This document shows, one piece after another, positions 1 to 64,000 of a stretch of DNA of 64,000 nucleotides. This DNA is from a virus. Lineage: Duplodnaviria; Heunggongvirae; Uroviricota; Caudoviricetes. Under the pieces are notes generated by a model. It had not been told where the DNA came from, made no database searches, and saw nothing but the letters and a program-made list of their open reading frames with translations. The stretch's first letter is position 1, and each line of letters begins with the position of its first letter. The stretch spans positions 1-64,000 of the IMG/VR virus record IMGVR_UViG_3300041411_000102. One strand, given 5' to 3'. The position numbers were made by a program, and so were the translations under genes.

Positions 1-1
1 C

Positions 2-778
2 ACTTCAGTTAATCTTGGTATTAATAAAGTAAGAACCGTTGGTGAAGTGGTGGCTGTAGAGTCTGGTATCATTGAACAACCTGCAAATACAATTGATACA
101 ATCCTCACACCAATGCTTGGTTGGGATAGTGTAAACAACCCTGTTGCAGCAACTCCCGGTGAAGATCGTGAGACAGATGAACAGCTTCGTCTTAGGTTCC
201 GCAATGGGAAGTTTGATCGTGCAACTAACACATTAGATGCTATCTACTCTGCACTTATCAATCTTGATAATGTTAGTGAAGTAACTATCTACGAGAATGA
301 TACAAGTGTTGTAGACGGTAATGGCGTTCCAGCTCATAGCTTCCTTCCTATTGTTTCTGGTGGTTTGTCTACAGATATTGCTAATGCTATTTGGGATAAC
401 AAACCAATTGGTATTCTTAGTTACGGTAACACCACTGTTAGCATTTCTGATGTTCAGGGGTTCCCTCACGACATCAGTTTCTCTCGTCCAGACCCTGTTG
501 TAATTTATATTAGCATGAACATCACCACAGATGTGAACTTCCCACCTAATGGGAATGACGCCATCAAATCAGCACTCTTGGGATATTTCACTGCTAACTT
601 TGGTACTGGGGATGATGTAATTTATAGTCGTCTGTATACGCCTATAAATTCGGTCCAAGGTCATGAAGTTGTATCTCTTACTATTGGCACGTCGCCTGCT
701 CCTGTTGGTACGGGTAACATTGTAATTGCCTTCGACGAGATTGCATCGCTGTCCAGTGTCAACATAGTTATCACATAA
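2..778 (+). CDS. Baseplate J-like protein, C-terminal fragment; the ORF is open from the edge of the window
   Basis: The frame is open from nt 2. It sits first in an operon of tail genes. The placement and length suggest a baseplate-J/wedge protein. Confidence 0.5.
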   Translation, partial: TSVNLGINKVRTVGEVVAVESGIIEQPANTIDTILTPMLGWDSVNNPVAATPGEDRETDEQLRLRFRNGKFDRATNTLDAIYSALINLDNVSEVTIYENDTSVVDGNGVPAHSFLPIVSGGLSTDIANAIWDNKPIGILSYGNTTVSISDVQGFPHDISFSRPDPVVIYISMNITTDVNFPPNGNDAIKSALLGYFTANFGTGDDVIYSRLYTPINSVQGHEVVSLTIGTSPAPVGTGNIVIAFDEIASLSSVNIVIT

Positions 779-787
779 GGAGGTAGC

Positions 788-1552
788 ATGTCAGAATTGA
801 ATTTGTTCAATATTGAGGACCACCTTTCCGTTGCCAGATCTAGAGTGACTGAACAGTTTCGTTTAGACGAAGATGGACAATCTGGCGGGGTCATATTCGA
901 CAAGTACCTTCAACTCCTACTTGGCGGAAAGATTGAGCTTCAAGAAGTCTTTCGCCAACTCATGCAAGAGCGTTCTATTGATACTGCTGTTGGTGCTCAA
1001 TTAGATATTATTGGTGACATTGTAGGTCAGCCCAGAGAACTTATTGACACGGCGCTACTGACGTTCTTTGCTTTCGTTGGCTATCCAGATGCCCAGTCTT
1101 ACGGTGACTTGGATAACCCAGCCATTGGCGGTCCATATTACGACATCAACAATCCACTAGCTGGGAACACACTGCTTACAGATGAACAATATCGCTTGTT
1201 CATTAAAGCCAAGATTGTAAAGAATAATACAAACGTAACCCCCAACCAGTTCATAGAGTTCATGCAATTCATATTTGGAATTGATATGAGCTTGGTTGTT
1301 GCAGAGGGTAATGCTGAAGTTACTGTGATGTTAGGAAGAGAGTTATCTTCTTTTGAGAAAGTACTTCTTACTTATACATCCTATTCTTCAGGCTACCCTT
1401 CCAGATTTATTCCAAAGCCAATTGGCGTAAGAATCAATTTTGGTGAGTTTATTGCTGAAGACTATTTTGGTTTTCAAGGTGCTCTGAATGCCAAAGGCTA
1501 CGGAGATTTAAGTGATTTATCATTGGGTGGGCTATATGCTCAGCTCATCTAA
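788..1552 (+). CDS. Baseplate or tail assembly protein (P2 gpI-like position)
   Basis: AGGAGG RBS 8 nt upstream. Lies between the baseplate J-like gene and the tail fibre gene. Confidence 0.45.
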   Translation: MSELNLFNIEDHLSVARSRVTEQFRLDEDGQSGGVIFDKYLQLLLGGKIELQEVFRQLMQERSIDTAVGAQLDIIGDIVGQPRELIDTALLTFFAFVGYPDAQSYGDLDNPAIGGPYYDINNPLAGNTLLTDEQYRLFIKAKIVKNNTNVTPNQFIEFMQFIFGIDMSLVVAEGNAEVTVMLGRELSSFEKVLLTYTSYSSGYPSRFIPKPIGVRINFGEFIAEDYFGFQGALNAKGYGDLSDLSLGGLYAQLI

Positions 1553-1568
1553 CAAAGGATGCTATTAA

Positions 1569-2690
1569 ATGGCGAGTGAAGTTTCTAAACCCGATTTTAG
1601 TTTTCAATGGTCTTCGGGCGGCTCAATTGTAGCCCCAAGTGACGTAAAGATTCAGACTGGCTGGACTGCTGAAGTCCCACCTTTTCAGTGGGAAAACTGG
1701 TCACAGAATCGTCAGGACAATGCAATCCTACATTTGTTCCAGAAAGGTATCAGCGAGTGGGATGCCACATCTAATTACTATTTCACTACCTCAGGTGTAC
1801 GTAGTTACGTGCAAGGGTCTGATGGTAATATTTATGTTGCTGTACAAGATAGTGTAGGACAAAACCCCACTACTGACGCTACAGATACGTATTGGAAAAT
1901 TGCCTTTATTGACCAAACAGCACTGGCAACAGCCCTTTCAGAAAGTGCCCCAAATGTCGCTTCGGCTTCAGGTGTATCAGTTGATATTCCATCGGCATCA
2001 GCTACAGCGACATTTACCATCGGGTCAGCTATTGTGGGTGTGGGCCTAACCGGTGCCTCCTACCGCCTTGCAACAGTGTCTAAGTCCATAAACCTTGCTA
2101 CAACAGGGGCTGGTGGCATGGATACTGGTACTGCCCCTGTCAGTGGTTATGTAGCTATATACCTCATTTATAATCCATCCTTAGCACTGTCTTCTACTAA
2201 CCCGTCACTATTGGCCCGTGAAGCTGTATCTGCAAGTCGAGGTGAAGTTTATGGTGGGGCTAACATGCCTGCTGGATATACAGCAAGTGCCTTAATCAGT
2301 GTTGTCGCCACCAATGCAAGTAGCCAGTTTAAAACGGGACAGTACCAGACTGGACGGAAAGTAGCAATTGACCCTGTGCAAGTATTGGCGGGCGTACTTA
2401 ATACTCCCACATATACTTCACTCTCCATAGCCGGTGCTGTTCCCCTTAATGCAAAACTTGCATCTATGACTATGCAGGGCACATCTACAGTCTCTACGCT
2501 TATCACCTTCCAGATTGCATCGACTGCAAACGGTATGGACGCTGCCCAAGTGTCTAGCAGTCCAGTAACGCAGATTGGAGCCCCAGCAAGGGACATTTCA
2601 CTGCTTACACCACAGACAGTGTTCAGGATTAATAATGCCTCAACTGGCACCACAGCTTTTCAAGTGTTTGCCGTCAACTACACATTCTAA
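1569..2690 (+). CDS. Tail fibre or receptor-binding protein
   Basis: 373 aa, rich in Ser, Thr, Ala and Gly with beta-rich repeats. Located in the tail module just ahead of the tailspike. Confidence 0.55.
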   Translation: MASEVSKPDFSFQWSSGGSIVAPSDVKIQTGWTAEVPPFQWENWSQNRQDNAILHLFQKGISEWDATSNYYFTTSGVRSYVQGSDGNIYVAVQDSVGQNPTTDATDTYWKIAFIDQTALATALSESAPNVASASGVSVDIPSASATATFTIGSAIVGVGLTGASYRLATVSKSINLATTGAGGMDTGTAPVSGYVAIYLIYNPSLALSSTNPSLLAREAVSASRGEVYGGANMPAGYTASALISVVATNASSQFKTGQYQTGRKVAIDPVQVLAGVLNTPTYTSLSIAGAVPLNAKLASMTMQGTSTVSTLITFQIASTANGMDAAQVSSSPVTQIGAPARDISLLTPQTVFRINNASTGTTAFQVFAVNYTF

Positions 2691-2702
2691 GGGGAAATTA
2701 TT

Positions 2703-2864
2703 ATGAAGGTGCATGTAAAATTTGAAGATGAAACGAAGACTAAAATTGTAGAAGCGTTTAGCTGCCCACAAAGGAGTGATATCCCAAATCAAGGGGATGT
2801 TGAGGATGATTCAGAGACGTACCTTGAGTTCCTAAAACTATTTGAACCGGTTAGTCAAGAATGA
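2703..2864 (+). CDS. Small hypothetical protein (53 aa), missed by the 60 aa ORF cutoff
   Basis: ATG at 2703 translated by hand. Its stop overlaps the next start as ATGA at 2861. Confidence 0.4.
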   Translation: MKVHVKFEDETKTKIVEAFSCPQRSDIPNQGDVEDDSETYLEFLKLFEPVSQE

Positions 2865-3979
2865 TACTAGATAGTCGGGAGTATCTAGACCCCGATTGCG
2901 AAGGTGACCAGTCCTGTGGATTAAACCAACTACTAATTGACGGTGCTGGTGGGGATATTGAAATACTTCCCGGTGAATATCTAATCGCAGACACGGGTGT
3001 TATTCACAACAGGACAGCACTCCATATGAGGTGTGCTACGATAAAAGCTCACCAAGATTTGCCCCCAAATAAACCCTTAATACAAAACTCCACTGTATCG
3101 GGCGCGGCCAACACCTACTACGACACCGATATCCAGATACACGGAGGGAAGTTTGATGGAGGGATGCTTCCTGATAGAGCTAATTCACTTCTAGGGTTTC
3201 TAAAGTGTAAGGACCTACTACTTGATAGGGTAGAGATGTGCAACAGCACCTATATGGGGCTAGCAATAGGGGGTAGTCTTAGACCAGTAGTGACAAGGTG
3301 TGAAGTTCACCACACAGGCAAACCCAATGTAACTTCTGAGGGTGGGGCTGCGATATGGCTTGGCACTACTGGTGACGGTTCTAGATGTGTCAGGGCAGAC
3401 ATAGTAGATAACTATATTCATGAGACGCAGTGGTCAGGTATTTATGCCAGTGGGAGAATTATTAACGTACACGGCAACCAGATTTGGGATACCAGAGAAA
3501 GTGCGTTCTTCGGCGTTGTGGATGGGCTAAGCTATCTACACAACCACACACGCAGCACTAGCCGTAAAAATATATCAGCATCTGGTCTTGAGCTTGGTGG
3601 TGGGAGTGCGATCATTGCCGACAGTACTTTTGAATACATTGGGAACTGTGCAGTGTCTTTAACCGATGCAAAAAACGTCGATGTTCATGATTTGTTTTGC
3701 ACTGAGATTGGCACGGAGCGGAGTTATTTTCCGCAGGCTTCGGTGATAGAAATCAACAGCCAGCACCCAACATACAGCCAATGTAACGGTAACAATATCC
3801 ATGACATCCGGCTACAAAACTCAACTGCACTGTTTGCAGTGTTAGCTGTTGTTGGACCCGGACAGCCTGTTTCCGATCTGAGATATGGACCATTCAATAT
3901 CGCCGGTACATCCTTTACATCTGGCTCCCAGATTTATTTCCAAGCTGGCCTAAAAGGTTCAAATGTTGTAGGGTACTAA
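2861..3979 (+). CDS. Tailspike or depolymerase-like protein with a pectate-lyase-type beta-helix
   Basis: N-terminal 'GDIEILPGEYLI' resembles the pectate_lyase_3/tailspike motif. Periodic Asn/Gly-rich rungs follow. Confidence 0.5.
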   Translation: MILDSREYLDPDCEGDQSCGLNQLLIDGAGGDIEILPGEYLIADTGVIHNRTALHMRCATIKAHQDLPPNKPLIQNSTVSGAANTYYDTDIQIHGGKFDGGMLPDRANSLLGFLKCKDLLLDRVEMCNSTYMGLAIGGSLRPVVTRCEVHHTGKPNVTSEGGAAIWLGTTGDGSRCVRADIVDNYIHETQWSGIYASGRIINVHGNQIWDTRESAFFGVVDGLSYLHNHTRSTSRKNISASGLELGGGSAIIADSTFEYIGNCAVSLTDAKNVDVHDLFCTEIGTERSYFPQASVIEINSQHPTYSQCNGNNIHDIRLQNSTALFAVLAVVGPGQPVSDLRYGPFNIAGTSFTSGSQIYFQAGLKGSNVVGY

Positions 3980-3997
3980 TTAGCACAGGGTATTAAT

Positions 3998-4528
3998 ATG
4001 TCCACCAACTACAATCTGTATAAAAAGCTCCTTGGAGTTGGTCTTGGCTCTGCCTTGGCAATTTCTGGAGCATTCATAGTTGCACCATTTGAAGGTAAGG
4101 AGAACAAAACTTATATTGATCCTGTTGGTATCGTGACGGTGTGTTATGGTAATACTGGTAAGGAAGCTATTCTTGGAAAATCTTACACAGATGATCAGTG
4201 TCTAGATCAGATGGCTACAGACTTAAAAGAGCATGACAAGCAATTGATGTCTGCTGTTAAGGTTCCATTTAAGTCTGATTACCAACATGCTGCAATGCTC
4301 TCTTTTGTCTACAACGCAGGGATTGGTAATTTCTCGTCTAGTACAATGCTTAAGAAACTTAATGCAAAGGATTATGACGGAGCTTGCCAAGAGCTAACCA
4401 AATGGGTTTATGCGAAAAAGAAAATGCTGAAGGGTTTGGTTATTAGGCGTTCATTGGAATATAAATATTGCATGGGTGAAGTTCCATTAGAGGTTATCAA
4501 TGAAGTTAAAAAAGCCAACCCTAATTGA
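3998..4528 (+). CDS. SAR endolysin (T4-lysozyme/GH24-like muramidase)
   Basis: Catalytic triad spacing E-x8-D-x5-T in 'PFEGKENKTYIDPVGIVTVCYG'. N-terminal Gly/Ala-rich weak TM 'LLGVGLGSALAISGAFIVA' fits a signal-arrest-release domain. Confidence 0.8.
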   Translation: MSTNYNLYKKLLGVGLGSALAISGAFIVAPFEGKENKTYIDPVGIVTVCYGNTGKEAILGKSYTDDQCLDQMATDLKEHDKQLMSAVKVPFKSDYQHAAMLSFVYNAGIGNFSSSTMLKKLNAKDYDGACQELTKWVYAKKKMLKGLVIRRSLEYKYCMGEVPLEVINEVKKANPN

Positions 4529-4742
4529 AGACTGGAAGAAACAGCTTCATAGCTACAGTGCTTTATCCTTATTCGCGAATATCTTGATCGCCCTAGCATA
4601 CGGCCTGTCCCTAGCATTTGGAATGGGGCTTGTCTATATGAGCCCTTTCTATATTGTTCTGGTGATGGGCGGTGTAGCTAGTCTTGGTGCAGCAGGTCGC
4701 TTTATCAAGCAACAGAAAGAGGATGAAGAGAATGTTCAATAG
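4500..4742 (+). CDS. Holin, possibly a pinholin partner of the SAR endolysin
   Basis: 80 aa with two TM helices and a charged C-terminus. GAGG RBS. Start overlaps the end of the endolysin gene. Confidence 0.6.
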   Translation: MKLKKPTLIEDWKKQLHSYSALSLFANILIALAYGLSLAFGMGLVYMSPFYIVLVMGGVASLGAAGRFIKQQKEDEENVQ

Positions 4743-5160
4743 CTGGATGTTCTATCTCATTCTCGGTTTGTCTGCAAGTACTCTCTCTTTAGGCTGGCTT
4801 TCTCTGTCTCTACACGATGATAAGCTCATAGCTGAGCAAGCACTAGTCCAAGCCATCAACGTCAATTCTGATATGCAAAAGTCCCTTAACTTACGGGATT
4901 TAAGCTGTCAGATTGACAGCGTTAGTGTGGTTGAAGTGGAAGCAGAGAAAAAGGATCTTCAAACTAAAATTGAGGGTGTGTCTGAGAATATTGAGAAGCT
5001 ACGTAAACCAGTAGTAGTCAAACAAGAGAACATTAAGAATGAAAATCTTAAACCTAATGTATTGCCTGATGATGGGTTGCTTTCTGATAACATTGTCAGC
5101 CTGCTCAAACAAGGTTACTGCACCACATACCCCACAGACAGTGAATGTCTTCCCAAGTGA
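4732..5160 (+). CDS. i-spanin (Rz-like)
   Basis: N-terminal TM 'MFYLILGLSASTLSLGWLSLSL' followed by a periplasmic coiled coil. The tracked ORF starts at 4684; I prefer the ATG at 4732, or 4723, which sits after a GAGG RBS. Confidence 0.6.
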   Translation: MFNSWMFYLILGLSASTLSLGWLSLSLHDDKLIAEQALVQAINVNSDMQKSLNLRDLSCQIDSVSVVEVEAEKKDLQTKIEGVSENIEKLRKPVVVKQENIKNENLKPNVLPDDGLLSDNIVSLLKQGYCTTYPTDSECLPK

Positions 5161-5329
5161 TGCACTCTTGGTTAATCCTTGCCGTGCAAAACCTGCTGGC
5201 GAAAGTCTGATTGATCTAGCTCTTGCACAGAATCGGAATGTCGGATGTATTGGTTTATGGGAAAAGCAGATGGATGCTATCCGTAAGAACAAGAAGTCTC
5301 AGATGGAGCTGTACAAGAATGCCAAATGA
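5039..5329 (+). CDS. o-spanin (Rz1-like outer-membrane lipoprotein) overlapping the i-spanin in another frame
   Basis: Lipobox 'LITLSAC' with Pro-rich sequence and conserved Cys downstream. Begins in the +1 frame inside the i-spanin and runs past its stop, the overlapped spanin layout. Confidence 0.6.
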   Translation: MKILNLMYCLMMGCFLITLSACSNKVTAPHTPQTVNVFPSDALLVNPCRAKPAGESLIDLALAQNRNVGCIGLWEKQMDAIRKNKKSQMELYKNAK

Positions 5330-5636
5330 CTCAGCTAACATTAGAATCAACAACCTATGGGAAAGATTGTGTTTGGGTATGCTTTCTTTGATTGTTAGCG
5401 CTCTATTCCTAACCTACCAAGGTCAAAGGACAGACTTCAAGAATCTTGAAGAGAAAGTTCTTACCATGCAGACAGGCAAAGTAAACCGTGAAGATTTAAG
5501 AGAGGTAGAGAACAGGCTAAACAATAAGATTGATGCCAGTATCTCAGACCTTATTTCCAGAAGTGCTGCTGATAAAGCAGAGATTATCCGTACAATTGAA
5601 CTCTACTTTGTAGGTGTTAAGAACAAACAACGGTAG
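5319..5636 (+). CDS. Type-II membrane coiled-coil protein, i-spanin-like
   Basis: The start overlaps the o-spanin stop. One TM 'LCLGMLSLIVSALFLTY' followed by a coiled coil. Confidence 0.45.
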   Translation: MPNDSANIRINNLWERLCLGMLSLIVSALFLTYQGQRTDFKNLEEKVLTMQTGKVNREDLREVENRLNNKIDASISDLISRSAADKAEIIRTIELYFVGVKNKQR

Positions 5637-5645
5637 AGGCATCCA

Positions 5646-6005
5646 ATGATATGGACAATACTAGAAAGGACCATCCACCTACTCACTTTTGTGTTATTGG
5701 TGGCGATGTTAGCTATCATAATGTCTAATAGCAAAAGCTCAGAAAACGTAGGTAACTTTGATTTGAAGTTGGATGTAGTAAAGCAAGAATCTCTGAATGC
5801 TATAAAGAACAATGTTGAATACTTTGAAAAACGTATTAACAATGTATCAGAGAAGCAAGACAGCTATCAAGTTGGTACTGACCAACGTGTATATGTCCTT
5901 GAGATGCAGATGAAACAGTTGCAAGCTGATAAGAAACAGACACAACGGATTATAAATAATAACCAGTCTAATGCTGTTATCTATCAGAATGCTAAAGAAC
6001 AATAA
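5646..6005 (+). CDS. Type-II membrane coiled-coil protein, i-spanin-like
   Basis: GAGG RBS. TM 'LLTFVLLVAMLAIIMS' followed by a coiled coil. Confidence 0.5.
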   Translation: MIWTILERTIHLLTFVLLVAMLAIIMSNSKSSENVGNFDLKLDVVKQESLNAIKNNVEYFEKRINNVSEKQDSYQVGTDQRVYVLEMQMKQLQADKKQTQRIINNNQSNAVIYQNAKEQ

Positions 6006-6063
6006 TAAGAACTGCCATGCAGACATTTGATTAGTGACGCCATTCACTATATCTCAGATACTT

Positions 6064-6106
6064 AAAAACCCCGCTCTCCGTCAATGGGAGAGCGGGGTTT
6101 TCTTTT
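6064..6106. terminator. Bidirectional rho-independent terminator between the convergent late (+) and early (-) blocks
   Basis: aaaaa-CCCCGCTCTCC-gtcaatg-GGAGAGCGGGG-ttttctttt, a GC-rich 11 bp stem. Confidence 0.85.
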
Positions 6107-6115
6107 GTCTAAGAT

Positions 6116-6562
6116 TTAGTCAGAGCTGTAAGACGAGCTACTGTCTGAACTCCCCGAATCATAGCTGCTGGATGATGAGCTTGAATCACTACCGTAACGA
6201 GAGCTAGACGAATCATCATAGCTTGAGTAAGAACTAGAAGAGGATTCATTTGAATAACTCTGCACAGGCTCTGGAACACTCGCAGGTTCACTTCGTTCTA
6301 CATGTTGACTAACACTTGGAGTTGAATCGATCAAAGAATCCAATACCAAGTAAGTTAGAGCCATATCTTGAAAGCTTGTATCAACGTGCTGTGTTGGTGG
6401 TACATAAGTCGGCGTAGTTACAGGAGCTGTACGAGGGTAAAATTTAGCTTGAATGCTCTTCCCTGTACGTTGCTTCTGGGGAAGCTGATAAACAGGTTCT
6501 ACACGATCAACTACGTCCATTTGCTTTTCTTTCTTGAACCAAGATTTAATTTTATTCCACAT
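6116..6562 (-). CDS. Ser/Tyr/Asp-rich low-complexity protein, co-operonic with the SPFH gene
   Basis: C-terminal ~50 aa read 'SSSSSYSSYDDSSSSRYGSDSSSSSSSYDSGSSDSSSSYSSD'. The start abuts the SPFH stop. Confidence 0.5.
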   Translation of the reverse strand: MWNKIKSWFKKEKQMDVVDRVEPVYQLPQKQRTGKSIQAKFYPRTAPVTTPTYVPPTQHVDTSFQDMALTYLVLDSLIDSTPSVSQHVERSEPASVPEPVQSYSNESSSSSYSSYDDSSSSRYGSDSSSSSSSYDSGSSDSSSSYSSD

Positions 6563-6563
6563 G

Positions 6564-7424
6564 TTATTTACCTACTGAAAGAAAGGGAGTTGCATTGCCC
6601 GGAATCACTGTAGTTGGAAGTACACCGTTCCAACGTTCAGCACGAGTCAGTTCAATCAAGTTACTATTGCTAGACAAGGCATCAGAACGTTTCTTGATGG
6701 CACCGGCCTCAGCCTCACCTTTCAGTGAAATACTAAGAGCTTCTGCTTTAGCTTGAGCAAGTTGGCTATCGGCACGAGCTTGAGCTTGGGTTACTGCAAT
6801 TTGAGCACTCACCATTTCCTTATCAAGATTCTGCTTCTGAGTTTGAACTTCTACTTCAGCCTTCATACGAGCTTCTACAGACTTTTCATAGGCATCAGAG
6901 AAATCAATATTTTCAAGTTGAACACTATCAATCACAACAGGGCCTGTGATACTCCCTTTTACAGCATTAGAGACATCGGCGACGAACTTGGCACGCTCTT
7001 GTACTGCGCTGATTGCCGTATACTTACCAAAGATGTTTTCTACTTGGTTAGGTACTTGACGATTAATCAAACGTTCAACCATTCGGTCAATATCGCCAAA
7101 GTTAGTATAGACATTCAATACTTCAGAAGCTGGCACATGAAACGTCACACTTGCACGGATATCGGCAGGTTGTTGGTCACGGCTGTAAGCTTGGAGCTTG
7201 TCATATTTCACAGTGAACGTTTGCACACTGATCTTAGTCACAGATTCAATGAACGGAATCTTGAAGCCCAGCCCCGGTTCAGCCAAACCTGTCACCTTGC
7301 CATTACGCAATTGAACACCACGTTCACCTTCTCCGATTGTGTAAAAACTACCAAGTGTGACACTCAACAACAGAATAGCGATGAAACCACCGACTACAGA
7401 CATTACGATACTTTTAGGTTGCAT
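6564..7424 (-). CDS. SPFH/band-7 (stomatin/prohibitin/HflC-like) membrane protein
   Basis: N-terminal TM followed by an SPFH core ('VQLRNGKVTGLAEPGLGFKIPFIE...TFTVKYD') and a C-terminal coiled coil rich in A, E, Q and K. Confidence 0.75.
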   Translation of the reverse strand: MQPKSIVMSVVGGFIAILLLSVTLGSFYTIGEGERGVQLRNGKVTGLAEPGLGFKIPFIESVTKISVQTFTVKYDKLQAYSRDQQPADIRASVTFHVPASEVLNVYTNFGDIDRMVERLINRQVPNQVENIFGKYTAISAVQERAKFVADVSNAVKGSITGPVVIDSVQLENIDFSDAYEKSVEARMKAEVEVQTQKQNLDKEMVSAQIAVTQAQARADSQLAQAKAEALSISLKGEAEAGAIKKRSDALSSNSNLIELTRAERWNGVLPTTVIPGNATPFLSVGK

Positions 7425-7547
7425 TTATTGTTTCTCCTGAAATAGTTTATTAGTCATTTTCCAAACATCCTGATACGTTGCCACTATACCACGTCCAACC
7501 AGATATGCAAATACGATTGCTCCTGTTATTACAAAGACTCCTGTCAT
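7425..7547 (-). CDS. 40 aa single-TM protein, translationally coupled upstream of the SPFH gene
   Basis: Translated by hand as MTGVFVITGAIVFAYLVGRG.... ATGA overlap with the preceding ORF. Confidence 0.4.
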   Translation of the reverse strand: MTGVFVITGAIVFAYLVGRGIVATYQDVWKMTNKLFQEKQ

Positions 7548-7720
7548 CCTTCCACCCCATTGTAAGGTTCATGTTTAGTCGTGTTCATCAAGAAACTACT
7601 ACTTCGTTGATTGACAACCTGTAGTTCGAACTCTTGCTCTTCTTTAGTCATAGGTGACTGCTTACTTTTATACCGACAAACAACGCCGATTGCAACCACT
7701 AATACTGCCCAAATAATCAT
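7544..7720 (-). CDS. 58 aa single-TM protein
   Basis: Translated by hand as MIIWAVLVVAIGVVC.... TAATG overlap with the 7720..7911 ORF. Confidence 0.4.
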   Translation of the reverse strand: MIIWAVLVVAIGVVCRYKSKQSPMTKEEQEFELQVVNQRSSSFLMNTTKHEPYNGVEG

Positions 7721-7911
7721 TATTCTGTCCTCTTCACAACAGATTCAAACATAGTCTTATCACTCTTAGATTCTGTAACCTTATGCTTTACAGCTTCCAC
7801 TTGCAACACTTGTTTCTGTTTATAAACCTGTGAGTCAAGATACACATATCCACCTACTAGCACAACAACCAGAAGGAGTACGCCTGCAATTAGATCTTCA
7901 TAACCTTTCAT
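7720..7911 (-). CDS. 63 aa single-TM protein
   Basis: Tracked ORF. TM 'LIAGVLLLVVVLVGGYVYL'. Confidence 0.45.
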   Translation of the reverse strand: MKGYEDLIAGVLLLVVVLVGGYVYLDSQVYKQKQVLQVEAVKHKVTESKSDKTMFESVVKRTE

Positions 7912-7921
7912 GTTTTAATCC

Positions 7922-8266
7922 TCAAGGGTAACGAATGTATTTAACTTTCTTAGATTTCTCCACAGTCTTTTGACGAGCTGCTTCTTGTTTATCATTCTCT
8001 ACCAGCTCAAGCAATCTGTCAATAATTTTCTTTGCTCGTTCTAGTGAGCCGCGTGGCCCGAATTCATTAGCAAACGCTTCTCTGCTCATGCTATCAGTGT
8101 AGCCCATCCAATCAAGCTTCAAACGTGCAGGATACCAAGACAAAGAATCCTGCCAGACATGTACTTCGGCTGTGTATTCTGTGATGTCAACACCATCGTA
8201 TGTCTTTGTAGTTTGTTTAATTCGTGTTTTCATATTACCACCATAATGATTTATATTTCTGCCCAA
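7922..8266 (-). CDS. Hypothetical protein
   Basis: Tracked ORF in a co-directional block. Confidence 0.5.
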   Translation of the reverse strand: MGRNINHYGGNMKTRIKQTTKTYDGVDITEYTAEVHVWQDSLSWYPARLKLDWMGYTDSMSREAFANEFGPRGSLERAKKIIDRLLELVENDKQEAARQKTVEKSKKVKYIRYP

Positions 8267-8699
8267 AAAGACTCAAACCTTCTTGAACTCTCTTCTCATG
8301 TACATCCATATCAGCATAATAACGAGCTTTCTCTTCCTGATTATCACATTCAATTGTGTAAGGAACTGAGTAACCTTCTTTGGCAATGCCGCCCTCAACA
8401 GGAACCATCTCAAGACTAAAGCTATAGTCTCTCATATCGGGCTCTTTATTCTCAAAAGCATACATCATTTTCTTGATGTCGTCTAGCCAATTTTGTACTT
8501 CTTGATCTGTGACATCAATATCAGGATTAGCACAATATTCACTCGGGACACCTAGACACTTTCCTTCTTTGTTACGTTTCTCCAATACTTCGTGGAAACG
8601 TAAGAGTCCTGCGTAGATGATTGGGGACAGGGTGTGGTCAAGACTGTATGTGTCTCTGTAGCCAAATTGCCACTTACCCTTTCGTTTGATTACTGACAT
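8235..8699 (-). CDS. Hypothetical protein
   Basis: ATG at 8699 gives a TAATG overlap with the upstream gene. The longer tracked start at 8735 overlaps that gene. Confidence 0.5.
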   Translation of the reverse strand: MSVIKRKGKWQFGYRDTYSLDHTLSPIIYAGLLRFHEVLEKRNKEGKCLGVPSEYCANPDIDVTDQEVQNWLDDIKKMMYAFENKEPDMRDYSFSLEMVPVEGGIAKEGYSVPYTIECDNQEEKARYYADMDVHEKRVQEGLSLFGQKYKSLWW

Positions 8700-9070
8700 T
8701 AAATATAGCACTCCGAATAAAGTGTTCCCGGACAATGATCTTCACGGATAATCTGACCAGCAGATTTAGCAATTGGATAAGCTTCTTTGCGAGTTAGGAA
8801 GTTACCATATTGATCTGTGAAACCTTGAATCATCTTATCAAATCCACACCACTCTTGTAAGACCTCTTCCATCATCATAATCTGCATTTCCATGATAGGG
8901 CAGCTATGACGTGTCCCTGTTACAATATATCCATTGTAATTATAGGCTGCTTGGGCAATACGACGTTGGACACCATAATATTCCCATCGGGTACGACCGT
9001 CCTCCATGATGTTACCACGAAGACGTTCTTGGTATTGTTCTACTACAGATTTGATTCGTTCGATTGACAT
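8699..9070 (-). CDS. Hypothetical protein next to the RNR gene
   Basis: The tracked start at 9142 is a TTG. The ATG at 9070 is preceded by a GAGGAT RBS. Confidence 0.45.
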   Translation of the reverse strand: MSIERIKSVVEQYQERLRGNIMEDGRTRWEYYGVQRRIAQAAYNYNGYIVTGTRHSCPIMEMQIMMMEEVLQEWCGFDKMIQGFTDQYGNFLTRKEAYPIAKSAGQIIREDHCPGTLYSECYI

Positions 9071-9080
9071 TAAATTATCC

Positions 9081-9287
9081 TCAAAAAGATGTCTTGCAGT
9101 AAACACCAAAACGAGAATTATCCTGAGCCAAACCAGCACCAATCATGAGTGTACAAGGAAGACATTCATCTGGAGTAAGAGCCCACATCTCTTCAGCGTA
9201 CAAACCAATACTTCTTTCACTCCAACCTTCCCGACGTTGAATGTCAGCAACTACAAGCAATTGGTATTCGAATTCTTGACGTGTCAT
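9081..9287 (-). CDS. Hypothetical small protein with a CxxC motif
   Basis: Tracked ORF containing 'ECLPC'. Confidence 0.4.
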   Translation of the reverse strand: MTRQEFEYQLLVVADIQRREGWSERSIGLYAEEMWALTPDECLPCTLMIGAGLAQDNSRFGVYCKTSF

Positions 9288-9302
9288 TTATAAAGCTCCA
9301 AT

Positions 9303-9341
9303 TAAAAGAAAACCCTACAGAACATCTCTGCTCTTGTAGGG
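9303..9341 (-). terminator. Rho-independent terminator on the minus strand
   Basis: Minus-strand stem CCCTACA-loop-TGTAGGG followed by TTTTCTTTT. Confidence 0.6.
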
Positions 9342-9368
9342 TAAAGTGTATCACATCAGATTATCGTG

Positions 9369-9560
9369 TCAAGCTTTGTTAAGGCAGTTTTTACACATAC
9401 AAGCGTCGTTCAGATCCAACCCTTTACTCTGCACACTGAAGCACCAGCAGACATTCTTTCCTAGCATAATGTCGCATCTAACCGGCATTTCACATCGAGG
9501 ACAAGAGTGAGATACGTTCGATTGTGTACCGACCTTTTCCATTAGTTCAATGTAGTCCAT
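9369..9560 (-). CDS. Small Cys-rich protein, zinc-ribbon-like
   Basis: Nine Cys in 63 aa, including 'CPRC' and 'CKNC'. Confidence 0.45.
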   Translation of the reverse strand: MDYIELMEKVGTQSNVSHSCPRCEMPVRCDIMLGKNVCWCFSVQSKGLDLNDACMCKNCLNKA

Positions 9561-11779
9561 TAAAAGCTAATCTCACATACGCCACCTGCACAGGCTTGAC
9601 TTCCCATTGTATCAACTTCAGTGTAGCTTTGTTGAGAAAGATCTTTGGAGAAGTCCACATCAACGAATTCATTATTGATTCCAACCCATTTGTGCAGATT
9701 GTGACAATCCTTGAGCATAAAGGTAAGTTTCATAACATCCTCATCAAAGTTCTTTTCTGCAAACTTCTTAACTCGACGTACCCAATCTCGTTTCAGCAAG
9801 TCCCGTGCATCATCTGGATCAAGTTTCAATCCAAAACCAAGTGCTGTATCACAAGCCATCCAGAGGTTATTACCAAATGCTTGCAATGCACCAACAACCA
9901 ACCCAGATGCAAACATTGAGCTATCCCCATACATGTCCACAATCTGTTGTGCTGTGAACACTTCAGTGAATGGAGCTTGAGCATATGCACGATCACCCAT
10001 AGAACTGAGAAGAGAGATACCAGCAAACCATTTACGGTTGTTGTAGATGTACTCCTCAACTTCATCCCAATCATCAACTGTAATAGTGTTACTTACGTTG
10101 TGACGAAGATCAGGGTCAACACAAAGTTCGTAGTTAGTACCATGTTCAATCCAATATTGCTGAGCAGTTTTTACATAGTCAAGCTGCTTCACACCCATCA
10201 AATCAGACTTGTAAATACTACCCTCTTTACTTTCAACAGGGAAGCTGACTACAACATCTGTCCCGTTACTACTCCACACAGAAGGCTCAACCATCTTAGG
10301 GTTGGTTTTAGTGATGATACGAGTAACTTCATCACCTACGTTCATCTGTACATTACGGAGATACTTAGGGCTGTGTTCCCCGTGAATACCAGAAGCTGTA
10401 CCAAGAATAACAGAAGCATTACCACTTGGTTTAACTGCTGTGCAGCGAGCAGATTGGTTAATGCCCAACATCTTAGCGACAATTTTATTAATTGCTTTTA
10501 CTTCATTAGCAGCAGCAATCATATTCTCATGGTTAAACATGACATCGGGGTTGTTCATCCAACCAGTCAGACTTACACCGAGCAAAGCCTCTTTCTCTGT
10601 AATTCGTCGTGTTGCATCAGAGAGATATTTAAAGTTTGTATAGCCCGCTTGAAGAGTACCAAGAATTGCACCTGCTTTGGCTACTCGCATCAAAGAAGCT
10701 AGATCAACACACTTACTACCATTTCCTTCGACAAGATTACAGAATTGAAAGCCTGATTCACCATTCTCTGCAACTGGCAACATGCCAATTTCTACGCAAG
10801 GGTTAAAGCAAAACTCTTTGTTCTCTGTGAAGATAAAGCCGGGTTCACCAAAGTCTTTAACAGACTTCATAATGTTAGCCCACTCTTCACGACTCAGTTC
10901 ATCACGTACAAGCATCACAGAGTTATTACTACGACCACGTTGAGGGTTATCAACAAACCAATCACCAGTCTTGGCTTTCAACATCAACTCATCATCTTTA
11001 TCAAACATACAGATGGTTGCAGACCGGCGAACACCACCACTCAAAACAGCATCAGACATGTGCATAACAAAGTCATAGGCTGTGATGGTAGGAACGCTAA
11101 CAGCTTCTGTTTTCCCCTCAACTAGTGCTTCCAGCAACGCTTCACACTTAACCAACGCACTACGCAAACCATCTGGACCGGGAGCCTTAAAACCACCGGA
11201 AATCAAAGCCCCTTTAGGACGAATCTTGTTGAAATCAAAGTGTACTTGGCAACCTTTGTATTCAAGGAAGCTGCCACCATCTACAAAGTAGCTACTGAAC
11301 AGTACACCAAAAGCATCAGCCCAACCTTCAATTGTATCTGGAACTTGGAATACTTTTACTTTCTTCTCATAACGCTTGTGTACTTGTGGAAGTTTTGCAA
11401 TGTGATGGGACTGAACAGAGAAGCCAACACCACAACCACACAGCAGAAGGTACATACACTCTTGAAAGAATGTTGCACGATCACAATGAGATACAGAGCA
11501 GTTATACATACGAGCTTCATGTTTAAACAGTTGCTCACCACCGAACTGCAATGCTCGTTGTGCCCCCAATACAGCTTTGTCTTTGTAAGCTTGTTCTGCA
11601 AAAGCAATATATTCTTCAAGTTCTGGTGTCATTACAGAAGCGTACTTTTGACGGTGCATATTCATTACACGAGAAACAGATTCTTCCCATGTTTCGTATC
11701 CACCTTTAACTTCATCCCAACGAGAATAACCCATGTAGAACTTAGAGGACGACATCATATTTTTGCCAGCGGTATTCAA
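9560..11779 (-). CDS. Ribonucleotide reductase large subunit, about 739 aa, probably the monomeric class II NrdJ type
   Basis: Finger-loop 'NPCVEIGM' and a C-terminal Cys pair. No NrdB seen in the window. The TTG start sits 7 nt after a strong AAGGAG RBS. Confidence 0.7.
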   Translation of the reverse strand: MNTAGKNMMSSSKFYMGYSRWDEVKGGYETWEESVSRVMNMHRQKYASVMTPELEEYIAFAEQAYKDKAVLGAQRALQFGGEQLFKHEARMYNCSVSHCDRATFFQECMYLLLCGCGVGFSVQSHHIAKLPQVHKRYEKKVKVFQVPDTIEGWADAFGVLFSSYFVDGGSFLEYKGCQVHFDFNKIRPKGALISGGFKAPGPDGLRSALVKCEALLEALVEGKTEAVSVPTITAYDFVMHMSDAVLSGGVRRSATICMFDKDDELMLKAKTGDWFVDNPQRGRSNNSVMLVRDELSREEWANIMKSVKDFGEPGFIFTENKEFCFNPCVEIGMLPVAENGESGFQFCNLVEGNGSKCVDLASLMRVAKAGAILGTLQAGYTNFKYLSDATRRITEKEALLGVSLTGWMNNPDVMFNHENMIAAANEVKAINKIVAKMLGINQSARCTAVKPSGNASVILGTASGIHGEHSPKYLRNVQMNVGDEVTRIITKTNPKMVEPSVWSSNGTDVVVSFPVESKEGSIYKSDLMGVKQLDYVKTAQQYWIEHGTNYELCVDPDLRHNVSNTITVDDWDEVEEYIYNNRKWFAGISLLSSMGDRAYAQAPFTEVFTAQQIVDMYGDSSMFASGLVVGALQAFGNNLWMACDTALGFGLKLDPDDARDLLKRDWVRRVKKFAEKNFDEDVMKLTFMLKDCHNLHKWVGINNEFVDVDFSKDLSQQSYTEVDTMGSQACAGGVCEISF

Positions 11780-11789
11780 TTGTTACTCC

Positions 11790-12425
11790 TTAGATATTAA
11801 AAGTTTCTTTTCCTAGAGCGATGTCTAGTTTTAAATTAATTGCACGAATCTTGATTGCATCATATGCTCTCTGATTTAGCTGAGAGTCTTTTGAGTATTC
11901 ATCCAGACGGCGTAAGAATACATCATATTTAGCTTGTTGCCAAGTTTTATGAGCTTCATTTTGTGTAGTGAAGTGTCCTAAGTTCTTTTGAATTTGATCT
12001 TTGTTTCTCTTGTCCTTAATAGAAGCCCGGAATATCTTTGAGCGACCTTTAGCAATTTGATCTTTCAACAGAGATACTCCCAAAGGCCACTTACCTCTGA
12101 TTGCTTTACTAGTTACGAGAAGGGTGTTGATATAGGATGGAACAAATACTGTAGTATCAGGACTATAAATATTATTTCCTTTCACAAGAATGTCTTTATC
12201 TAAGTCCAGACCTTTCCAATTTTGTTGCTCCATCCAAGCCTTGAAAGTACTTGCAGTCTTCCACTCTTCACAAACTGTTGTGTCTTTGTAAGTCGGATGC
12301 CGTTCTTTCTCCCTGTCAGAAAAGCCTCTTCGAAGCATCTCAAGCCAAGTGTTGTAGAAAGGACATTTAGCAACAACATAGTCTAGGTCATTAATTCCAA
12401 CTCCATAAATTAGTTTTCTTGACAC
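11790..12425 (-). CDS. Homing-endonuclease-like protein, 'LDKDIL...YSPxTCxFVP' family, paralogue 1
   Basis: Shares W..F..W and 'GLDLDKDILVKGNNIYSPDTTVFVP' motifs with the ORFs at 20860, 27628, 44491 and 60512. Confidence 0.55.
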   Translation of the reverse strand: MSRKLIYGVGINDLDYVVAKCPFYNTWLEMLRRGFSDREKERHPTYKDTTVCEEWKTASTFKAWMEQQNWKGLDLDKDILVKGNNIYSPDTTVFVPSYINTLLVTSKAIRGKWPLGVSLLKDQIAKGRSKIFRASIKDKRNKDQIQKNLGHFTTQNEAHKTWQQAKYDVFLRRLDEYSKDSQLNQRAYDAIKIRAINLKLDIALGKETFNI

Positions 12426-12434
12426 TTTATCTCC

Positions 12435-12836
12435 TTAAAATTCACTAGCCAATTGTTCAACCGTCTTAACTGTATCACATTTACCAAACCCAAACTTATT
12501 CATTCCACTAAGCATGTTTTGCAAAGAGATATCACCACAATTACGAATCTGATCTTCAATACTCATACCCGATTCTTTCCAAACTTTATCTTGCCGTTCC
12601 GAGAAGGAGAATCGAGGACCATACTCAACTTTCTGTGTGAGTCGTGTGCGGTGGGTATTAATCTCTACTTCATAACCATTTTCTAGATCAACTCCAAAGC
12701 TGTAAAGAATTGCATCTACTTTTTCTTTATCTTGTGCTTTCCAAGCTTCTTGCCATTCAGGGTGTTGCTCAACATCTACAAAGGAAAGGTATTGATCATA
12801 TTCACTTACCGGGAAATTAAAATTATTACCGCTCAT
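12435..12836 (-). CDS. Hypothetical protein
   Basis: Tracked ORF. Confidence 0.5.
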   Translation of the reverse strand: MSGNNFNFPVSEYDQYLSFVDVEQHPEWQEAWKAQDKEKVDAILYSFGVDLENGYEVEINTHRTRLTQKVEYGPRFSFSERQDKVWKESGMSIEDQIRNCGDISLQNMLSGMNKFGFGKCDTVKTVEQLASEF

Positions 12837-13030
12837 ACTTCTACCCCATTAGCCAAATCTTCTTGAAAGTATTCAAATGCCGAAACATCATTATTTAGTG
12901 CCAACTCAATATCTTCGATAGTGTCCACGATGTACCTACTCGATTCTGAGATTGACATACCAAGTCGTACCATATAAAGATTCTGAAGCTCTTGGATAAA
13001 GTTGGAAATTGTGTATTCGTTATTAATCAT
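12833..13030 (-). CDS. Hypothetical small protein
   Basis: Tracked ORF with an ATGA overlap. Confidence 0.4.
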   Translation of the reverse strand: MINNEYTISNFIQELQNLYMVRLGMSISESSRYIVDTIEDIELALNNDVSAFEYFQEDLANGVEV

Positions 13031-13031
13031 T

Positions 13032-13472
13032 TTATTTCTCCTCAGCCTTTAAGAATCGACCATTTACTGTGCTTCTGTTATTTTCAGGTTTCAATCCATT
13101 AAGAATAGCGTGGATCGTATTTTCTCCTGCTGTTACCCATTCCAGATTGTACAGGTTATTGTTAGTCTTGTCTCCGTCTTTATGATTAACATATTCTTTA
13201 TTTTCTGGGTTAGATATGAACGCTTTTGCAACTAGTCTATGTACTCTGTGAGTTGTTACTTTACCTTCCTTAGCCAGCCTAACAGTAAGGTAGCCAGTAC
13301 CGTGTAAGGAAGATTTACGCTCTAGTTGAGGTACAAATTGTTTAACTAGTCCGTGTGGGGACATTCTATCAACCCAACGCTCTAAACTTATTACAATGCC
13401 ATCTTCACGTATCTGATACAGCCCCTCAAACCCTTCAATGTCCTTTGAAATCATTATACACATTACCTTCAA
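13032..13472 (-). CDS. HNH homing endonuclease, HNH_3/NUMOD-type
   Basis: 'HRVHRLVAKAFISNPENKEYVNHKDGDKTNNNLYNLEWVTAGEN'. Inserted just downstream of thyX and overlaps its 3' end. Confidence 0.75.
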   Translation of the reverse strand: MKVMCIMISKDIEGFEGLYQIREDGIVISLERWVDRMSPHGLVKQFVPQLERKSSLHGTGYLTVRLAKEGKVTTHRVHRLVAKAFISNPENKEYVNHKDGDKTNNNLYNLEWVTAGENTIHAILNGLKPENNRSTVNGRFLKAEEK

Positions 13473-14331
13473 TTAGTTGACGAAACTGGATAAAGCCTTT
13501 CAAGTTACCACTCCACATATTACCTTCTTTATCCATATGGGTCATGCCATCTTCCCACAAATACTTGTCTGTTTGCTGTGGCTCTTTCATAGGACTAGCG
13601 CAGTGTTCGAACGGCGATGCGTGAACAGGTGTAGATTCTACCAGACGTTGATAAACTTTACGAGCCTTTTCAATACTATCATCAAGCAATCTGTAACTTA
13701 CTTGAGCACAGCAGCTAGAGCTAATCGCAAGTGCATCTTCTAGGGTAATTCCACAACCTTTTAGCCAGTATCCATCACCAAAGTAGGGCGTATGCCAGTC
13801 TCCCGGTTGAAGCGTTACAACACTACTTTCCTTCATTGCTTGGTACATCCGCTCAGCAAGTTCTTTAATTTCTGGTTGTGCATCTTCGTGCTTACGCAAC
13901 CAGAAGAAGTTATCAAACTCTGTACTAGTTAGAACAGTTTTCATCAGTTGGAACGGTTCAAGGATACGATTTACAATTTGTTTATGAGCGCCTTGAGCCG
14001 ACATTTGTTTAGCATTATATGAAACTTCATTTGCAGCGTCTTTCCACAGAGCTTGTACTACATCCAACTCATACCCACTAAGCTCTTCTTTAGCTTGCAT
14101 ACCACTCTGGTTTTTACCCCAATGAACCGGAGTTGCGGGATCATTTTCTACTTGAGTAATCATCTTTTCAACTGGAACAGCCCGACTACTCATTGCATTG
14201 CGACTAAACAACCGGTGAGTCATGATCTCCGAGTGTATGAACCTAGGATACTCCAGCTCAAAAGTAGTGATACGCTTCCCGTTTACAGCACTATAGCTGT
14301 CAGCTATGATTTTTGCTTTAATTTGACTCAA
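13435..14331 (-). CDS. thyX: Flavin-dependent thymidylate synthase ThyX
   Basis: ThyX signature 'HRLFSRNAMSSRAVP', matching RHRxxSxxxxSxR. Confidence 0.85.
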   Translation of the reverse strand: MSQIKAKIIADSYSAVNGKRITTFELEYPRFIHSEIMTHRLFSRNAMSSRAVPVEKMITQVENDPATPVHWGKNQSGMQAKEELSGYELDVVQALWKDAANEVSYNAKQMSAQGAHKQIVNRILEPFQLMKTVLTSTEFDNFFWLRKHEDAQPEIKELAERMYQAMKESSVVTLQPGDWHTPYFGDGYWLKGCGITLEDALAISSSCCAQVSYRLLDDSIEKARKVYQRLVESTPVHASPFEHCASPMKEPQQTDKYLWEDGMTHMDKEGNMWSGNLKGFIQFRQLIEGNVYNDFKGH

Positions 14332-14959
14332 TTTGTTTAACTCCTTTATTTAATCTTGCTGAATTACAAGAGAAGCATGCCATTGTAATGTTGTTTGCAG
14401 AATGCAGTCCACCACTAGAGAGTTCAATAATGTGTTCAAGTGTCCTATCATCTTCTTCTGTAAACTCTTTACACCAGTAACAAAGTTCTTCTGAATAAAT
14501 CGATTCTATGAAAGCATCAGTTACTGTACCATCTTCGGTGACCTTAATCAAGCTACGTCTATTAAATTGGTTGATCCGATGTAGCGTTCTCCACCTATTT
14601 CGATTAGCGTCCCTGTATGCCTGAGTGCGGATTTTAGCCTTCTCTTTATCATAGTATTTCTCCTTAGCACAAGATTTACAATAAGATGATAGATTTGCCG
14701 AACCCCTTTTGGCGGGAGGAAACTCTTTAAAAGGAAACATCTCCTTACAGCAAGCACACTGCTTCATTTCGTTATCAAAATCTACAACAGATTTTTCTAG
14801 CTTATTGTACCCAAGCCTTTCTCTATTAGCTACTACTCTACAATCCGTGCACCAACTATTTCTGTACCTAACAGATCCATCTTCATTTCTTTTAGTTACG
14901 GAGAAATTTTCAAGAGCCTTAATTTCTAAACACTTCGTACAGCATTTATTCTCTATCAT
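14318..14959 (-). CDS. HNH endonuclease with N-terminal Cys-rich zinc-finger repeats
   Basis: C-terminal 'EHIIELSSGGLHSANNITMACFSCNSAR' is an HNH motif. Several CxxC pairs lie N-terminal. Confidence 0.7.
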   Translation of the reverse strand: MIENKCCTKCLEIKALENFSVTKRNEDGSVRYRNSWCTDCRVVANRERLGYNKLEKSVVDFDNEMKQCACCKEMFPFKEFPPAKRGSANLSSYCKSCAKEKYYDKEKAKIRTQAYRDANRNRWRTLHRINQFNRRSLIKVTEDGTVTDAFIESIYSEELCYWCKEFTEEDDRTLEHIIELSSGGLHSANNITMACFSCNSARLNKGVKQIESN

Positions 14960-15125
14960 ATTCCTTATCTTTCAAATACTGCTTAAACTCTACCCAATTC
15001 GGGATATCTGGGAAGTAGACATAAGCCAAGCCAGACGACATAATTGTATCATAGTCTTCCTCGGTTTTGATCACATCTTCCCACTTTAATTTTGGTCTGT
15101 CTGTTGGAACGTTTGCGTGGATCAT
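14946..15125 (-). CDS. Small hypothetical protein (59 aa), missed by the ORF cutoff
   Basis: Translated by hand as MIHANVPTDRPKLKWEDVIK.... ATGA overlap with the MazG-like gene. Confidence 0.35.
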   Translation of the reverse strand: MIHANVPTDRPKLKWEDVIKTEEDYDTIMSSGLAYVYFPDIPNWVEFKQYLKDKEYDRE

Positions 15126-15601
15126 AGAAACTCCTTACTGACATACTGCTCAAGCGTAGGTCGCTTATGGTCAGCAAGCTTCATCACTTTACCATCTTCC
15201 GAACGTTTAACACAATAAAGAGTTTCACCTTCGTAAACAGTTTGATCAATATAACACTTAGTTCCTAATGCATCTAGTACTTCTTTACTCATTAGTGCAT
15301 AAGTGTAGCTGGTAGTAATCTTACTTGTGTTATTCTCACAAACACTTGCAAGAGCTTTCTTTGTATCACAGCCAAATGAGTAAAGAAGATGTTCAAGCCA
15401 CGTGTTGAGGTACTGAACGTCACAATAGGCGTCAAGTGCTTCAGTCATATCTTCTTGGTCACAAGCTTCGACCAATTCATTTGCTTCTTCTAAAATTAAC
15501 TTAGCTTGTAGTTTCAGTTGCTTCCATGCCTCGTAATCATTCCCCATGGAAGGTTGATTGTTAATACCATAGTTGAAGCGCAATACATCTTTCTTTGACA
15601 C
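15122..15601 (-). CDS. MazG-like nucleotide pyrophosphohydrolase
   Basis: All-alpha sequence with 'EEANELVEA', an EExxE pattern. Confidence 0.45.
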   Translation of the reverse strand: MSKKDVLRFNYGINNQPSMGNDYEAWKQLKLQAKLILEEANELVEACDQEDMTEALDAYCDVQYLNTWLEHLLYSFGCDTKKALASVCENNTSKITTSYTYALMSKEVLDALGTKCYIDQTVYEGETLYCVKRSEDGKVMKLADHKRPTLEQYVSKEFL

Positions 15602-15614
15602 GATCTCTCCTTAA

Positions 15615-16055
15615 TTATTTCAAATATTCTTTGCAAAACTTAGGAACATCAAATGTGTTCCAATCTTTATATTTACCCTGACCAAAATGAATCCTCTTAT
15701 CTGCATCGAACTTGGTAAGATTATCCTCTAAATCATCCACCATTGCAACAAGAGAATCATTCAGAATCCATTTCTCATGTGTACCAACAAAGCCAGTCAT
15801 AAAAGGAAAGTGCTTCTTTAGGAAATACACTTTCGATCTGTGATGATTACCTTTCAATCGGCTTACAAACACTATACCAAAGTATTTACTAAGTTGCTCA
15901 AGTTTTTCTACAGCACCCTCCATTGGAACAAGATTGTCGTAAAGGTTTTCATCTCGCCAGAAGTCTAGTGGATCTTCCAAGTGAGGTGACGCTTGTCTGT
16001 AAAGGGTGAGTGTGTCTACAACTACGCCGTCGACATCAATACCTAGAAGTCTCAT
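15615..16055 (-). CDS. HAD-family 5'(3')-deoxyribonucleotidase
   Basis: N-terminal 'LGIDVDGVVVD' is the DxDGV motif. About 146 aa. Confidence 0.65.
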   Translation of the reverse strand: MRLLGIDVDGVVVDTLTLYRQASPHLEDPLDFWRDENLYDNLVPMEGAVEKLEQLSKYFGIVFVSRLKGNHHRSKVYFLKKHFPFMTGFVGTHEKWILNDSLVAMVDDLEDNLTKFDADKRIHFGQGKYKDWNTFDVPKFCKEYLK

Positions 16056-16591
16056 TTAATCTTCCCTGTCAACACAAGTTCAAGCTCAGCAAGTACGTTG
16101 AACGCGGTATGTGCCAGATGAACAATATTACTCTCTTCATCAGTCCGATCAATAGCTGGAATACCTTGAGCTTTCTGAATAAACCCCTTCACTCGATGAC
16201 GACTAGCCGCAGCAGAGAACTCAGTTTCGGCGTTAGGCAAGGACTTCCAATCATGAGGCTTATAACCTTTGTTCTCTGCTGCCCATGTCATTACCTTTGC
16301 AACTTCAGTAATTGCGTTGGGGAAACCTGAATCAAACAAATCCATTTGTACTTTACCAACTTTGCGTTCTTCTAGGATTGGCCGCACGATTGCAGATGTT
16401 TTACCAACACTTAGAAGTTCCAATTCGTTTTCGTGAAATAATTCAGATCGTCCTTGATCATCTCGTACAGAATACACGAACACATTTCCACAGTTTACTT
16501 CAACAGTCCCGATAAACCCTTCAGGAACGTTTGGTGTATCTTCCACTGAAATAACCCTATCTCCGGCAGTGAACTTATTTACAATCGTCAT
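16052..16591 (-). CDS. Putative dATP/dGTP pyrophosphohydrolase, MazG-like C-terminus
   Basis: C-terminal 'ENKGYKPHDW...AASRHRVKGF...IVHLAHTAFN' recalls phage dNTP diphosphohydrolases. Weak call. Confidence 0.35.
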   Translation of the reverse strand: MTIVNKFTAGDRVISVEDTPNVPEGFIGTVEVNCGNVFVYSVRDDQGRSELFHENELELLSVGKTSAIVRPILEERKVGKVQMDLFDSGFPNAITEVAKVMTWAAENKGYKPHDWKSLPNAETEFSAAASRHRVKGFIQKAQGIPAIDRTDEESNIVHLAHTAFNVLAELELVLTGKIK

Positions 16592-16730
16592 TCGATACAG
16601 CCTCCTTCAATCGTTTAATCTGCTCAAGCATATCCGCTTGCTGTTGTTTGAGAGTATATAACTCCTTAGTCAACCCGTCAACCTCAATCTGAAGCTGGTC
16701 AACGGCTTTTAGTAGTTTATAATTTTCCAA

Positions 16731-17039
16731 TTAAAGCCCCGTTACTTTAGCAATCCATTTACCAAGCTTACTGTGCTGATTAATTCCTGCCTCACCTGTA
16801 AACAACCACAGAAATGGAGCACATACAGCCCAAATAGGAAGCATCCAGAGTGTGTTGAGACGATTAGCTACTGTACGTTTTGTATAGACATCATCATAGT
16901 AATATACTCGATACTCACTGTTATCCTCAAACAAGAACTCTAACAGACCTTCTGGTGTTTGTGGAAGATATTTATTTTCTTTAAATTCAGCCAGTAGTTT
17001 GTATTTATATGCTTCGTGTACTCGGTTGTGAATGCTCAT
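16731..17039 (-). CDS. Hypothetical membrane-anchored protein
   Basis: Tracked ORF with a C-terminal hydrophobic segment. Confidence 0.45.
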   Translation of the reverse strand: MSIHNRVHEAYKYKLLAEFKENKYLPQTPEGLLEFLFEDNSEYRVYYYDDVYTKRTVANRLNTLWMLPIWAVCAPFLWLFTGEAGINQHSKLGKWIAKVTGL

Positions 17040-17593
17040 TTCCCGTGCCTCTCTGTGAAATTACCTTGACTGTCTTCCCAGTCTTTACGAGCTTTCTTAG
17101 CCTCATCTAGTGTATCAAATTGGCCTATATACTCCCTGACAAATTGACCCTCAACAACCATATTACCTCGTGCTATCCATTTGCCATTATCTTTCCTAAA
17201 ATTAACCCCGTTAACACCGGAGCTATTATTCTTTGATATACTAGCATTACGGGCATTGACCTGTCTAGGAACATCTCGCAGATTGGCTATTTTATTATTC
17301 AACCCATCTCCGTCCCAGTGGTCAATATCACCACTGGGCCAAACACCGTAATGTAAAAACCAAGCAACCCTGTGAGCTTTATGCTTAGTATCGTTGATCC
17401 TTACATTAGTATAGGTTGATTCACCATAATCACATTGACCAATTATCTCCTTACCTGCAAACAAAGTGTGCCACCGTTTCATGGCACTTTCTGTTTTAAA
17501 GTGATAGCTTGGTCTGTGATCTTTCCAAAATAACTTGCCAGTCAAAGGGTCATATGTAATCGACTCCTTTATGATTTGGTCAATATTTTGCAT
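17036..17593 (-). CDS. HNH homing endonuclease (HNH_3)
   Basis: 'HRVAWFLHYGVWPSGDIDHWDGDGLNNKIANL'. Start moved to the ATG at 17593 so it does not overlap the upstream gene. Confidence 0.65.
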   Translation of the reverse strand: MQNIDQIIKESITYDPLTGKLFWKDHRPSYHFKTESAMKRWHTLFAGKEIIGQCDYGESTYTNVRINDTKHKAHRVAWFLHYGVWPSGDIDHWDGDGLNNKIANLRDVPRQVNARNASISKNNSSGVNGVNFRKDNGKWIARGNMVVEGQFVREYIGQFDTLDEAKKARKDWEDSQGNFTERHGK

Positions 17594-18482
17594 GAATCCA
17601 CCGAGCATTTTTATCCATAACCATTGGTTCCAAAACAGGCATAGAGTCAATGATTAGTCCGGTCCCCAGAATCGGCCTTTTAATATTTACATTGTTGTAA
17701 TTGAATGCAAGTTTGTCATCATCAATCAAACAACCACACTGCATACCCCAATAAAGTCCTGTACTATTGCCCCAGTAATCAATCTTAAATGTCTCATGGT
17801 AGTGGCCTTGCGATGCATTCATGCCCATCTGCTGACTAAGTTGGATAATATTACTTGTCTTCCCGTGATGCATGTAGCACTTCTGACCATTTGGGAGATC
17901 TACAGTAAGATCAAAGCTCCACTTCCATCCACTATCTACAACCAACACTTCGTTATACGATTTTATGTAGTGTTTTGGAATACCAAACACCTTAGCCTTA
18001 CGCCACACCAAACTACCATGATTACTTTCAAGAATATCCATCTTTGGAAAGATCTTAAATAACTCTGCAATCACAGGCAAAGCTTGACGAATCTCATCAC
18101 CAGCGCTTGGCAGATCTGGGTCACTATCGTGAAAGCTCAGGGCGTGACCATCAACCTCATCACCCAAACAGATAACACGGGTGGGATTGTACTTATCTTT
18201 CAAATGTTTCAAGAAAGCAATAGCATCTTGGTGATGATAAGGAATGTGCAAATCACTGATCAACAAAATTCGACTGTTGTCATGTTCAACAGAGTCATTC
18301 TTACGGACAGAATAAGTTTCTGAAGAACGGCGGTTGTCCACAACAACTTGGCTGAACTCTTTGCGCAAGTAATCAGAAACAGTGGACTTACTTACATCAA
18401 GAAGTTCTGCAATCTTCCTCCAACTTTTACCTGTCTTTGCTAGCTCAATTGCTTTTTCTTTCCATTCGCTCAAAACTATCAC
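17580..18482 (-). CDS. HTH-fused PPP-family metallophosphoesterase, lambda Ser/Thr phosphatase-like
   Basis: N-terminal HTH 'WRKIAELLDVSKSTVSDYL'. Phosphoesterase motifs 'DLHIP', 'GDEVDG' and 'SNHG'. Confidence 0.6.
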   Translation of the reverse strand: MIVLSEWKEKAIELAKTGKSWRKIAELLDVSKSTVSDYLRKEFSQVVVDNRRSSETYSVRKNDSVEHDNSRILLISDLHIPYHHQDAIAFLKHLKDKYNPTRVICLGDEVDGHALSFHDSDPDLPSAGDEIRQALPVIAELFKIFPKMDILESNHGSLVWRKAKVFGIPKHYIKSYNEVLVVDSGWKWSFDLTVDLPNGQKCYMHHGKTSNIIQLSQQMGMNASQGHYHETFKIDYWGNSTGLYWGMQCGCLIDDDKLAFNYNNVNIKRPILGTGLIIDSMPVLEPMVMDKNARWIHAKY

Positions 18483-18661
18483 TCCTGATCTTTAATAGTG
18501 AAAGACTGTGTACTTTCTGAGTCAAAACAGTCTAGAGAATATGTTGCATAACACAGGTTATTTCGAAAGCACTTCACAAACCCATTACCAATAATAATTT
18601 CATCATACTGGGATTTACCCAGTATTGTAGATTTGCCGGCGTTCAATAATTCAGTTTTCAT
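18479..18661 (-). CDS. Hypothetical small protein
   Basis: Tracked ORF. Confidence 0.4.
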   Translation of the reverse strand: MKTELLNAGKSTILGKSQYDEIIIGNGFVKCFRNNLCYATYSLDCFDSESTQSFTIKDQE

Positions 18662-18884
18662 TTAATCTCTCCTTCAATTTAACTATAAGAGTATACAACT
18701 CCAAATTCATCTGCAAAACAGTGTCAAGTATCTCCTGTTTCTCATAAGCGTTGTACTTCACAAATTCATCAGAAATAACTTCATTACGCAGTTTCCAGTA
18801 TGTAAGTGGATCGACTTCAACAGTGATTTCTCCAACCTTTAAAGGCTTCTTCGGAAACATATCTATAACACTTCCCATACCCAC
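18651..18884 (-). CDS. Hypothetical small protein
   Basis: Tracked ORF. Confidence 0.4.
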   Translation of the reverse strand: MGMGSVIDMFPKKPLKVGEITVEVDPLTYWKLRNEVISDEFVKYNAYEKQEILDTVLQMNLELYTLIVKLKERLNEN

Positions 18885-18981
18885 CTCTCAAGCTAAACAC
18901 CAAGTTGTTGTGTCCAGATGTTGAAATAAACACTAAACTGAATAAATTCACACCAGAAGATTGCTGTCCAATAATCTTTAA

Positions 18982-19173
18982 TCATTTGAAATTCTCCAAG
19001 AATTCTTCGTCAGTTGGGATTGTTTGCATATGATCAGAAATATTAATTACATTAGTAGCTTCGACTTCTGGTTGGTTCAGTAGTTCGAGCACTTTATCAA
19101 CCTTCATTTCCAAAGTTGCAATCTTAATACTCAATTCGGTGAAAAGAAATTCTTTGGTAATTTTGTTAGTCAT
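18982..19173 (-). CDS. Hypothetical small protein
   Basis: Internal ATG (MTNKIT) preferred. The tracked start is at 19218. Confidence 0.4.
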   Translation of the reverse strand: MTNKITKEFLFTELSIKIATLEMKVDKVLELLNQPEVEATNVINISDHMQTIPTDEEFLENFK

Positions 19174-19372
19174 TTTTATATCTCCAATGAGTAATACTTT
19201 GAAGCTCAAATTTACCACATTTAGTAAACCACTTAGGACCGGTTGTAGTACGAGCTAGAAAACCAATATCTTCGAAACCAGAGTTTGAGTTCTTTACATG
19301 TACATCATCTGTTGTACAGCCATAAGCTTGTGTTTCTTCTGGCAAACCATCTTCAACACTAATCCAAACCAT
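19166..19372 (-). CDS. Hypothetical small protein
   Basis: Tracked ORF. Confidence 0.4.
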   Translation of the reverse strand: MVWISVEDGLPEETQAYGCTTDDVHVKNSNSGFEDIGFLARTTTGPKWFTKCGKFELQSITHWRYKND

Positions 19373-19886
19373 TCTTCAATACCTCCCTTACAGCATCTCG
19401 CCTAGCCTGTGGATTCTTAGCAACCTTAATTCCTCGGTCACTAAGCCATTTATCAATTTGTGCAGCTTTCATTTTCATAATAATTAATACCTCTTTTTCA
19501 ACAAACGCAGATTGGATGTCAATCCCCAAACGTTGACTTAGAGAAACCGCCGCGTGGCAGTCAGGACACAACTCTCTGATATCATCGAACGTGACCCATA
19601 GTATCATTTTAGACCATTCACAAAAGCTTGTCCAGTCTTTAAAGCCATATCCGCCATGTAGGTGGTCTACCTCGCAAGATCTGTGTTGCTTACCACACAT
19701 TTCGCAGTCTGAAACCCAAACATCTTTACCAAACTTACCTACGGGAGCCTTGTAGCGGCGAGACATCTTGTAAGCAATTTTCACAGGTGCCCTAGACCAG
19801 ATACGTCGAATCTGAGAGCGAAGCCAATTGAAGTAAGCTTTTTCATCCTTGAAAATATGAGGTACATCATCCCAAGGGTTACTCAT
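19359..19886 (-). CDS. Endonuclease VII-like His-Me finger protein, a possible Holliday-junction resolvase
   Basis: 'CEMC-x9-VDHLHG-...-LCPDCH' matches the T4 endonuclease VII pattern CxxC...DHDH...CxxC. Confidence 0.45.
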   Translation of the reverse strand: MSNPWDDVPHIFKDEKAYFNWLRSQIRRIWSRAPVKIAYKMSRRYKAPVGKFGKDVWVSDCEMCGKQHRSCEVDHLHGGYGFKDWTSFCEWSKMILWVTFDDIRELCPDCHAAVSLSQRLGIDIQSAFVEKEVLIIMKMKAAQIDKWLSDRGIKVAKNPQARRDAVREVLKNGLD

Positions 19887-20815
19887 TCCAAATACCTACC
19901 CATATCCCACTTATCTTTATGTTCTCTTAGAAGGTAAAGAAAGAATCCGTTTTCATTCAAACGATCTTGCCAGTCCTCTTCCCATGCAGCGGAGTAGCAC
20001 TCATAAACTCTTTGTGCCAAATCACGCTCAGTTTTACAGTCAGCAAGTAGCTTCACAGATGTTGCTGGACCTACGCCTTTAACTTTAATCCCAAACCGCT
20101 CTCTTGTGATATCGGAGAGCTTTTCAATACCGGGGATTGCATCAGCCCCGTCACCAGTTAGGAGTTGTGTAGCAAAGTTATAGGACTGTTGGAATCCGTC
20201 GTTCCAAAAGATTCCTTTCTCTGGTTTAAAATAATTGTGTATCCAACCACGAGAATTTGCAAACAGATCTTTATCACAGGCCGAAAGAATAACATTTGCA
20301 TCGTCTTTATTTTTAGACTTTAAAGCCTTTGTGTAACTTTCCCAAGCGTAGATGTTGCACACATCGTCAGTTTCTTTTGATACAGCTTCAACCAACTGTG
20401 CTTTATACTTCTTGGTGACAAACTCCCTACACTCTTCAAACAATAAAGGTTTAGGTGGGCGACCTGACTTGTACTGAACATATTTCGATTCAAAGTCTTT
20501 ACGGAAGTTCCCTTCACCTTCAATACAAATTTTATAGTCTGTACAATCAGTTGCGTCAAGAATGTTCTCAATCTTTTGTTTGATTGATTGAAATGCAAAT
20601 CTTGTTTCACCGATTACAGAGCTAATTGTTTGAAACTCAAATTCATCTTTAGCCCACTTGTCTTGTGATTTAATCCAATCATTGAAAGCTGTCTTTGAGT
20701 CAAACAGCTTCTCACGACCCGATGCTTTGTGGATAACATTACATTCATTCTTTTGATGCATTGCTGCTGAACTATACACGATCGTATCCGTATCTAGTAC
20801 TAAGAGCTTTGACAT
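19883..20815 (-). CDS. 5'-3' exonuclease / flap endonuclease (T7 gp6/FEN-like)
   Basis: 'TGDGADAIPGIEK' plus an H3TH motif 'GVGPATSVKLL'. N-terminal PIN-like acidic residues. Confidence 0.75.
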   Translation of the reverse strand: MSKLLVLDTDTIVYSSAAMHQKNECNVIHKASGREKLFDSKTAFNDWIKSQDKWAKDEFEFQTISSVIGETRFAFQSIKQKIENILDATDCTDYKICIEGEGNFRKDFESKYVQYKSGRPPKPLLFEECREFVTKKYKAQLVEAVSKETDDVCNIYAWESYTKALKSKNKDDANVILSACDKDLFANSRGWIHNYFKPEKGIFWNDGFQQSYNFATQLLTGDGADAIPGIEKLSDITRERFGIKVKGVGPATSVKLLADCKTERDLAQRVYECYSAAWEEDWQDRLNENGFFLYLLREHKDKWDMGRYLE

Positions 20816-20821
20816 TCAACC

Positions 20822-20853
20822 TCCTAAAAAGAAAGCCGGGTATTTCACCGGCT
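20822..20853 (-). terminator. Intra-operon terminator on the minus strand
   Basis: Minus-strand stem GCCGG-loop8-CCGGC followed by TTTCTTTTT. Confidence 0.5.
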
Positions 20854-20859
20854 CATTTA

Positions 20860-21564
20860 TTAATAGTAGATTTCAAGACTAGACAACAATCGTTCTTCTA
20901 CCAACCCCTTCCATTTCAAGGAAAGCTGATTCATTTGTTTACGTTTTTCAATAAAGTAAGCAGTAGATGCCTCCTCCTTTGTATCAAATGTTCCAAGATA
21001 TACTTTTGCACAACCAGACATGAACTTATCACCGGAGCGGGTTTTAGTATAACCTTTGGCTTTCCTAGTGTTCACGACCGCATTGTTAATTTCTCTTGGT
21101 ACAAAAGCACAAAACTCTGGACCATATACTTTGTTACCTTTAAGGATGATGTCTTTATCAATAGCCCATTTATCTTCCTTGAACCCTTTCTGCCACTGGC
21201 ACCACTCAGCAAACTCTTGGAAGTTGTACCATTGAGGGTCAACTTCACAACCCAAGTAAGGCTTATTATGTCCTCCGTAGCACCTATTAAAAATACCCAT
21301 CCAAAGAGTATAGGCTTTATTTTCATTGGAACCTACATACGGTCCCTGTACCATGAAACCTCTCCCAAACAACAAAGGTTTCATCCTGTCCCGTACAGTT
21401 TTCCTAAGTATATGCCCGCTTTGTGTGGTTGTTTCATAGCCAGTATCAAGAAACTTTAACGTTACTGACATCACACCATTGTAAGCTGTGACTTCAGCTT
21501 TGCCGTCAGGAAGATCCACAACTTGACCAACAACTAGTTTTGATTTTGTACCATTATACCCCAT
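20860..21564 (-). CDS. Homing-endonuclease-like protein, paralogue 2
   Basis: Family motifs 'WAIDKDIILKGNKVYGPEFCAFVP'. Confidence 0.55.
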   Translation of the reverse strand: MGYNGTKSKLVVGQVVDLPDGKAEVTAYNGVMSVTLKFLDTGYETTTQSGHILRKTVRDRMKPLLFGRGFMVQGPYVGSNENKAYTLWMGIFNRCYGGHNKPYLGCEVDPQWYNFQEFAEWCQWQKGFKEDKWAIDKDIILKGNKVYGPEFCAFVPREINNAVVNTRKAKGYTKTRSGDKFMSGCAKVYLGTFDTKEEASTAYFIEKRKQMNQLSLKWKGLVEERLLSSLEIYY

Positions 21565-21817
21565 TGTCTTCGGTCAGCTCCTGATATTTCTTAAATACTG
21601 CATCAGCAGCTTCTTTCTTCTCTAGAAAATCATCCTTAGCTTTCAACTTACTAGCACCGTGGATATTCTTAATATCTTCTTTTGCCAAACCTTGCGGGTT
21701 TGTGTCTTCGTCATACTTACTGTCAGCCTTCAACTGATTGATGTCAGCGGTAAGAGTAAGCTTTTGGGACTCAAGATCAGTCAGACGATCATAAAGTTCT
21801 TTCTGGGAAATGCTCAT
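21554..21817 (-). CDS. Hypothetical coiled-coil protein
   Basis: Tracked ORF. Confidence 0.45.
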   Translation of the reverse strand: MSISQKELYDRLTDLESQKLTLTADINQLKADSKYDEDTNPQGLAKEDIKNIHGASKLKAKDDFLEKKEAADAVFKKYQELTEDNGV

Positions 21818-21884
21818 TGTGTTTCTCTCCGGTAATTTTAATTTATTTAAAAGGTTTGAGACTTCCTTGTCTCATGTGTTTAGA

Positions 21885-22577
21885 TCAGAAAGGGAGCAAA
21901 TCTTGCTCTTCTTCATCCAGTTCCACAGGCGCTGGTTTAGCCTTCGGTGCTGCTGAAGGAGCTTCCTCTTCAGCAGGCTTAGCCTCAGCTTTTTTAACTT
22001 TGTAGCTACCCATAACATCATCAACAACTTCATCCGAGGAAGTGCGGCCCTCATAAGGAATGTGCTCAACTACTTGCACAGTATCCAGAGTAACGGTCAG
22101 TTGACCTTCAGGATTACGATAGCCGAACAACTTCAAAGTACAAACTGAACCATTCCCAATATCCTGAGTGAATGCCTGACCATCTTTGTCAATAACATTG
22201 ACAGTCATTGGGTTGCCTTTTTTGCTAAACTCAGGCTTTGCCAAACCAAAGCCGTACATACCTTCTACAACATCGTAGTTAGTCTTACCCTCTTCAACAT
22301 CCTTGGACAAAGGATATTTAATCCGACGCGGTGGCTTAGTAGTCTTGTCCTTACCTACAAGAGCAAAGCCTTTGTTCAACATCACTTCGTCCAGCAACTT
22401 ATCCTTAGTGGCTTCATCCACAAACGCTGTCAGACTAAACTCTTTGTCAGTCGATTGATACTTAGATTTCGGAGTATGTACAGCAGCATAGAACACAGGA
22501 GCATTCAGTACATATACGTTAAAAGTTTCCAAAGTACCGCTTTTAGGAAGTTGCTTAACAATTACAGAAGTAGTCAT
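21885..22577 (-). CDS. Single-stranded DNA-binding protein, T7 gp2.5-like
   Basis: Acidic C-terminal tail ending in Phe ('DEEEQDLLPF') and an OB-fold-sized core. Sits in the replication block. Confidence 0.6.
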   Translation of the reverse strand: MTTSVIVKQLPKSGTLETFNVYVLNAPVFYAAVHTPKSKYQSTDKEFSLTAFVDEATKDKLLDEVMLNKGFALVGKDKTTKPPRRIKYPLSKDVEEGKTNYDVVEGMYGFGLAKPEFSKKGNPMTVNVIDKDGQAFTQDIGNGSVCTLKLFGYRNPEGQLTVTLDTVQVVEHIPYEGRTSSDEVVDDVMGSYKVKKAEAKPAEEEAPSAAPKAKPAPVELDEEEQDLLPF

Positions 22578-22672
22578 ATTTAATTTTCTCTATTAAGTTG
22601 TGTATAGTTTTGTTCACATTATTGTGAGGGATTGATTCTTACGAATCGTTATCTACGTTTCCGTAAATTCTT

Positions 22673-22987
22673 TTACATAAAGCCTAAGGCAATATAACCA
22701 AAGCCTAGAGCCAGAAGTGGAGCAAGGAAGTATACAGCAAGTTGAGACTTCCACGCATCTTTATCTTCTTTATTTTGTTGTAGACCACGAGTACCAAGAA
22801 TCAAGCCAGTGACACAAGTAAAACCGTAAGCATGTGCTACACCAATTGATTTAACACCTAGAGGAACTAGGAACCAACCCCACAAGATTGACAGTGCCCA
22901 TGCCCAATATACTGCTAGGAAACCAATTGCAACGAGTGCTAATACAACGATAGCGATGATAGCAAGAATCTTTAGTGCTGTACTCAT
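22673..22987 (-). CDS. Small integral membrane protein with 3-4 TM helices
   Basis: Hydrophobic over most of its 104 aa. Confidence 0.5.
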   Translation of the reverse strand: MSTALKILAIIAIVVLALVAIGFLAVYWAWALSILWGWFLVPLGVKSIGVAHAYGFTCVTGLILGTRGLQQNKEDKDAWKSQLAVYFLAPLLALGFGYIALGFM

Positions 22988-23001
22988 TTATTTCTCCTTA
23001 A

Positions 23002-23268
23002 TTAGTGTTTAGTTGGTTCAGTTTTCTTCTTAGCCACCTTAATCTCTGTCACATTCCCAGCTTCTTCATTCTCAAAAGGGCTTTCGCCCGACAGATGATC
23101 ACCAAACAACTGACTATCAACAAAGCTCTTTACAGCCTGATTCATAGCATCACGTTTACTGGATTCCCAAAGTAGAAAGTCTTGAATATCTGAGAAGACA
23201 TATTCTACAGTAGAAATTGATGCATCACCAACTTTTTCTACAGTATCGCGAAGGGTTACACTGCCCAT
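23002..23268 (-). CDS. Hypothetical protein
   Basis: Tracked ORF. Confidence 0.45.
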   Translation of the reverse strand: MGSVTLRDTVEKVGDASISTVEYVFSDIQDFLLWESSKRDAMNQAVKSFVDSQLFGDHLSGESPFENEEAGNVTEIKVAKKKTEPTKH

Positions 23269-23489
23269 TATCGCACCTGTTTGCTAGCAATACGAGCGAA
23301 CTCTTCTTGATAGATCTTCACAGACTTATTCCCGTTAGCTTTCAAGTCGCGGAGATATGAGCGGGCTTGCTCGCGTGTTTCGACTTCTGCATAGATAGTG
23401 GTGTCATCTGCTACGGTGTATTGAATCTTAGTTTGCATTTTGTTTATCCTCAGTTTAAAACAATTCAATACGTTGTTCAAGAACTTCAT
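23268..23489 (-). CDS. Hypothetical protein
   Basis: Tracked ORF. Confidence 0.45.
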   Translation of the reverse strand: MKFLNNVLNCFKLRINKMQTKIQYTVADDTTIYAEVETREQARSYLRDLKANGNKSVKIYQEEFARIASKQVR

Positions 23490-23646
23490 AGTAATCTTCC
23501 ATTACTTGCGATTGGAAGAAAAGAAGGTCACGCTCTTTCTCTGGAAGCCCTTTATAAAAATCTGTTCCAATAAAGGTTAACAGTTTTTCAAGCCGTTCAC
23601 CAAGCTCATTTTTCTCATCTACGACACGTTGCTGATGTGGTTGCAT
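23455..23646 (-). CDS. Hypothetical protein
   Basis: Tracked ORF. Confidence 0.4.
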   Translation of the reverse strand: MQPHQQRVVDEKNELGERLEKLLTFIGTDFYKGLPEKERDLLFFQSQVMEDYYEVLEQRIELF

Positions 23647-23742
23647 CTCTTCTCTCCTTTACAATTTAATTTGTACTATCTATTCTCGCATGATTTATTG
23701 GGTTTGTACAGCGGTATTTTCAGGTATTTTGGATTTGTTTGA

Positions 23743-25887
23743 TTAGTGGATCTCAGAATACCGCTTACCTGATTGAGTCTCGCACCCCAGCAGTCGTCTC
23801 AGTTTATATGTTTCATTTACTTTGTCAACTGCTTCTTTGATGATTTTAGTGAATTCTGCTTTAAATTTATCGCTGTCTTTCACGCACAGAATGCACTCAT
23901 CATGAAATGAGCCTGTCAAAGTTTTATTTCCGTATCGCTTTTCTGTTTCCGTGAGAATATTATCAACCCACATATCAAAGAAATATGAGCCTGTCCCTTG
24001 TGCCAATGTGGAGAATCGATCTGACTCTTTACGAAGTGCATAGCAAAATCCATTGATAGGATTTACAAGCCACTTATGTCCACGGCTGTCTCGGATTACA
24101 CATTGATCCTCTGCAATAGCCTTTACAGACCAATTAAGTTTCCAATAAGCCTCATGCAAAGCTTTACCTTCTTTCAGGCTTACACCTGCTGCCTGTGCGA
24201 TCTTAGCAGCTCCTGCGTTGTACACACTTGCATAGTTGGTAGTCTTACCTTTCTTACGGGCAGCTTTAGCATTTGCAGACTTAATTCCTTTCTTAAAGTC
24301 TTCATACTCTTTTCTTGTCACCATACCAGCAGTAAGAGCCATCAAAATATGTGGATCGTAGTCTTCTTCTTGCATTGTAGCTACATACTCAGGGTCATAT
24401 GGTAGCATAAGGCCATGTTTCACACGATCCTCCAGCGAGGACATATCGCTGCCAAGTAAGCACTTACCATCGCCAGCAATTAAAACCCCACGAATTTCCT
24501 TTCCATATGCCTTGTCAATCCCGGCCAGATTTACCAGTTCCCGATGCATTACACGCAAAGTATTAGTAAAGCCACCAATACGAGCTTGCAACCACTTCCC
24601 ATTCTTCAGGTCACGGATAAACCCTTTAATTACCCCTAGTCGATGTTTGGCTACGTTGTACTCCGCATACTTACGAATTTCTGGAACTTGCTCAGCCAAC
24701 TCTAATACGGATTCACACAACTCTTTACCATCGTCGCCGCCAACTGTAATCTGAGGAATTGCACGCTCTTCAGGTTTGCTATCTTTCCATTCAGTCCACT
24801 TGCTGTGATGACTGCCTTCTTTTGGTTTTCTGGCAATCCAAGCATTAAACTTTTCTTCATCCTTCTCATACTTGAAACTGATTGGCGACCAACCATGAGA
24901 ATAAAGTAGGTTTTTCACTTGGATAGGTGATGATGCACTTGGTTCCTCGTAACCGTTTAATACCTTAAAAACCCCCTTAACTTCTGTTGTTTGCACCCGC
25001 AAAGTACCGAACTCATCAACCTCTTGAGCTTCAAACACTTCCATCAACTCTTTCCACTTAATACCAATTGCAGAAAGAGAGCCGTCCTTCTTGAAAGGTT
25101 TCTTTGGAGCTTCCTTTTTCGTATATTGAGGAACTTTAGGCATAGCACTTTCAAGTTCATCTTTTGCTGCATTACAAATCACTTCAAGTTTGGCTTCTGT
25201 TTCAAGGAGTAAGTCAACGTCAACTTCCCACATTGTCTTCTCTTGAAGCCTTGCACAATCCATCTTAAACATTAGGAAAGTCAGAAGACGATTAATATGC
25301 TCTTCTACAGACAATCCTACAAGGGCATCAATTGCCAACACTTCACTATCAGAAATCCTTTTGCCACCAACAGCTCCAGCATCAATCTCTGTCTTGGCTG
25401 TTGTGTAGATTTCAATCAGACGTTTTTTAAGATCCTTCCAAAGTGCTTGGTTAATCTCAACGTCCTTGATTACTCGATTTTCATACACTTCATAGGGTTG
25501 TTCATTCCAATCCTCAACTGCTGGTTTCTCAATTCCATAATCCTCATGGAATGTACCCAAGCCATGAGTTCGTCTCTCAAAATTCAGATACCAACTGACG
25601 GCCAAGGAATCAATCAACATCAACTTTGACAAATCAATATTGAAAAGCTTTTCCATCAGCGGTACGTCGAATGAGATGCCATTGTGCATTACAATAGGAA
25701 TTTCATTGTCAATGTGCCATTGGAAGAACTTAACAATGCGCTCTGACTCTGTTGCCCCATTAAAAACTTTTACTTCCTTCATATTCATCTGGAAACCAAG
25801 AACATGAAGCTTTGTGGCTACATCTAGGAAGCCGTCACTTTCCAAGTCTGCGACTGTTGCTTGTTTCCAGTTATAAATATTTTTCAA
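23743..25887 (-). CDS. Family-A DNA polymerase with 3'-5' exonuclease (T7 gp5-like)
   Basis: Exo I 'DLESDG' and Exo II 'HNGISFD'. Polymerase motif A 'GSDMSSLEDR', motif B 'RKKGKTTNYASVYNAG' and motif C 'SFHDEC'. Confidence 0.85.
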   Translation of the reverse strand: MKNIYNWKQATVADLESDGFLDVATKLHVLGFQMNMKEVKVFNGATESERIVKFFQWHIDNEIPIVMHNGISFDVPLMEKLFNIDLSKLMLIDSLAVSWYLNFERRTHGLGTFHEDYGIEKPAVEDWNEQPYEVYENRVIKDVEINQALWKDLKKRLIEIYTTAKTEIDAGAVGGKRISDSEVLAIDALVGLSVEEHINRLLTFLMFKMDCARLQEKTMWEVDVDLLLETEAKLEVICNAAKDELESAMPKVPQYTKKEAPKKPFKKDGSLSAIGIKWKELMEVFEAQEVDEFGTLRVQTTEVKGVFKVLNGYEEPSASSPIQVKNLLYSHGWSPISFKYEKDEEKFNAWIARKPKEGSHHSKWTEWKDSKPEERAIPQITVGGDDGKELCESVLELAEQVPEIRKYAEYNVAKHRLGVIKGFIRDLKNGKWLQARIGGFTNTLRVMHRELVNLAGIDKAYGKEIRGVLIAGDGKCLLGSDMSSLEDRVKHGLMLPYDPEYVATMQEEDYDPHILMALTAGMVTRKEYEDFKKGIKSANAKAARKKGKTTNYASVYNAGAAKIAQAAGVSLKEGKALHEAYWKLNWSVKAIAEDQCVIRDSRGHKWLVNPINGFCYALRKESDRFSTLAQGTGSYFFDMWVDNILTETEKRYGNKTLTGSFHDECILCVKDSDKFKAEFTKIIKEAVDKVNETYKLRRLLGCETQSGKRYSEIH

Positions 25888-25899
25888 AACTTAGCTCCT

Positions 25900-27609
25900 T
25901 TATAGTGAGTCGCCTTCCCACTCATATTGGAGGAGAAGACCTGTATCTTTTTGGTACTGAGTTTTAAACTTATCTTCCCCGCCGTATGTACGGTTTTTAA
26001 TACAAGAAATAAAGCTATTAGATTTCAAATCTCCTTGGGCATGCTTGTTACGCTCAAAGCCCATGATCACAGAGAAGGCACGCATAATACCACGACTGCC
26101 TGTCAGTTGGGAAGCCAAAACTTCACCACCATTTTCATGGTCACGAGAATCTTTTCCTTTTGGGGGATTCAAGTGGCTATACAAGTCAATGTGAATATCA
26201 AGCTCTGCTGCAAGGTTAGCCAACTCACTCGACCATTTGTTAATAAATTCGTTAGCTTCCCCACTTGTTAGATGGTCTACCAAACGAGTCATGTTGTCGA
26301 GTGCGTGGAATCTTACCCCATACTCCATTGTGTTATAACGGATAGCTTTAACAATCTCCTCAATATTAAAGCGATTGTGTGCAGCTTGTCCATCACTTTC
26401 CCACAAGAACAGTTTACCTTCAAGACCATAGGCTGTCTCTAGGTACTGTTCTCGGTGCAGCTCATGAATAGCCGGGACATGGTAAGGAATACCATCAATT
26501 TTACCTGCCATGTTGTAAAGTGTAGATTTGTTTGATTCTTCCAAAAGAATAGCAAATACTTTTTCGTTATGCTCTGTAATGTTGTGTGCATGTTTCATGT
26601 GGGCAATCAGTGTTTTACCCAAACCAACACCTGCTGCTGTACAAGATGCCTCACCAAATACTTGACTGCAATTAATGTCTGTCAGAAACTGCCAAGGATA
26701 CGACAAGCCCGGTTTAGGTGGGGTGTCATCACGAGACATTACAGTACTTACACCAACAACACCCTCAGTCACTGGTTTCGCACTTTTCCAAATACAGAAA
26801 TCAGCAAACAAGTCCCCATCACCTTTCAACAATGCTTCGTTAGCATCCTTGGCGTTAGTTGGGTAAACAGCAACTTTTACATCTGGAAGAATTTTCTGTA
26901 CATCTTTTACAGCTTTCTTACCAGCTTCATCGTTATCAAAGACTAGCACTGTCTCTGTAAAAAACTTATCAATCTCTTTACGCATACGCCCAAGAGTTGT
27001 TACAGCACTTCCAACACCGTGGGGCAAACTTACAACTGCAAACTTATTCCACTGACTTTTACGTTTGGCCGCATGAGCCTCTAGCATCATCTCTAGTGCT
27101 CGACAGTCATTTTCGCCTTCCGTCACATACAAACGTTTTACACCAGACTTCTTGGCAATCTCCCAGTTAAATAGATCAGCACCTTTAATATCACCAATAG
27201 ACCACATTGCCTTTTTATCGAGCATAATAGCTTTGTAGCCTACAAGCTTACCCTCAAATGTATAGGGGAAGTTTAGAGTGAACGGTGTTTTACCATCATA
27301 TTCACTGTAAGCCAACTTTACGCCAGAGCGAGCAAAGTACTCTGCTGAAATACCCCGATGATCCTCACGAGGAGACTTGAGATTACGAATCTCTTGAATC
27401 TCTTCTTCAATTTCATCTTCACTTTTACGCTTTGGGGGCTTAGGTTGTTTTCCATTATATGGATCAAAAACATACGCCTCAAGGCCACGAGCAGCACAGG
27501 AAAAACAGTATCCTGTAAAGATGTTTTTGCCATCATCGTAAAAAACTTGCAAACCCTTGTCAGACGTGCAATGTGGTACATCATGTTTCAATCGTTCTAC
27601 ACAGGCCAA
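25900..27609 (-). CDS. Bifunctional primase-helicase (T7 gp4-like)
   Basis: N-terminal Cys4 zinc ribbon, TOPRIM 'VTEGENDCRAL', and DnaB-type Walker A 'GVGLGKT'. Confidence 0.85.
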   Translation of the reverse strand: MACVERLKHDVPHCTSDKGLQVFYDDGKNIFTGYCFSCAARGLEAYVFDPYNGKQPKPPKRKSEDEIEEEIQEIRNLKSPREDHRGISAEYFARSGVKLAYSEYDGKTPFTLNFPYTFEGKLVGYKAIMLDKKAMWSIGDIKGADLFNWEIAKKSGVKRLYVTEGENDCRALEMMLEAHAAKRKSQWNKFAVVSLPHGVGSAVTTLGRMRKEIDKFFTETVLVFDNDEAGKKAVKDVQKILPDVKVAVYPTNAKDANEALLKGDGDLFADFCIWKSAKPVTEGVVGVSTVMSRDDTPPKPGLSYPWQFLTDINCSQVFGEASCTAAGVGLGKTLIAHMKHAHNITEHNEKVFAILLEESNKSTLYNMAGKIDGIPYHVPAIHELHREQYLETAYGLEGKLFLWESDGQAAHNRFNIEEIVKAIRYNTMEYGVRFHALDNMTRLVDHLTSGEANEFINKWSSELANLAAELDIHIDLYSHLNPPKGKDSRDHENGGEVLASQLTGSRGIMRAFSVIMGFERNKHAQGDLKSNSFISCIKNRTYGGEDKFKTQYQKDTGLLLQYEWEGDSL

Positions 27610-27627
27610 TTTATCTCTCCTATTAAT

Positions 27628-28389
27628 TTAAATCAGAAACTCTTTAAGTTTAGTGATAAGCCTATCATCAACTCTGCCAGCATACAAACCTACAAGTTCA
27701 GAAACCCTGATTTTCTTATAGTCCATATAAGCTTCATATGCCAATTCAGGGGTGGGAAACCTGCCCAGAGCTTTCCTATAACCACCAGCACCACAACCAG
27801 CCTGATAGTTTCCTCTATCTTTTACATAGCTCACACCTGTTGGTAAGTCGTCTGTTTTTGTTGTTGGAATTATAAACAGAGTATTAATCTCTTGAGGTAC
27901 AAATATGCAAACATCTGGACTATAGACTTTACCTGCCGTAACTCCTCCGAGCAGGTCTTTATCCAATTGCCAACCTTTTTCATTAAAACCTACTTGATCT
28001 TGACACCAACCACCAAAATTCTGGAAATTGTGCCATACCTCATCTACAGCACAGCCAACATAAGTCGGGCTTCGTAATGAACTGAGAATACTATAACACC
28101 TCTCCATTGCGCCCTTCCAAAACATATACTCTCTGCCACCAGACTTGTAACCCTCTAAGCTATTTTTGTCGATCCCATAATAACCGACACCAAAAACAGA
28201 ACGAAAGAATGGGTTGGCAACCTCACCCCTTCGTAAATCTCCTGTACTCACAGTCTTAATGTAAGCGTGGTCGTCTTGAAATTGAACAACTACATCGAAT
28301 GCACCATTGTATTCAATAACAACACACTCACAACCTTGGTTTGTTTTAAACCTTTCACCCACTTTGGGTTTATTCATTTTACCCGGCAC
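27628..28389 (-). CDS. Homing-endonuclease-like protein, paralogue 3
   Basis: 'GWQLDKDLLGG..KVYSPDVCIFVPQEIN'. Confidence 0.55.
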   Translation of the reverse strand: MPGKMNKPKVGERFKTNQGCECVVIEYNGAFDVVVQFQDDHAYIKTVSTGDLRRGEVANPFFRSVFGVGYYGIDKNSLEGYKSGGREYMFWKGAMERCYSILSSLRSPTYVGCAVDEVWHNFQNFGGWCQDQVGFNEKGWQLDKDLLGGVTAGKVYSPDVCIFVPQEINTLFIIPTTKTDDLPTGVSYVKDRGNYQAGCGAGGYRKALGRFPTPELAYEAYMDYKKIRVSELVGLYAGRVDDRLITKLKEFLI

Positions 28390-28454
28390 TATCTGCTCCT
28401 TTACTCACACTCTTCTCCCCTCCAACACCCTGCAAAGAGTATTAATCAAATTGC

Positions 28455-28484
28455 TTCAAGAATAGACGTTGTAGTATTCTTGAA
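28455..28484 (-). terminator. Possible hairpin terminator
   Basis: 10 bp inverted repeat TTCAAGAATA/TATTCTTGAA with only weak T-richness downstream. Confidence 0.3.
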
Positions 28485-29418
28485 GTGTGGCGTAATCTTT
28501 CATCAAATCAGCATCCACCTTACCATAAAGAAACGAATAATTATACTCACAATCTCGGAATACCCGTCCGTCAATATCTTCTGATTCATAAGCCAGTTCA
28601 TTAATGGATTCAAAGATTTCTTTATCCTCTTCAGTCACTATCTCAAAATCACTGATTGCATATTGTACACGACCGTAACCATCATTCCAATCATTTCTTG
28701 TGTCTTCCATTGCACGAGCCAGCTTAAAGTACTTATCTTTACTGTCCAACACTTCAAGAACATCAGACCATTCAAAGTCATCGTCAAGATTATACTTAAC
28801 CTGCAACCTCGCTTTAGCCAACACTTCTTTCTTAGCTTTCTCGGTCTTTTCTGCCTCTTGCAGCTCCTTACGGATCGTACCCTTAAGAGTGTCGGCATGA
28901 CGCTTGAACGAATCTTCAGCACTCTTAATTAGCGTTAACATACGGTCTTTCTCATCGCTCACAGGGACATTGCGCTGCAAGTCCCCAAGGTATCCAGCAG
29001 AATGAGTTGTTGTAGTCTTTGTACGTGAACGTTGTGTCTTAAACTCTGATGTACTGTAATTATTTGGAATACCAATGTCCTTCATAATCTGTGTGATCTT
29101 CTCACGCACTTTCAGATTATTTTCAATAGCTGGAATATTAGATTGATGTTCTTCCAATACTTTAGCGCGTTCTTGTTCAGCTTTGGCTAGCAGTGAGGTT
29201 AGTTTAGTATCAACCTCTTCAATAGTTTTAGGGTCACGCTCATAACAGCTGCTTCCGTATTTGAAAGCATTCACTGCATATGTGTTAGCCACAGAAGGCA
29301 TTGTAATTTTATTCAACTTCATCACAGAAGGGATGTTGCTTTCAGCTTTCTTTTCAAGATCAGATACAAGACCCTTCACGAATGTAAAAGCTTCATCGAT
29401 GTTCTTTACGTATTTCAT
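28456..29418 (-). CDS. Hypothetical coiled-coil-rich protein (320 aa)
   Basis: Tracked ORF with K/E-rich helical repeats. Confidence 0.5.
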   Translation of the reverse strand: MKYVKNIDEAFTFVKGLVSDLEKKAESNIPSVMKLNKITMPSVANTYAVNAFKYGSSCYERDPKTIEEVDTKLTSLLAKAEQERAKVLEEHQSNIPAIENNLKVREKITQIMKDIGIPNNYSTSEFKTQRSRTKTTTTHSAGYLGDLQRNVPVSDEKDRMLTLIKSAEDSFKRHADTLKGTIRKELQEAEKTEKAKKEVLAKARLQVKYNLDDDFEWSDVLEVLDSKDKYFKLARAMEDTRNDWNDGYGRVQYAISDFEIVTEEDKEIFESINELAYESEDIDGRVFRDCEYNYSFLYGKVDADLMKDYATLQEYYNVYS

Positions 29419-29621
29419 TTGGCTACCTCCTTCAAAATAAAATATGCACCGTTAACACACGTCACTTTAGGATTGTCAGCAGGACTAACTCTAAAACTTT
29501 TCAGTCCCCCATTGACACTACATTTCTCTTGTCCCTGTGCCCAATCGTTCTCTGTCACAAATGCAAATGCAGAAATCACACCAATGAAAATACCCAGCCC
29601 GAAGAAAATTAACTCGCTCAT
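29415..29621 (-). CDS. Small signal-anchored or secreted protein
   Basis: N-terminal hydrophobic 'LIFFGLGIFIGVISAFAFV'. Confidence 0.45.
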   Translation of the reverse strand: MSELIFFGLGIFIGVISAFAFVTENDWAQGQEKCSVNGGLKSFRVSPADNPKVTCVNGAYFILKEVAK

Positions 29622-30016
29622 GCTGCCTCCTCATACCAACCCATAGCCTGCTCAAACAATCGCTCCGCATCATAAAAAATGCTTCCCGCTTCGTCAACAC
29701 TATCAATACTTGAATAATAGCTGTCACCATCATGATTGTAATCCCAACCAAGCTGGTAGCTACACACTTCACCTGTCTTGAAAGCAATATGAGCATTGAA
29801 ATAGCTAACATACGAGTGGCAATCAAAGTGGGGTTGATCCCACATTGAGCCGTCTCGGTTGAATCGTGCAAATGCTGGATGTTTAGGATAGACGTACAAA
29901 TAGACACACCATTTGTTCTCACCACCATATCCAATGTGCTTAGAGACTGACACTAGGAAGTTATGCCCTTCTTTCTTCCATTCAAGCTTTGGTTTCCAGC
30001 CTTCTAGATTAGCCAT
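29618..30016 (-). CDS. Hypothetical protein
   Basis: Tracked ORF. Confidence 0.5.
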   Translation of the reverse strand: MANLEGWKPKLEWKKEGHNFLVSVSKHIGYGGENKWCVYLYVYPKHPAFARFNRDGSMWDQPHFDCHSYVSYFNAHIAFKTGEVCSYQLGWDYNHDGDSYYSSIDSVDEAGSIFYDAERLFEQAMGWYEEAA

Positions 30017-30276
30017 TATTTATTCTCCTGAAGGAATTTAAGAATTTCTGTGTGCAGCTCTTGGACCGTCATCTTCGATGCAAATGGGTTGACTACATTT
30101 AAGAGTAGTTGCATAGCTTCCTCAAGTTTTGTTTCAGCCTTCAAAGACAATTCAGCAGCCGCATGGCGTGCATCACGATGTCCAGATTTATAAGCATATA
30201 CCTTGTTAGGGAAGTCTGCATAGTCAAAGTCACTTGGTACAGGAATATTCATAATCTTATTGTGCAGATTCATCAT
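30016..30276 (-). CDS. Hypothetical protein
   Basis: Tracked ORF. Confidence 0.45.
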   Translation of the reverse strand: MMNLHNKIMNIPVPSDFDYADFPNKVYAYKSGHRDARHAAAELSLKAETKLEEAMQLLLNVVNPFASKMTVQELHTEILKFLQENK

Positions 30277-30503
30277 TCAACCTCCGGCAACATTTCCAAG
30301 CACCACTGAAGAATTTCCCGCTTACTGTGCCGATAGAGAACACCGTCTGTGTAAGGGTCCATACCAAAAGGACATTGCATAGGATCTTCATAGTCCTTGA
30401 AAGCTTTCTCAAGCAATGCCTTGTACTCTTTCAAACCATATTGTTCTTTCATCCCATCTCTCCCACAGCCACTATTCTTCAAATAGCCTTCGCTGCATAG
30501 CAT
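30273..30503 (-). CDS. Hypothetical protein
   Basis: Tracked ORF. Confidence 0.45.
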   Translation of the reverse strand: MLCSEGYLKNSGCGRDGMKEQYGLKEYKALLEKAFKDYEDPMQCPFGMDPYTDGVLYRHSKREILQWCLEMLPEVE

Positions 30504-30560
30504 TACATTAATAATTATTCAAATTTATTTGCTTAGATAGCTTAAGAATAAGCGAGCCAG

Positions 30561-30806
30561 TCACAGCATCAGGAAATTGTTTTCACCAAGATCAAGAGTA
30601 ACAGCGCTCTCTGTTTCAATCCAGACCTTGGCACCACAGCTCAGAGGTTTATCAGGACTATACACAACCTTACTGGGTCCGTCAATAAAGACCTCGTGTG
30701 CATAGTCATTTGACTTGTATGTCTTGACTGTCAGTGTTGGGTTGTTCTCCCCATTCTTAGCGTTAGCCTTGATGACATGTTGATTAACGTGGATAATTGT
30801 TTTCAT
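30561..30806 (-). CDS. Hypothetical protein
   Basis: Tracked ORF. Confidence 0.45.
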   Translation of the reverse strand: MKTIIHVNQHVIKANAKNGENNPTLTVKTYKSNDYAHEVFIDGPSKVVYSPDKPLSCGAKVWIETESAVTLDLGENNFLML

Positions 30807-30946
30807 TGCTGCCCAGCCTCCAAACTAATTAGGTATGCACAAGCATCACCGTATTCTATGAACTGCATCAGTAGGGTACCATTTTCGTAGACGCCGTATC
30901 TCCACGGCCTGTACCACTTATCAAGATCTCTGATTTCGTATTTCAT
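30803..30946 (-). CDS. Small protein of the W-x-V/I-R-D/E-L family, paralogue A
   Basis: ATG at 30946 (MKYEIRDLDKWYRPWRY) in an ATGA overlap. Similar to the ORFs at 31186 and 31401. Confidence 0.45.
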   Translation of the reverse strand: MKYEIRDLDKWYRPWRYGVYENGTLLMQFIEYGDACAYLISLEAGQQ

Positions 30947-31065
30947 CCTAACACCCTGTCTACTAAATAGGCCAGTATGAAGACGCTGATGGTGGACAGA
31001 AGAAGCCCTAGACAAAGCTTAACACGCCTGTTCTTTTTAAGATTCTTGAATTTCCAATGATTCAT
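30943..31065 (-). CDS. 40 aa single-TM peptide
   Basis: MNHWKFKNLKKNRRVKLCLGLLLSTISVFILAYLV. Coupled by ATGA overlap. Confidence 0.35.
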   Translation of the reverse strand: MNHWKFKNLKKNRRVKLCLGLLLSTISVFILAYLVDRVLG

Positions 31066-31185
31066 TTTGCAAGACCCTCCATCTTTTTGGTGTACTCTGC
31101 ATTGTGTTCGATCAGCACAGGACGTATGTACGCATAAGCCACCAAATAAAATATTACAAAACTCAGTAGGGCTACGCATAGCATT

Positions 31186-31404
31186 CTAATCCACATGTCC
31201 ACACTCCTTATTAGGACAGAAAATTGTGCAGACACCCTTAACCATCAGATGTGTGCAGCATTTATCACAATACAATCCGGTCTTCTGTACTCTGTCGTTC
31301 ATGAACCTGTAGGCAGCTTCAATGTCTTCAAATTCTGCAACAATCTGGTCTTCCTTATATACAGAGTATTTCCAACCCCAGTCCCTTACTCTCCAAGTCT
31401 TCAT
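31186..31404 (-). CDS. Small protein family paralogue B, with a C-terminal Cys-rich extension
   Basis: 'MKTWRVRDWGWKYSVYK...' followed by 'CDKCCTHLMVKGVCTIFCPNKECGH'. Confidence 0.5.
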   Translation of the reverse strand: MKTWRVRDWGWKYSVYKEDQIVAEFEDIEAAYRFMNDRVQKTGLYCDKCCTHLMVKGVCTIFCPNKECGHVD

Positions 31405-31613
31405 TTGAAAACCTCCAATTTACCGGTAGAACCGAAATTCTCGCAGATGGTTCTCACCAAAGCATCCTCTTCCTCATCCATTTTTGCAGCGTTCATGAAT
31501 TTATAAGCTTCAACATCACCTTCAAACCTAGCTACAATCATCCTGTCTTTGTGCACAGCAAAGCGGTAAGGTCTGTGCCATTCGTGTAGCTCTCTGACTT
31601 CCCAACTGGTCAT
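31401..31613 (-). CDS. Small protein family paralogue C
   Basis: 'MTSWEVRELHEWHRPYRFAVHKD...'. Confidence 0.5.
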   Translation of the reverse strand: MTSWEVRELHEWHRPYRFAVHKDRMIVARFEGDVEAYKFMNAAKMDEEEDALVRTICENFGSTGKLEVFK

Positions 31614-31822
31614 TTGCTCAACTCCTTGATTTGCTTTTCCAGTTCATAATTCAGAATATTAAGCTGATTACGGAGGGTTGTCAAGTGATCTTGGAGAACC
31701 ATGCACTCGTCACGGTCTGAGGCACTGTTAGCACAAGCTGCCTTTTCGAACTCTTTATAGCAGTAGCCTGTAGCCATCAACTCAAGGTTTACGTCTGCAA
31801 TGCTCATTTTGTTATGCTCCAA
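31610..31822 (-). CDS. Hypothetical small protein
   Basis: Tracked ORF. Confidence 0.45.
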   Translation of the reverse strand: MEHNKMSIADVNLELMATGYCYKEFEKAACANSASDRDECMVLQDHLTTLRNQLNILNYELEKQIKELSK

Positions 31823-31826
31823 TAAT

Positions 31827-32012
31827 TTATTTAACTGTGTAGTAGGAAATCTTCTTCTGGATGACAGTGTACTCGCCGTGGTGCTGTATTGGCAAGTCCT
31901 TCAGGAAAGCTTTCATCCTTTTGTGTAAGACGTATTCTTTACCGTCCTCCATCTTGATTTTCCGATCAAGGAATTTATTATTTTCATCCAGAATGTATAT
32001 TTTAGTGATCAT
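31827..32012 (-). CDS. Hypothetical small protein
   Basis: ATG at 32012 (MITKIY). The longer tracked form starts on a TTG. Confidence 0.4.
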   Translation of the reverse strand: MITKIYILDENNKFLDRKIKMEDGKEYVLHKRMKAFLKDLPIQHHGEYTVIQKKISYYTVK

Positions 32013-32068
32013 TTTCCGTTTGCTCCCTAAGATCTTCCACTGTCTTGTCCAAGCTGTAGTTGTGGTGC

Positions 32069-32215
32069 TCAAGGGTGCCAGTAATCAAAATCTTTCTGCT
32101 CTTGTACCTTCTCATAGACCTTGTCAGCTTTTTCACAGTCTTCGCAATACTCTTTATAGTAGACTCCGTGCTGACATTCATCTGGATTGTAACAATCATC
32201 CTCGTAATCGTCCAT
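32069..32215 (-). CDS. 48 aa Cys-rich protein, the first gene of the minus early block; missed by the ORF cutoff
   Basis: Verified codon by codon as MDDYEDDCYNPDECQHGVYYKEYCEDCEKADK.... Strong AGGAGA RBS. Confidence 0.45.
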   Translation of the reverse strand: MDDYEDDCYNPDECQHGVYYKEYCEDCEKADKVYEKVQEQKDFDYWHP

Positions 32216-32411
32216 ACATTTCTCCTAACATTATTGGTTCACTTCAGATACACCAATCTTACCCCTCACCAGCCCTCTGTCAAGGGTAATTTTACAAATT
32301 ACGCAATGATTTAAAAATATTCTCTAGGCTATCAATTCAGGGAAAACCTCCTTGGGCATATTCCTTTGGTACGTTCATTTAGCATATGTCAGAGGATTTT
32401 TCGAAATTGTG

Positions 32412-32440
32412 TTGACAGCATAAGCTGATGACGTTATCCT
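32412..32440 (+). promoter_or_regulatory. Sigma-70-like early promoter for the plus early block
   Basis: TTGACA-N17-TATCCT lies about 30 nt upstream of the AGGAG RBS of the first + gene. Confidence 0.45.
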
Positions 32441-32468
32441 AGGCACATCAACCAATGAGGAGAGTATC

Positions 32469-32630
32469 ATGAAACTGGAAACCAAAGACCGTAACCTTAC
32501 CGCAGAAGAGTGGCAGGCTGTACGTGATGAAGCTGAATTTATTGCTACGTATAAAGGCTATTCGTTTAGTGATGCTATGAAAGCAGCAGAAGAACGTGTC
32601 CGTAAAGCTGTTGGGAAAGAAATCAAATGA
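32469..32630 (+). CDS. First early gene (53 aa), missed by the ORF cutoff
   Basis: AGGAG RBS. Verified by translation. ATGA overlap with the next gene. Confidence 0.5.
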   Translation: MKLETKDRNLTAEEWQAVRDEAEFIATYKGYSFSDAMKAAEERVRKAVGKEIK

Positions 32631-32839
32631 AAAAGAAATTCAAAATAATCGACACATCAACAGGACAGAAGCTTAAGCTACGTGAGAAGGAGATGCTTGT
32701 CATGAATGATCAAGGGGTGTTCTTCATGGTAGGGAACTTTATGGATTATGATACGTATGTCAGGAAGCTGTCTGATGTGTGTAAGCCCTCGCTAGAGGGC
32801 AAGCCTAGGTTTGATGTGGTATGGAAGGGAGAAGATTGA
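32627..32839 (+). CDS. Hypothetical early protein
   Basis: Tracked ORF with ATGA coupling. Confidence 0.5.
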   Translation: MKKKFKIIDTSTGQKLKLREKEMLVMNDQGVFFMVGNFMDYDTYVRKLSDVCKPSLEGKPRFDVVWKGED

Positions 32840-33087
32840 TGTCGGATTTTAATGTTGGTGAGACAGTACGAATGAATCAGAATTTCAGCCTGTCTGATTT
32901 TGAATTCTTTGATGTATTTATCTTTGCACGAAACAAGCGTGTACCAAGTTGGGAGGAACGAAAGGTGTTCTACACTAATCGATCAACCTTCACAGTCTTG
33001 GACACAGAATGGCCTAAGATGTTGATTCGTGATAACATGACACTTGTTGAGTACTCTGTGCGTATGGATGGGTGGGTGACAGTATGA
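32839..33087 (+). CDS. Hypothetical early protein
   Basis: ATG at 32839 (MSDFNV) after a GGGAGAAG RBS, with a TGATG overlap. Confidence 0.5.
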   Translation: MSDFNVGETVRMNQNFSLSDFEFFDVFIFARNKRVPSWEERKVFYTNRSTFTVLDTEWPKMLIRDNMTLVEYSVRMDGWVTV

Positions 33088-33299
33088 AAGAAAAGACACA
33101 TATTCTCTAAACATCCCAAACAAAAGATAAATTTACTTGCACCTGAAGTCTGAGATATGAGACAATTCACTTATGAATTTGAGTGACAGTGCTTGACTTT
33201 TGAAATTCAAATTCCATCAAAAATGGCTACAGCCCTTATGGGACGTGGCCTTGAGGGCATTTATTTGTCAATGTGTTTCTTTATATAGAGAGATGATGT

Positions 33300-34625
33300 A
33301 TGGATGTAGAGGAAGAATGGAATACCTACAAGATAGACGAGGATAAATATGAGGTAACAGCTAACAATAAGATGGTATATAATGTAATCAATACTAGGTT
33401 GCTTGTATACGATATTGCTATCAAGAGAGATGTATCTGAGAAGGTTAAGAGATTAGAGTATAAGGAATATAACACCTTAGCTTGTATCATCTATAACCTT
33501 ATTTCTTGTATTCGTAAGAATAGAAAGCTTGTGTATTCCCGCAATACAGCAGAGAAATGCAAGAACAAGAAGAAGATTACGGTGTACAAAGTAAAGAAAG
33601 TGGTTGACTGGCTTGAGCAACAAGAGTATATTGTCAACTTTATTGCACCACCATCTAAAGAAAAGGATGAACGTAAAGTGAGTTATATCGTCCCCACACT
33701 GAAATTCGTAGAAGAATTCTGTGATTCAACAGAAGTCCAGCGTATGGCTGAGCTTGCATACCAAGAAGCCTACGCTTACATTGAACTTCGTAATGAGGAT
33801 AAAGAACCTGTTCCTTTCCGTAATACAAAGCAAACACAACGACTTGAAGCTGTAGTTAAGAAGATCAATCTACTGAATGACATCTGCACAGTACGCGATA
33901 AGTTTGGAAATGTATTGAACAACTTCTATTGTCGGGTATTCAATAATGATTTTGGGCATGGTGGTCGTTTCTATCGTGCAGATGTCCTACGATTGCCACA
34001 CAGTGAAGGTCGTCTAGGTCGATATGATATCACTATCAACGGAAACCCTGTAGTTGAGGTGGACTATGGTAATTTGCACTTTCGTATAGCCGCAGTTCGT
34101 GAACATATCAATCTGGACAATGTTGCATCTGATGTGTACATGGGTATCCTTGAACAGCATGAAAAGACAGACTCTAATCGTGCAATTGTCAAGCTCGCTG
34201 TAAACATCATGTTGAATTCACTTGATAGTGATAATGCTATTGCTGCAATCCAGAAAGAAATTAATTTCAAATTCAATGGAAAACAAGACCTCCCACTTAA
34301 GACAGGTACAGAAGTTTTCAACCGAGTGAAGAAAGCCTATCCTGAATTTGAGAATGTTTTCTGTAATGGTGATGGCTATGGCAGCGTGCTACAGAATTAT
34401 GACAGCGAGCTAGCTGCCTGTGTTCTGGATGTAATGTCTAGTAAAAATATTCCTTGCCTTCCTGTCCACGACTCATTCATAGTAGAGCAGCAGTATCAGC
34501 GAGTCTTGGAAACTGCAATGGGTGAAAGTTTCCGTAAACTATTTCAGGTTGACGTACCTGTTCCTGTTGGTGTAGGTTATAGGGATGAGTTTGGTGTAGT
34601 TCAAGAATATAAAATTATTGTTTAA
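33300..34625 (+). CDS. Minimal family-A (Pol I-like) polymerase-domain protein, 441 aa, with no exonuclease domain
   Basis: Three motifs in Pol-A order and spacing. 'VDYGNLHFRIAA' resembles DYSQIELRI (motif A). 'SNRAIVKLAVNIMLNS' resembles RRxAKxxNFGxxYG (motif B). 'LPVHDSFIV' resembles VHDE (motif C). Confidence 0.4.
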   Translation: MDVEEEWNTYKIDEDKYEVTANNKMVYNVINTRLLVYDIAIKRDVSEKVKRLEYKEYNTLACIIYNLISCIRKNRKLVYSRNTAEKCKNKKKITVYKVKKVVDWLEQQEYIVNFIAPPSKEKDERKVSYIVPTLKFVEEFCDSTEVQRMAELAYQEAYAYIELRNEDKEPVPFRNTKQTQRLEAVVKKINLLNDICTVRDKFGNVLNNFYCRVFNNDFGHGGRFYRADVLRLPHSEGRLGRYDITINGNPVVEVDYGNLHFRIAAVREHINLDNVASDVYMGILEQHEKTDSNRAIVKLAVNIMLNSLDSDNAIAAIQKEINFKFNGKQDLPLKTGTEVFNRVKKAYPEFENVFCNGDGYGSVLQNYDSELAACVLDVMSSKNIPCLPVHDSFIVEQQYQRVLETAMGESFRKLFQVDVPVPVGVGYRDEFGVVQEYKIIV

Positions 34626-34631
34626 GGAGAG

Positions 34632-34856
34632 TTGAAAATGAGTGGTAAATTTGTAAGTTTGGTACTGGTTGATCGTGAAGCACAGAACATTGATGATGAG
34701 TGGGGTCGAGGTTTTAAAGGTATCACTCATTTGGAGTTTGAAACTGTTCAAGATGCTCGCCAGTTCTTTCTTGAGCAAGATACTGTGTACAGTCATCGGA
34801 CTCCAGCAGGGAAGGGCACACGATTTGTGTTGATTCCTTACATGGGGAAGAAATAA
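34632..34856 (+). CDS. Hypothetical protein
   Basis: AAGGAG RBS. Tracked ORF. Confidence 0.5.
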   Translation: MKMSGKFVSLVLVDREAQNIDDEWGRGFKGITHLEFETVQDARQFFLEQDTVYSHRTPAGKGTRFVLIPYMGKK

Positions 34857-35155
34857 TGAAACGATTCACAAAATCCATGCTGAAGAGTGGTGACAGAGTA
34901 GAGCTTCGTAATGGTGTAATGTATGTTGTCTTGACAGACACTCGTTCAGAGATTCTCCTCTACTCAACAAGTTGCTACAATAGCTGTGAACTTACAGAAG
35001 ATCTTCTCAGCAAGAGCTATCCAGATTCTGATGTTATGAAAGTGTACACTGTAAAGAATTTATCTGGTATGCTCGACTTGGAAAGTGAGATTGAACTGAT
35101 TTGGGAACGTCCAACCTATTCAGAAATGTTTGATTATATTGAGGGATTTAAATGA
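34856..35155 (+). CDS. Hypothetical protein
   Basis: ATGA coupling. Confidence 0.5.
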   Translation: MKRFTKSMLKSGDRVELRNGVMYVVLTDTRSEILLYSTSCYNSCELTEDLLSKSYPDSDVMKVYTVKNLSGMLDLESEIELIWERPTYSEMFDYIEGFK

Positions 35156-35535
35156 CATTCGATATCAATAAACCACCAGTCGTAAACCGTGCTTACAAAA
35201 TCCTCTATTTCACAGACGAAGTAGAATGGCCTTGTGGTGACTACGAAGAACTTACTGCATACCTAAAAGACTTGAAAGATAAATACTGTAAATTCAAGTC
35301 TTGGAGTCTCAACTACGAGTGGACAGGATATGAAGACTGTCACTATGAGGTGGAATACACTCGCTATGAAACTGATGAAGAGCTAGATTCTCGTATTCAG
35401 AATGAGGAAGAAGACCTCCTAGAGTGGCAACAGAAGTATGCAGAAGTAGTTACAAAGAGTATGGAAAAGGAAGATAAAGAAAAGACAGAGCGTCGTCTTC
35501 AGTATGAAGCATTGAGGAAGGAGTTTGAGAAATAA
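35152..35535 (+). CDS. Hypothetical acidic protein
   Basis: ATGA coupling. Rich in Glu and Asp. Confidence 0.5.
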   Translation: MTFDINKPPVVNRAYKILYFTDEVEWPCGDYEELTAYLKDLKDKYCKFKSWSLNYEWTGYEDCHYEVEYTRYETDEELDSRIQNEEEDLLEWQQKYAEVVTKSMEKEDKEKTERRLQYEALRKEFEK

Positions 35536-35540
35536 CCTCA

Positions 35541-35567
35541 CAGGCCGCTTGACGGCCTTTTCTTTTG
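35541..35567 (+). terminator. Rho-independent terminator
   Basis: AGGCCG-cttga-CGGCCT followed by TTTTCTTTTG. Confidence 0.7.
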
Positions 35568-35609
35568 CCTGTATGATTCTCACATCAGCCACTCACATAG
35601 AAGACTTTC

Positions 35610-36104
35610 ATGAATATCTTTGTCACCAACATTTGCCCAATCAAATCAGCACAAGACCACTGTGATGTCCATCTGAGGAAGCTCTGCGTTGAGGTAGCAC
35701 AATTATTGTCAACAGCACACTTTGTTCTAGACGGCTCACAAGTTGGTTACAAACCTAGTCATCAAAACCACCCGTCAAATATCTGGACCCGCTCAACCTC
35801 AGCTAACTACCAATGGCTTTATGCTCACTTCAAAGCCCTCTGCTCAGAATACACATTCCGCACAGGAAAGATTCATAAGACATCTGAGCTACTAAGTGTG
35901 CTAGATAAGCTGCCATGCAATATCAAGAAAGCTGAGCTTGACCCATTCGCTATGTGTATGGATGATGAGTATAAGCGCTTGGGGATTTTTGATCAGACGA
36001 TTGCTTACAAAGCCTATCTTCGTGAGAAATTCCGTGAGTGGGGTTGCAGGGAGAGACCGATTAAGGTACAGTGGACAAATAGAAATCAACCGGAGTGGGT
36101 ATAA
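35610..36104 (+). CDS. Possible DenV-like pyrimidine-dimer DNA glycosylase
   Basis: The N-terminal pattern resembles T4 endonuclease V: 'MNIFVTNICPIKSAQDHCDVHLRKL' against '[24 protein letters not shown]'. Weak. Confidence 0.3.
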   Translation: MNIFVTNICPIKSAQDHCDVHLRKLCVEVAQLLSTAHFVLDGSQVGYKPSHQNHPSNIWTRSTSANYQWLYAHFKALCSEYTFRTGKIHKTSELLSVLDKLPCNIKKAELDPFAMCMDDEYKRLGIFDQTIAYKAYLREKFREWGCRERPIKVQWTNRNQPEWV

Positions 36105-36310
36105 AAATGAACTGGAAAAACATTGAAACAGATGGTATTCCTGACTGGACTGGTGAATACCTTGTACGCCACATTAAGGATAGCTGGCCTCTATACCTTG
36201 TAGCTCGTATTGAGAATGAACATTTCTTCGATGAGATGGATGAGATGGCAAAGCTAGATGTTACTCATTGGGCAGTGATAGAGTCGCCACTAGGGGTATT
36301 TTTGAAATGA
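36095..36310 (+). CDS. Hypothetical protein
   Basis: Tracked ORF. Confidence 0.45.
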   Translation: MGIKMNWKNIETDGIPDWTGEYLVRHIKDSWPLYLVARIENEHFFDEMDEMAKLDVTHWAVIESPLGVFLK

Positions 36311-36780
36311 TTGAAATTAAAGACGGTGATGTATTCCGCTGGTACTACAAAGACGATGATGCTTATCGTGCAAGGAGCCCCAATGGTACAGCTTATTGGT
36401 GCATGGATAACCAGTGCTTTGCTACAGTTCGTGATGGTGTAACTTATCTGATCGATACTTACTGGGCACATTATGGTTGTGAGTATATTGGAAATGAAGT
36501 TAAGATCGTAGATGTTGAACGTGTTGATCTAGAATTTGTCTGCAACTTGAAAGAGATTGAATGGATCAGTGAATACTACATTCAAGATTATGATAAGGTT
36601 TACAATCTTAGTCGCCAAAGTCGTTGCTACAAACATTATGCAATTGATAAGGGTGCTCAGCCTAGCAAAGCAGCTATTCTTAAGAAGATTACTGCTGAAC
36701 GTGACCAGTTAGTGCGGGATGTGGATCACAGCCAATGGCGTATTAAGATGTTGAATGAAGAGATTGAGGAGTTGAAATGA
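36307..36780 (+). CDS. Hypothetical protein
   Basis: ATGA-coupled ATG at 36307. Confidence 0.5.
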   Translation: MIEIKDGDVFRWYYKDDDAYRARSPNGTAYWCMDNQCFATVRDGVTYLIDTYWAHYGCEYIGNEVKIVDVERVDLEFVCNLKEIEWISEYYIQDYDKVYNLSRQSRCYKHYAIDKGAQPSKAAILKKITAERDQLVRDVDHSQWRIKMLNEEIEELK

Positions 36781-36962
36781 GAGTTGATTACTTACTAGGT
36801 TTTCTACAATATCTTAGTCGAGAGCATGATATCGACATTGTCAAGGAAGAGTTTTCAGATTGGGGTGATGGGAGTTCTAACCTTCACAGTCTGAGTGATG
36901 AGGATGTACTAAAGTTAGCTAAAGAGTACAGGCATCATGTGATTAACACAGGAGAAATTTAA
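36777..36962 (+). CDS. Hypothetical protein
   Basis: ATGA coupling. Confidence 0.45.
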   Translation: MRVDYLLGFLQYLSREHDIDIVKEEFSDWGDGSSNLHSLSDEDVLKLAKEYRHHVINTGEI

Positions 36963-37235
36963 ATGATTTTCGATAGTTGGACATACAATCAATTCTACAT
37001 GGAACGTACATCTTGGAGTGCTGAGCAAAAGGCTCCTATACATTTCAGTGTGGAAGAGATACAATGGGCTATTGAACAGACTGAATATAAATACTTCGGT
37101 CAATATGAGTTCAGTGATCAGCAAGAGATGGCTATGGAGATTCTGTTGTGGGTTGTTAAACAATCTATGAAAGAGAAGCCTGATGTGACAGGGTATGAGA
37201 AGTATGAAGGCAGAGACATTGGAGATTTGAAATGA
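36963..37235 (+). CDS. Hypothetical protein
   Basis: Tracked ORF. Confidence 0.5.
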   Translation: MIFDSWTYNQFYMERTSWSAEQKAPIHFSVEEIQWAIEQTEYKYFGQYEFSDQQEMAMEILLWVVKQSMKEKPDVTGYEKYEGRDIGDLK

Positions 37236-37417
37236 AAATCTACGTACTGGAAGAAATGTTTTGGGATGATTGTGACGGACACAATATCAAACTACTTGAC
37301 GCCTACTATGATCTTGATCAAGCTAATATTGAACGTGACTTAATGGCAGAACAATATGGATTTGAATATGATAGCCATAAACGCAGCTATAGAGTTGTTG
37401 GAGTTAATCTGAAATGA
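37232..37417 (+). CDS. Hypothetical protein
   Basis: ATGA coupling. Confidence 0.45.
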   Translation: MKIYVLEEMFWDDCDGHNIKLLDAYYDLDQANIERDLMAEQYGFEYDSHKRSYRVVGVNLK

Positions 37418-37686
37418 ACAGAAAAGCCTTTGAACAATTCTTCCAGAAACCAGAAGGCTTCTTCTGGGATAACGAATTGCAAATGTATTATGAACACAAG
37501 GATTATCGTTTCAAATATCCTCTTGAAGCTATTGGTAATTTCAATCAGAAGTGGATGGGTTGGTTAGCTGCACAACAAGTGGCTCAGAACGGCTCGGAAT
37601 ATACATACACAGGAACAGGTAGCGATTACCTCGATTGTGTTTTAGGTGTCGGTGGTTTTGAACAGTATGGTCCTATTGACAAATGA
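37414..37686 (+). CDS. Hypothetical protein whose C-terminal 20 aa are duplicated downstream
   Basis: Ends '...DYLDCVLGVGGFEQYGPIDK'. Confidence 0.5.
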   Translation: MNRKAFEQFFQKPEGFFWDNELQMYYEHKDYRFKYPLEAIGNFNQKWMGWLAAQQVAQNGSEYTYTGTGSDYLDCVLGVGGFEQYGPIDK

Positions 37687-37883
37687 ATCCATTATTCACC
37701 AAAGAAACCCTATCCAATTCCATCTTCAAATGGGAAGACTTGGCGGGAAAAGAGCTACTGATTAAGGTCGGAAGTGTTCCTGATGAGCTAGGTAAGGGTG
37801 AACACATCTGCGTGATTGGTGTGGAGAAAACTACCGGTAAATGTTATGTTTTGGTTAATGAATTGCGGAGGTATAGGGAATGA
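37683..37883 (+). CDS. Hypothetical protein
   Basis: ATGA coupling. Confidence 0.45.
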   Translation: MNPLFTKETLSNSIFKWEDLAGKELLIKVGSVPDELGKGEHICVIGVEKTTGKCYVLVNELRRYRE

Positions 37884-37972
37884 AAGAGTTTAAGAAAGCA
37901 GATTACTTGGACTGTGTTTTAGGTGTTGGTGGGTTTGAATCGTTTGGTCCAATTACAGGAGATGGGAAATGA
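37880..37972 (+). CDS. 30 aa mini-ORF duplicating the tail of the 37414 gene
   Basis: MKEFKKADYLDCVLGVGGFESFGPITGDGK, ATGA-coupled at both ends. Confidence 0.3.
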   Translation: MKEFKKADYLDCVLGVGGFESFGPITGDGK

Positions 37973-38214
37973 AATATATCATCCTCTATGAATATTACAG
38001 TTGGACAGAGGGTTGTGGGGTTGTGGGGTGTTGCTCAAATTCAAGTTCTGAAGTGCATATCTGGAAAGAAGAAAGATTTAACACAGATGGTGCCTATGAA
38101 TCTAATTTCTCTTGTCCTCTGATAGAGAACGAACAAGAGTTGAGAGAGTATATTCGTTCCGTAGATTCTTATTATGATGGATTTGAGGTTCATCCAGACA
38201 CAGTTTATTTTTAG
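37969..38214 (+). CDS. Hypothetical protein
   Basis: Tracked ORF. Confidence 0.45.
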   Translation: MKYIILYEYYSWTEGCGVVGCCSNSSSEVHIWKEERFNTDGAYESNFSCPLIENEQELREYIRSVDSYYDGFEVHPDTVYF

Positions 38215-38225
38215 GAGAATACTAA

Positions 38226-38507
38226 ATGAACAATCACACAAAAGAATTTCTAACAAAACTCTCAAGCCTCCTTGAAGAATATAAAGCCAATCTAGAAATT
38301 GAGGGAGACAGCTACAGCGGTGGTCCTATGCAAGTCACGTTGGAAGTATTGAATCCTCAGACGTTTGATGAGCACTATGATGAATGGCTTGCACAACATC
38401 CGGGTGAGAAGTATCCACACGGCAGTACTGTGCTTTATTCCTATGCAGAGTGGATTGATTTAGGGCATCATCTTGATGCAGATAAGATTAAGGAGATCAT
38501 TAAATGA
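38226..38507 (+). CDS. Hypothetical protein
   Basis: Tracked ORF. Confidence 0.5.
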   Translation: MNNHTKEFLTKLSSLLEEYKANLEIEGDSYSGGPMQVTLEVLNPQTFDEHYDEWLAQHPGEKYPHGSTVLYSYAEWIDLGHHLDADKIKEIIK

Positions 38508-38657
38508 AACCAGAATACAAACTGAAGTACGCAATCCTTGAAGGAATGGTTGAAAAATGATCACAAAACTCCTAATTATATTGACAATTATGATAATAAT
38601 GGGCGGAGGATTCGCTTTAGTGTTTATACTTGATAAAATTGCAGAGGAGATTGGTAA

Positions 38658-38927
38658 ATGAGCATATACTTTGAAACATACAGTGAATTTGAAGACTGGT
38701 GCATTGAAAATAACTTTGATGCAGACAATCAAATTGATCGAACCGAAGAATCACACAAACGTGACACTCTTGTTTGTTTTTACATGAAACATAAAGAGAT
38801 GGACATTTATCGTGATGTCAGCTTTACAGCAAGTTATGATTGGGGTTGGTCAAATGTCGATGTTGGTGAAACTGATTTGACACGTAAAGTCACTCAAGTG
38901 ATGACAGAAAAAGTGGAGTATGTTTGA
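38658..38927 (+). CDS. Hypothetical protein
   Basis: Tracked ORF. Confidence 0.5.
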   Translation: MSIYFETYSEFEDWCIENNFDADNQIDRTEESHKRDTLVCFYMKHKEMDIYRDVSFTASYDWGWSNVDVGETDLTRKVTQVMTEKVEYV

Positions 38928-39145
38928 TGGCAACCCTTGACGAATCCCTTCGTGAGAACAAAGAATGGTATAAAGCATTTCACTCAATTCCAGTCACAAA
39001 CAAATGTGATGCAGGTTGTGGGAAAGAGGCTACAACATGGTTTGGTAATACTTCTTGTACAACTTGTGGTGATAGACGTTGTGTGGGAATTATGCAAGCT
39101 GACTACGACAAGCATCGCTATGAATCTGAAGATGAGGGATACTAA
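38924..39145 (+). CDS. Small Cys-rich zinc-ribbon protein
   Basis: 'CDAGCGKEATTWFGNTSCTTCGDRRC'. Confidence 0.5.
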   Translation: MMATLDESLRENKEWYKAFHSIPVTNKCDAGCGKEATTWFGNTSCTTCGDRRCVGIMQADYDKHRYESEDEGY

Positions 39146-39468
39146 TGTCTTTCAAGCCATTTTTACCAGACTACAAACCAAAAATTGACATCCTAGATAG
39201 GCGGCAACAATACGTTGATCAACTAAGTAGGCAAAAAGACAAGCTGATTGATTCAGCTTTCTTGCCATTACTTAAAGGAAGTCTTGTAAATTACAAAGGA
39301 AGATTGCAGTGTATTGTTAATCATGCTAAGGTTGAGACATATTATCTGGACAGTATTCCAGTAATAGAAATTTATCCTTTGCGTTGGGAGGATACGTATA
39401 ATGAACTGGGTGATCCTAAACTTACTTGTTATTGGGATTATAAGATTTTGTATGAGGATGAAGAATGA
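39145..39468 (+). CDS. Hypothetical protein
   Basis: Tracked ORF. Confidence 0.5.
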   Translation: MSFKPFLPDYKPKIDILDRRQQYVDQLSRQKDKLIDSAFLPLLKGSLVNYKGRLQCIVNHAKVETYYLDSIPVIEIYPLRWEDTYNELGDPKLTCYWDYKILYEDEE

Positions 39469-39716
39469 TCACATATAAAAACATCACTCTCGTTAAGTGC
39501 AGCTCAGGTGATTGGGAGGGCTTGTATCTTGACAATGATCTGTATTGTGAAGCTCACAGCATTCCTACACATGATATCTTTGACTTGATCAACAATCACC
39601 ATATTCAAGAGGCTAAATCTTTTGAAGTGAATGAGGATTACACAGAAAAGGTGGTTGAGTATCACGGAGGTTATCCTAAACTTCTTAGTGAGATTTCCGA
39701 AGAGGTTAGAGTGTGA
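39465..39716 (+). CDS. Hypothetical protein
   Basis: ATGA coupling. Confidence 0.5.
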   Translation: MITYKNITLVKCSSGDWEGLYLDNDLYCEAHSIPTHDIFDLINNHHIQEAKSFEVNEDYTEKVVEYHGGYPKLLSEISEEVRV

Positions 39717-39886
39717 CAAACCTAGTAAAATGCCTCGGTACAGATTGTGACAGACGCTTATCCTGCACAAGATTCACACAGGAATCTCTGCCAAAGTACC
39801 AAGCCTTCCTCGTGATGTGTGTAGCTTGCAAAGATCCGAACAACGGATGTAAGTGGTTTGTAGATAATTCTCAAGAGAAAGCTTGA
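39713..39886 (+). CDS. Possible 57 aa Cys-rich protein with a GTG start
   Basis: GAAGAGG RBS 5 nt upstream of the GTG. Translates to 'CLGTDCDRRLSCTRF...CVACKDPNNGCKWF'. Confidence 0.3.
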   Translation: MTNLVKCLGTDCDRRLSCTRFTQESLPKYQAFLVMCVACKDPNNGCKWFVDNSQEKA

Positions 39887-39974
39887 CACGCTGTACCAAA
39901 ACAGAGACAATACGGATATCAAAGAGAGGGCGTTAAAACGCCGTATACATCACAGGAATTTAGGAGAGAATGTT

Positions 39975-40376
39975 ATGAAGATCAGCACACGAACAGAACA
40001 GGTCATTGACGTTGGTGATTGGGATCAACTAGTAATTGACACTTATGGCAAGCCTTACAGCTTCCAACAACAAGATGGTTGTAAAGAGCGTCAACGTGTT
40101 AAGATTACAATTCCGGATGAAGCTTATGATTATGAGAAAGACACAGTTCCTGAAATCGTTAACCACAAAGATATGGGCGTCAGTTTTAAAGCTTGGCTTG
40201 ATCGCAACCCAAAACAACTTTTGAATGTGCTACGCCCTGATTGGGATAATGGGATCGGCAGCCTTACTCTTTGGTGGGAACGTAACTTTTATCCAGATGT
40301 TCAAATGATTGCAAACGACTTACACGAAAAAGGTCTGATTGAAGCTGGTGATTACACCATTAATATTGATTGGTAA
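39975..40376 (+). CDS. Hypothetical protein
   Basis: TAGGAGAG RBS. Confidence 0.55.
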   Translation: MKISTRTEQVIDVGDWDQLVIDTYGKPYSFQQQDGCKERQRVKITIPDEAYDYEKDTVPEIVNHKDMGVSFKAWLDRNPKQLLNVLRPDWDNGIGSLTLWWERNFYPDVQMIANDLHEKGLIEAGDYTINIDW

Positions 40377-40388
40377 GGGAGAAAGATA

Positions 40389-40613
40389 ATGTCAGTAAAA
40401 ACTAAGCGTGTATCAGTAACAAAGCGTCCATCCGCTGAACAGATTCAGAACGCGAATCGTTGGGAACAATTTATTAAAGCTAGTGGCTATTCTTTTAAAG
40501 AACTTACTGAAGAGTGGTTAGACTTCTTTTCAGCACAGGCTGATCCACTGACTGCTAGCACAGAACTTGTTCGTCTCATTGACCTTGCAATCTTAAAGGA
40601 TGAAACTAAATGA
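40389..40613 (+). CDS. Hypothetical protein
   Basis: Tracked ORF. Confidence 0.5.
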   Translation: MSVKTKRVSVTKRPSAEQIQNANRWEQFIKASGYSFKELTEEWLDFFSAQADPLTASTELVRLIDLAILKDETK

Positions 40614-40792
40614 GTAATTCAGCCCAACTAATGACCATGAACGGATTGGGAATTCTCCCATTCAAACGTGATAATCAATGGACTGTGTGTTGCAAGGATG
40701 CAACTGGTCAAGTTAAAACTGGTAACAACATCACTAAGACATTTGGAAATGTGAGTGATGCGATGGAATTTGCAAAGGGGTTGGTGAAATGA
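40610..40792 (+). CDS. Hypothetical protein
   Basis: ATGA coupling. Confidence 0.45.
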   Translation: MSNSAQLMTMNGLGILPFKRDNQWTVCCKDATGQVKTGNNITKTFGNVSDAMEFAKGLVK

Positions 40793-40983
40793 AATACGAA
40801 TTCAATAACGGTAAATATACAGTTCAAGAAGAGAATGGCACAAACTTCAAGGCTCTTCGTTATGGTGAAGAGTGGCGTGATCTGACTGGAGACGGCCTTG
40901 TACTTTCAATGCTTTACGATTATGATGATCTTATGACTAAATACATCGAACTTGAATTTATCCTGAAAGGTCTTGAGAAATGA
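40789..40983 (+). CDS. Hypothetical protein
   Basis: ATGA coupling. Confidence 0.45.
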   Translation: MKYEFNNGKYTVQEENGTNFKALRYGEEWRDLTGDGLVLSMLYDYDDLMTKYIELEFILKGLEK

Positions 40984-41195
40984 AAAAGGAACAAAAGATT
41001 ATCGCCTACACTTGTGACATCTGCACAAAGGATATGGTTCCGTGGGAAGTTACAGAGAGTAGAAATACAGCTTGTCTATCAATTACAACTGAAGTCTGGT
41101 ATGGTGGATTAGATGAGCATAAAGACATCTGCGAACATTGCAGTTCAATCCTTTATAAAACAGTACAGGAATTGAAGAAAGGACAAACCCTATGA
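40980..41195 (+). CDS. Hypothetical Cys-containing protein
   Basis: ATGA coupling. Contains 'CDICTKD...CEHC'. Confidence 0.45.
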   Translation: MKKEQKIIAYTCDICTKDMVPWEVTESRNTACLSITTEVWYGGLDEHKDICEHCSSILYKTVQELKKGQTL

Positions 41196-41419
41196 ACCAC
41201 CTTACCGAACTCCTAGAACGGCTCCAGCAGGCAGAAAATGCCTATACAAAGTCGAAAAGTTCGCTAGATAATAGCCTTGAGTACATATTATGCCGTGAAG
41301 AGCTTAAGCAAGCCAGATTCTCTTACGATAAAGCTTGTGCTAGGTTTGTTAAAGAGCTACTATCGAATGACGAATTCATGGCTGAGGCTAGTCGATTTAT
41401 TAATGTGGAGGAATATTGA
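41192..41419 (+). CDS. Hypothetical protein
   Basis: ATGA coupling. Confidence 0.45.
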   Translation: MNHLTELLERLQQAENAYTKSKSSLDNSLEYILCREELKQARFSYDKACARFVKELLSNDEFMAEASRFINVEEY

Positions 41420-41420
41420 G

Positions 41421-41648
41421 ATGGAAGGATTTGGAGCTTTGCTGTTCCTTGGAGTAATACTTGCTGTCGGTGGTGCTATAGGTAATTTCACAAGCGAACA
41501 TGAAGTTAATATTAAATCTATAACAACTGGACAAGAACTGTGCAAGCAACACGAAGGTCTTTATATGATTAACTCTAAAAGAATAGGATCAAGTGTCCAC
41601 TGTAAAGACGGTAGTGAATTTAGTCTTGAGAGTGAAAATGAACGATAA
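41421..41648 (+). CDS. Small signal-anchored protein
   Basis: GGAGG RBS. N-terminal 'MEGFGALLFLGVILAVGGAIG'. The tracked frame 41277..41648 starts too early. Confidence 0.45.
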   Translation: MEGFGALLFLGVILAVGGAIGNFTSEHEVNIKSITTGQELCKQHEGLYMINSKRIGSSVHCKDGSEFSLESENER

Positions 41649-41835
41649 ATTTATGTCCCGCAAGTTTTGGTTGTGTTGTTCTGTACAAATCATTCTGTTC
41701 GTATTCCTTTGGTTTGGGAAAGTGCCTGTAGATATGGTGCAGAACTTGACAGGAATTATCATTTCCGGTTATTTGATTGGCAATATAACCCAGAAAACAC
41801 TACTAAAGGTAAAAGAAGATGAACCATCTCTTTAG
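41638..41835 (+). CDS. Small membrane protein with two TM helices
   Basis: ATG at 41638 (MNDKFMSRKFWLCCSVQIILFVFLWFG). Confidence 0.45.
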   Translation: MNDKFMSRKFWLCCSVQIILFVFLWFGKVPVDMVQNLTGIIISGYLIGNITQKTLLKVKEDEPSL

Positions 41836-41928
41836 CATCGGAGAGAAAGTAGTCCTCCAAAGTAAACTCTTATCAGAACACAACTCTCTGATATCATCGA
41901 AGCCATCATTGAAGCTAATGAAGATTTT

Positions 41929-42132
41929 GTGTGCAGACTTACAGGACAAATCATCTACACAAACGAAGGACACGCCTACATTCTAGACACTCCTCTTGTG
42001 GATTTTATAGAATGTGATGGTGTGGAAGCTTTGTGGTTGGAGGAGTCTTTGAAGAAATATCAAGAGCCCGGTGAAATGGATTACAAAGAATTGATGCAGA
42101 CATTGAAGAATAGTGTTTTGGAGTGGAATTAA
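41929..42132 (+). CDS. Hypothetical protein with a GTG start
   Basis: Tracked ORF. The first codon is GTG. Confidence 0.35.
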   Translation: MCRLTGQIIYTNEGHAYILDTPLVDFIECDGVEALWLEESLKKYQEPGEMDYKELMQTLKNSVLEWN

Positions 42133-42136
42133 ACAA

Positions 42137-42382
42137 ATGAACAAACAATTTGAGCGCCACTTAGAACATTTCTTAGTCAATATCCTTGGAGGTGACAAAA
42201 TGAATAACCTACAACTTGCTCTGCTGCATACTGCCGGAAGTATTTATGAAATTGCTTCTGGGCAAAGCTTTACACAACGTGTATTGATTCCGAAAGCCAT
42301 TAAATTATACAAAGAGAAAAGCTATTTGTATAAGGGGATCAATAGATATGTTCAATGGAGGGAGCACGCATTCCTTGGCTAG
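42137..42382 (+). CDS. Hypothetical protein
   Basis: ATG at 42137 (MNKQFERH). Confidence 0.45.
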   Translation: MNKQFERHLEHFLVNILGGDKMNNLQLALLHTAGSIYEIASGQSFTQRVLIPKAIKLYKEKSYLYKGINRYVQWREHAFLG

Positions 42383-42501
42383 AATTTATTTTCATAAGGC
42401 TATTGCTTTCACATTGGATCACATGTCACATTAGCCTTACAAGAATGAGTCAACAGCGTTACACAACAACGTAATACCACAACACACATAGGGGATTTAG
42501 A

Positions 42502-42747
42502 ATGAAATTTCTTACCATTAAAGATTGCCTCGACAGCTTCATGGATGGCTACTCCTTTTCCGAAGCTGTGCTTGATGCAACAAACGCTTACAGGGAAGGT
42601 AAAGAAGAGCTTGAAGCTTTCTTGGACGAACACCTTTGGTCGGCTGATGATACAGCATTCGGGAGTGACGAGGACAAGCGATATTACGTAACCCTCGGAA
42701 AAATAGAGGAGATTTTAGTCGAGAACAACCTGATCTACAATGACTGA
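42502..42747 (+). CDS. Hypothetical acidic protein
   Basis: AGGGGA RBS. Confidence 0.5.
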   Translation: MKFLTIKDCLDSFMDGYSFSEAVLDATNAYREGKEELEAFLDEHLWSADDTAFGSDEDKRYYVTLGKIEEILVENNLIYND

Positions 42748-42794
42748 AAAATAATTTCAAAATTTGCTTGCATTCGTGTAAGACATTCGCTATC

Positions 42795-42823
42795 CTTTGA
42801 ATCATACAAGGAGATTCAAGAGA
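42795..42823 (+). promoter_or_regulatory. Promoter of the TTGCAT-N17-TATCCT type
   Basis: The same unusual -10 hexamer as at 32435 and as the minus-strand promoter near 54726. Intergenic position. Confidence 0.4.
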
Positions 42824-42865
42824 CGGCTGTTAAGAAGTAGCCATCTGACGACCACGGAGACAAAG

Positions 42866-42887
42866 CACAAGGAAATGGTTCCTTGTG
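42866..42887 (+). promoter_or_regulatory. 7 bp stem-loop in the 5' leader of the 42918 gene
   Basis: CACAAGG-aaatggtt-CCTTGTG with no following T-tract. Confidence 0.3.
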
Positions 42888-42917
42888 TTAAGTATCTTAA
42901 ATCTTAAGGTGAATGAA

Positions 42918-43130
42918 ATGACAACCATTAATCAAGCCCGCGGTTCATTTAGTCCTATCAATGGTAGTAAAGTTCGTAGGGTTTTCAACGATGATACGGG
43001 CATGTTCTTAGGGACAATCACTAAGCTCGATAGGAATCAAGGCTACAGAGTTTTCCGCCTCAAGGACGGCAAGATTCGCACCAAGAAGCTGCTCAGCGAT
43101 GCGTTTAAAACAATTCGCAGGGAGAATTAA
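42918..43130 (+). CDS. Hypothetical basic protein
   Basis: AAGGTGAATGAA RBS. ATG at 42918 (MTTINQ). Confidence 0.5.
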   Translation: MTTINQARGSFSPINGSKVRRVFNDDTGMFLGTITKLDRNQGYRVFRLKDGKIRTKKLLSDAFKTIRREN

Positions 43131-43133
43131 GTC

Positions 43134-43499
43134 ATGATTATCAAATACTTGATTACTCGTGATGGTCGTGAGTATGTGATGGACTCTGTGCCAGATTGGG
43201 CTGTTGACAATGACGACTATGAGGTCACAGAGTTGGTGGCTAAGGAATCTGTTGATGGTGTACCTATAAACATTCCTAACACAGATGACACACAAGAACG
43301 TATTGAGTTAATGAATGAGCTGTTTCAATTGCAGGACCTTGAAATCTCGCGGTTAAAGGCTCAGCTAGAGAAATTTGTTGAAGTGGTTGAGGGTATCGTA
43401 GAGCTTACCGAAGTGATTAGCCAGAGCAACATTGAGAATCGTTCTAAGCTGCTCGTTATCTCTGAGAGCTGCAAGAAGATTTTAAAGCCTAGCGAATAA
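43134..43499 (+). CDS. Hypothetical protein
   Basis: Tracked ORF. Confidence 0.5.
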   Translation: MIIKYLITRDGREYVMDSVPDWAVDNDDYEVTELVAKESVDGVPINIPNTDDTQERIELMNELFQLQDLEISRLKAQLEKFVEVVEGIVELTEVISQSNIENRSKLLVISESCKKILKPSE

Positions 43500-43517
43500 G
43501 TGGAAAGATTTACACCA

Positions 43518-43543
43518 AGCCCCTTGACTGGGGCTTTTTCTTG
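43518..43543 (+). terminator. Rho-independent terminator
   Basis: AGCCCC-ttgact-GGGGCT followed by TTTTTCTTG. Confidence 0.75.
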
Positions 43544-43587
43544 TCCTAAGATTGGTACATACAAACCAAACACAAAAGGGTTCCAAA

Positions 43588-43767
43588 ATGAAAAACTCTA
43601 AACGCTTCAAGCAGTCCTACCGTGACACTATCAATTCAATGGTGTGTGACAACGTATACCCAAACAGCTCACACCGTACAAAGATTGCCCTGTCCTATGC
43701 GTTTGGTGTAGGTGAGATGTACGAGTGGGCTAATGATTTGCTCTCTGCTAAATTAATTTATAAATAG
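43588..43767 (+). CDS. Hypothetical protein
   Basis: ATG at 43588 after an AAAAGGG RBS. Confidence 0.45.
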   Translation: MKNSKRFKQSYRDTINSMVCDNVYPNSSHRTKIALSYAFGVGEMYEWANDLLSAKLIYK

Positions 43768-43769
43768 GT

Positions 43770-43798
43770 GTTGACAGAGCTTTCTAGCTACCCTAAAC
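43770..43798 (+). promoter_or_regulatory. Promoter of the TTGACA-N17-TAAACT type
   Basis: Intergenic. The same -10 hexamer recurs at 47500. Confidence 0.4.
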
Positions 43799-43847
43799 TC
43801 TAAGACATAGGAAGCAGAAAGCTTCTAAACGAACAGGAGCAACAGCC

Positions 43848-44018
43848 ATGAACATGTCCCAACTCAAAGCCCGTGTAGAAGCAGCCCTCAAAGCCGGCAT
43901 CCTCTCTAACGAACAAGCTGTAGCCGCTTATGCAGCTTTGTCTTCCAAGACTCACTACGGTGCTTCGGCAAGCAATGCCACTCGTGATCGCATGTTGACT
44001 AATCGCTTCGGTGTCTAG
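43848..44018 (+). CDS. 56 aa Ala-rich small protein, missed by the ORF cutoff
   Basis: Translated by hand as MNMSQLKARVEAALKAGILSNEQAVAAYAALSS.... Confidence 0.4.
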   Translation: MNMSQLKARVEAALKAGILSNEQAVAAYAALSSKTHYGASASNATRDRMLTNRFGV

Positions 44019-44227
44019 TGAAAAAGCTTATAGGTCAGCTTTCAGTCGGTGACAAAGTATTCACTCATGTAGGTGGCAGCAAGTTCAAATCAGCTTGTGA
44101 GGTTAGAGAGATAACTTTTAACAACGTAGGGCAGGACAATGAAACAGCCACTATACTTTTTGATGATGGTGTGGGCCAGTGGCTACAGAATTGGTATACA
44201 ACTGAATTGATTGAGGTGATAGGATGA
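44018..44227 (+). CDS. Hypothetical protein with a GTG start
   Basis: Tracked ORF. TAGTG overlap with the preceding gene. Confidence 0.45.
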   Translation: MKKLIGQLSVGDKVFTHVGGSKFKSACEVREITFNNVGQDNETATILFDDGVGQWLQNWYTTELIEVIG

Positions 44228-44430
44228 GTAGTCAAGTGATGTGTTTCTGTAAGGCTTGCAAGGCTAACCGTGTAGGTATTAAGTCTGGGTTATCCGGTGG
44301 CGGTCATTTTGTTGGGTTGGTGTTGACGTTGCTTACGGGCCTGTTATTCGCGCCTGTATACGTGCTGATGATGCTTTGTAGTGGCAGTGTGAGGTGTACG
44401 ACTTGTGGGTCAGTTGCAAGAAAGCTTTAG
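44224..44430 (+). CDS. Cys-rich membrane protein (zinc ribbon plus TM)
   Basis: 'CFCKACKAN...' followed by TM 'FVGLVLTLLTGLLFAPVYVLMML', then 'CTTCG'. Confidence 0.5.
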   Translation: MSSQVMCFCKACKANRVGIKSGLSGGGHFVGLVLTLLTGLLFAPVYVLMMLCSGSVRCTTCGSVARKL

Positions 44431-44451
44431 GGTAAAACCGTTGTAAACATC

Positions 44452-44477
44452 GCCCGTTAACTCGGGCATTTTCTATT
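44452..44477 (+). terminator. Rho-independent terminator
   Basis: GCCCG-ttaact-CGGGC followed by ATTTTCTATTG. Confidence 0.55.
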
Positions 44478-44490
44478 GTGAGGAAAGAGT

Positions 44491-45333
44491 GTGAAGAAGA
44501 AACGCATCAAATACTGTAACTCAACAGATATCGGAGCCATTGGCAAGACAGATCAAGGTAGTTTTGAGGTTGTCAGTCAGGACAAACCTCGTTGGTACAC
44601 TGTTAAATTTCTGGTGACCGGCTACACTAAAAGTGTTCGAAAAGATTACCTTGTTGAAGGTTCAATGACTGACCCCTACTTCCCGAGCAAATATGGTGTT
44701 GGATATCTTGGGGAAGGTCCATATAAGACAACATCGGACATTGTGAGGGCTTGTGGCACAAAATACAAAGCTACACCAGAGTACAGTCGCTGGAATTCAA
44801 TGATGGGGAGGTGCTATCAGTTAGCCAACACCGAGTATCTTAGATATGGTGCATTAGGGACTTATGTTTGTGAAGCGTGGCACAACTTCCAAGTGTTTGC
44901 TAAGTTCTTTGATGACAATTGGACAGAAGGATTAGACCTAGATAAAGACATTCTAGTTTATGGTAATAAATGCTATAGTCCAGAAACATGTGTGTTTGTG
45001 CCTAAATATATTAACAATTTATTAGTGCATACTAAGAATGTTTTGAATGGTTATCCTGTTGGTGTCTATTACCAGAAACAGGGACCAAACATGGTTAACC
45101 CGTTGAGGAAGCCTTTTACATCCGAGATTGACAAGAAGAACCTAGGATTTTACGTTACTCCACAGGAAGCCCATAAAGCTTGGCAAGAAGCAAAGGCAGA
45201 CAAAATCTTCTCATCTGTCAATAGGTATTCTGAAGAAAAATTCTTTGACTCGAGGGTTGCGGATGCGCTACTATCTAAAGCATGGAAGCTGAAGACAGAT
45301 GCTCAGCTTGGGATTGAAACAGTAAGATTGTAA
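44491..45333 (+). CDS. Homing-endonuclease-like protein, paralogue 4, GTG start
   Basis: 'GLDLDKDILVYGNKCYSPETCVFVPKYINNLLV'. GAGGAAAGAG RBS. Confidence 0.55.
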   Translation: MKKKRIKYCNSTDIGAIGKTDQGSFEVVSQDKPRWYTVKFLVTGYTKSVRKDYLVEGSMTDPYFPSKYGVGYLGEGPYKTTSDIVRACGTKYKATPEYSRWNSMMGRCYQLANTEYLRYGALGTYVCEAWHNFQVFAKFFDDNWTEGLDLDKDILVYGNKCYSPETCVFVPKYINNLLVHTKNVLNGYPVGVYYQKQGPNMVNPLRKPFTSEIDKKNLGFYVTPQEAHKAWQEAKADKIFSSVNRYSEEKFFDSRVADALLSKAWKLKTDAQLGIETVRL

Positions 45334-45343
45334 GGTGAATGAG

Positions 45344-45934
45344 ATGAGACAGTACCTAGTGGGAAGTTGGAACAATGCGGATGAGTACCAGTACAGCGGC
45401 GAAATGCTTATGGGTCATCGTAATGGCGCTTCCCGTGAGGTTCCTCATTTTACAGCCTCGGGAAATGCCAACGTCGCAAAATACGGCGACAACGACTTAA
45501 CACCTAAGGCTTCCAAAGTAAGCATCAAAGATAAGATCTTACCTCAGTTCAAACGCTTGCAGACTCTTCAGTCGCAAATGGTGGAGCTTGAGACTGAATA
45601 CAAAACAACAGACATGTCAATTTCCGAGTATTCAGTATTGCGTGACGTACTGGTTGCCAAGCTTCAGAGACAAGAAGTCTTATATAAGCGTGCAATATCG
45701 GTCAAACCTACACGCTTTGATGATGAAATGCCGGAAGAATACCTAGAAGATGAGGCAGTTTATGTGGTTAATTCAAGAGCTACCTCTACTGTCCACACCA
45801 GCACATGGGTTGATGACCTACCAGCCTCAAATAGCTTGAAATTACCACTGCAAAAGACTTTACAGGTGATCAGAACGTTGGTAAAGTGGCACAACAAAGC
45901 GAAGGCTTACATTAAAACCTTAAAGGAAGTCTAG
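45344..45934 (+). CDS. Hypothetical protein
   Basis: AAGGTGA RBS. The GTG at 45335 is an alternative start. Confidence 0.5.
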   Translation: MRQYLVGSWNNADEYQYSGEMLMGHRNGASREVPHFTASGNANVAKYGDNDLTPKASKVSIKDKILPQFKRLQTLQSQMVELETEYKTTDMSISEYSVLRDVLVAKLQRQEVLYKRAISVKPTRFDDEMPEEYLEDEAVYVVNSRATSTVHTSTWVDDLPASNSLKLPLQKTLQVIRTLVKWHNKAKAYIKTLKEV

Positions 45935-45935
45935 T

Positions 45936-46070
45936 ATGGGCACTCAACACGTCACATTAAGCTCCGCTCTACTCACCGTAGAAGACCTAGTAGCACAAGG
46001 TCACACATCGTTCAAGGTGTTTAAAGAATTTGGTTTGTGGAATGTGATTGTTAATGGAGAAGGGAAATGA
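45936..46070 (+). CDS. 44 aa small protein
   Basis: AAGGAAG RBS. ATGA-coupled to 46067. Confidence 0.4.
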   Translation: MGTQHVTLSSALLTVEDLVAQGHTSFKVFKEFGLWNVIVNGEGK

Positions 46071-46390
46071 GCTTAGATGTATATCTCAGTACCAAAGAAG
46101 ATGGTGTTGTTTTTGATTACAATGTCACTCACAACTTAAATAAGATGGCTGACGCTGCTGGTCTTTACAAAGTGTTGTGGCACCCTGATGCAAACGATTT
46201 TGAAACAGCAGAACAAATGATTCCATTCCTGAAAGAAGGTCTGCTAGAGTTGGTGTGTAATGAAGACCACTATAAGACATTCAACCCTGAAAATGGTTGG
46301 GGCAGTTATGAAGGTCTTGTCAAGTTCGTCAGCAAGTATCTTAATGCCTGTACAATGTATCCTCAAGCAACTGTTGAAGTGAGCCGCTAA
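46067..46390 (+). CDS. Hypothetical protein
   Basis: Tracked ORF. Confidence 0.5.
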   Translation: MSLDVYLSTKEDGVVFDYNVTHNLNKMADAAGLYKVLWHPDANDFETAEQMIPFLKEGLLELVCNEDHYKTFNPENGWGSYEGLVKFVSKYLNACTMYPQATVEVSR

Positions 46391-46391
46391 T

Positions 46392-46535
46392 ATGAATCAC
46401 AACACAGCAGATACATTCCAAAAGCTAACAAAACGTTCTTCAGCTAAACAGTATGAAGAAGATGGCTATAAGAGTAAGCACAAAAATTCTTATAGTGAAC
46501 AACGTAAGGCTAAGCGGAATTGGAGAGAGGAGTGA
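46392..46535 (+). CDS. 47 aa basic small protein
   Basis: Translated by hand. TGATG overlap with the next gene. Confidence 0.4.
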   Translation: MNHNTADTFQKLTKRSSAKQYEEDGYKSKHKNSYSEQRKAKRNWREE

Positions 46536-46750
46536 TGGAATACACAATTTATTTTATCAGTAACCATCAAGGTAAGAAAATGTATCTGGTGAATCTCCCA
46601 GACGAAGATAATTGGTTAAGTGGTGTTGGGTTTCAAAGTGATAAGACAGCGGCTGGCACATGTCCTACACTTGAAGACGCACACAAAGTCATTGCTTGGT
46701 TGAACGAAGATCCTAGTGATCGTACAGAATACCTTGTAGAGGCTGCCTGA
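46535..46750 (+). CDS. Hypothetical protein
   Basis: GGAGAGAGGAG RBS. ATG at 46535 (MEYTIYF). Confidence 0.5.
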   Translation: MEYTIYFISNHQGKKMYLVNLPDEDNWLSGVGFQSDKTAAGTCPTLEDAHKVIAWLNEDPSDRTEYLVEAA

Positions 46751-47058
46751 TGACTATCCAATTTAAAGAGGGCACCAAATACAAGCTCCAAGCCGACTAC
46801 TATGAATCAATTCTTCTTGAATGCACATATGTTGAGGATAATACAGTCTGGTTCTCTGTTGTGAAGTCCTACGCAGTCGCTAGACAACCTTACGATGATG
46901 CTTATAAGCTTGACAGGAAAACGAATAAACTATACAAGCTCAATAACGCTTGTGCTTCTTGGGACTCTATCGAAAACACACTCTCCGAGTACACTGCTGA
47001 AGACGCTTGGAGCAAAAGAACAGGGAATGATTATTATAGTGGTATCGGACAGGACTGA
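46750..47058 (+). CDS. Hypothetical protein
   Basis: ATGA coupling. Confidence 0.5.
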   Translation: MTIQFKEGTKYKLQADYYESILLECTYVEDNTVWFSVVKSYAVARQPYDDAYKLDRKTNKLYKLNNACASWDSIENTLSEYTAEDAWSKRTGNDYYSGIGQD

Positions 47059-47063
47059 AGGAG

Positions 47064-47092
47064 TTGACGAACGGGTATTGCTAAATTAATGT
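47064..47092 (+). promoter_or_regulatory. Promoter-like sequence TTGACG-N17-TAATGT
   Basis: Intergenic, about 50 nt upstream of 47145. Confidence 0.4.
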
Positions 47093-47144
47093 CCTTGGTT
47101 TATAGTTTAATTACTGAAACAAAAACCACATAGAGATTGAAGCC

Positions 47145-47444
47145 ATGAGAAATGACATGAAAAACACCTACAGTTTCCTGACTCTTGAATTGACTTTCAT
47201 CGGTCTTGGTGTTCCCTTCCTGAGTGACAAAGCAAAAGAAATCATTGCTAACATGCCTATTGAGCACGCCAAAGCTATCAACAAGGAGGCTTGGAGGCAA
47301 CGTAAACAGGCTAACCGCATAGCTAATAGACACTGCAACTGGAGCCAATCAGGTAACATAAGCACCTATGAGAACGCTGCACAACACTCGATGGTGGCTG
47401 AAGAGGTTTGTAAAGAGACTTATAAAAGAATGCTTAAGGGTTGA
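47145..47444 (+). CDS. Hypothetical protein
   Basis: Tracked ORF. Confidence 0.5.
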   Translation: MRNDMKNTYSFLTLELTFIGLGVPFLSDKAKEIIANMPIEHAKAINKEAWRQRKQANRIANRHCNWSQSGNISTYENAAQHSMVAEEVCKETYKRMLKG

Positions 47445-47450
47445 GAATAT

Positions 47451-47476
47451 AGCCCTCTTCGGAGGGTTTTCTTTTG
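47451..47476 (+). terminator. Rho-independent terminator
   Basis: GCCCTC-ttcg-GAGGGT followed by TTTCTTTTG. Confidence 0.75.
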
Positions 47477-47499
47477 TCTGAAAATAAGTGAAATTATTC

Positions 47500-47527
47500 C
47501 TTGACCTACACCCTCAGTCTGCTAAAC
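47500..47527 (+). promoter_or_regulatory. Promoter TTGACC-N16-TAAACT
   Basis: Follows a terminator. Same -10 as at 43770. Confidence 0.35.
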
Positions 47528-47576
47528 TATAAACAGAAGGAAGGGAAAGCTCTTCCAAACAAACAGGGTCAAGACC

Positions 47577-47723
47577 ATGAAAACCATCATCAAGCTGTTT
47601 GCAATGTCTCATAAAATCCCTGTTGCAATCCGTAGTAATGATGCTATGATGTTCTACAAGCAAGTGGCAAAGATTCATGGGATGAGGTTGGAGCATAGTT
47701 TTTATGGTTTTGTATTAGTGTAA
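47577..47723 (+). CDS. 48 aa small protein
   Basis: Plus-strand ORF preferred over the antisense tracked ORF 47514..47696. Confidence 0.35.
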   Translation: MKTIIKLFAMSHKIPVAIRSNDAMMFYKQVAKIHGMRLEHSFYGFVLV

Positions 47724-47766
47724 GACTCAACCAAGATTGATACATTCTCAAATAAGGAAGATTCTC

Positions 47767-47955
47767 ATGTATACCATTCTCTTGTACGTCGCTTTGTGTT
47801 CATCTCCTAATGTCTGTGATGCCTATCAGCCAGCCTCTTGGTCTGTTAGCACACAACAAGAAGAGAATGAAGCCTTTGACCAATGTGCTAAGCTTGAACG
47901 TAAGTATATGGGTAAGAAAGGATATAAAGAATCTGATTGCTACATTGCTGAGTAA
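47767..47955 (+). CDS. Small secreted Cys-containing protein
   Basis: AAGGAAG RBS. Signal-like 'MYTILLYVALCSSPNVCDA'. Confidence 0.45.
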   Translation: MYTILLYVALCSSPNVCDAYQPASWSVSTQQEENEAFDQCAKLERKYMGKKGYKESDCYIAE

Positions 47956-48036
47956 TAAATCAAAATAATGTTTGCAAAAGATTTGTACAGGGTCTAGAAT
48001 TACCCTAATGAAACAAAACACACAGGGACACAGAAA

Positions 48037-48285
48037 ATGACTACTCAAACCAAAGACTTCTCCTACTTTGATCAAGGCTTGTTCACCATGTTCATTCCTA
48101 ACACTAAAGAGGCTGAACAGGCTTGGAATGAGATGTCTGACATTACTCAAGGCACTGGTAAGGTGCCAACTGTACAGGCTAAACAGTTTATTTATCAACT
48201 GAAGAAAGCAGGTTACACAGTATCAAAAGGTAAGAAGCCTTCTATCTCAATTGATGACATTCTTCTTGACGAATTGTTTAATTAA
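48037..48285 (+). CDS. Hypothetical protein
   Basis: Tracked ORF. Confidence 0.5.
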   Translation: MTTQTKDFSYFDQGLFTMFIPNTKEAEQAWNEMSDITQGTGKVPTVQAKQFIYQLKKAGYTVSKGKKPSISIDDILLDELFN

Positions 48286-48296
48286 GGAATACAGCC

Positions 48297-48449
48297 ATGA
48301 TCATCTCCCTGATAGCTTTCTACAAAATCTTTCTTCAAGACAGCCAACCAATTAAAAATAAGCCTCTGTATCATAGAACATGGAAAGACGAAGTGGAAGG
48401 CTATCCAGCCTCTAGCTATGCTAAGAGCTTGGAGATGGTTGTCCACTAA
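48297..48449 (+). CDS. 50 aa small protein
   Basis: AAGGAA RBS. Translated by hand. Confidence 0.35.
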   Translation: MIISLIAFYKIFLQDSQPIKNKPLYHRTWKDEVEGYPASSYAKSLEMVVH

Positions 48450-48562
48450 AGTGGTTCATTGAAAATAATTGATAAATTTCTTTAGAAAACAGCTTGCGTA
48501 ATGTCTGACAGTGGTCTATTCTCTTAATACAGAGAACGAAACACATCTAGGAGTAACAGATC

Positions 48563-48838
48563 ATGACTTCCATTCAAAACCGCTTTCAAGTCTTCTCCCA
48601 CAACAATGGCAAGCTGGTGGTTGTAGCTCAGTTCCAAGTTCATCAGTACAAAGAAGCTATCGAGTGCTGTGAAGCTCAGAAAGAACTTCTGACTATCATG
48701 GGGTCAACATTCTCCCCTTTCGTCAGTGACATGAATAACCGTGGAATGATCGTTGCAGAAGCCGGTAAAGGTGATCTTGATAAGTGGAACACAGCAAACA
48801 AAGGTAACTTTCTTGCAGGTTATCACCTGACCAAATAA
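48563..48838 (+). CDS. Hypothetical protein
   Basis: TAGGAG RBS. Confidence 0.5.
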   Translation: MTSIQNRFQVFSHNNGKLVVVAQFQVHQYKEAIECCEAQKELLTIMGSTFSPFVSDMNNRGMIVAEAGKGDLDKWNTANKGNFLAGYHLTK

Positions 48839-48879
48839 TCTAATATAGAGCCCCTAACGGGGCTCGTGGAGTAACAGAA

Positions 48880-49044
48880 ATGAGCTATGAAAAGAATCCA
48901 ATCATCATCCCTTTCCTGAAAGTTATCAATGGTATTCAATTAGTGATGTGGGACTATTCAGAACGTGCAGAAGTGTACGAACAGTTTATTATGATGGGGG
49001 ATGAGTATGCAGAATATACGCCTGTTAGGTTTGAAGCGCTTTAA
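48880..49044 (+). CDS. 54 aa small protein
   Basis: GGAG RBS. Translated by hand. Confidence 0.4.
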   Translation: MSYEKNPIIIPFLKVINGIQLVMWDYSERAEVYEQFIMMGDEYAEYTPVRFEAL

Positions 49045-49072
49045 TTACGCTCGGAGTATAATAGAACATCTT

Positions 49073-49100
49073 AGCCCTTCATTTGAAGGGCTTTATTGTG
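49073..49100 (+). terminator. Rho-independent terminator
   Basis: AGCCCTTC-atttg-GAAGGGCT followed by TTATTGTG. Confidence 0.6.
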
Positions 49101-49200
49101 CCTGAAATAAATGTATTTAATTGAAAATAAAGCTTTACGGGGCAGATGAATCTGGATAGAATGGACACATCAGAACGAAACATTAATTAGGAAGAAGATC

Positions 49201-49380
49201 ATGAAAGACCAAATTGCTAAAGAACTTAACCTTATAGGTCTTGAAGAACACATTCAAATCATTCGTGTACAAGACAGTGAGGTTGACTTTGTTGTCAATG
49301 GATCTACCCACTACTATGCTAAGACTAACAAGGCTGGTACAAAGATCCTTAAGAATTCTATCCGCAGGAACTTCTCATGA
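49201..49380 (+). CDS. 59 aa small protein
   Basis: AGGAAG RBS. ATGA-coupled to the next ORF. Confidence 0.4.
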   Translation: MKDQIAKELNLIGLEEHIQIIRVQDSEVDFVVNGSTHYYAKTNKAGTKILKNSIRRNFS

Positions 49381-49526
49381 TCATAGGTATTAGCAACGGA
49401 AAGCAATACACCCTTTACAAGTATGATGGTCTGTCAGGCTTGTGTGACCTTGCAGAGTACAGTTTCCCTCAATGGTGTAGGTTTGAAAAGATCTATGTTG
49501 ATGGTGTATTAATGGAATCTGAATAA
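49377..49526 (+). CDS. 49 aa small protein, the last gene of the plus block
   Basis: ATGA coupling. Confidence 0.4.
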   Translation: MIIGISNGKQYTLYKYDGLSGLCDLAEYSFPQWCRFEKIYVDGVLMESE

Positions 49527-49547
49527 ACATCCTAGCAGGTTATTATA

Positions 49548-49568
49548 ACGTCCCACATTGTGGGACGT
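49548..49568 (+). terminator. Hairpin at the end of the plus block
   Basis: Perfect 8 bp stem ACGTCCCA-cattg-TGGGACGT with weak T-richness after it. Confidence 0.45.
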
Positions 49569-50246
49569 AGTTGTTCCTAGTCACTGGAAAGACTCTCACA
49601 ATCTCCTTTCAAATCTCTAGCCTGTAAAATCCCCTCTAAGCCTTATCAGTTCTAGTGTACACATGTACTCTCAGTTGGTGATAAGTGGCTAATAGTCCTC
49701 TGTCAAGCAATGGGCGAGACATCTCTGATGTTAAGCCTGATGTCGAATCCCTCCAACTTCCCCTGTAACGATTCCTTTCCACCCATCCCAACCACCAGCT
49801 CTTAGCCAATCCTTTCACACAATCCTCACAATACATTGACTTAAGCTAGTGAAGTGTGCTAGTTGTGCAACACAGATTATTATGGTTGACATACACCGGT
49901 CAGTATGAGTGGCTAGAGGTACATGACAGGTTATTGATAGCTAGTGTGTATGAGGTAACATTTAACGAATATCCGATTATACGCAATGTGAATTATGGTA
50001 ACGCTCAGTGATGAGTAATAACTATCGATCAGTGACTTGGCACAAGGTATGCATAGACTACTTGCTAGTTGTTTAATACTATTAGACTAGGAGTGATGAT
50101 AGATAGAATTGTCTGGATATTTTAACGGCTATGTGATAGATAGGGTGACGGGGTAGTCACGAGTTAAGCACCCAATATCGATATCCAGTTGTTTTGAAAG
50201 TATGAACCCTTATAAATAAAGGCTTTCAGATATTCTAGGCACAGAA
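49569..50246. repeat. Large non-coding region with short direct repeats and a 90 nt G-poor tract rich in C and T
   Basis: No credible ORF on either strand. 'TGATAGATAG' occurs twice, 'AGTGATGA' three times, and (C)TAGTG five times. 49741-49830 has almost no G on the + strand. Confidence 0.5.
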
Positions 50247-50282
50247 AAATAGGAGTCACTAATGAAAGCTGACTCCTAAAAA
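50247..50282. terminator. Bidirectional terminator closing the minus block D
   Basis: aaaaat-AGGAGTCA-loop11-TGACTCCT-aaaaat. Confidence 0.7.
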
Positions 50283-50297
50283 TAGGGGGTTGGAAAT

Positions 50298-50861
50298 TTA
50301 CACTGTTGGAAGAAGGTGTTTCCAAGTAAAGCCATCAAGGATATTACGAATACAACCCTCACTTACACCATAAGTTTCTCTTAGTTTCTTTCTAGTACCA
50401 TGTTCATTAGCTGCATACAGTCTACGAATCTCTATTACTTGAACTTCTGTAAGCTTTGATAGGTGATGTGTCTCACCGGATGGTGTAGGAAGTCTGTTAC
50501 CTATCTTTGGATTCTTCCAATAGTGTTCTTTATTCTCCTTCTGTGTAACCCACTCTAAATTAGACATCTTGTTATTTGTTGTGTCTAGGTCTTTATGATT
50601 CACTTCCAGTTCATCCATCATAGGATTAGGTTGAAAGGTCAGCATGACTAATCTATGTACAAGTAGTGACTTACGCTTTCTAGGTTCAGGATAAAGCTGT
50701 ACTAGAATATAACCTGTTGTGTTAGGGCTACCTTTAAGGATTATTTCTTCTCGTCTGTAAGCCTTTACTAAACTCTTAACGCGTCCCATGTTACTAACTT
50801 GGTAGCCGGGATACCCTTCAATGTCTCTCCATATTTCTTCTTGAATCATTTCACACTCCAC
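50298..50861 (-). CDS. HNH homing endonuclease (HNH_3/NUMOD-type)
   Basis: 'HRLVMLTFQPNP...VNHKDLDTTNNKMSNLEWVTQKEN'. Confidence 0.75.
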   Translation of the reverse strand: MECEMIQEEIWRDIEGYPGYQVSNMGRVKSLVKAYRREEIILKGSPNTTGYILVQLYPEPRKRKSLLVHRLVMLTFQPNPMMDELEVNHKDLDTTNNKMSNLEWVTQKENKEHYWKNPKIGNRLPTPSGETHHLSKLTEVQVIEIRRLYAANEHGTRKKLRETYGVSEGCIRNILDGFTWKHLLPTV

Positions 50862-50953
50862 CGCACGTATATAATATTATCAGAAATAAAGTGCACCCTA
50901 GTAAGATGTAGGTGTGCACCGCACTGTTAGTTTAATAGAACATGAAAGTGCAG

Positions 50954-51526
50954 TCAATCAGAGTGACGATCAATCAACCTCTCTACCACCCTCTCATACC
51001 TTGAAAGCCTTGTACTTAAACCTTCTTTGACTAAGTGAGCATTTGATATTTTAACTATCTCATCTAGGATTGCTTTCTTGTCCTGAACTTCTGGGAACAT
51101 ATCAGCGTAATCACGTACAGCTTCTTGTATACGTTCGAAGATAGAGTCTGCAATGCTGTACATAGCTTGTGAGCTTTCAAAAGCTTTGGTGGGACTGATC
51201 CACGAAGGGCGAAAGAGTGAGTTTTTATTCCTATCTCGTGCTTTACGTTTGTATGCACTCATGTAAGTTCCTTTCTTATCAATCAGTTCAGGGTTGTGTT
51301 TCATTACAATCCCAGTTAATTCGTAGTTGGTGCAACCCTCTGGTCTGAGTGCAAGTGCTATAATTTCAATTAGTATTGGGTCATCAGCTTTCTTGTATTC
51401 AACAGTCTTTAGGTTTCGTTTACACCAATCAACACTTACAGCGCCGTCTAAGGCGCTTGATATTTGTGCGTATGTTAACCCCTGCTTTCGCAGGGATACA
51501 GCTTGTTCCTTAATCGTTAGGGTCAT
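50954..51526 (-). CDS. HTH-containing DNA-binding protein
   Basis: N-terminal 'LRKQGLTYAQISSAL'. Confidence 0.45.
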   Translation of the reverse strand: MTLTIKEQAVSLRKQGLTYAQISSALDGAVSVDWCKRNLKTVEYKKADDPILIEIIALALRPEGCTNYELTGIVMKHNPELIDKKGTYMSAYKRKARDRNKNSLFRPSWISPTKAFESSQAMYSIADSIFERIQEAVRDYADMFPEVQDKKAILDEIVKISNAHLVKEGLSTRLSRYERVVERLIDRHSD

Positions 51527-51743
51527 AGCTTGTTATCTCTTCTCCTGTCTCTAAGTCTTCTAGGTAATAATACACATGAGGGTTTTCTTTAATACAACCT
51601 CTAAGGCATTGGCGTGCATCACTAACATCTTCAAAGTAGTCAATCGTACTACCTGTATTTGTTTCAAAGTCTTCCCAGTGTAGCCAGTACCTTTCAATCT
51701 CCACTGTACTTAGAAATTCTTCTTCTGCTAAATGATCTATCAT
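51510..51743 (-). CDS. Hypothetical acidic protein
   Basis: Tracked ORF. Confidence 0.45.
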   Translation of the reverse strand: MIDHLAEEEFLSTVEIERYWLHWEDFETNTGSTIDYFEDVSDARQCLRGCIKENPHVYYYLEDLETGEEITSYDPND

Positions 51744-52312
51744 CAGTTGCTCTCCACAAATTTAATCAATCGTTGTTTATCATCTTCATTGTACAAATTA
51801 AAACAAGGAACGTTATGCTTCTTAGCCAACTCCCAAGCTGTCCTAGTGCCACCTTTCAACTGACCATGTTTATCTACCTGTGCCCAGCAGATAAGAAAGC
51901 TTGAGGGATTATTAAGATTTGACCCCAGTATTTGAAACGTATTACGTGCATGTAGTGCCTTAGCTCCTTTAGAGCACCTGTCCCAAGCTGGGTGTGTCTC
52001 AGAGGCTAGCTTATAGGCTTCCTCTTTCTTGCTCATTCTGTCCAACACTTTGTACCAGTCTTTATAGTATTCATCGTAAGTTGTAAATGAAGCCCAAGGA
52101 ATATAAATCTGTGCAAGGATAGGACAGTTAAAACCATCTGAAGTTTCAGAACCCCACTTCTTAGATCCATCCTCAAATGCTGTGTCTGCACCACCTGCTG
52201 CACCAGAACGTAGAATATAACCTTTCTCACATAATTTATAAGCAATATCTTCCATTAACTTTAGAATATCTTTTGGTGTTTGTCGTGAACCAATACCTGT
52301 GTAGTATTTCAT
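51743..52312 (-). CDS. Rossmann-fold protein, possibly SLOG or DprA/LOG-like
   Basis: 'YTGIGSRQTP...LRSGAAGGADTAFEDG', a glycine-rich nucleotide-binding loop of the DprA/YpsA/LOG type. Confidence 0.35.
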   Translation of the reverse strand: MKYYTGIGSRQTPKDILKLMEDIAYKLCEKGYILRSGAAGGADTAFEDGSKKWGSETSDGFNCPILAQIYIPWASFTTYDEYYKDWYKVLDRMSKKEEAYKLASETHPAWDRCSKGAKALHARNTFQILGSNLNNPSSFLICWAQVDKHGQLKGGTRTAWELAKKHNVPCFNLYNEDDKQRLIKFVESN

Positions 52313-52446
52313 CTATGTCTCTCCTTCGTGGGTAATTCTTCCAAATACTCTAAATCATACTCATAGAACAACTTATTCTCTGACCAATCTTGTTCTTCCC
52401 AGCAATACCATCGTTCTTCGTCCTCATCAATCTCTTCTTGTGTCAC
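52309..52446 (-). CDS. 45 aa acidic small protein with a GTG start
   Basis: GGGGGATAGA RBS. ATGA-coupled to 52312. Confidence 0.3.
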   Translation of the reverse strand: MTQEEIDEDEERWYCWEEQDWSENKLFYEYDLEYLEELPTKERHR

Positions 52447-52449
52447 ACT

Positions 52450-52635
52450 CTATCCCCCCAATTTTGACTCATAGTCAAACACCCACTTATCATAAGCCTC
52501 TACAGGACTACTCCCTACTCCACAAGCTGCCCATACCCACCATTCTCTATCAGATGCTCCATCTTCTGGTTCATTCTCAATTGGTATTTCACAGACATAA
52601 AGCCCTTCTGGTGTTTTAAGGATTATTGGTTTCAC
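52450..52635 (-). CDS. Hypothetical protein
   Basis: Tracked ORF. Confidence 0.45.
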   Translation of the reverse strand: MKPIILKTPEGLYVCEIPIENEPEDGASDREWWVWAACGVGSSPVEAYDKWVFDYESKLGG

Positions 52636-53048
52636 TAGCCAACCCTCGTAATATAAACCTTATCCACATCCATCCAAGCATATAACTCAAAGGACTCCCC
52701 TAAAATATCTTTGCACTTATCTACTAAGTCTTGACTGATGTTAGTATCCAAAACAATATTCTTTGGAATTCTATTGTGCCCACAACAAGCTCCATGTGTC
52801 ACAATACCAGCTTTCCATAGTGCCTTAACATCTTTTACAATGCAAGCATCAACACAGACAGTTTCACGTCTGATAATTGGAAGTAATTCTTTAGGAACTT
52901 CTAAGACAACTTCAGGATCTTCTCCTACGCACCAATTGTAGCTATAGCAATTACAAGTCATTCCAAACCCTCCCACTAACATGACCTTGATGGTACATCT
53001 CCCAAGCATCTTCTGTGCGCTTATCAGCATAGAAGAAACTGTATTCAC
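52635..53048 (-). CDS. Cys-rich hypothetical protein
   Basis: 'VCVDACIVKD...THGACCGH'. Confidence 0.45.
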   Translation of the reverse strand: MNTVSSMLISAQKMLGRCTIKVMLVGGFGMTCNCYSYNWCVGEDPEVVLEVPKELLPIIRRETVCVDACIVKDVKALWKAGIVTHGACCGHNRIPKNIVLDTNISQDLVDKCKDILGESFELYAWMDVDKVYITRVG

Positions 53049-53157
53049 TATCTCGTGTTATATCATATCCTCTACGAACAGCATAGTATTCAAACTCTTC
53101 TTTGGTTTGCTGTTCAAACAGATCCCAACCATCTTCATTGCAGCCGTTAGATTTCAT
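52951..53157 (-). CDS. Hypothetical protein
   Basis: Tracked ORF. It overlaps 52635..53048 and one of the two may have the wrong start. Confidence 0.35.
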   Translation of the reverse strand: MKSNGCNEDGWDLFEQQTKEEFEYYAVRRGYDITRDSEYSFFYADKRTEDAWEMYHQGHVSGRVWNDL

Positions 53158-53291
53158 TCTAGAAATCCTCCACCTTTGTACGTATCAACCTTACCAGCCT
53201 TCTTGATACGCCTTTCAGCTTCTTTCAAAGCAGCTCGATAATCCCAACCTTCATATTTATGCAAGTATTCTGCAATTTCTCTAGAGTTCAT
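53154..53291 (-). CDS. 45 aa small protein
   Basis: GAGGAGGAAAT RBS. ATGA-coupled. Confidence 0.4.
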   Translation of the reverse strand: MNSREIAEYLHKYEGWDYRAALKEAERRIKKAGKVDTYKGGGFLE

Positions 53292-53300
53292 ATTTCCTCC

Positions 53301-53558
53301 TCAACACCAAGCCGAACATTTCTCACATGGGCACGATAAACCCATAGGCTTATATCGATCTTCTACAGGAATACTGTCCCACAGACATTTTGTATCAGGA
53401 ATATTCCCAATCTGCCTACTACGAAACTTACTAATATCCCCATTTGTAAAAGGATACTGGCTTTGCTTGTATCGTGCAATAGATTCTTCCAATTCTTTCC
53501 TAATCTCTTTCAGTTGATCTTCTATTGACTGAAATCTTTCTTCAATTGTTTGGTTCAT
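53301..53558 (-). CDS. Hypothetical protein
   Basis: Tracked ORF with a C-terminal 'CPCEKCSAWC'. Confidence 0.45.
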   Translation of the reverse strand: MNQTIEERFQSIEDQLKEIRKELEESIARYKQSQYPFTNGDISKFRSRQIGNIPDTKCLWDSIPVEDRYKPMGLSCPCEKCSAWC

Positions 53559-53740
53559 TTCTCGCTCAACTCATCAAGAGCATCTTTATATTTCTCAAAC
53601 ATGATATCAAATGCCTGTTCTAGTGTAAGATTATTTGGATTAGCCAATGCAGGTTTCCTGGACGACGCAGTAGGAGCTTTTGGTCTAGTGATTCCATCAG
53701 GCATTGGTGTTGGTTGTTTTGCTGTCATGATTTCTCTCAT
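53555..53740 (-). CDS. Hypothetical protein
   Basis: ATGA coupling. Confidence 0.4.
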   Translation of the reverse strand: MREIMTAKQPTPMPDGITRPKAPTASSRKPALANPNNLTLEQAFDIMFEKYKDALDELSEK

Positions 53741-53814
53741 GTACTTTAATCAAGAAAGACAAATACATTCTGTCCTCGTATTTGGTGCAATGTTTTAAGG
53801 CTAGCTGTAGTCCT

Positions 53815-53997
53815 TCAATCATTATTTTCTCCTAAAAACTCTTCAATCAAATCATTTATATTAATAAATCTATAATTGACATAGCTGTTAGCTGCAAATT
53901 CATCAGGGAACTCTACGACAGCACACTTATGCTTATCGCTAATCCAGCAGATGAAGTCCTTGATCATTTCTCTGTCATGGGAATATTCTTTGGTCAT
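53815..53997 (-). CDS. Hypothetical protein
   Basis: Tracked ORF. Confidence 0.4.
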   Translation of the reverse strand: MTKEYSHDREMIKDFICWISDKHKCAVVEFPDEFAANSYVNYRFININDLIEEFLGENND

Positions 53998-54042
53998 TGT
54001 CTACTCTCCAGTAAGTTTCACTTTATGTATCTTTGTGCTGAG

Positions 54043-54219
54043 TTATGGACGACTCTCCGAAGCAATAATAGCTAAGATACCAATTGGTGCTGTTACAGGC
54101 CAGATAAGGCATAGAGGAATATCTTGTCTCCAAGGATATTTCATTCCTCTGATATAACAAGCTGTAGCATTGGTGTAGACAAATATAAGTGAAACGATAA
54201 GATATATAAGAACTAACAT
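54043..54219 (-). CDS. Small membrane protein with two TM helices
   Basis: ATG at 54219 (MLVLIYLIVSLIF). Confidence 0.4.
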   Translation of the reverse strand: MLVLIYLIVSLIFVYTNATACYIRGMKYPWRQDIPLCLIWPVTAPIGILAIIASESRP

Positions 54220-54220
54220 T

Positions 54221-54681
54221 TTATTTAATCTCCAATTTGTTTTCAAAGTACTTACTGTATTGAGCAACTGTTTTTACATAAACATCCAGCTCATCAGAAC
54301 GAATCCATCGAGCAACGGTTGATGTATATGTGTACCAAGAGTTCTTCAGGTATGTCCTGTCTTTTGTTTTCAGCACCCTCATTGAGAATTTACTAGCCTT
54401 AGCTTCTTCCTCTATTCTTACAAATACATCATAGTAGCCCCATATTGAAGACGACTAAACCAACTTGCTTTAAAATATTTCCTCTTAAACCCTAAACTCC
54501 TTTCTGCAACCATGTGCCCCACTTCGTGATAAAGTGTTTCGTAGAAGTGCTTTTGGAACAAACTAACGCAGATAATCCTCTCTTCAGGTACAATCCACCC
54601 TTCGTCTCCAAGGAGTTTCAGGTGGTATTGTAAGTCGTATTTCTTGCATACATATCTGAGAGCTAAAATTCTTTTAATCAT
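54221..54681 (-). pseudogene. HExxH (ImmA/IrrE or SprT-like) zinc metallopeptidase split across two frames
   Basis: The 87 aa ORF 54418..54681 carries 'YHEVGHMVAE'. An open reading frame continues in the -1 frame from about 54460 to 54221. Reads as a frameshift, either programmed or a sequencing error. Confidence 0.35.
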
Positions 54682-54725
54682 GATAACCTCCTAAAATGTT
54701 TGTAGGTAGTTTTATACCCTTATAA

Positions 54726-54754
54726 GAAGGATAACACCCTCAGGCATACTATGC
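54726..54754 (-). promoter_or_regulatory. Minus-strand promoter TTGCAT-N17-TATCCT
   Basis: Reverse complement of 54726-54754. Third copy of this hexamer pair, placed intergenic upstream of the HExxH gene. Confidence 0.4.
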
Positions 54755-54812
54755 AAGCTCTTTTCACTGAACGCAGCTATTTATAGTGAAAATCTTCGGT
54801 AAAAGTGCCTTT

Positions 54813-55196
54813 TCAATCGATTTTCTCAGGGTATTTGTAATCGTTTGTTTTGTAGTCGTGGTGAAACTCTAAAATCAGACCTACAAAGGCCCAGCAAGGG
54901 TATGTTTTATTCGCTGAAACTAGTTGCTTTAAAGTAGAGAATCCAGTTGATTCAAGAAACGTGCTGATTTCTAGTCCGAGCTTTTTACATGTACGCTTCA
55001 GATACTTAAGTTCAGTTGCTGGAACGTGGCGTTGTGGGAAACGTACACCATATTCTGACCCAAGTGCTCGCCACACTGGTTCATCAGCGAAATCATCTTT
55101 TAGATTAGCTTTTGCCCACTCTTGGTCTGCAATCCTCTTAAGTCGAACAGCTTCACGTTGTTCTTGACTCATTGGTGTAAAAGTTGGGTTACTCAT
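54813..55196 (-). CDS. Hypothetical protein
   Basis: ATG at 55196 follows an AAGGAGAAACAAG RBS. The tracked start is 55220. Confidence 0.5.
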   Translation of the reverse strand: MSNPTFTPMSQEQREAVRLKRIADQEWAKANLKDDFADEPVWRALGSEYGVRFPQRHVPATELKYLKRTCKKLGLEISTFLESTGFSTLKQLVSANKTYPCWAFVGLILEFHHDYKTNDYKYPEKID

Positions 55197-55341
55197 CTTG
55201 TTTCTCCTTCTTATGGTCACGAGGGCAGGTGAAGTCCCGCTTGTGTCCTATAAATGTTCCACCACATAGTGTGCAAGTACAGAAATAGTTTCCCGTACTA
55301 CCATCTTCATATTTCTTTGTTGGCACATCTTTAAAGTTCAT
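55189..55341 (-). CDS. 50 aa Cys-rich small protein
   Basis: AAGGAGATAGAAA RBS. 'CTCTLCGG...CPRDH'. Confidence 0.4.
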   Translation of the reverse strand: MNFKDVPTKKYEDGSTGNYFCTCTLCGGTFIGHKRDFTCPRDHKKEKQDE

Positions 55342-55564
55342 TTTCTATCTCCTTCAATTTAAGCCGTCGTTCTAAGTTAATCACGTATTCAAAATGCTTT
55401 TCCATATAACTTGACAGTCTGAAATCTTCAGACAACCTCTTTTCCTTATACTCTTTGAAAGCTATGAAGTCTGGCTCAGCACCTAATGCAAATTCTGCTT
55501 CCCAAGCTAGACGTTGTTTAACTAACCCTACCACTATCTTTCTCCCAAATATTATTGTAAGCAC
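55331..55564 (-). CDS. Hypothetical protein
   Basis: Tracked ORF. Confidence 0.45.
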   Translation of the reverse strand: MLTIIFGRKIVVGLVKQRLAWEAEFALGAEPDFIAFKEYKEKRLSEDFRLSSYMEKHFEYVINLERRLKLKEIENEL

Positions 55565-55928
55565 CTAGCAACGACCTATTCAGCCACTGATCGTTCCAAT
55601 CAAAATCATCCTCAACATCCAGAATAGTAACTCTAACACCTACATCAGAAATCTCGTCCTTTTCTTCTTGGTTCAAACTATTAAAGTTTTCTCGGGTGAC
55701 AAATACAATCTCATCCGCCCACCAAATCAACGCTTGAGAGATTGGAATCAAGGCATACTCTTTATCACAACCTACAGCACGAGTGTTGAAACCAAACTCT
55801 TTGTGCAGCACATTAGCTAGGCTAGGTGAGCGAAGTAGTCCAGCCGAACAACAGCACAACACTTTCTTGGCCGATGTCTGAAACTTGTTACCTACGTTAG
55901 CCAGCTGGTTTCGTTTCCCTTTAAACAT
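55518..55928 (-). CDS. Low-molecular-weight protein-tyrosine-phosphatase / ArsC-like protein
   Basis: P-loop 'CCSAGLLRS' matches CX5R(S). About 136 aa. Confidence 0.5.
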   Translation of the reverse strand: MFKGKRNQLANVGNKFQTSAKKVLCCCSAGLLRSPSLANVLHKEFGFNTRAVGCDKEYALIPISQALIWWADEIVFVTRENFNSLNQEEKDEISDVGVRVTILDVEDDFDWNDQWLNRSLLGAYNNIWEKDSGRVS

Positions 55929-56101
55929 TTTCCTCTCCCTTCAAGCTTTCAATATACTCAAGCACAAGTTTAGTTTGTTCCATCGCAAACTCAATAAGAT
56001 GATTATCCTCTCAACCACATGCTTTAGAAATCTTCTTGCAGCGTTTGTTACAACCCTCAAGTTCACGGTGTAGTAGTGTCAGTTGTTTCTCTAGTTGTAG
56101 C

Positions 56102-56632
56102 TTATTCAATCCCAAGTTCCTTCTTAGCCTTCTCTACAATATCCTTAGCCTGTGCATACAGAGTAGGATCACCTTCAGTTAGCACTTCAAGCAACAACTC
56201 TTTCTCTTTAATATAAACCTTTGCAAAATCTTTATCGTGTTCAAGAATTGACTTGCTGTTAGAGATAAGATCTGCAAGTTTGATTGTCTTAGCTTGTGGT
56301 GAAGACTGTGCTGTGTGCATACGATCAATCTCTTTACGTCTGGCACGATTACCGTCTTCTGGTTTAGAGACATCTGAAAGCCAGCCAACAAGTTCAGCAA
56401 CTTCTTTTCCAAACTCCTTCTCAATCAATTCGTTTGTAATGTTGCAATCTTCCTGTACGTCATGTAGGTATGCTGCTGCAATCATATCATCCGTACCATA
56501 TGCAGCATAAACTGTCATTGCAACCTCTGCTGGATGGTGGTAATAAGACTCTCCAGTGTATTTTCTCTTTTGTTGAACAGCTTCGTGCGCAGCTATGGAG
56601 AATATACGAGCTTTACTTGTTAAATTGTTCAT
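56102..56632 (-). CDS. HD-domain hydrolase resembling the SpoT/RelA (p)ppGpp hydrolase domain (small alarmone hydrolase)
   Basis: 'HPAEVAMTV...AAYLHDVQED' fits the H...HD...D HD-domain signature. 176 aa. Confidence 0.65.
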   Translation of the reverse strand: MNNLTSKARIFSIAAHEAVQQKRKYTGESYYHHPAEVAMTVYAAYGTDDMIAAAYLHDVQEDCNITNELIEKEFGKEVAELVGWLSDVSKPEDGNRARRKEIDRMHTAQSSPQAKTIKLADLISNSKSILEHDKDFAKVYIKEKELLLEVLTEGDPTLYAQAKDIVEKAKKELGIE

Positions 56633-56649
56633 AGAACCTCCTATTTAAT

Positions 56650-56690
56650 TTGTACAACCACTATAACCAAAAAGAGGGCTCAAGCACAAT
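56650..56690 (-). terminator. Weak candidate terminator
   Basis: Minus-strand GGGC...GCCC hairpin followed by CTCTTTTT. Confidence 0.25.
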
Positions 56691-56711
56691 GCCCAAGTCC
56701 TCTATAAATCT

Positions 56712-56903
56712 CTATTGGTCGAATATTGTTGATGCATTTTCTTCATAATAAGTTTTAAGCATTTCACTGATTTCACGGGAACTCCAACCACGACCCACAA
56801 CTACTTCGTGGTATTTTCCTTTGTCTGAGTGAAATTTAGGGTTCCATTCACATGCGTACATCCAAGAAGAATCAGAAAAGAGGTACAAAATACTTCTGTC
56901 CAT
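56712..56903 (-). CDS. Hypothetical protein
   Basis: Tracked ORF. Confidence 0.45.
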   Translation of the reverse strand: MDRSILYLFSDSSWMYACEWNPKFHSDKGKYHEVVVGRGWSSREISEMLKTYYEENASTIFDQ

Positions 56904-56911
56904 GTTTCACC

Positions 56912-57355
56912 TCACAGATACTTAAGATCAAGGAAGCCTTCATACTCTTGGTGTGTAAAACTTACAATATTACTGGCTGCTCGAATGTAGCCAGTTTTCT
57001 TAGACATTGTAAGGCTTACTTTATGCACAATCTTACCTACACGGGCCTTACGAATCTTGTAGGTGCTGAAATTAAATGGAGATTTAAAACGATCACCACC
57101 ATGCCAATCTTGATAGAAGTTATTGTGCAATTTTACCATTGTCTGGAATGAAACGGTGCTACGTTTCTTGTTGTCGTAGTCGTTGCTCGCAAAATACCCT
57201 TGTAAAAGATTACGTGTATATCCCAAACCTTTGGCAAACTCAGTGAGACTTTTCAACTGAACTTTTTTAGTATCAATCATCTCCTCCGGTTGAATCCACT
57301 TGTCAGAGAGTTTCTTTGCTTCCTGTACCTCTTTGTCCATTTCAACGTCAGACAT
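56912..57355 (-). CDS. Hypothetical protein
   Basis: Tracked ORF. Confidence 0.5.
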   Translation of the reverse strand: MSDVEMDKEVQEAKKLSDKWIQPEEMIDTKKVQLKSLTEFAKGLGYTRNLLQGYFASNDYDNKKRSTVSFQTMVKLHNNFYQDWHGGDRFKSPFNFSTYKIRKARVGKIVHKVSLTMSKKTGYIRAASNIVSFTHQEYEGFLDLKYL

Positions 57356-57365
57356 TTTGTTCTCC

Positions 57366-57857
57366 TTAAATTTTAATTACTTCTACATTATTCGCACGAA
57401 GGTATTCAAGACCCGCCGTGCTTCGGTAGTCATTACGATAATAGACCTTTACGATACCGCTGTCAATGATATCAATTGAACAAAGCTCACAACATGCGTG
57501 TGTGCAGAAAAGTGAAGCCCCAATGGCGCTCTCATTGCTTTTAGCCAGTGCCAAAAGGCTGTTTTTCTCGGCATGCCTGCACTCTCGTTTAGTAACAAGT
57601 TTGTAGTGATGTCCTTCTTCGTCTTGGTATGGATAGATTTCTTTAAACTCTTCAACATCCATCCACCCACCTGCACCATTACTGTAAACCCTATCCTCAA
57701 GCGGACCTTCTAGGAAACTTGGTAGTCCATTATAAGAGACAGCAATCACTGCATTATTCTTGACTAAGCAGCAACCAACCTTGAGTCTGACACCTGAAGA
57801 TGTTTCAGCAGCAGCCTCTGCAATCCTCATGTACATAAGTTGATGTTTAAGTTTCAT
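57366..57857 (-). CDS. dCMP deaminase
   Basis: Zinc-binding motifs 'CRHAEKN' (H-A-E) and 'CTHACCELC' (PCxxC-type). Confidence 0.75.
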   Translation of the reverse strand: MKLKHQLMYMRIAEAAAETSSGVRLKVGCCLVKNNAVIAVSYNGLPSFLEGPLEDRVYSNGAGGWMDVEEFKEIYPYQDEEGHHYKLVTKRECRHAEKNSLLALAKSNESAIGASLFCTHACCELCSIDIIDSGIVKVYYRNDYRSTAGLEYLRANNVEVIKI

Positions 57858-58093
57858 GAGTAATAGCTACCCATCTTAACTGATTTGTTCAACTTAGCCA
57901 AACAGATAGTACAAGTGTCCCAGTAGTGAGTTTCTGAGTAGTAATCATAACCTGCACCATAATACTTCTCTTCAGCGACTAGGTATTCTTCTGGGTGCTG
58001 ACAGCTTGCCTCTACTTCTGATTTCAGTTTGTTGTATTTCTCTAAAGCTTTCAATGCTTGAGACTTCTTTTTAAGCAGCTCTTCTGTGTTCAT
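57854..58093 (-). CDS. Hypothetical protein
   Basis: ATGA coupling. Confidence 0.45.
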   Translation of the reverse strand: MNTEELLKKKSQALKALEKYNKLKSEVEASCQHPEEYLVAEEKYYGAGYDYYSETHYWDTCTICLAKLNKSVKMGSYYS

Positions 58094-58103
58094 AATTTTC
58101 TCC

Positions 58104-58418
58104 TCACTTCTTGCGGGTGGCCGTGCCTCTGCAACTTAGCTCTCCACTCTCTGATTTACTAACTGTCTTCTGAAGTTTGCTAGCTACAACAGTATACCGA
58201 TTTTTACCATAAACAGAATCTATATATTCTTGTGCAGTAACTCTTGATGAAGTATGCACAAACCAATATTCTCCCATAGCATTCTGAATATAAAAGGTTG
58301 ATGGTGGTATGAACAAATAATCCGTAAATGTTTGATAATCTACAATTGTTACTTTAGGATCTTTAGTTTTCTTTTCACTCGTAGTCATAGTCATAACCAT
58401 CCTCTGGGTAAGGTCCAT
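58104..58418 (-). CDS. Hypothetical protein
   Basis: Tracked ORF. Confidence 0.45.
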   Translation of the reverse strand: MDLTQRMVMTMTTSEKKTKDPKVTIVDYQTFTDYLFIPPSTFYIQNAMGEYWFVHTSSRVTAQEYIDSVYGKNRYTVVASKLQKTVSKSESGELSCRGTATRKK

Positions 58419-58507
58419 TCCATTCTTCTGTTTCTAGATCTTCTTCAGTATCTTCGTAATACTCATCAACACACTTATCCAAGAAAGAATCAAATGGTGA
58501 ATATGCA

Positions 58508-58690
58508 CTACTCATAGTTCAAAGCTTCTTTAACTGCTGATGTAACATCTTCTCCTAGATTATCCACACAGTCTTGCTCATCACCCAAAAGCCAACCTTC
58601 AATGCTCGATTCCAGCTGAGTTTCCATACTCCAGTCATTCTGGTTATTGCGCCGATGTGTTGCATCAAACATTTCTTTAGTTTTAATCAC
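58508..58690 (-). CDS. Hypothetical acidic protein
   Basis: Tracked ORF. Confidence 0.4.
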   Translation of the reverse strand: MIKTKEMFDATHRRNNQNDWSMETQLESSIEGWLLGDEQDCVDNLGEDVTSAVKEALNYE

Positions 58691-58875
58691 CTTACAAAGT
58701 GCTCCTCAATGTAAAAAGAAATTCCAGCCAAACTACCAGAGTCAAACAGTTCTAGTTCCAATGCTGAACAAACTGCTGTTGCTTTATCTTGGCTATCAAA
58801 CAAGCCAACATTCTCACGGTGTCCGAAATCTACTTTAACTAACATGTATAGTGGCATTTTATTCTCCTCAGTCAA
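58687..58875 (-). CDS. Hypothetical protein
   Basis: ATGA coupling. Confidence 0.45.
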   Translation of the reverse strand: MTEENKMPLYMLVKVDFGHRENVGLFDSQDKATAVCSALELELFDSGSLAGISFYIEEHFVR

Positions 58876-58996
58876 TACAATTAGATTCTACATCGTATCC
58901 CATATTCCAGTAAGGGTCTACATCAAAACAAATCTCTTGGATAGCTTGTACATCTTCTTGGTAGTCGTCAAGCTCTATAAGATCGTAGTAGTTCAT

Positions 58997-59221
58997 TTAA
59001 TCATCCTTTGCAAAACTAAACAAGCTTTTAATATCATCCCAAGGTACATTCTGATCAAGACAAACTTGTTTAGTACGTTTTACAATTACTTCGTGGAGCT
59101 TTGGTCGCCAAACATCTAGAACTTTCTTAACACCTTCGATATCCGTCTGAATAGACACCAAACCAATGATGCTCTCTGTCAGTTGGTGGTGTTCCTCCAA
59201 GTAAGTTAGTCGGTCCATCAT
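58997..59221 (-). CDS. Hypothetical protein
   Basis: Tracked ORF. Confidence 0.45.
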   Translation of the reverse strand: MMDRLTYLEEHHQLTESIIGLVSIQTDIEGVKKVLDVWRPKLHEVIVKRTKQVCLDQNVPWDDIKSLFSFAKDD

Positions 59222-59309
59222 TCTTCCTCCTCAGAATTCTCTGACTTTTCCTGTGCAGCAAGGTCAGCTTGTTGTTCTGCGATGAGCTCTTCAACTTCTT
59301 CGTAGGAAA

Positions 59310-59486
59310 TCACTTCACTTCCTCCCACATACGACTAATAAGAAGGTCCAATGCTTCATCAACCTCCTCCACAGAATCAACATCGCCAATTGTTGCCCAT
59401 TGAGCTGGTGTAGCTTCATACTTAAGGAATTTGTAACGTCTAGCATCCAATGTTAGCTCATTATATACTTCTTTACTAATGTTCAT
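59310..59486 (-). CDS. 58 aa small protein
   Basis: GGAGACGAAGA RBS. ATGA-coupled to 59483. Confidence 0.4.
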   Translation of the reverse strand: MNISKEVYNELTLDARRYKFLKYEATPAQWATIGDVDSVEEVDEALDLLISRMWEEVK

Positions 59487-59680
59487 TCTTCGTCTCCAAC
59501 TTGGTACATAGAAAGCTCATCATCAACCCACTCTTTAGCAACACCTACCCAATTCAAACCGTTAACTTGACCGTCTGCTTTCAGGTCTTCCATATAATCT
59601 GTAATTAGGTCCAAAGCCTTTTCAAGACCTTCTCGGTATCCTTTACGGAATTCAAAACTTTCATCATTATGAGTGTGCAT
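59483..59680 (-). CDS. Hypothetical acidic protein
   Basis: Tracked ORF. Confidence 0.45.
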   Translation of the reverse strand: MHTHNDESFEFRKGYREGLEKALDLITDYMEDLKADGQVNGLNWVGVAKEWVDDELSMYQVGDEE

Positions 59681-59750
59681 TTATTTTTCTCCTTTGTGTT
59701 TGGGTTAGTGGAGCCAATAATACATGCACTCCACTGGTTTGTGCAAGGGG

Positions 59751-60515
59751 TTATTCAGTTTCTTTCGCTACAGATTTTACTGGCTTTGCACGAGAAGCTT
59801 TCTTTTCAGCAGCGTCACGAGCTGCCAGAGCCTTCTTTACACCCAATTCTACAGCATCTGCAATGATTTCGGACAAACTAGGCATTTCGTCAAAGTCTTC
59901 TTCATCTTCAAGTGCTTGATTAGCTTGACATTCCGGCGAGCCACAATCACACGGAAGAGACTTCTGATATTCGTAGAAGTTTTCCATACGTGTTTCAAGT
60001 TCTTTTGCACCAAACCAGAATTCCTTACCATCATTACACAAAAGAACTTCTTCGTCCGTGAGCAGACCCTTGTAAGTTGAAGTAATTTCCTCTTCAAGCT
60101 GTTTAATACCAAACTCAGTTTGAGACTTTACATCAGGATTTTTCCCCACAGAACCCCAAAACGCGCAATGCGCCATGAACTGAATGTGTTCAGCCCAACC
60201 GTGTTGCTTGCAAGCCAAGAAGATTCCTGTTGCAGCGCTCATACAGTCATACTCAATGAATCCGACAACATTTGCCTCGGATTCTTGTATTGCGTTGATC
60301 ACCATTCGTTCGCTAGCAACAGACCCACCCCTCGAATTTATACGGATCAAAATTTCATCTTGTGGTCCAGAACTACGTAGAATATTACACAAATCAACAT
60401 AATTCTCAGGTTCTGTAATAGGACCGGTCAAATAATAAGTATGTTGCTGACCACGGACTTCAGTTGTAAAGATGTTCTTCGGTTGAAAGAACGGCATAAA
60501 GTTTTCTTCACTCAT
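59751..60515 (-). CDS. ClpP-like (S14) serine protease
   Basis: 'IRINSRGGSVASERMVINAIQESEANVVGFIEYDCMSAATGIFLA' resembles the ClpP core 'INSPGG...IYDTMQ...MGQAAS'. Confidence 0.55.
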   Translation of the reverse strand: MSEENFMPFFQPKNIFTTEVRGQQHTYYLTGPITEPENYVDLCNILRSSGPQDEILIRINSRGGSVASERMVINAIQESEANVVGFIEYDCMSAATGIFLACKQHGWAEHIQFMAHCAFWGSVGKNPDVKSQTEFGIKQLEEEITSTYKGLLTDEEVLLCNDGKEFWFGAKELETRMENFYEYQKSLPCDCGSPECQANQALEDEEDFDEMPSLSEIIADAVELGVKKALAARDAAEKKASRAKPVKSVAKETE

Positions 60516-61201
60516 TCGGGCATCTCCCAGTCTAGATTAAAACCATAATATTCAATTTCTGCATCACGTCTAGCTTTTGCAGCATCTTTCAGGTCTTTGA
60601 AGAAACCAAGATAGTGCCTTTTATAGTTCTTTGTAATTGTTGCTACAAAACCATAACCATCTCCACTGTCTCTGATACCCGGAATACCATATCGACTTTT
60701 CTTCGGCCTCTGATTAAATTTTTGTAAACTAAGATCATCTGTCCAAATACAATTTTCTGGAGAATACCCTTTGTTAACATCAACCCTTTCAATAGTGTGC
60801 TGTGGTGATGGTCGAAGCCCCATATCTTCTATGAAGTTGTTAATCCCATCGATTCCAGCCGCTAACCAACGATCACAGACATCAATACCCCTAGAACCAT
60901 AGTTTTTACTAGCCTTTGATGTAGGAGTACAGCGCTTTTTAATCTGACTTAGAATTTTATATTCATCAGATTGTACAACCCCACCAAATGATTTCTTATC
61001 AGCTGCATCTTGGTAAGCACATCCACAAGAAGTTGTGTGACCAAATCTAAGTGACTCTGCCTTTACCTCAATCTCTCCTCCGCACTCGCAAATACATTTC
61101 CATTTTCGATAAGATCGGCCTGAAGGTGCCCTGAACTGGAACACCTCCTTAGCTATTAGTTTACCGAACCTCTCGTTAGTTAAGTCTAATGGTACACCCA
61201 C
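60512..61201 (-). CDS. Homing-endonuclease-like protein, paralogue 5
   Basis: 'KNYGSRGIDVCDRWL...FIEDMGLRP...IERVDVNKGYSPENCIWT'. Inserted between phoH and the ClpP-like gene. Confidence 0.6.
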   Translation of the reverse strand: MGVPLDLTNERFGKLIAKEVFQFRAPSGRSYRKWKCICECGGEIEVKAESLRFGHTTSCGCAYQDAADKKSFGGVVQSDEYKILSQIKKRCTPTSKASKNYGSRGIDVCDRWLAAGIDGINNFIEDMGLRPSPQHTIERVDVNKGYSPENCIWTDDLSLQKFNQRPKKSRYGIPGIRDSGDGYGFVATITKNYKRHYLGFFKDLKDAAKARRDAEIEYYGFNLDWEMPE

Positions 61202-61210
61202 AATATCTCC

Positions 61211-62017
61211 TCATTCATTCTCTTTTGCTCGATCTTTCATCATCCCAATTGCAATATCTTTAACCAACCCACCACGAACAATTTCATCTGGGGAGTTAAA
61301 GTCAATTACTGCAACACCTTTCAAGTTGTGACGTTTTGAGAAAGACATGAACCACTCAAGACCAGACTCACCTTGAATATCCTTCTGCAAAATATCACCG
61401 CAGAGGACCAATTTGCAGTTATCAGATACTCGCGTAACAATACTTTGCATTTCTTCCTTTGTGGTCTGTTGTGATTCGTCGATGATCAGAAATGATGGCA
61501 TGTCAAAGGAACGACCACGGATGGACTCCACTTCCTGCACCTGAATTTCACCTGACTCCCCGTCTTTCAGTGCAATTTCGTATGCCCCGGCACCAATACG
61601 AGACTTAATAGTATCAAGTACGTTACGCACGTAGGGGTATAATTTCATCAGCGATGTGCCGGGTTTATAGCCTGATGTTTTACCAGTTTGGACATATGCA
61701 CGAGCTACGATAATTTGTTTGATTTCGTTCTTACGGAACTTATCAGCAGCCACAACAGCAGCACAAAAAGTCTTACCCGTGCCATGCAATCCCAAGCATA
61801 CGATTGCTTTTACTTCAGGATCTTCCAAAAGACGGAAGTATTCTTTCTGTTTTGCAGTCTTAGCCACAACTGGTGGCGGGTTATTACGTTCCTCCAGAAA
61901 CTTTTCCTTAATCTCAGGCTTAACACCACCATTTCTGGTGGACCGTGTTTTCTTCCTCGGGACCAATACTTCTTGGTCATCGACTACAGTTAGATATGCC
62001 CGACTTTTACCCGCCAT
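61211..62017 (-). CDS. phoH: PhoH-like ATPase
   Basis: Walker A 'GLHGTGKT' and Walker B 'FLIIDESQ'. Typical PhoH length. Confidence 0.8.
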   Translation of the reverse strand: MAGKSRAYLTVVDDQEVLVPRKKTRSTRNGGVKPEIKEKFLEERNNPPPVVAKTAKQKEYFRLLEDPEVKAIVCLGLHGTGKTFCAAVVAADKFRKNEIKQIIVARAYVQTGKTSGYKPGTSLMKLYPYVRNVLDTIKSRIGAGAYEIALKDGESGEIQVQEVESIRGRSFDMPSFLIIDESQQTTKEEMQSIVTRVSDNCKLVLCGDILQKDIQGESGLEWFMSFSKRHNLKGVAVIDFNSPDEIVRGGLVKDIAIGMMKDRAKENE

Positions 62018-62119
62018 ATTAGTATTTCCTTCTCAGTAATTAAATTTTCACACCTTTTCTTTACTTCACCACTTTCCCAACATCTCTAGCTTCCCACACT
62101 TCAATCTATTATGCAAGCT

Positions 62120-62356
62120 TTATTTCACGATATACACAGGTTCTGTAGAGTCTTTCCAGCTTTCTAGTTCCTTTAGCTTCCCCTCCCTGTCCAACTCAGC
62201 CAAACTATTACTCATCCCTGTATTCGTAGTCTCCTTCTCAGGGTCAGTTGTAGCAATGATTGCACGAAGTTTATGCATGTAATCCATTAGGGGACTTTCA
62301 TGATGCACATGCTCAAGTCGTTCATGAATCCACTTCAAGAAATCTCTGTCTTTCAT
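62120..62356 (-). CDS. Hypothetical protein
   Basis: Tracked ORF. Confidence 0.45.
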   Translation of the reverse strand: MKDRDFLKWIHERLEHVHHESPLMDYMHKLRAIIATTDPEKETTNTGMSNSLAELDREGKLKELESWKDSTEPVYIVK

Positions 62357-62589
62357 TTAATTAGCCCCGCATTTTTAAACAATTGAATCGTTTCATAATT
62401 AGCAACGAACATATCTTCCCCTTTCTGTTGAGCATTCATAGCAGCTCCATACAGTGCAAGAGACATGATCTTTTTAATTGAATCCTCTTCAATTTGTGGA
62501 TCTTTGCAAGGCTTCACTTGTGGCATACGACTATTACGAGTAGCCATCCCGCCCTCCATATCACTACCCGGATACGCTTCTTGTACCAT
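62353..62589 (-). CDS. Hypothetical protein
   Basis: ATGA coupling. Confidence 0.45.
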   Translation of the reverse strand: MVQEAYPGSDMEGGMATRNSRMPQVKPCKDPQIEEDSIKKIMSLALYGAAMNAQQKGEDMFVANYETIQLFKNAGLIK

Positions 62590-62870
62590 TACTTCCCCTC
62601 CAATTCAAGTGCCCAATCAAGCTCATCATAAAGATGTGTACTCTTCAGGACATTAGTTAGTTTAATATTAACCCGTTCCAAATATGCCTTCTCCTCTATG
62701 CATTTGCTCAACACATGATACAAAGCTTCAGCATAACCTATTTGATTAAGGTTAGGGTCCATTAATACTTGTTGGAGAGTGCCGTAGCATCCGTTTGGAT
62801 CTAGCATCCGCAGCTTGTCAATCTCCTGTGGTTTCATTCTTCTCTCCAAACAATTTATTATGAGCTTCAA
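62589..62870 (-). CDS. Hypothetical protein
   Basis: Tracked ORF. Confidence 0.45.
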   Translation of the reverse strand: MKLIINCLERRMKPQEIDKLRMLDPNGCYGTLQQVLMDPNLNQIGYAEALYHVLSKCIEEKAYLERVNIKLTNVLKSTHLYDELDWALELEGK

Positions 62871-63330
62871 TCAAATCACTGTGCAGATCACAGCGAGAAT
62901 TCATCCTAGCATACCACGCTTTATACTTCTCAACTCCTTCTTGTTCAATTTGTGAAAGCATCCATTCTTCCCAACTACCAGATTTGTTGAAGAGATGTCT
63001 AAAGTCTTCGTGACTGATGCATTCGTCTGTGTTGAATGTTCCACAGACTGTTAATAGATCTATTTCTTTCTGAAGCCTACTTCCAAATTGTGCTAGTTTG
63101 GCTTTTCGTATATCTTGTCCATCAATAGCAGACTGCACACCTCTATCGAAATCCAGAAGATCTTCAATTGTCGGTATGTCTTTTGGATCGAATGTTCCAA
63201 GACCAGTTAGTAATAGATCAAAGTCTTCAACCTCTATTGGTCCTAGGCAATGATCTGACGAGCACCCACCTAGTCGTTCAAAGTCTGTCAGGGTGTCGTA
63301 AGGTTTACCGCTTGAGCAGCATACTTTCAT
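62818..63330 (-). CDS. Hypothetical protein
   Basis: Tracked ORF. Confidence 0.5.
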   Translation of the reverse strand: MKVCCSSGKPYDTLTDFERLGGCSSDHCLGPIEVEDFDLLLTGLGTFDPKDIPTIEDLLDFDRGVQSAIDGQDIRKAKLAQFGSRLQKEIDLLTVCGTFNTDECISHEDFRHLFNKSGSWEEWMLSQIEQEGVEKYKAWYARMNSRCDLHSDLIEAHNKLFGEKNETTGD

Positions 63331-63626
63331 TCTTCATCCTCCCAGTAATCAAGCTCTACATAGTCTGACCAATCAGCTTCACAGCCGCATTCTGACGGTT
63401 CGTATGCATGGCAAAAGCAATCCCTAATGTTTAAGACTCTAGCCCCATGACAAGCTCCACATTCAATACCATCTTGAGCAAACTCTTCCAGTCTATCTCT
63501 ACAGAATTCACACTCCCTAGTATCAAATTCCCGCATTGTTTCCTCATCGATAGCGCCGATTTTAAGCAGTGCTTCAACCGAACTGTGAATCGACTCTAAA
63601 GCCTCACTTTTGAATTCTTTAGTCAC
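63327..63626 (-). CDS. Cys-rich acidic protein, zinc-binding
   Basis: 'CEFCRD...CGACHG...CFCHAYEPSECGCE'. Confidence 0.45.
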   Translation of the reverse strand: MTKEFKSEALESIHSSVEALLKIGAIDEETMREFDTRECEFCRDRLEEFAQDGIECGACHGARVLNIRDCFCHAYEPSECGCEADWSDYVELDYWEDEE

Positions 63627-63796
63627 TCTTCCACCTCGAACCTTGCGTTAAAGCCAATCCAGTAACAAGCTACAAGAAGTTCCTCTTCTGTCTTGGACAA
63701 TTTCTCAAGTTTCTTAATGACAGCATCGTTTCTTGTGAACCCACCATCAATAGCTTGATCGTGAAGCATATCTTTTAATTCATTAATGTCGCTCAT
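63623..63796 (-). CDS. 57 aa small protein
   Basis: AGGGGAATTAG RBS. Translated by hand. Confidence 0.4.
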   Translation of the reverse strand: MSDINELKDMLHDQAIDGGFTRNDAVIKKLEKLSKTEEELLVACYWIGFNARFEVEE

Positions 63797-63823
63797 CTAA
63801 TTCCCCTATTTATAACCTTTAGG

Positions 63824-63988
63824 TTAGTACCAAACATTACTTTGCATTGTATACGGAGGCACTAGATACATACTAGCAAATTCCTCTGCTGATTGCTTTG
63901 TACTGAATTCTGCAAGTCTTTCTTTTCCGTAGTACACACGGAAAGGTTTCTTGGATTTGTATTTCATTTCGCAGATACGGATTTTCAT
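63824..63988 (-). CDS. 54 aa small protein
   Basis: Strong AGGAGTGTTTAA RBS. Translated by hand. Confidence 0.4.
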   Translation of the reverse strand: MKIRICEMKYKSKKPFRVYYGKERLAEFSTKQSAEEFASMYLVPPYTMQSNVWY

Positions 63989-64000
63989 TTAAACACTCCT

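Follow-up and report, generated by a model that had tools for sequence, protein, structure and literature searches.

Predicted phosphohydrolases of three superfamilies encoded by a marine phage: an LMW-PTP-fold protein, a small alarmone hydrolase and an HTH-metallophosphoesterase

Three phosphohydrolase genes on the window

The window, i.e. the whole stretch of 64,000 nucleotides analysed here, was regarded as phage DNA because it encodes a DNA polymerase, a primase/helicase, a ribonucleotide reductase (RNR), a thymidylate synthase and a tail fibre. Three open reading frames, for which an earlier note had proposed a tyrosine phosphatase-like protein (hereafter PTP-like protein), a small alarmone hydrolase and a helix-turn-helix (HTH) protein fused to a metallophosphoesterase (MPE), were all found on the minus strand together with every motif quoted for them (Table 1). 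Since the catalytic residues are invariant across homologues of each protein, the motifs are not chance matches. Among phage records, megablast found nothing similar to positions 54800-57900, and PADLOC did not disclose a meaningful match for any of the three proteins.

Table 1. Positions of the genes and catalytic motifs on the window
Feature	Position	Strand	Evidence
LMW-PTP-fold cysteine phosphatase (predicted), family mostly on phage contigs, 136 aa	55518..55928	-	
P-loop codons C27-S-A-G30-L-L-R33-S34 (CX5RS)	55827..55850	-	Conservation in 57 representatives
D107 codon, presumed general acid, aromatic at +2	55608..55610	-	Invariant; Wzb loop alignment
Small bridging ORF	55921..56109	-	Translation and comparison with L102
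Small alarmone hydrolase, PaSpo-like hydrolase-only RelA/SpoT homologue, 176 aa	56102..56632	-	HD_4, phrog_990, PDB matches, PaSpo identity
HD metal ligands and ED catalytic pair, codons H57-D58-V-Q-E61-D62	56447..56464	-	LHDxxED alignment; invariant in 12 homologues
HTH-MPE fusion (phrog_221), 300 aa, GTG start; HTH ~5-49, MPE ~68-300	17580..18482	-	HTH_23, Metallophos, phrog_221, five motifs

A minimal LMW-PTP-fold protein with an altered P-loop

The string CCSAGLLRS makes up residues 26-34 of the PTP-like protein and thereby forms the signature C27-X5-R33-S34-P35, the P-loop (C27-SAGLL-R33-S34) being placed directly after a strand (residues 23-28). Among 57 diverse representatives of the family, C27, G30, R33 and D107 were invariant, while S28 and S34 were conserved in at least 90%. 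D107 resides in a loop after the last strand and is followed by F or Y at position +2; according to the alignment, the counterpart of this loop in Vibrio Wzb is IPDPY. A single-sequence search of the PDB gave no match at E values up to 10; the family profile, however, detected YwlE (4.7e-4) and Wzb (6.7e-4). No Pfam match was obtained for the protein, and the LMWPc model was reached by three of the 57 family members, at best with E=0.02. Because the LMWPc model was missed and the profile reached YwlE and Wzb, we consider the protein a superfamily relative and not a member of Pfam LMWPc. The proposal that CCSAGLLRS is a CX5R P-loop of the LMW-PTP type was thus borne out at the level of the LMW-PTP/ArsC fold superfamily, and an LMW-PTP fold of the 136-aa protein is supported.

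The family comprises 742 clusters at 50% identity, mostly of ~125-140 aa, and is located mainly on viral contigs; a scan of a genome collection with closer alignment yielded eight MAG contigs, a number obtained with narrow patterns that does not prove absence from cells. No Pfam, PHROG or NCBIfam model exists for it, and Foldseek against the viral BFVD structures gave no informative match. Literature searches on COG4551, phage LMW-PTP and phage phosphotyrosine phosphatase revealed nothing on the family and no characterised member. In canonical LMW-PTP, YwlE, ArsC and Ssu72 an Asn of the P-loop (CxGNxCRS) is conserved, the place of which is taken at C+3 by the invariant Gly30. With Wzb (PDB 7DHD/2WJA) and YwlE (4PIC, 4KK3) the protein shares the CX5R(S)P loop right after the first strand and the Asp-x-aromatic loop behind the last one. 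It differs from them not only by this Gly but also by a core that is ~20 residues shorter and by an additional N-terminal segment of 20 residues harboring an invariant N/Q motif.

Other members of this fold were also considered. The alternative assignment to ArsC was dropped because the three-Cys relay is absent: C27 is the only Cys conserved in the family, C25, C26 and C54 vary, and the redox pair C82/C89 of the thioredoxin-coupled pI258 enzyme (PDB 1JF8/1LK0) is missing. Ssu72 is a protein of ~195 aa with a substrate-binding insertion in addition to the LMW-PTP core, compared to ~125-140 aa here, and its alignment was limited to the P-loop region. PTS-IIB was rejected by reason of the invariant Arg and Asp, which point to hydrolysis chemistry.

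According to the proposed mechanism, C27 would attack a phosphate held by the C-S-A-G-x-L-R-S loop, with D107 acting as general acid. Its fold and catalytic triad, together with the aromatic residue behind the Asp, suggest that this predicted minimal cysteine phosphatase acts on a phosphoprotein (pTyr-type) substrate. It might instead be a nucleotide or small-molecule phosphatase of DNA-precursor metabolism, e.g., an NMP/dNMP or 3'-phosphate phosphatase, although we regard this as rather unlikely. In unrelated phages the gene lies amid genes for a dATP/dGTP pyrophosphohydrolase, thymidylate synthase, an MPE and RNR, and of 54 viral loci whose flanks were complete, at least 22, a lower bound determined by single-query tblastn with gene identities from Pfam, had a gene for RNR, Thy, dCMP-deaminase or dGTP-PPase at a distance of up to 3 kb. 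Such frequent neighbours make a non-protein substrate possible, and a P-loop with Gly at C+3 is unlike that of all characterised subfamilies. On the other hand, the conserved aromatic residue two positions past the catalytic Asp is reminiscent of the DPY(Y) loop that stacks on pTyr, and phage accessory genes of any sort are commonly located in an early or a replication module. To our knowledge, there is no nucleotidase with an LMW-PTP fold.

Somewhat more speculatively, the altered P-loop and the N/Q-rich N-terminal peptide of this minimal, mostly phage-borne family may go along with a substrate other than pTyr, either a nucleotide-related or nucleic-acid phosphate or a phosphorylated component of a kinase-based defence. 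The former idea is based on the recurrent position of the gene among those for RNR, thymidylate synthase, dNTP pyrophosphohydrolase and exonuclease.

A hydrolase-only RelA/SpoT homologue

The gene upstream of the PTP-like gene encodes a protein in which the motifs HPAEV and AAYLHDVQED correspond to residues 33-37 and 53-62, respectively. Residues 15-132 matched Pfam HD_4 (PF13328) with E=4.4e-16 and 59.4 bits (cut-off 27.2), and the protein was also recognized by phrog_990 (3.6e-34) and TIGR00691, the N-terminal region of spoT_relA (1.5e-20). HD_4 was the only domain detected besides HD and DUF305 matches that stayed below threshold, so that the hydrolase stands alone without synthetase or regulatory domains. 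In the PDB, Lmo0812, Rel, Mesh1 and MESH1 were found with E values of about 1e-10 to 1e-11. The motifs RKYTG-x-Y-x-HP, LHDxxED and KLADxxxN aligned with Rel, Drosophila Mesh1 and Lmo0812, and in 12 homologues H33, H57-D58, E61-D62, D121 and N125, which constitute the full catalytic set, were invariant. The PaSpo protein of Salmonella phage SSU5 was 47% identical over 150 aa (E=2e-45). The HD_4 score above the gathering threshold, the alignment to Rel and Mesh1 and the identity to PaSpo support the proposed small alarmone hydrolase; judged by its sequence, the product is a hydrolase-only RelA/SpoT homologue, a known kind of enzyme.

The hydrolase stems from a roughly 90-kb marine phage of the virulent type. 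Like PaSpo, it is encoded by a stand-alone phage gene and contains a single HD_4 domain, and all metal-binding and catalytic residues are common to both proteins. PaSpo is larger (213 aa) and carries a C-terminal tail, which the 176-aa protein lacks, and it originates from a phage-plasmid and not from a virulent-type phage. The hydrolase domains of Mesh1/MESH1 and Rel/SpoT (PDB 3NQW, 3NR1, 1VJ7, 5XNX) share RxxxGxxYxxHP, LHDxxED and KLADxxxN with the window protein, whereas the modest E values and the missing synthetase and regulatory domains set it apart.

The enzyme would be a Mn2+-dependent 3'-pyrophosphohydrolase of the RelA/SpoT hydrolase family. By homology to PaSpo, its probable substrates are (p)ppGpp/(p)ppApp and tRNAs whose CCA ends were modified by toxSAS toxins, each of which would lose its 3'-pyrophosphate; translation and growth of the infected cell may thereby be kept going. 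While the family and the catalytic residues emerged from the sequence itself, we infer the substrate and the anti-toxSAS role from SSU5 PaSpo. Systems of the toxSAS type are implicated in anti-phage immunity. In co-expression assays, SSU5 PaSpo neutralised all toxSAS toxins tried, namely CapRel, PhRel, PhRel2, FaRel and FaRel2 (PMC7229694, Table 1), and it also took off the 3'-pyrophosphate of modified tRNA (PMC11245113). Furthermore, aminoacylation of modified tRNA was restored by MESH1 and ATfaRel (10.1101/2021.04.30.441581). The earlier statement that (p)ppGpp-based defences are blunted by such phage enzymes goes too far, since PMC7229694 and PMC11245113 show toxin neutralisation upon co-expression and removal of the tRNA 3'-pyrophosphate, but no effect during infection.

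Another phosphorylated metabolite could be the physiological substrate of the HD protein, for instance NADPH, which metazoan MESH1 is reported to use. This enzyme, cited as an NADPH phosphatase in 10.1101/2021.04.30.441581, ranked among the best PDB matches of the hydrolase, and PMC9765508 documents promiscuity of small alarmone hydrolases. We nevertheless think this improbable, as the closest characterised relative, SSU5 PaSpo, rescues cells from toxSAS toxins producing (pp)pApp and from those pyrophosphorylating tRNA (PMC7229694, PMC11245113).

An HTH-metallophosphoesterase of the DNA-metabolism module

The N-terminus of the third protein matched Pfam HTH_23 above the gathering score (E=1.1e-6). 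Metallophos (PF00149) was matched with 22.2 bits (cut-off 21.5), this match being confined to the N-terminal part (45 residues). The protein belongs to phrog_221 (4.1e-60), with 646 phage records. The strings DLHIP, GDEVDG and SNHG are residues 77-81, 107-112 and 153-156, respectively, and all five MPE motifs, D77-x-H79, G107-D108, N154-H155, H206 and G226-H227-x-H229, were invariant in 12 diverse homologues. These data affirm that an N-terminal HTH is fused to a metallophosphoesterase. MPEs of phrog_221 occur in Autographiviridae and pelagiphages, where they are annotated as 'putative phosphodiesterase' or 'phosphatase 2a-like'. They are 38-57% identical to the window protein, contain the identical five motifs and share with it the neighbourhood of exonuclease and endonuclease genes. 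HTH_23 is present in the window protein and in its marine relatives, in contrast to the pelagiphage copies, which lack it, and to other members with a different N-terminal region. No characterised member of the family was found.

On the window the gene is situated between an exonuclease gene and genes for a dGTP-PPase-like protein, endoVII, ThyA and RNR, and in Autographiviridae the homologous gene consistently follows those for the exonuclease and endonuclease VII. We regard it as a core gene of the replication/nucleotide module. Its product, combining a DNA-binding HTH with a binuclear MPE, most probably targets DNA or nucleotides, as a phosphodiesterase or nuclease. Judged by motifs and gene context, this is a likelier function than the dephosphorylation of proteins.

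The MPE part had been described as lambda-phosphatase-like, and the protein might be a Ser/Thr phosphatase like the lambda enzyme (NinI). The protein does belong to the MPE superfamily with its D-x-H, GD and NH motifs, and some GenBank records name homologues 'phosphatase 2a-like protein'. The PPP signatures GDxHG, GDxxDRG and GNH[ED], however, are replaced by SDLHIP, GDEVDG and SNHG, and the position after D111 is variable, with Arg in none of the 12 homologues. The last motif is GHxH, which is typical of MPEs that are diesterases or nucleases. No PPP chain, lambda PP included, was detected in the PDB at E values up to 10 with either the single sequence or a profile of the 12 sequences; the profile gave no match at all and hence no solved relative. 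An AF2 model was left out of the fold search because of its pLDDT of 55. Moreover, the conserved exonuclease and endonuclease VII neighbours speak against a signalling phosphatase, as does the DNA-binding HTH, which fits a DNA-directed role. We therefore do not retain the PPP label and deem a lambda-type protein phosphatase very unlikely.

No support for a functional unit of the three genes

The PTP-like and the hydrolase genes are bridged by a small open reading frame. It shares its first bases, including a TTG start codon, with the stop of the hydrolase gene and runs into the start of the PTP-like gene. On the window an in-frame TGA (positions 56011-56013) breaks the frame; in a related locus (L102) it is intact and encodes ~62 aa. 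By virtue of this overlapping frame, the two genes may have travelled as one cassette in these two phages.

In relatives the association was not maintained. A hydrolase gene was located within 10 kb of the PTP-like gene in only two of 80 PTP loci, and the reverse search disclosed a PTP-like gene within 6 kb in one of ten close hydrolase loci. The PTP-like gene is missing even from a locus (L098) with a hydrolase 98% identical and flanking genes 99% identical to those of the window. Conversely, no hydrolase gene adjoins the gene of a PTP-like protein 89% identical to that of the window (P0003), a locus used as a stand-in since no contig with the exact window sequence is on record. As co-occurrence is too rare, a functional pairing was rejected. 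Both genes would rather be accessory cassettes that became neighbours by chance in a variable island with conserved genes on either side. The HTH-MPE gene lies 37 kb away from them. In two phages, Alcaligenes phage QDWS535 and a Zobellviridae phage, an MPE gene does adjoin a PTP-like gene, the hhalign probabilities being 2.9% and 81%. Because these MPEs are not clearly of the same family, we do not claim a PTP-MPE linkage.

Thus, with a probability of roughly 0.7, we conclude that the window contains three independent phage genes, each for a phosphohydrolase of a different superfamily, and that the adjacency of two of them is incidental. The earlier idea of a concerted takeover of host signalling, in which a Tyr phosphatase, a (p)ppGpp hydrolase and a lambda-like Ser/Thr phosphatase jointly rewire the stringent response and phospho-signalling, could invoke the bridged gene pair and the intact catalytic residues of all three proteins, but it is highly improbable, as the PTP-like and hydrolase genes occur separately in nearly all relatives, the distant MPE of the DNA-metabolism module lacks PPP signatures, and there is no sign of a common regulation or a common target.

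Implications

The hydrolase adds a marine example to a known class, the phage small alarmone hydrolases able to undo toxSAS toxicity, and its patchy occurrence in a variable island is in keeping with an accessory gene for counter-defence. Relabelling the HTH-MPE from lambda phosphatase to DNA-module phosphoesterase keeps a wrong signalling story from spreading. The PTP-like family, large, mostly viral and not covered by a family model, is the more useful lead. Should its members indeed act on a nucleotide-related or nucleic-acid phosphate or on a component of a kinase-based defence, either substrate would mean a new activity for the LMW-PTP fold and a new auxiliary or counter-defence function of phages.

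Gene content of the phage

The window is clearly phage (G+C content, 40%). It encodes a tail fibre, ribonucleotide reductase (RNR), thymidylate synthase, endonuclease VII, an exonuclease and a gp2.5-like SSB, along with a family A DNA polymerase, a primase/helicase, PhoH and many HNH endonucleases. Close relatives are metagenome contigs of 80-93 kb; no match at the nucleotide level was obtained in the phage collection, and the polymerases of Pseudomonas myoviruses (~96-100 kb) are 59% identical to that of the window. The replication and nucleotide modules are interspersed with at least five homing-endonuclease-like ORFs of the HNH or AP2-HNH type, and the 3' end of the metallophosphoesterase (MPE) gene overlaps with one of them (17036-17650). 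Three ORFs to which the earlier note had assigned a joint rewiring of host signalling were confirmed along with every quoted peptide, all on the minus strand.

Coordinates of the genes and motifs considered here
Feature	Position	Strand	Remarks
HTH-MPE ORF	17580-18482	-	300 aa, GTG start
PTP-like (CX5R) ORF	55518-55928	-	136 aa
N7-Q8-L9-x-N11-x-x-N14-x-x-Q17 motif	55868-55928		residues 1-20, ahead of phosphatase core
Small bridging ORF	55921-56109	-	TTG start overlaps hydrolase stop; end overlaps PTP start
HD hydrolase ORF	56102-56632	-	176 aa
HNH or AP2-HNH ORF	11790-12338
HNH or AP2-HNH ORF	17036-17650
HNH or AP2-HNH ORF	20860-21564
HNH or AP2-HNH ORF	27628-28377
HNH or AP2-HNH ORF	50298-50849
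Endonuclease VII with N-terminal Lar-like region	14318-14959		accessory-looking
Protein resembling dATP/dGTP diphosphohydrolases	16052-16591		179 aa; by eye, against Pfam-annotated protein of locus L044
DprA-like protein	51743-52312		accessory-looking
ClpP-like ATP-dependent protease subunit	59751-60515		accessory-looking

The HD protein belongs to a known class of phage hydrolases

The HD protein matched Pfam HD_4 with 59 bits (cut-off 27), phrog_990 'metal-dependent phosphohydrolase' at 3.6e-34 and the N-terminal hydrolase part only of NCBIfam spoT_relA. Its top PDB sequence matches were Lmo0812, the Rel hydrolase domain, Drosophila Mesh1 and human MESH1 (E ~1e-11 to 1e-10), with which the motifs RKYTGxxYxxHP, LHDxxED and KLADxxxN line up. 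R23-K24-Y25-T26, H33, H57-D58, E61-D62, D121 and N125 did not vary among 12 aligned homologues. By tBLASTn, homologues were found in 277 phage records; SSU5_099 of Salmonella phage SSU5 (47% identity over 150 residues) was taken to be the small alarmone hydrolase PaSpo of the literature. Because of HD_4, the Rel/Mesh1 motifs, the likeness to PaSpo and the literature on the PaSpo family, we regard the protein, as already proposed, as a further predicted member of the known class of phage small alarmone hydrolases.

The literature describes co-expression and in-vitro results: the neutralisation of all five toxSAS toxins tested by PaSpo co-expression (PMC7229694, Table 1), the stated removal by PaSpo of the tRNA modification made by FaRel2 (PMC11245113) and the restored aminoacylation of pyrophosphorylated tRNA by MESH1 and ATfaRel in vitro (10.1101/2021.04.30.441581). 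The additional claim that enzymes of this kind weaken (p)ppGpp-based defences exceeds these sources.

Among the homologues in this phage group (window and loci L098-L107), the C-terminal half of the hydrolase (~residues 88-176) is almost identical, while identity of the N-terminal halves falls to 60-70%, which suggests within-gene recombination or very uneven constraint.

The HTH protein is not a lambda-type phosphatase

HTH_23 was detected above threshold on the HTH-MPE protein, which matched phrog_221 at 4e-60; Metallophos was barely over threshold and matched over no more than the domain's first 45 residues. Phage records with homologues number 646 and are chiefly of Autographiviridae and pelagiphages; more than 2600 metagenomic proteins are also homologous, the best 120 being 78-96% identical to the window protein. 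Twelve aligned sequences (down to 31% identity) share D77-x-H79, G107-D108, D111, H118, N154-H155, H206 and G226-H227-x-H229; their N-terminal region is lineage-specific. We concluded that a predicted DNA-binding HTH is present in the lineage of the window.

The HTH and the MPE motifs of the earlier assignment stood, but a lambda-type protein phosphatase was rejected: the PPP signatures are unmet (SDLHIP versus GDxHG, second Asp not followed by Arg, SNHG), neither a PPP nor any other solved protein in the PDB was matched by single sequence or profile, and the gene lies in a DNA module. In the window it has the exonuclease gene on one side and the HNH, dGTP-PPase-like, endonuclease VII, ThyA and RNR genes on the other; in Autographiviridae it comes after genes for exonuclease and endonuclease VII and is often followed by those for dNMP kinase, ligase or RNAP. 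The AF2 model (pLDDT 55) was too poor for a fold search. Motifs and gene context point to an active MPE whose substrate is probably DNA or a nucleotide.

A divergent family of small predicted cysteine phosphatases

The CX5R protein gave no match in Pfam, PHROGs or NCBIfam, nor in the PDB when searched as a single sequence. Its homologues number 1237 at 90% clustering and form 742 clusters at 50% identity; several bear the JGI name 'predicted protein tyrosine phosphatase'. Q17, C27, G30, R33, N48, R50, G53, W70, D107 and L116 were invariant in 57 of 57 diverse representatives. In the PDB, the family profile detected YwlE (4.7e-4) and Vibrio Wzb (6.7e-4); the P-loop was aligned, and I-P-D-x-Y of the family fell on the I-P-D-P-Y general-acid loop of Wzb. 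The predicted chemistry is most probably cysteine-phosphatase catalysis. The AlphaFold model (36 sequences) had a mean pLDDT of 76 and a disordered N-terminus (residues 1-16).

Ssu72 was rejected because size differs and the alignment is short. From the proposed choice between LMW-PTP and ArsC, the LMW-PTP superfamily was retained and ArsC excluded, since a single Cys is conserved. Canonical LMW-PTP-fold subfamilies keep a P-loop Asn. Unlike canonical LMW-PTPs, the family has Gly at this position, fails the Pfam model, is smaller and bears an additional invariant N-terminal peptide, N-Q-L-x-N-x-x-N-x-x-Q. Q17 is invariant in all 57 representatives although this segment is predicted to be disordered.

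Arrangement of the PTP and hydrolase genes

PTP and hydrolase do not form a pair. An HD homologue lay within 10 kb in two of 80 PTP loci, adjacent in one of them, and a PTP within 6 kb in one of the ten closest hydrolase loci. No HD gene resides near the 89%-identical PTP gene of loci L001 and L002, and L098 lacks the PTP despite a 98%-identical hydrolase flanked by 99%-identical genes for dCMP deaminase and DUF7390. As optional inserts, PTP and hydrolase occupy the variable slot of a conserved backbone (o104 - dCMP deaminase - DUF7390 - o63 - [variable] - o77 - o135 - o87). The PTP cassette has moved inside this island: in L001/L002 (9828-10387) it is found downstream of the o77 homologue, in the window (55331-55928) upstream of o77.

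The only hint of linkage is the bridging ORF, which is intact (~62 aa) in the relative L102 and is broken by an in-frame TGA (56011-56013) in the window, which may reflect a sequencing error, a pseudogene or a split peptide. In both it overlaps the end of the hydrolase gene and the start of the PTP gene, and PTP and hydrolase may have moved together in these two phages.

With PTP and hydrolase unpaired and the MPE gene in a DNA/nucleotide context, the unifying signalling story is not supported. The underlying observation was confirmed and its interpretation partly right, two of three family calls holding at superfamily level and one being wrong.

Distribution and possible role of the PTP-like protein

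Relatives are encoded on 421 viral-contig stretches; a pattern-limited scan of cellular genomes with one genome per species yielded just eight, all on MAG contigs. As the family is large, divergent and mostly on viral contigs, and no characterised member was found, this small predicted cysteine phosphatase is the sole part with real residual novelty.

Clustering of the 80 viral PTP loci revealed as recurrent neighbours 5'-3' exonuclease, RNR, RNase-H-like exonuclease, dATP/dGTP diphosphohydrolase, dCMP deaminase, ThyX and endonuclease I. Of the 54 loci with complete flanks, at least 22 had a nucleotide-metabolism gene within 3 kb. In Alcaligenes phage QDWS535 and Zobellviridae phage T4S1, the PTP-like gene sits directly amid genes for NTP pyrophosphohydrolase, thymidylate synthase, an MPE and RNR; both phages are unrelated to the window, and their MPE is not clearly of the same family as its own. 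Because of such neighbours, the alternative that the PTP-like protein acts on nucleotides, not proteins, is kept alive.
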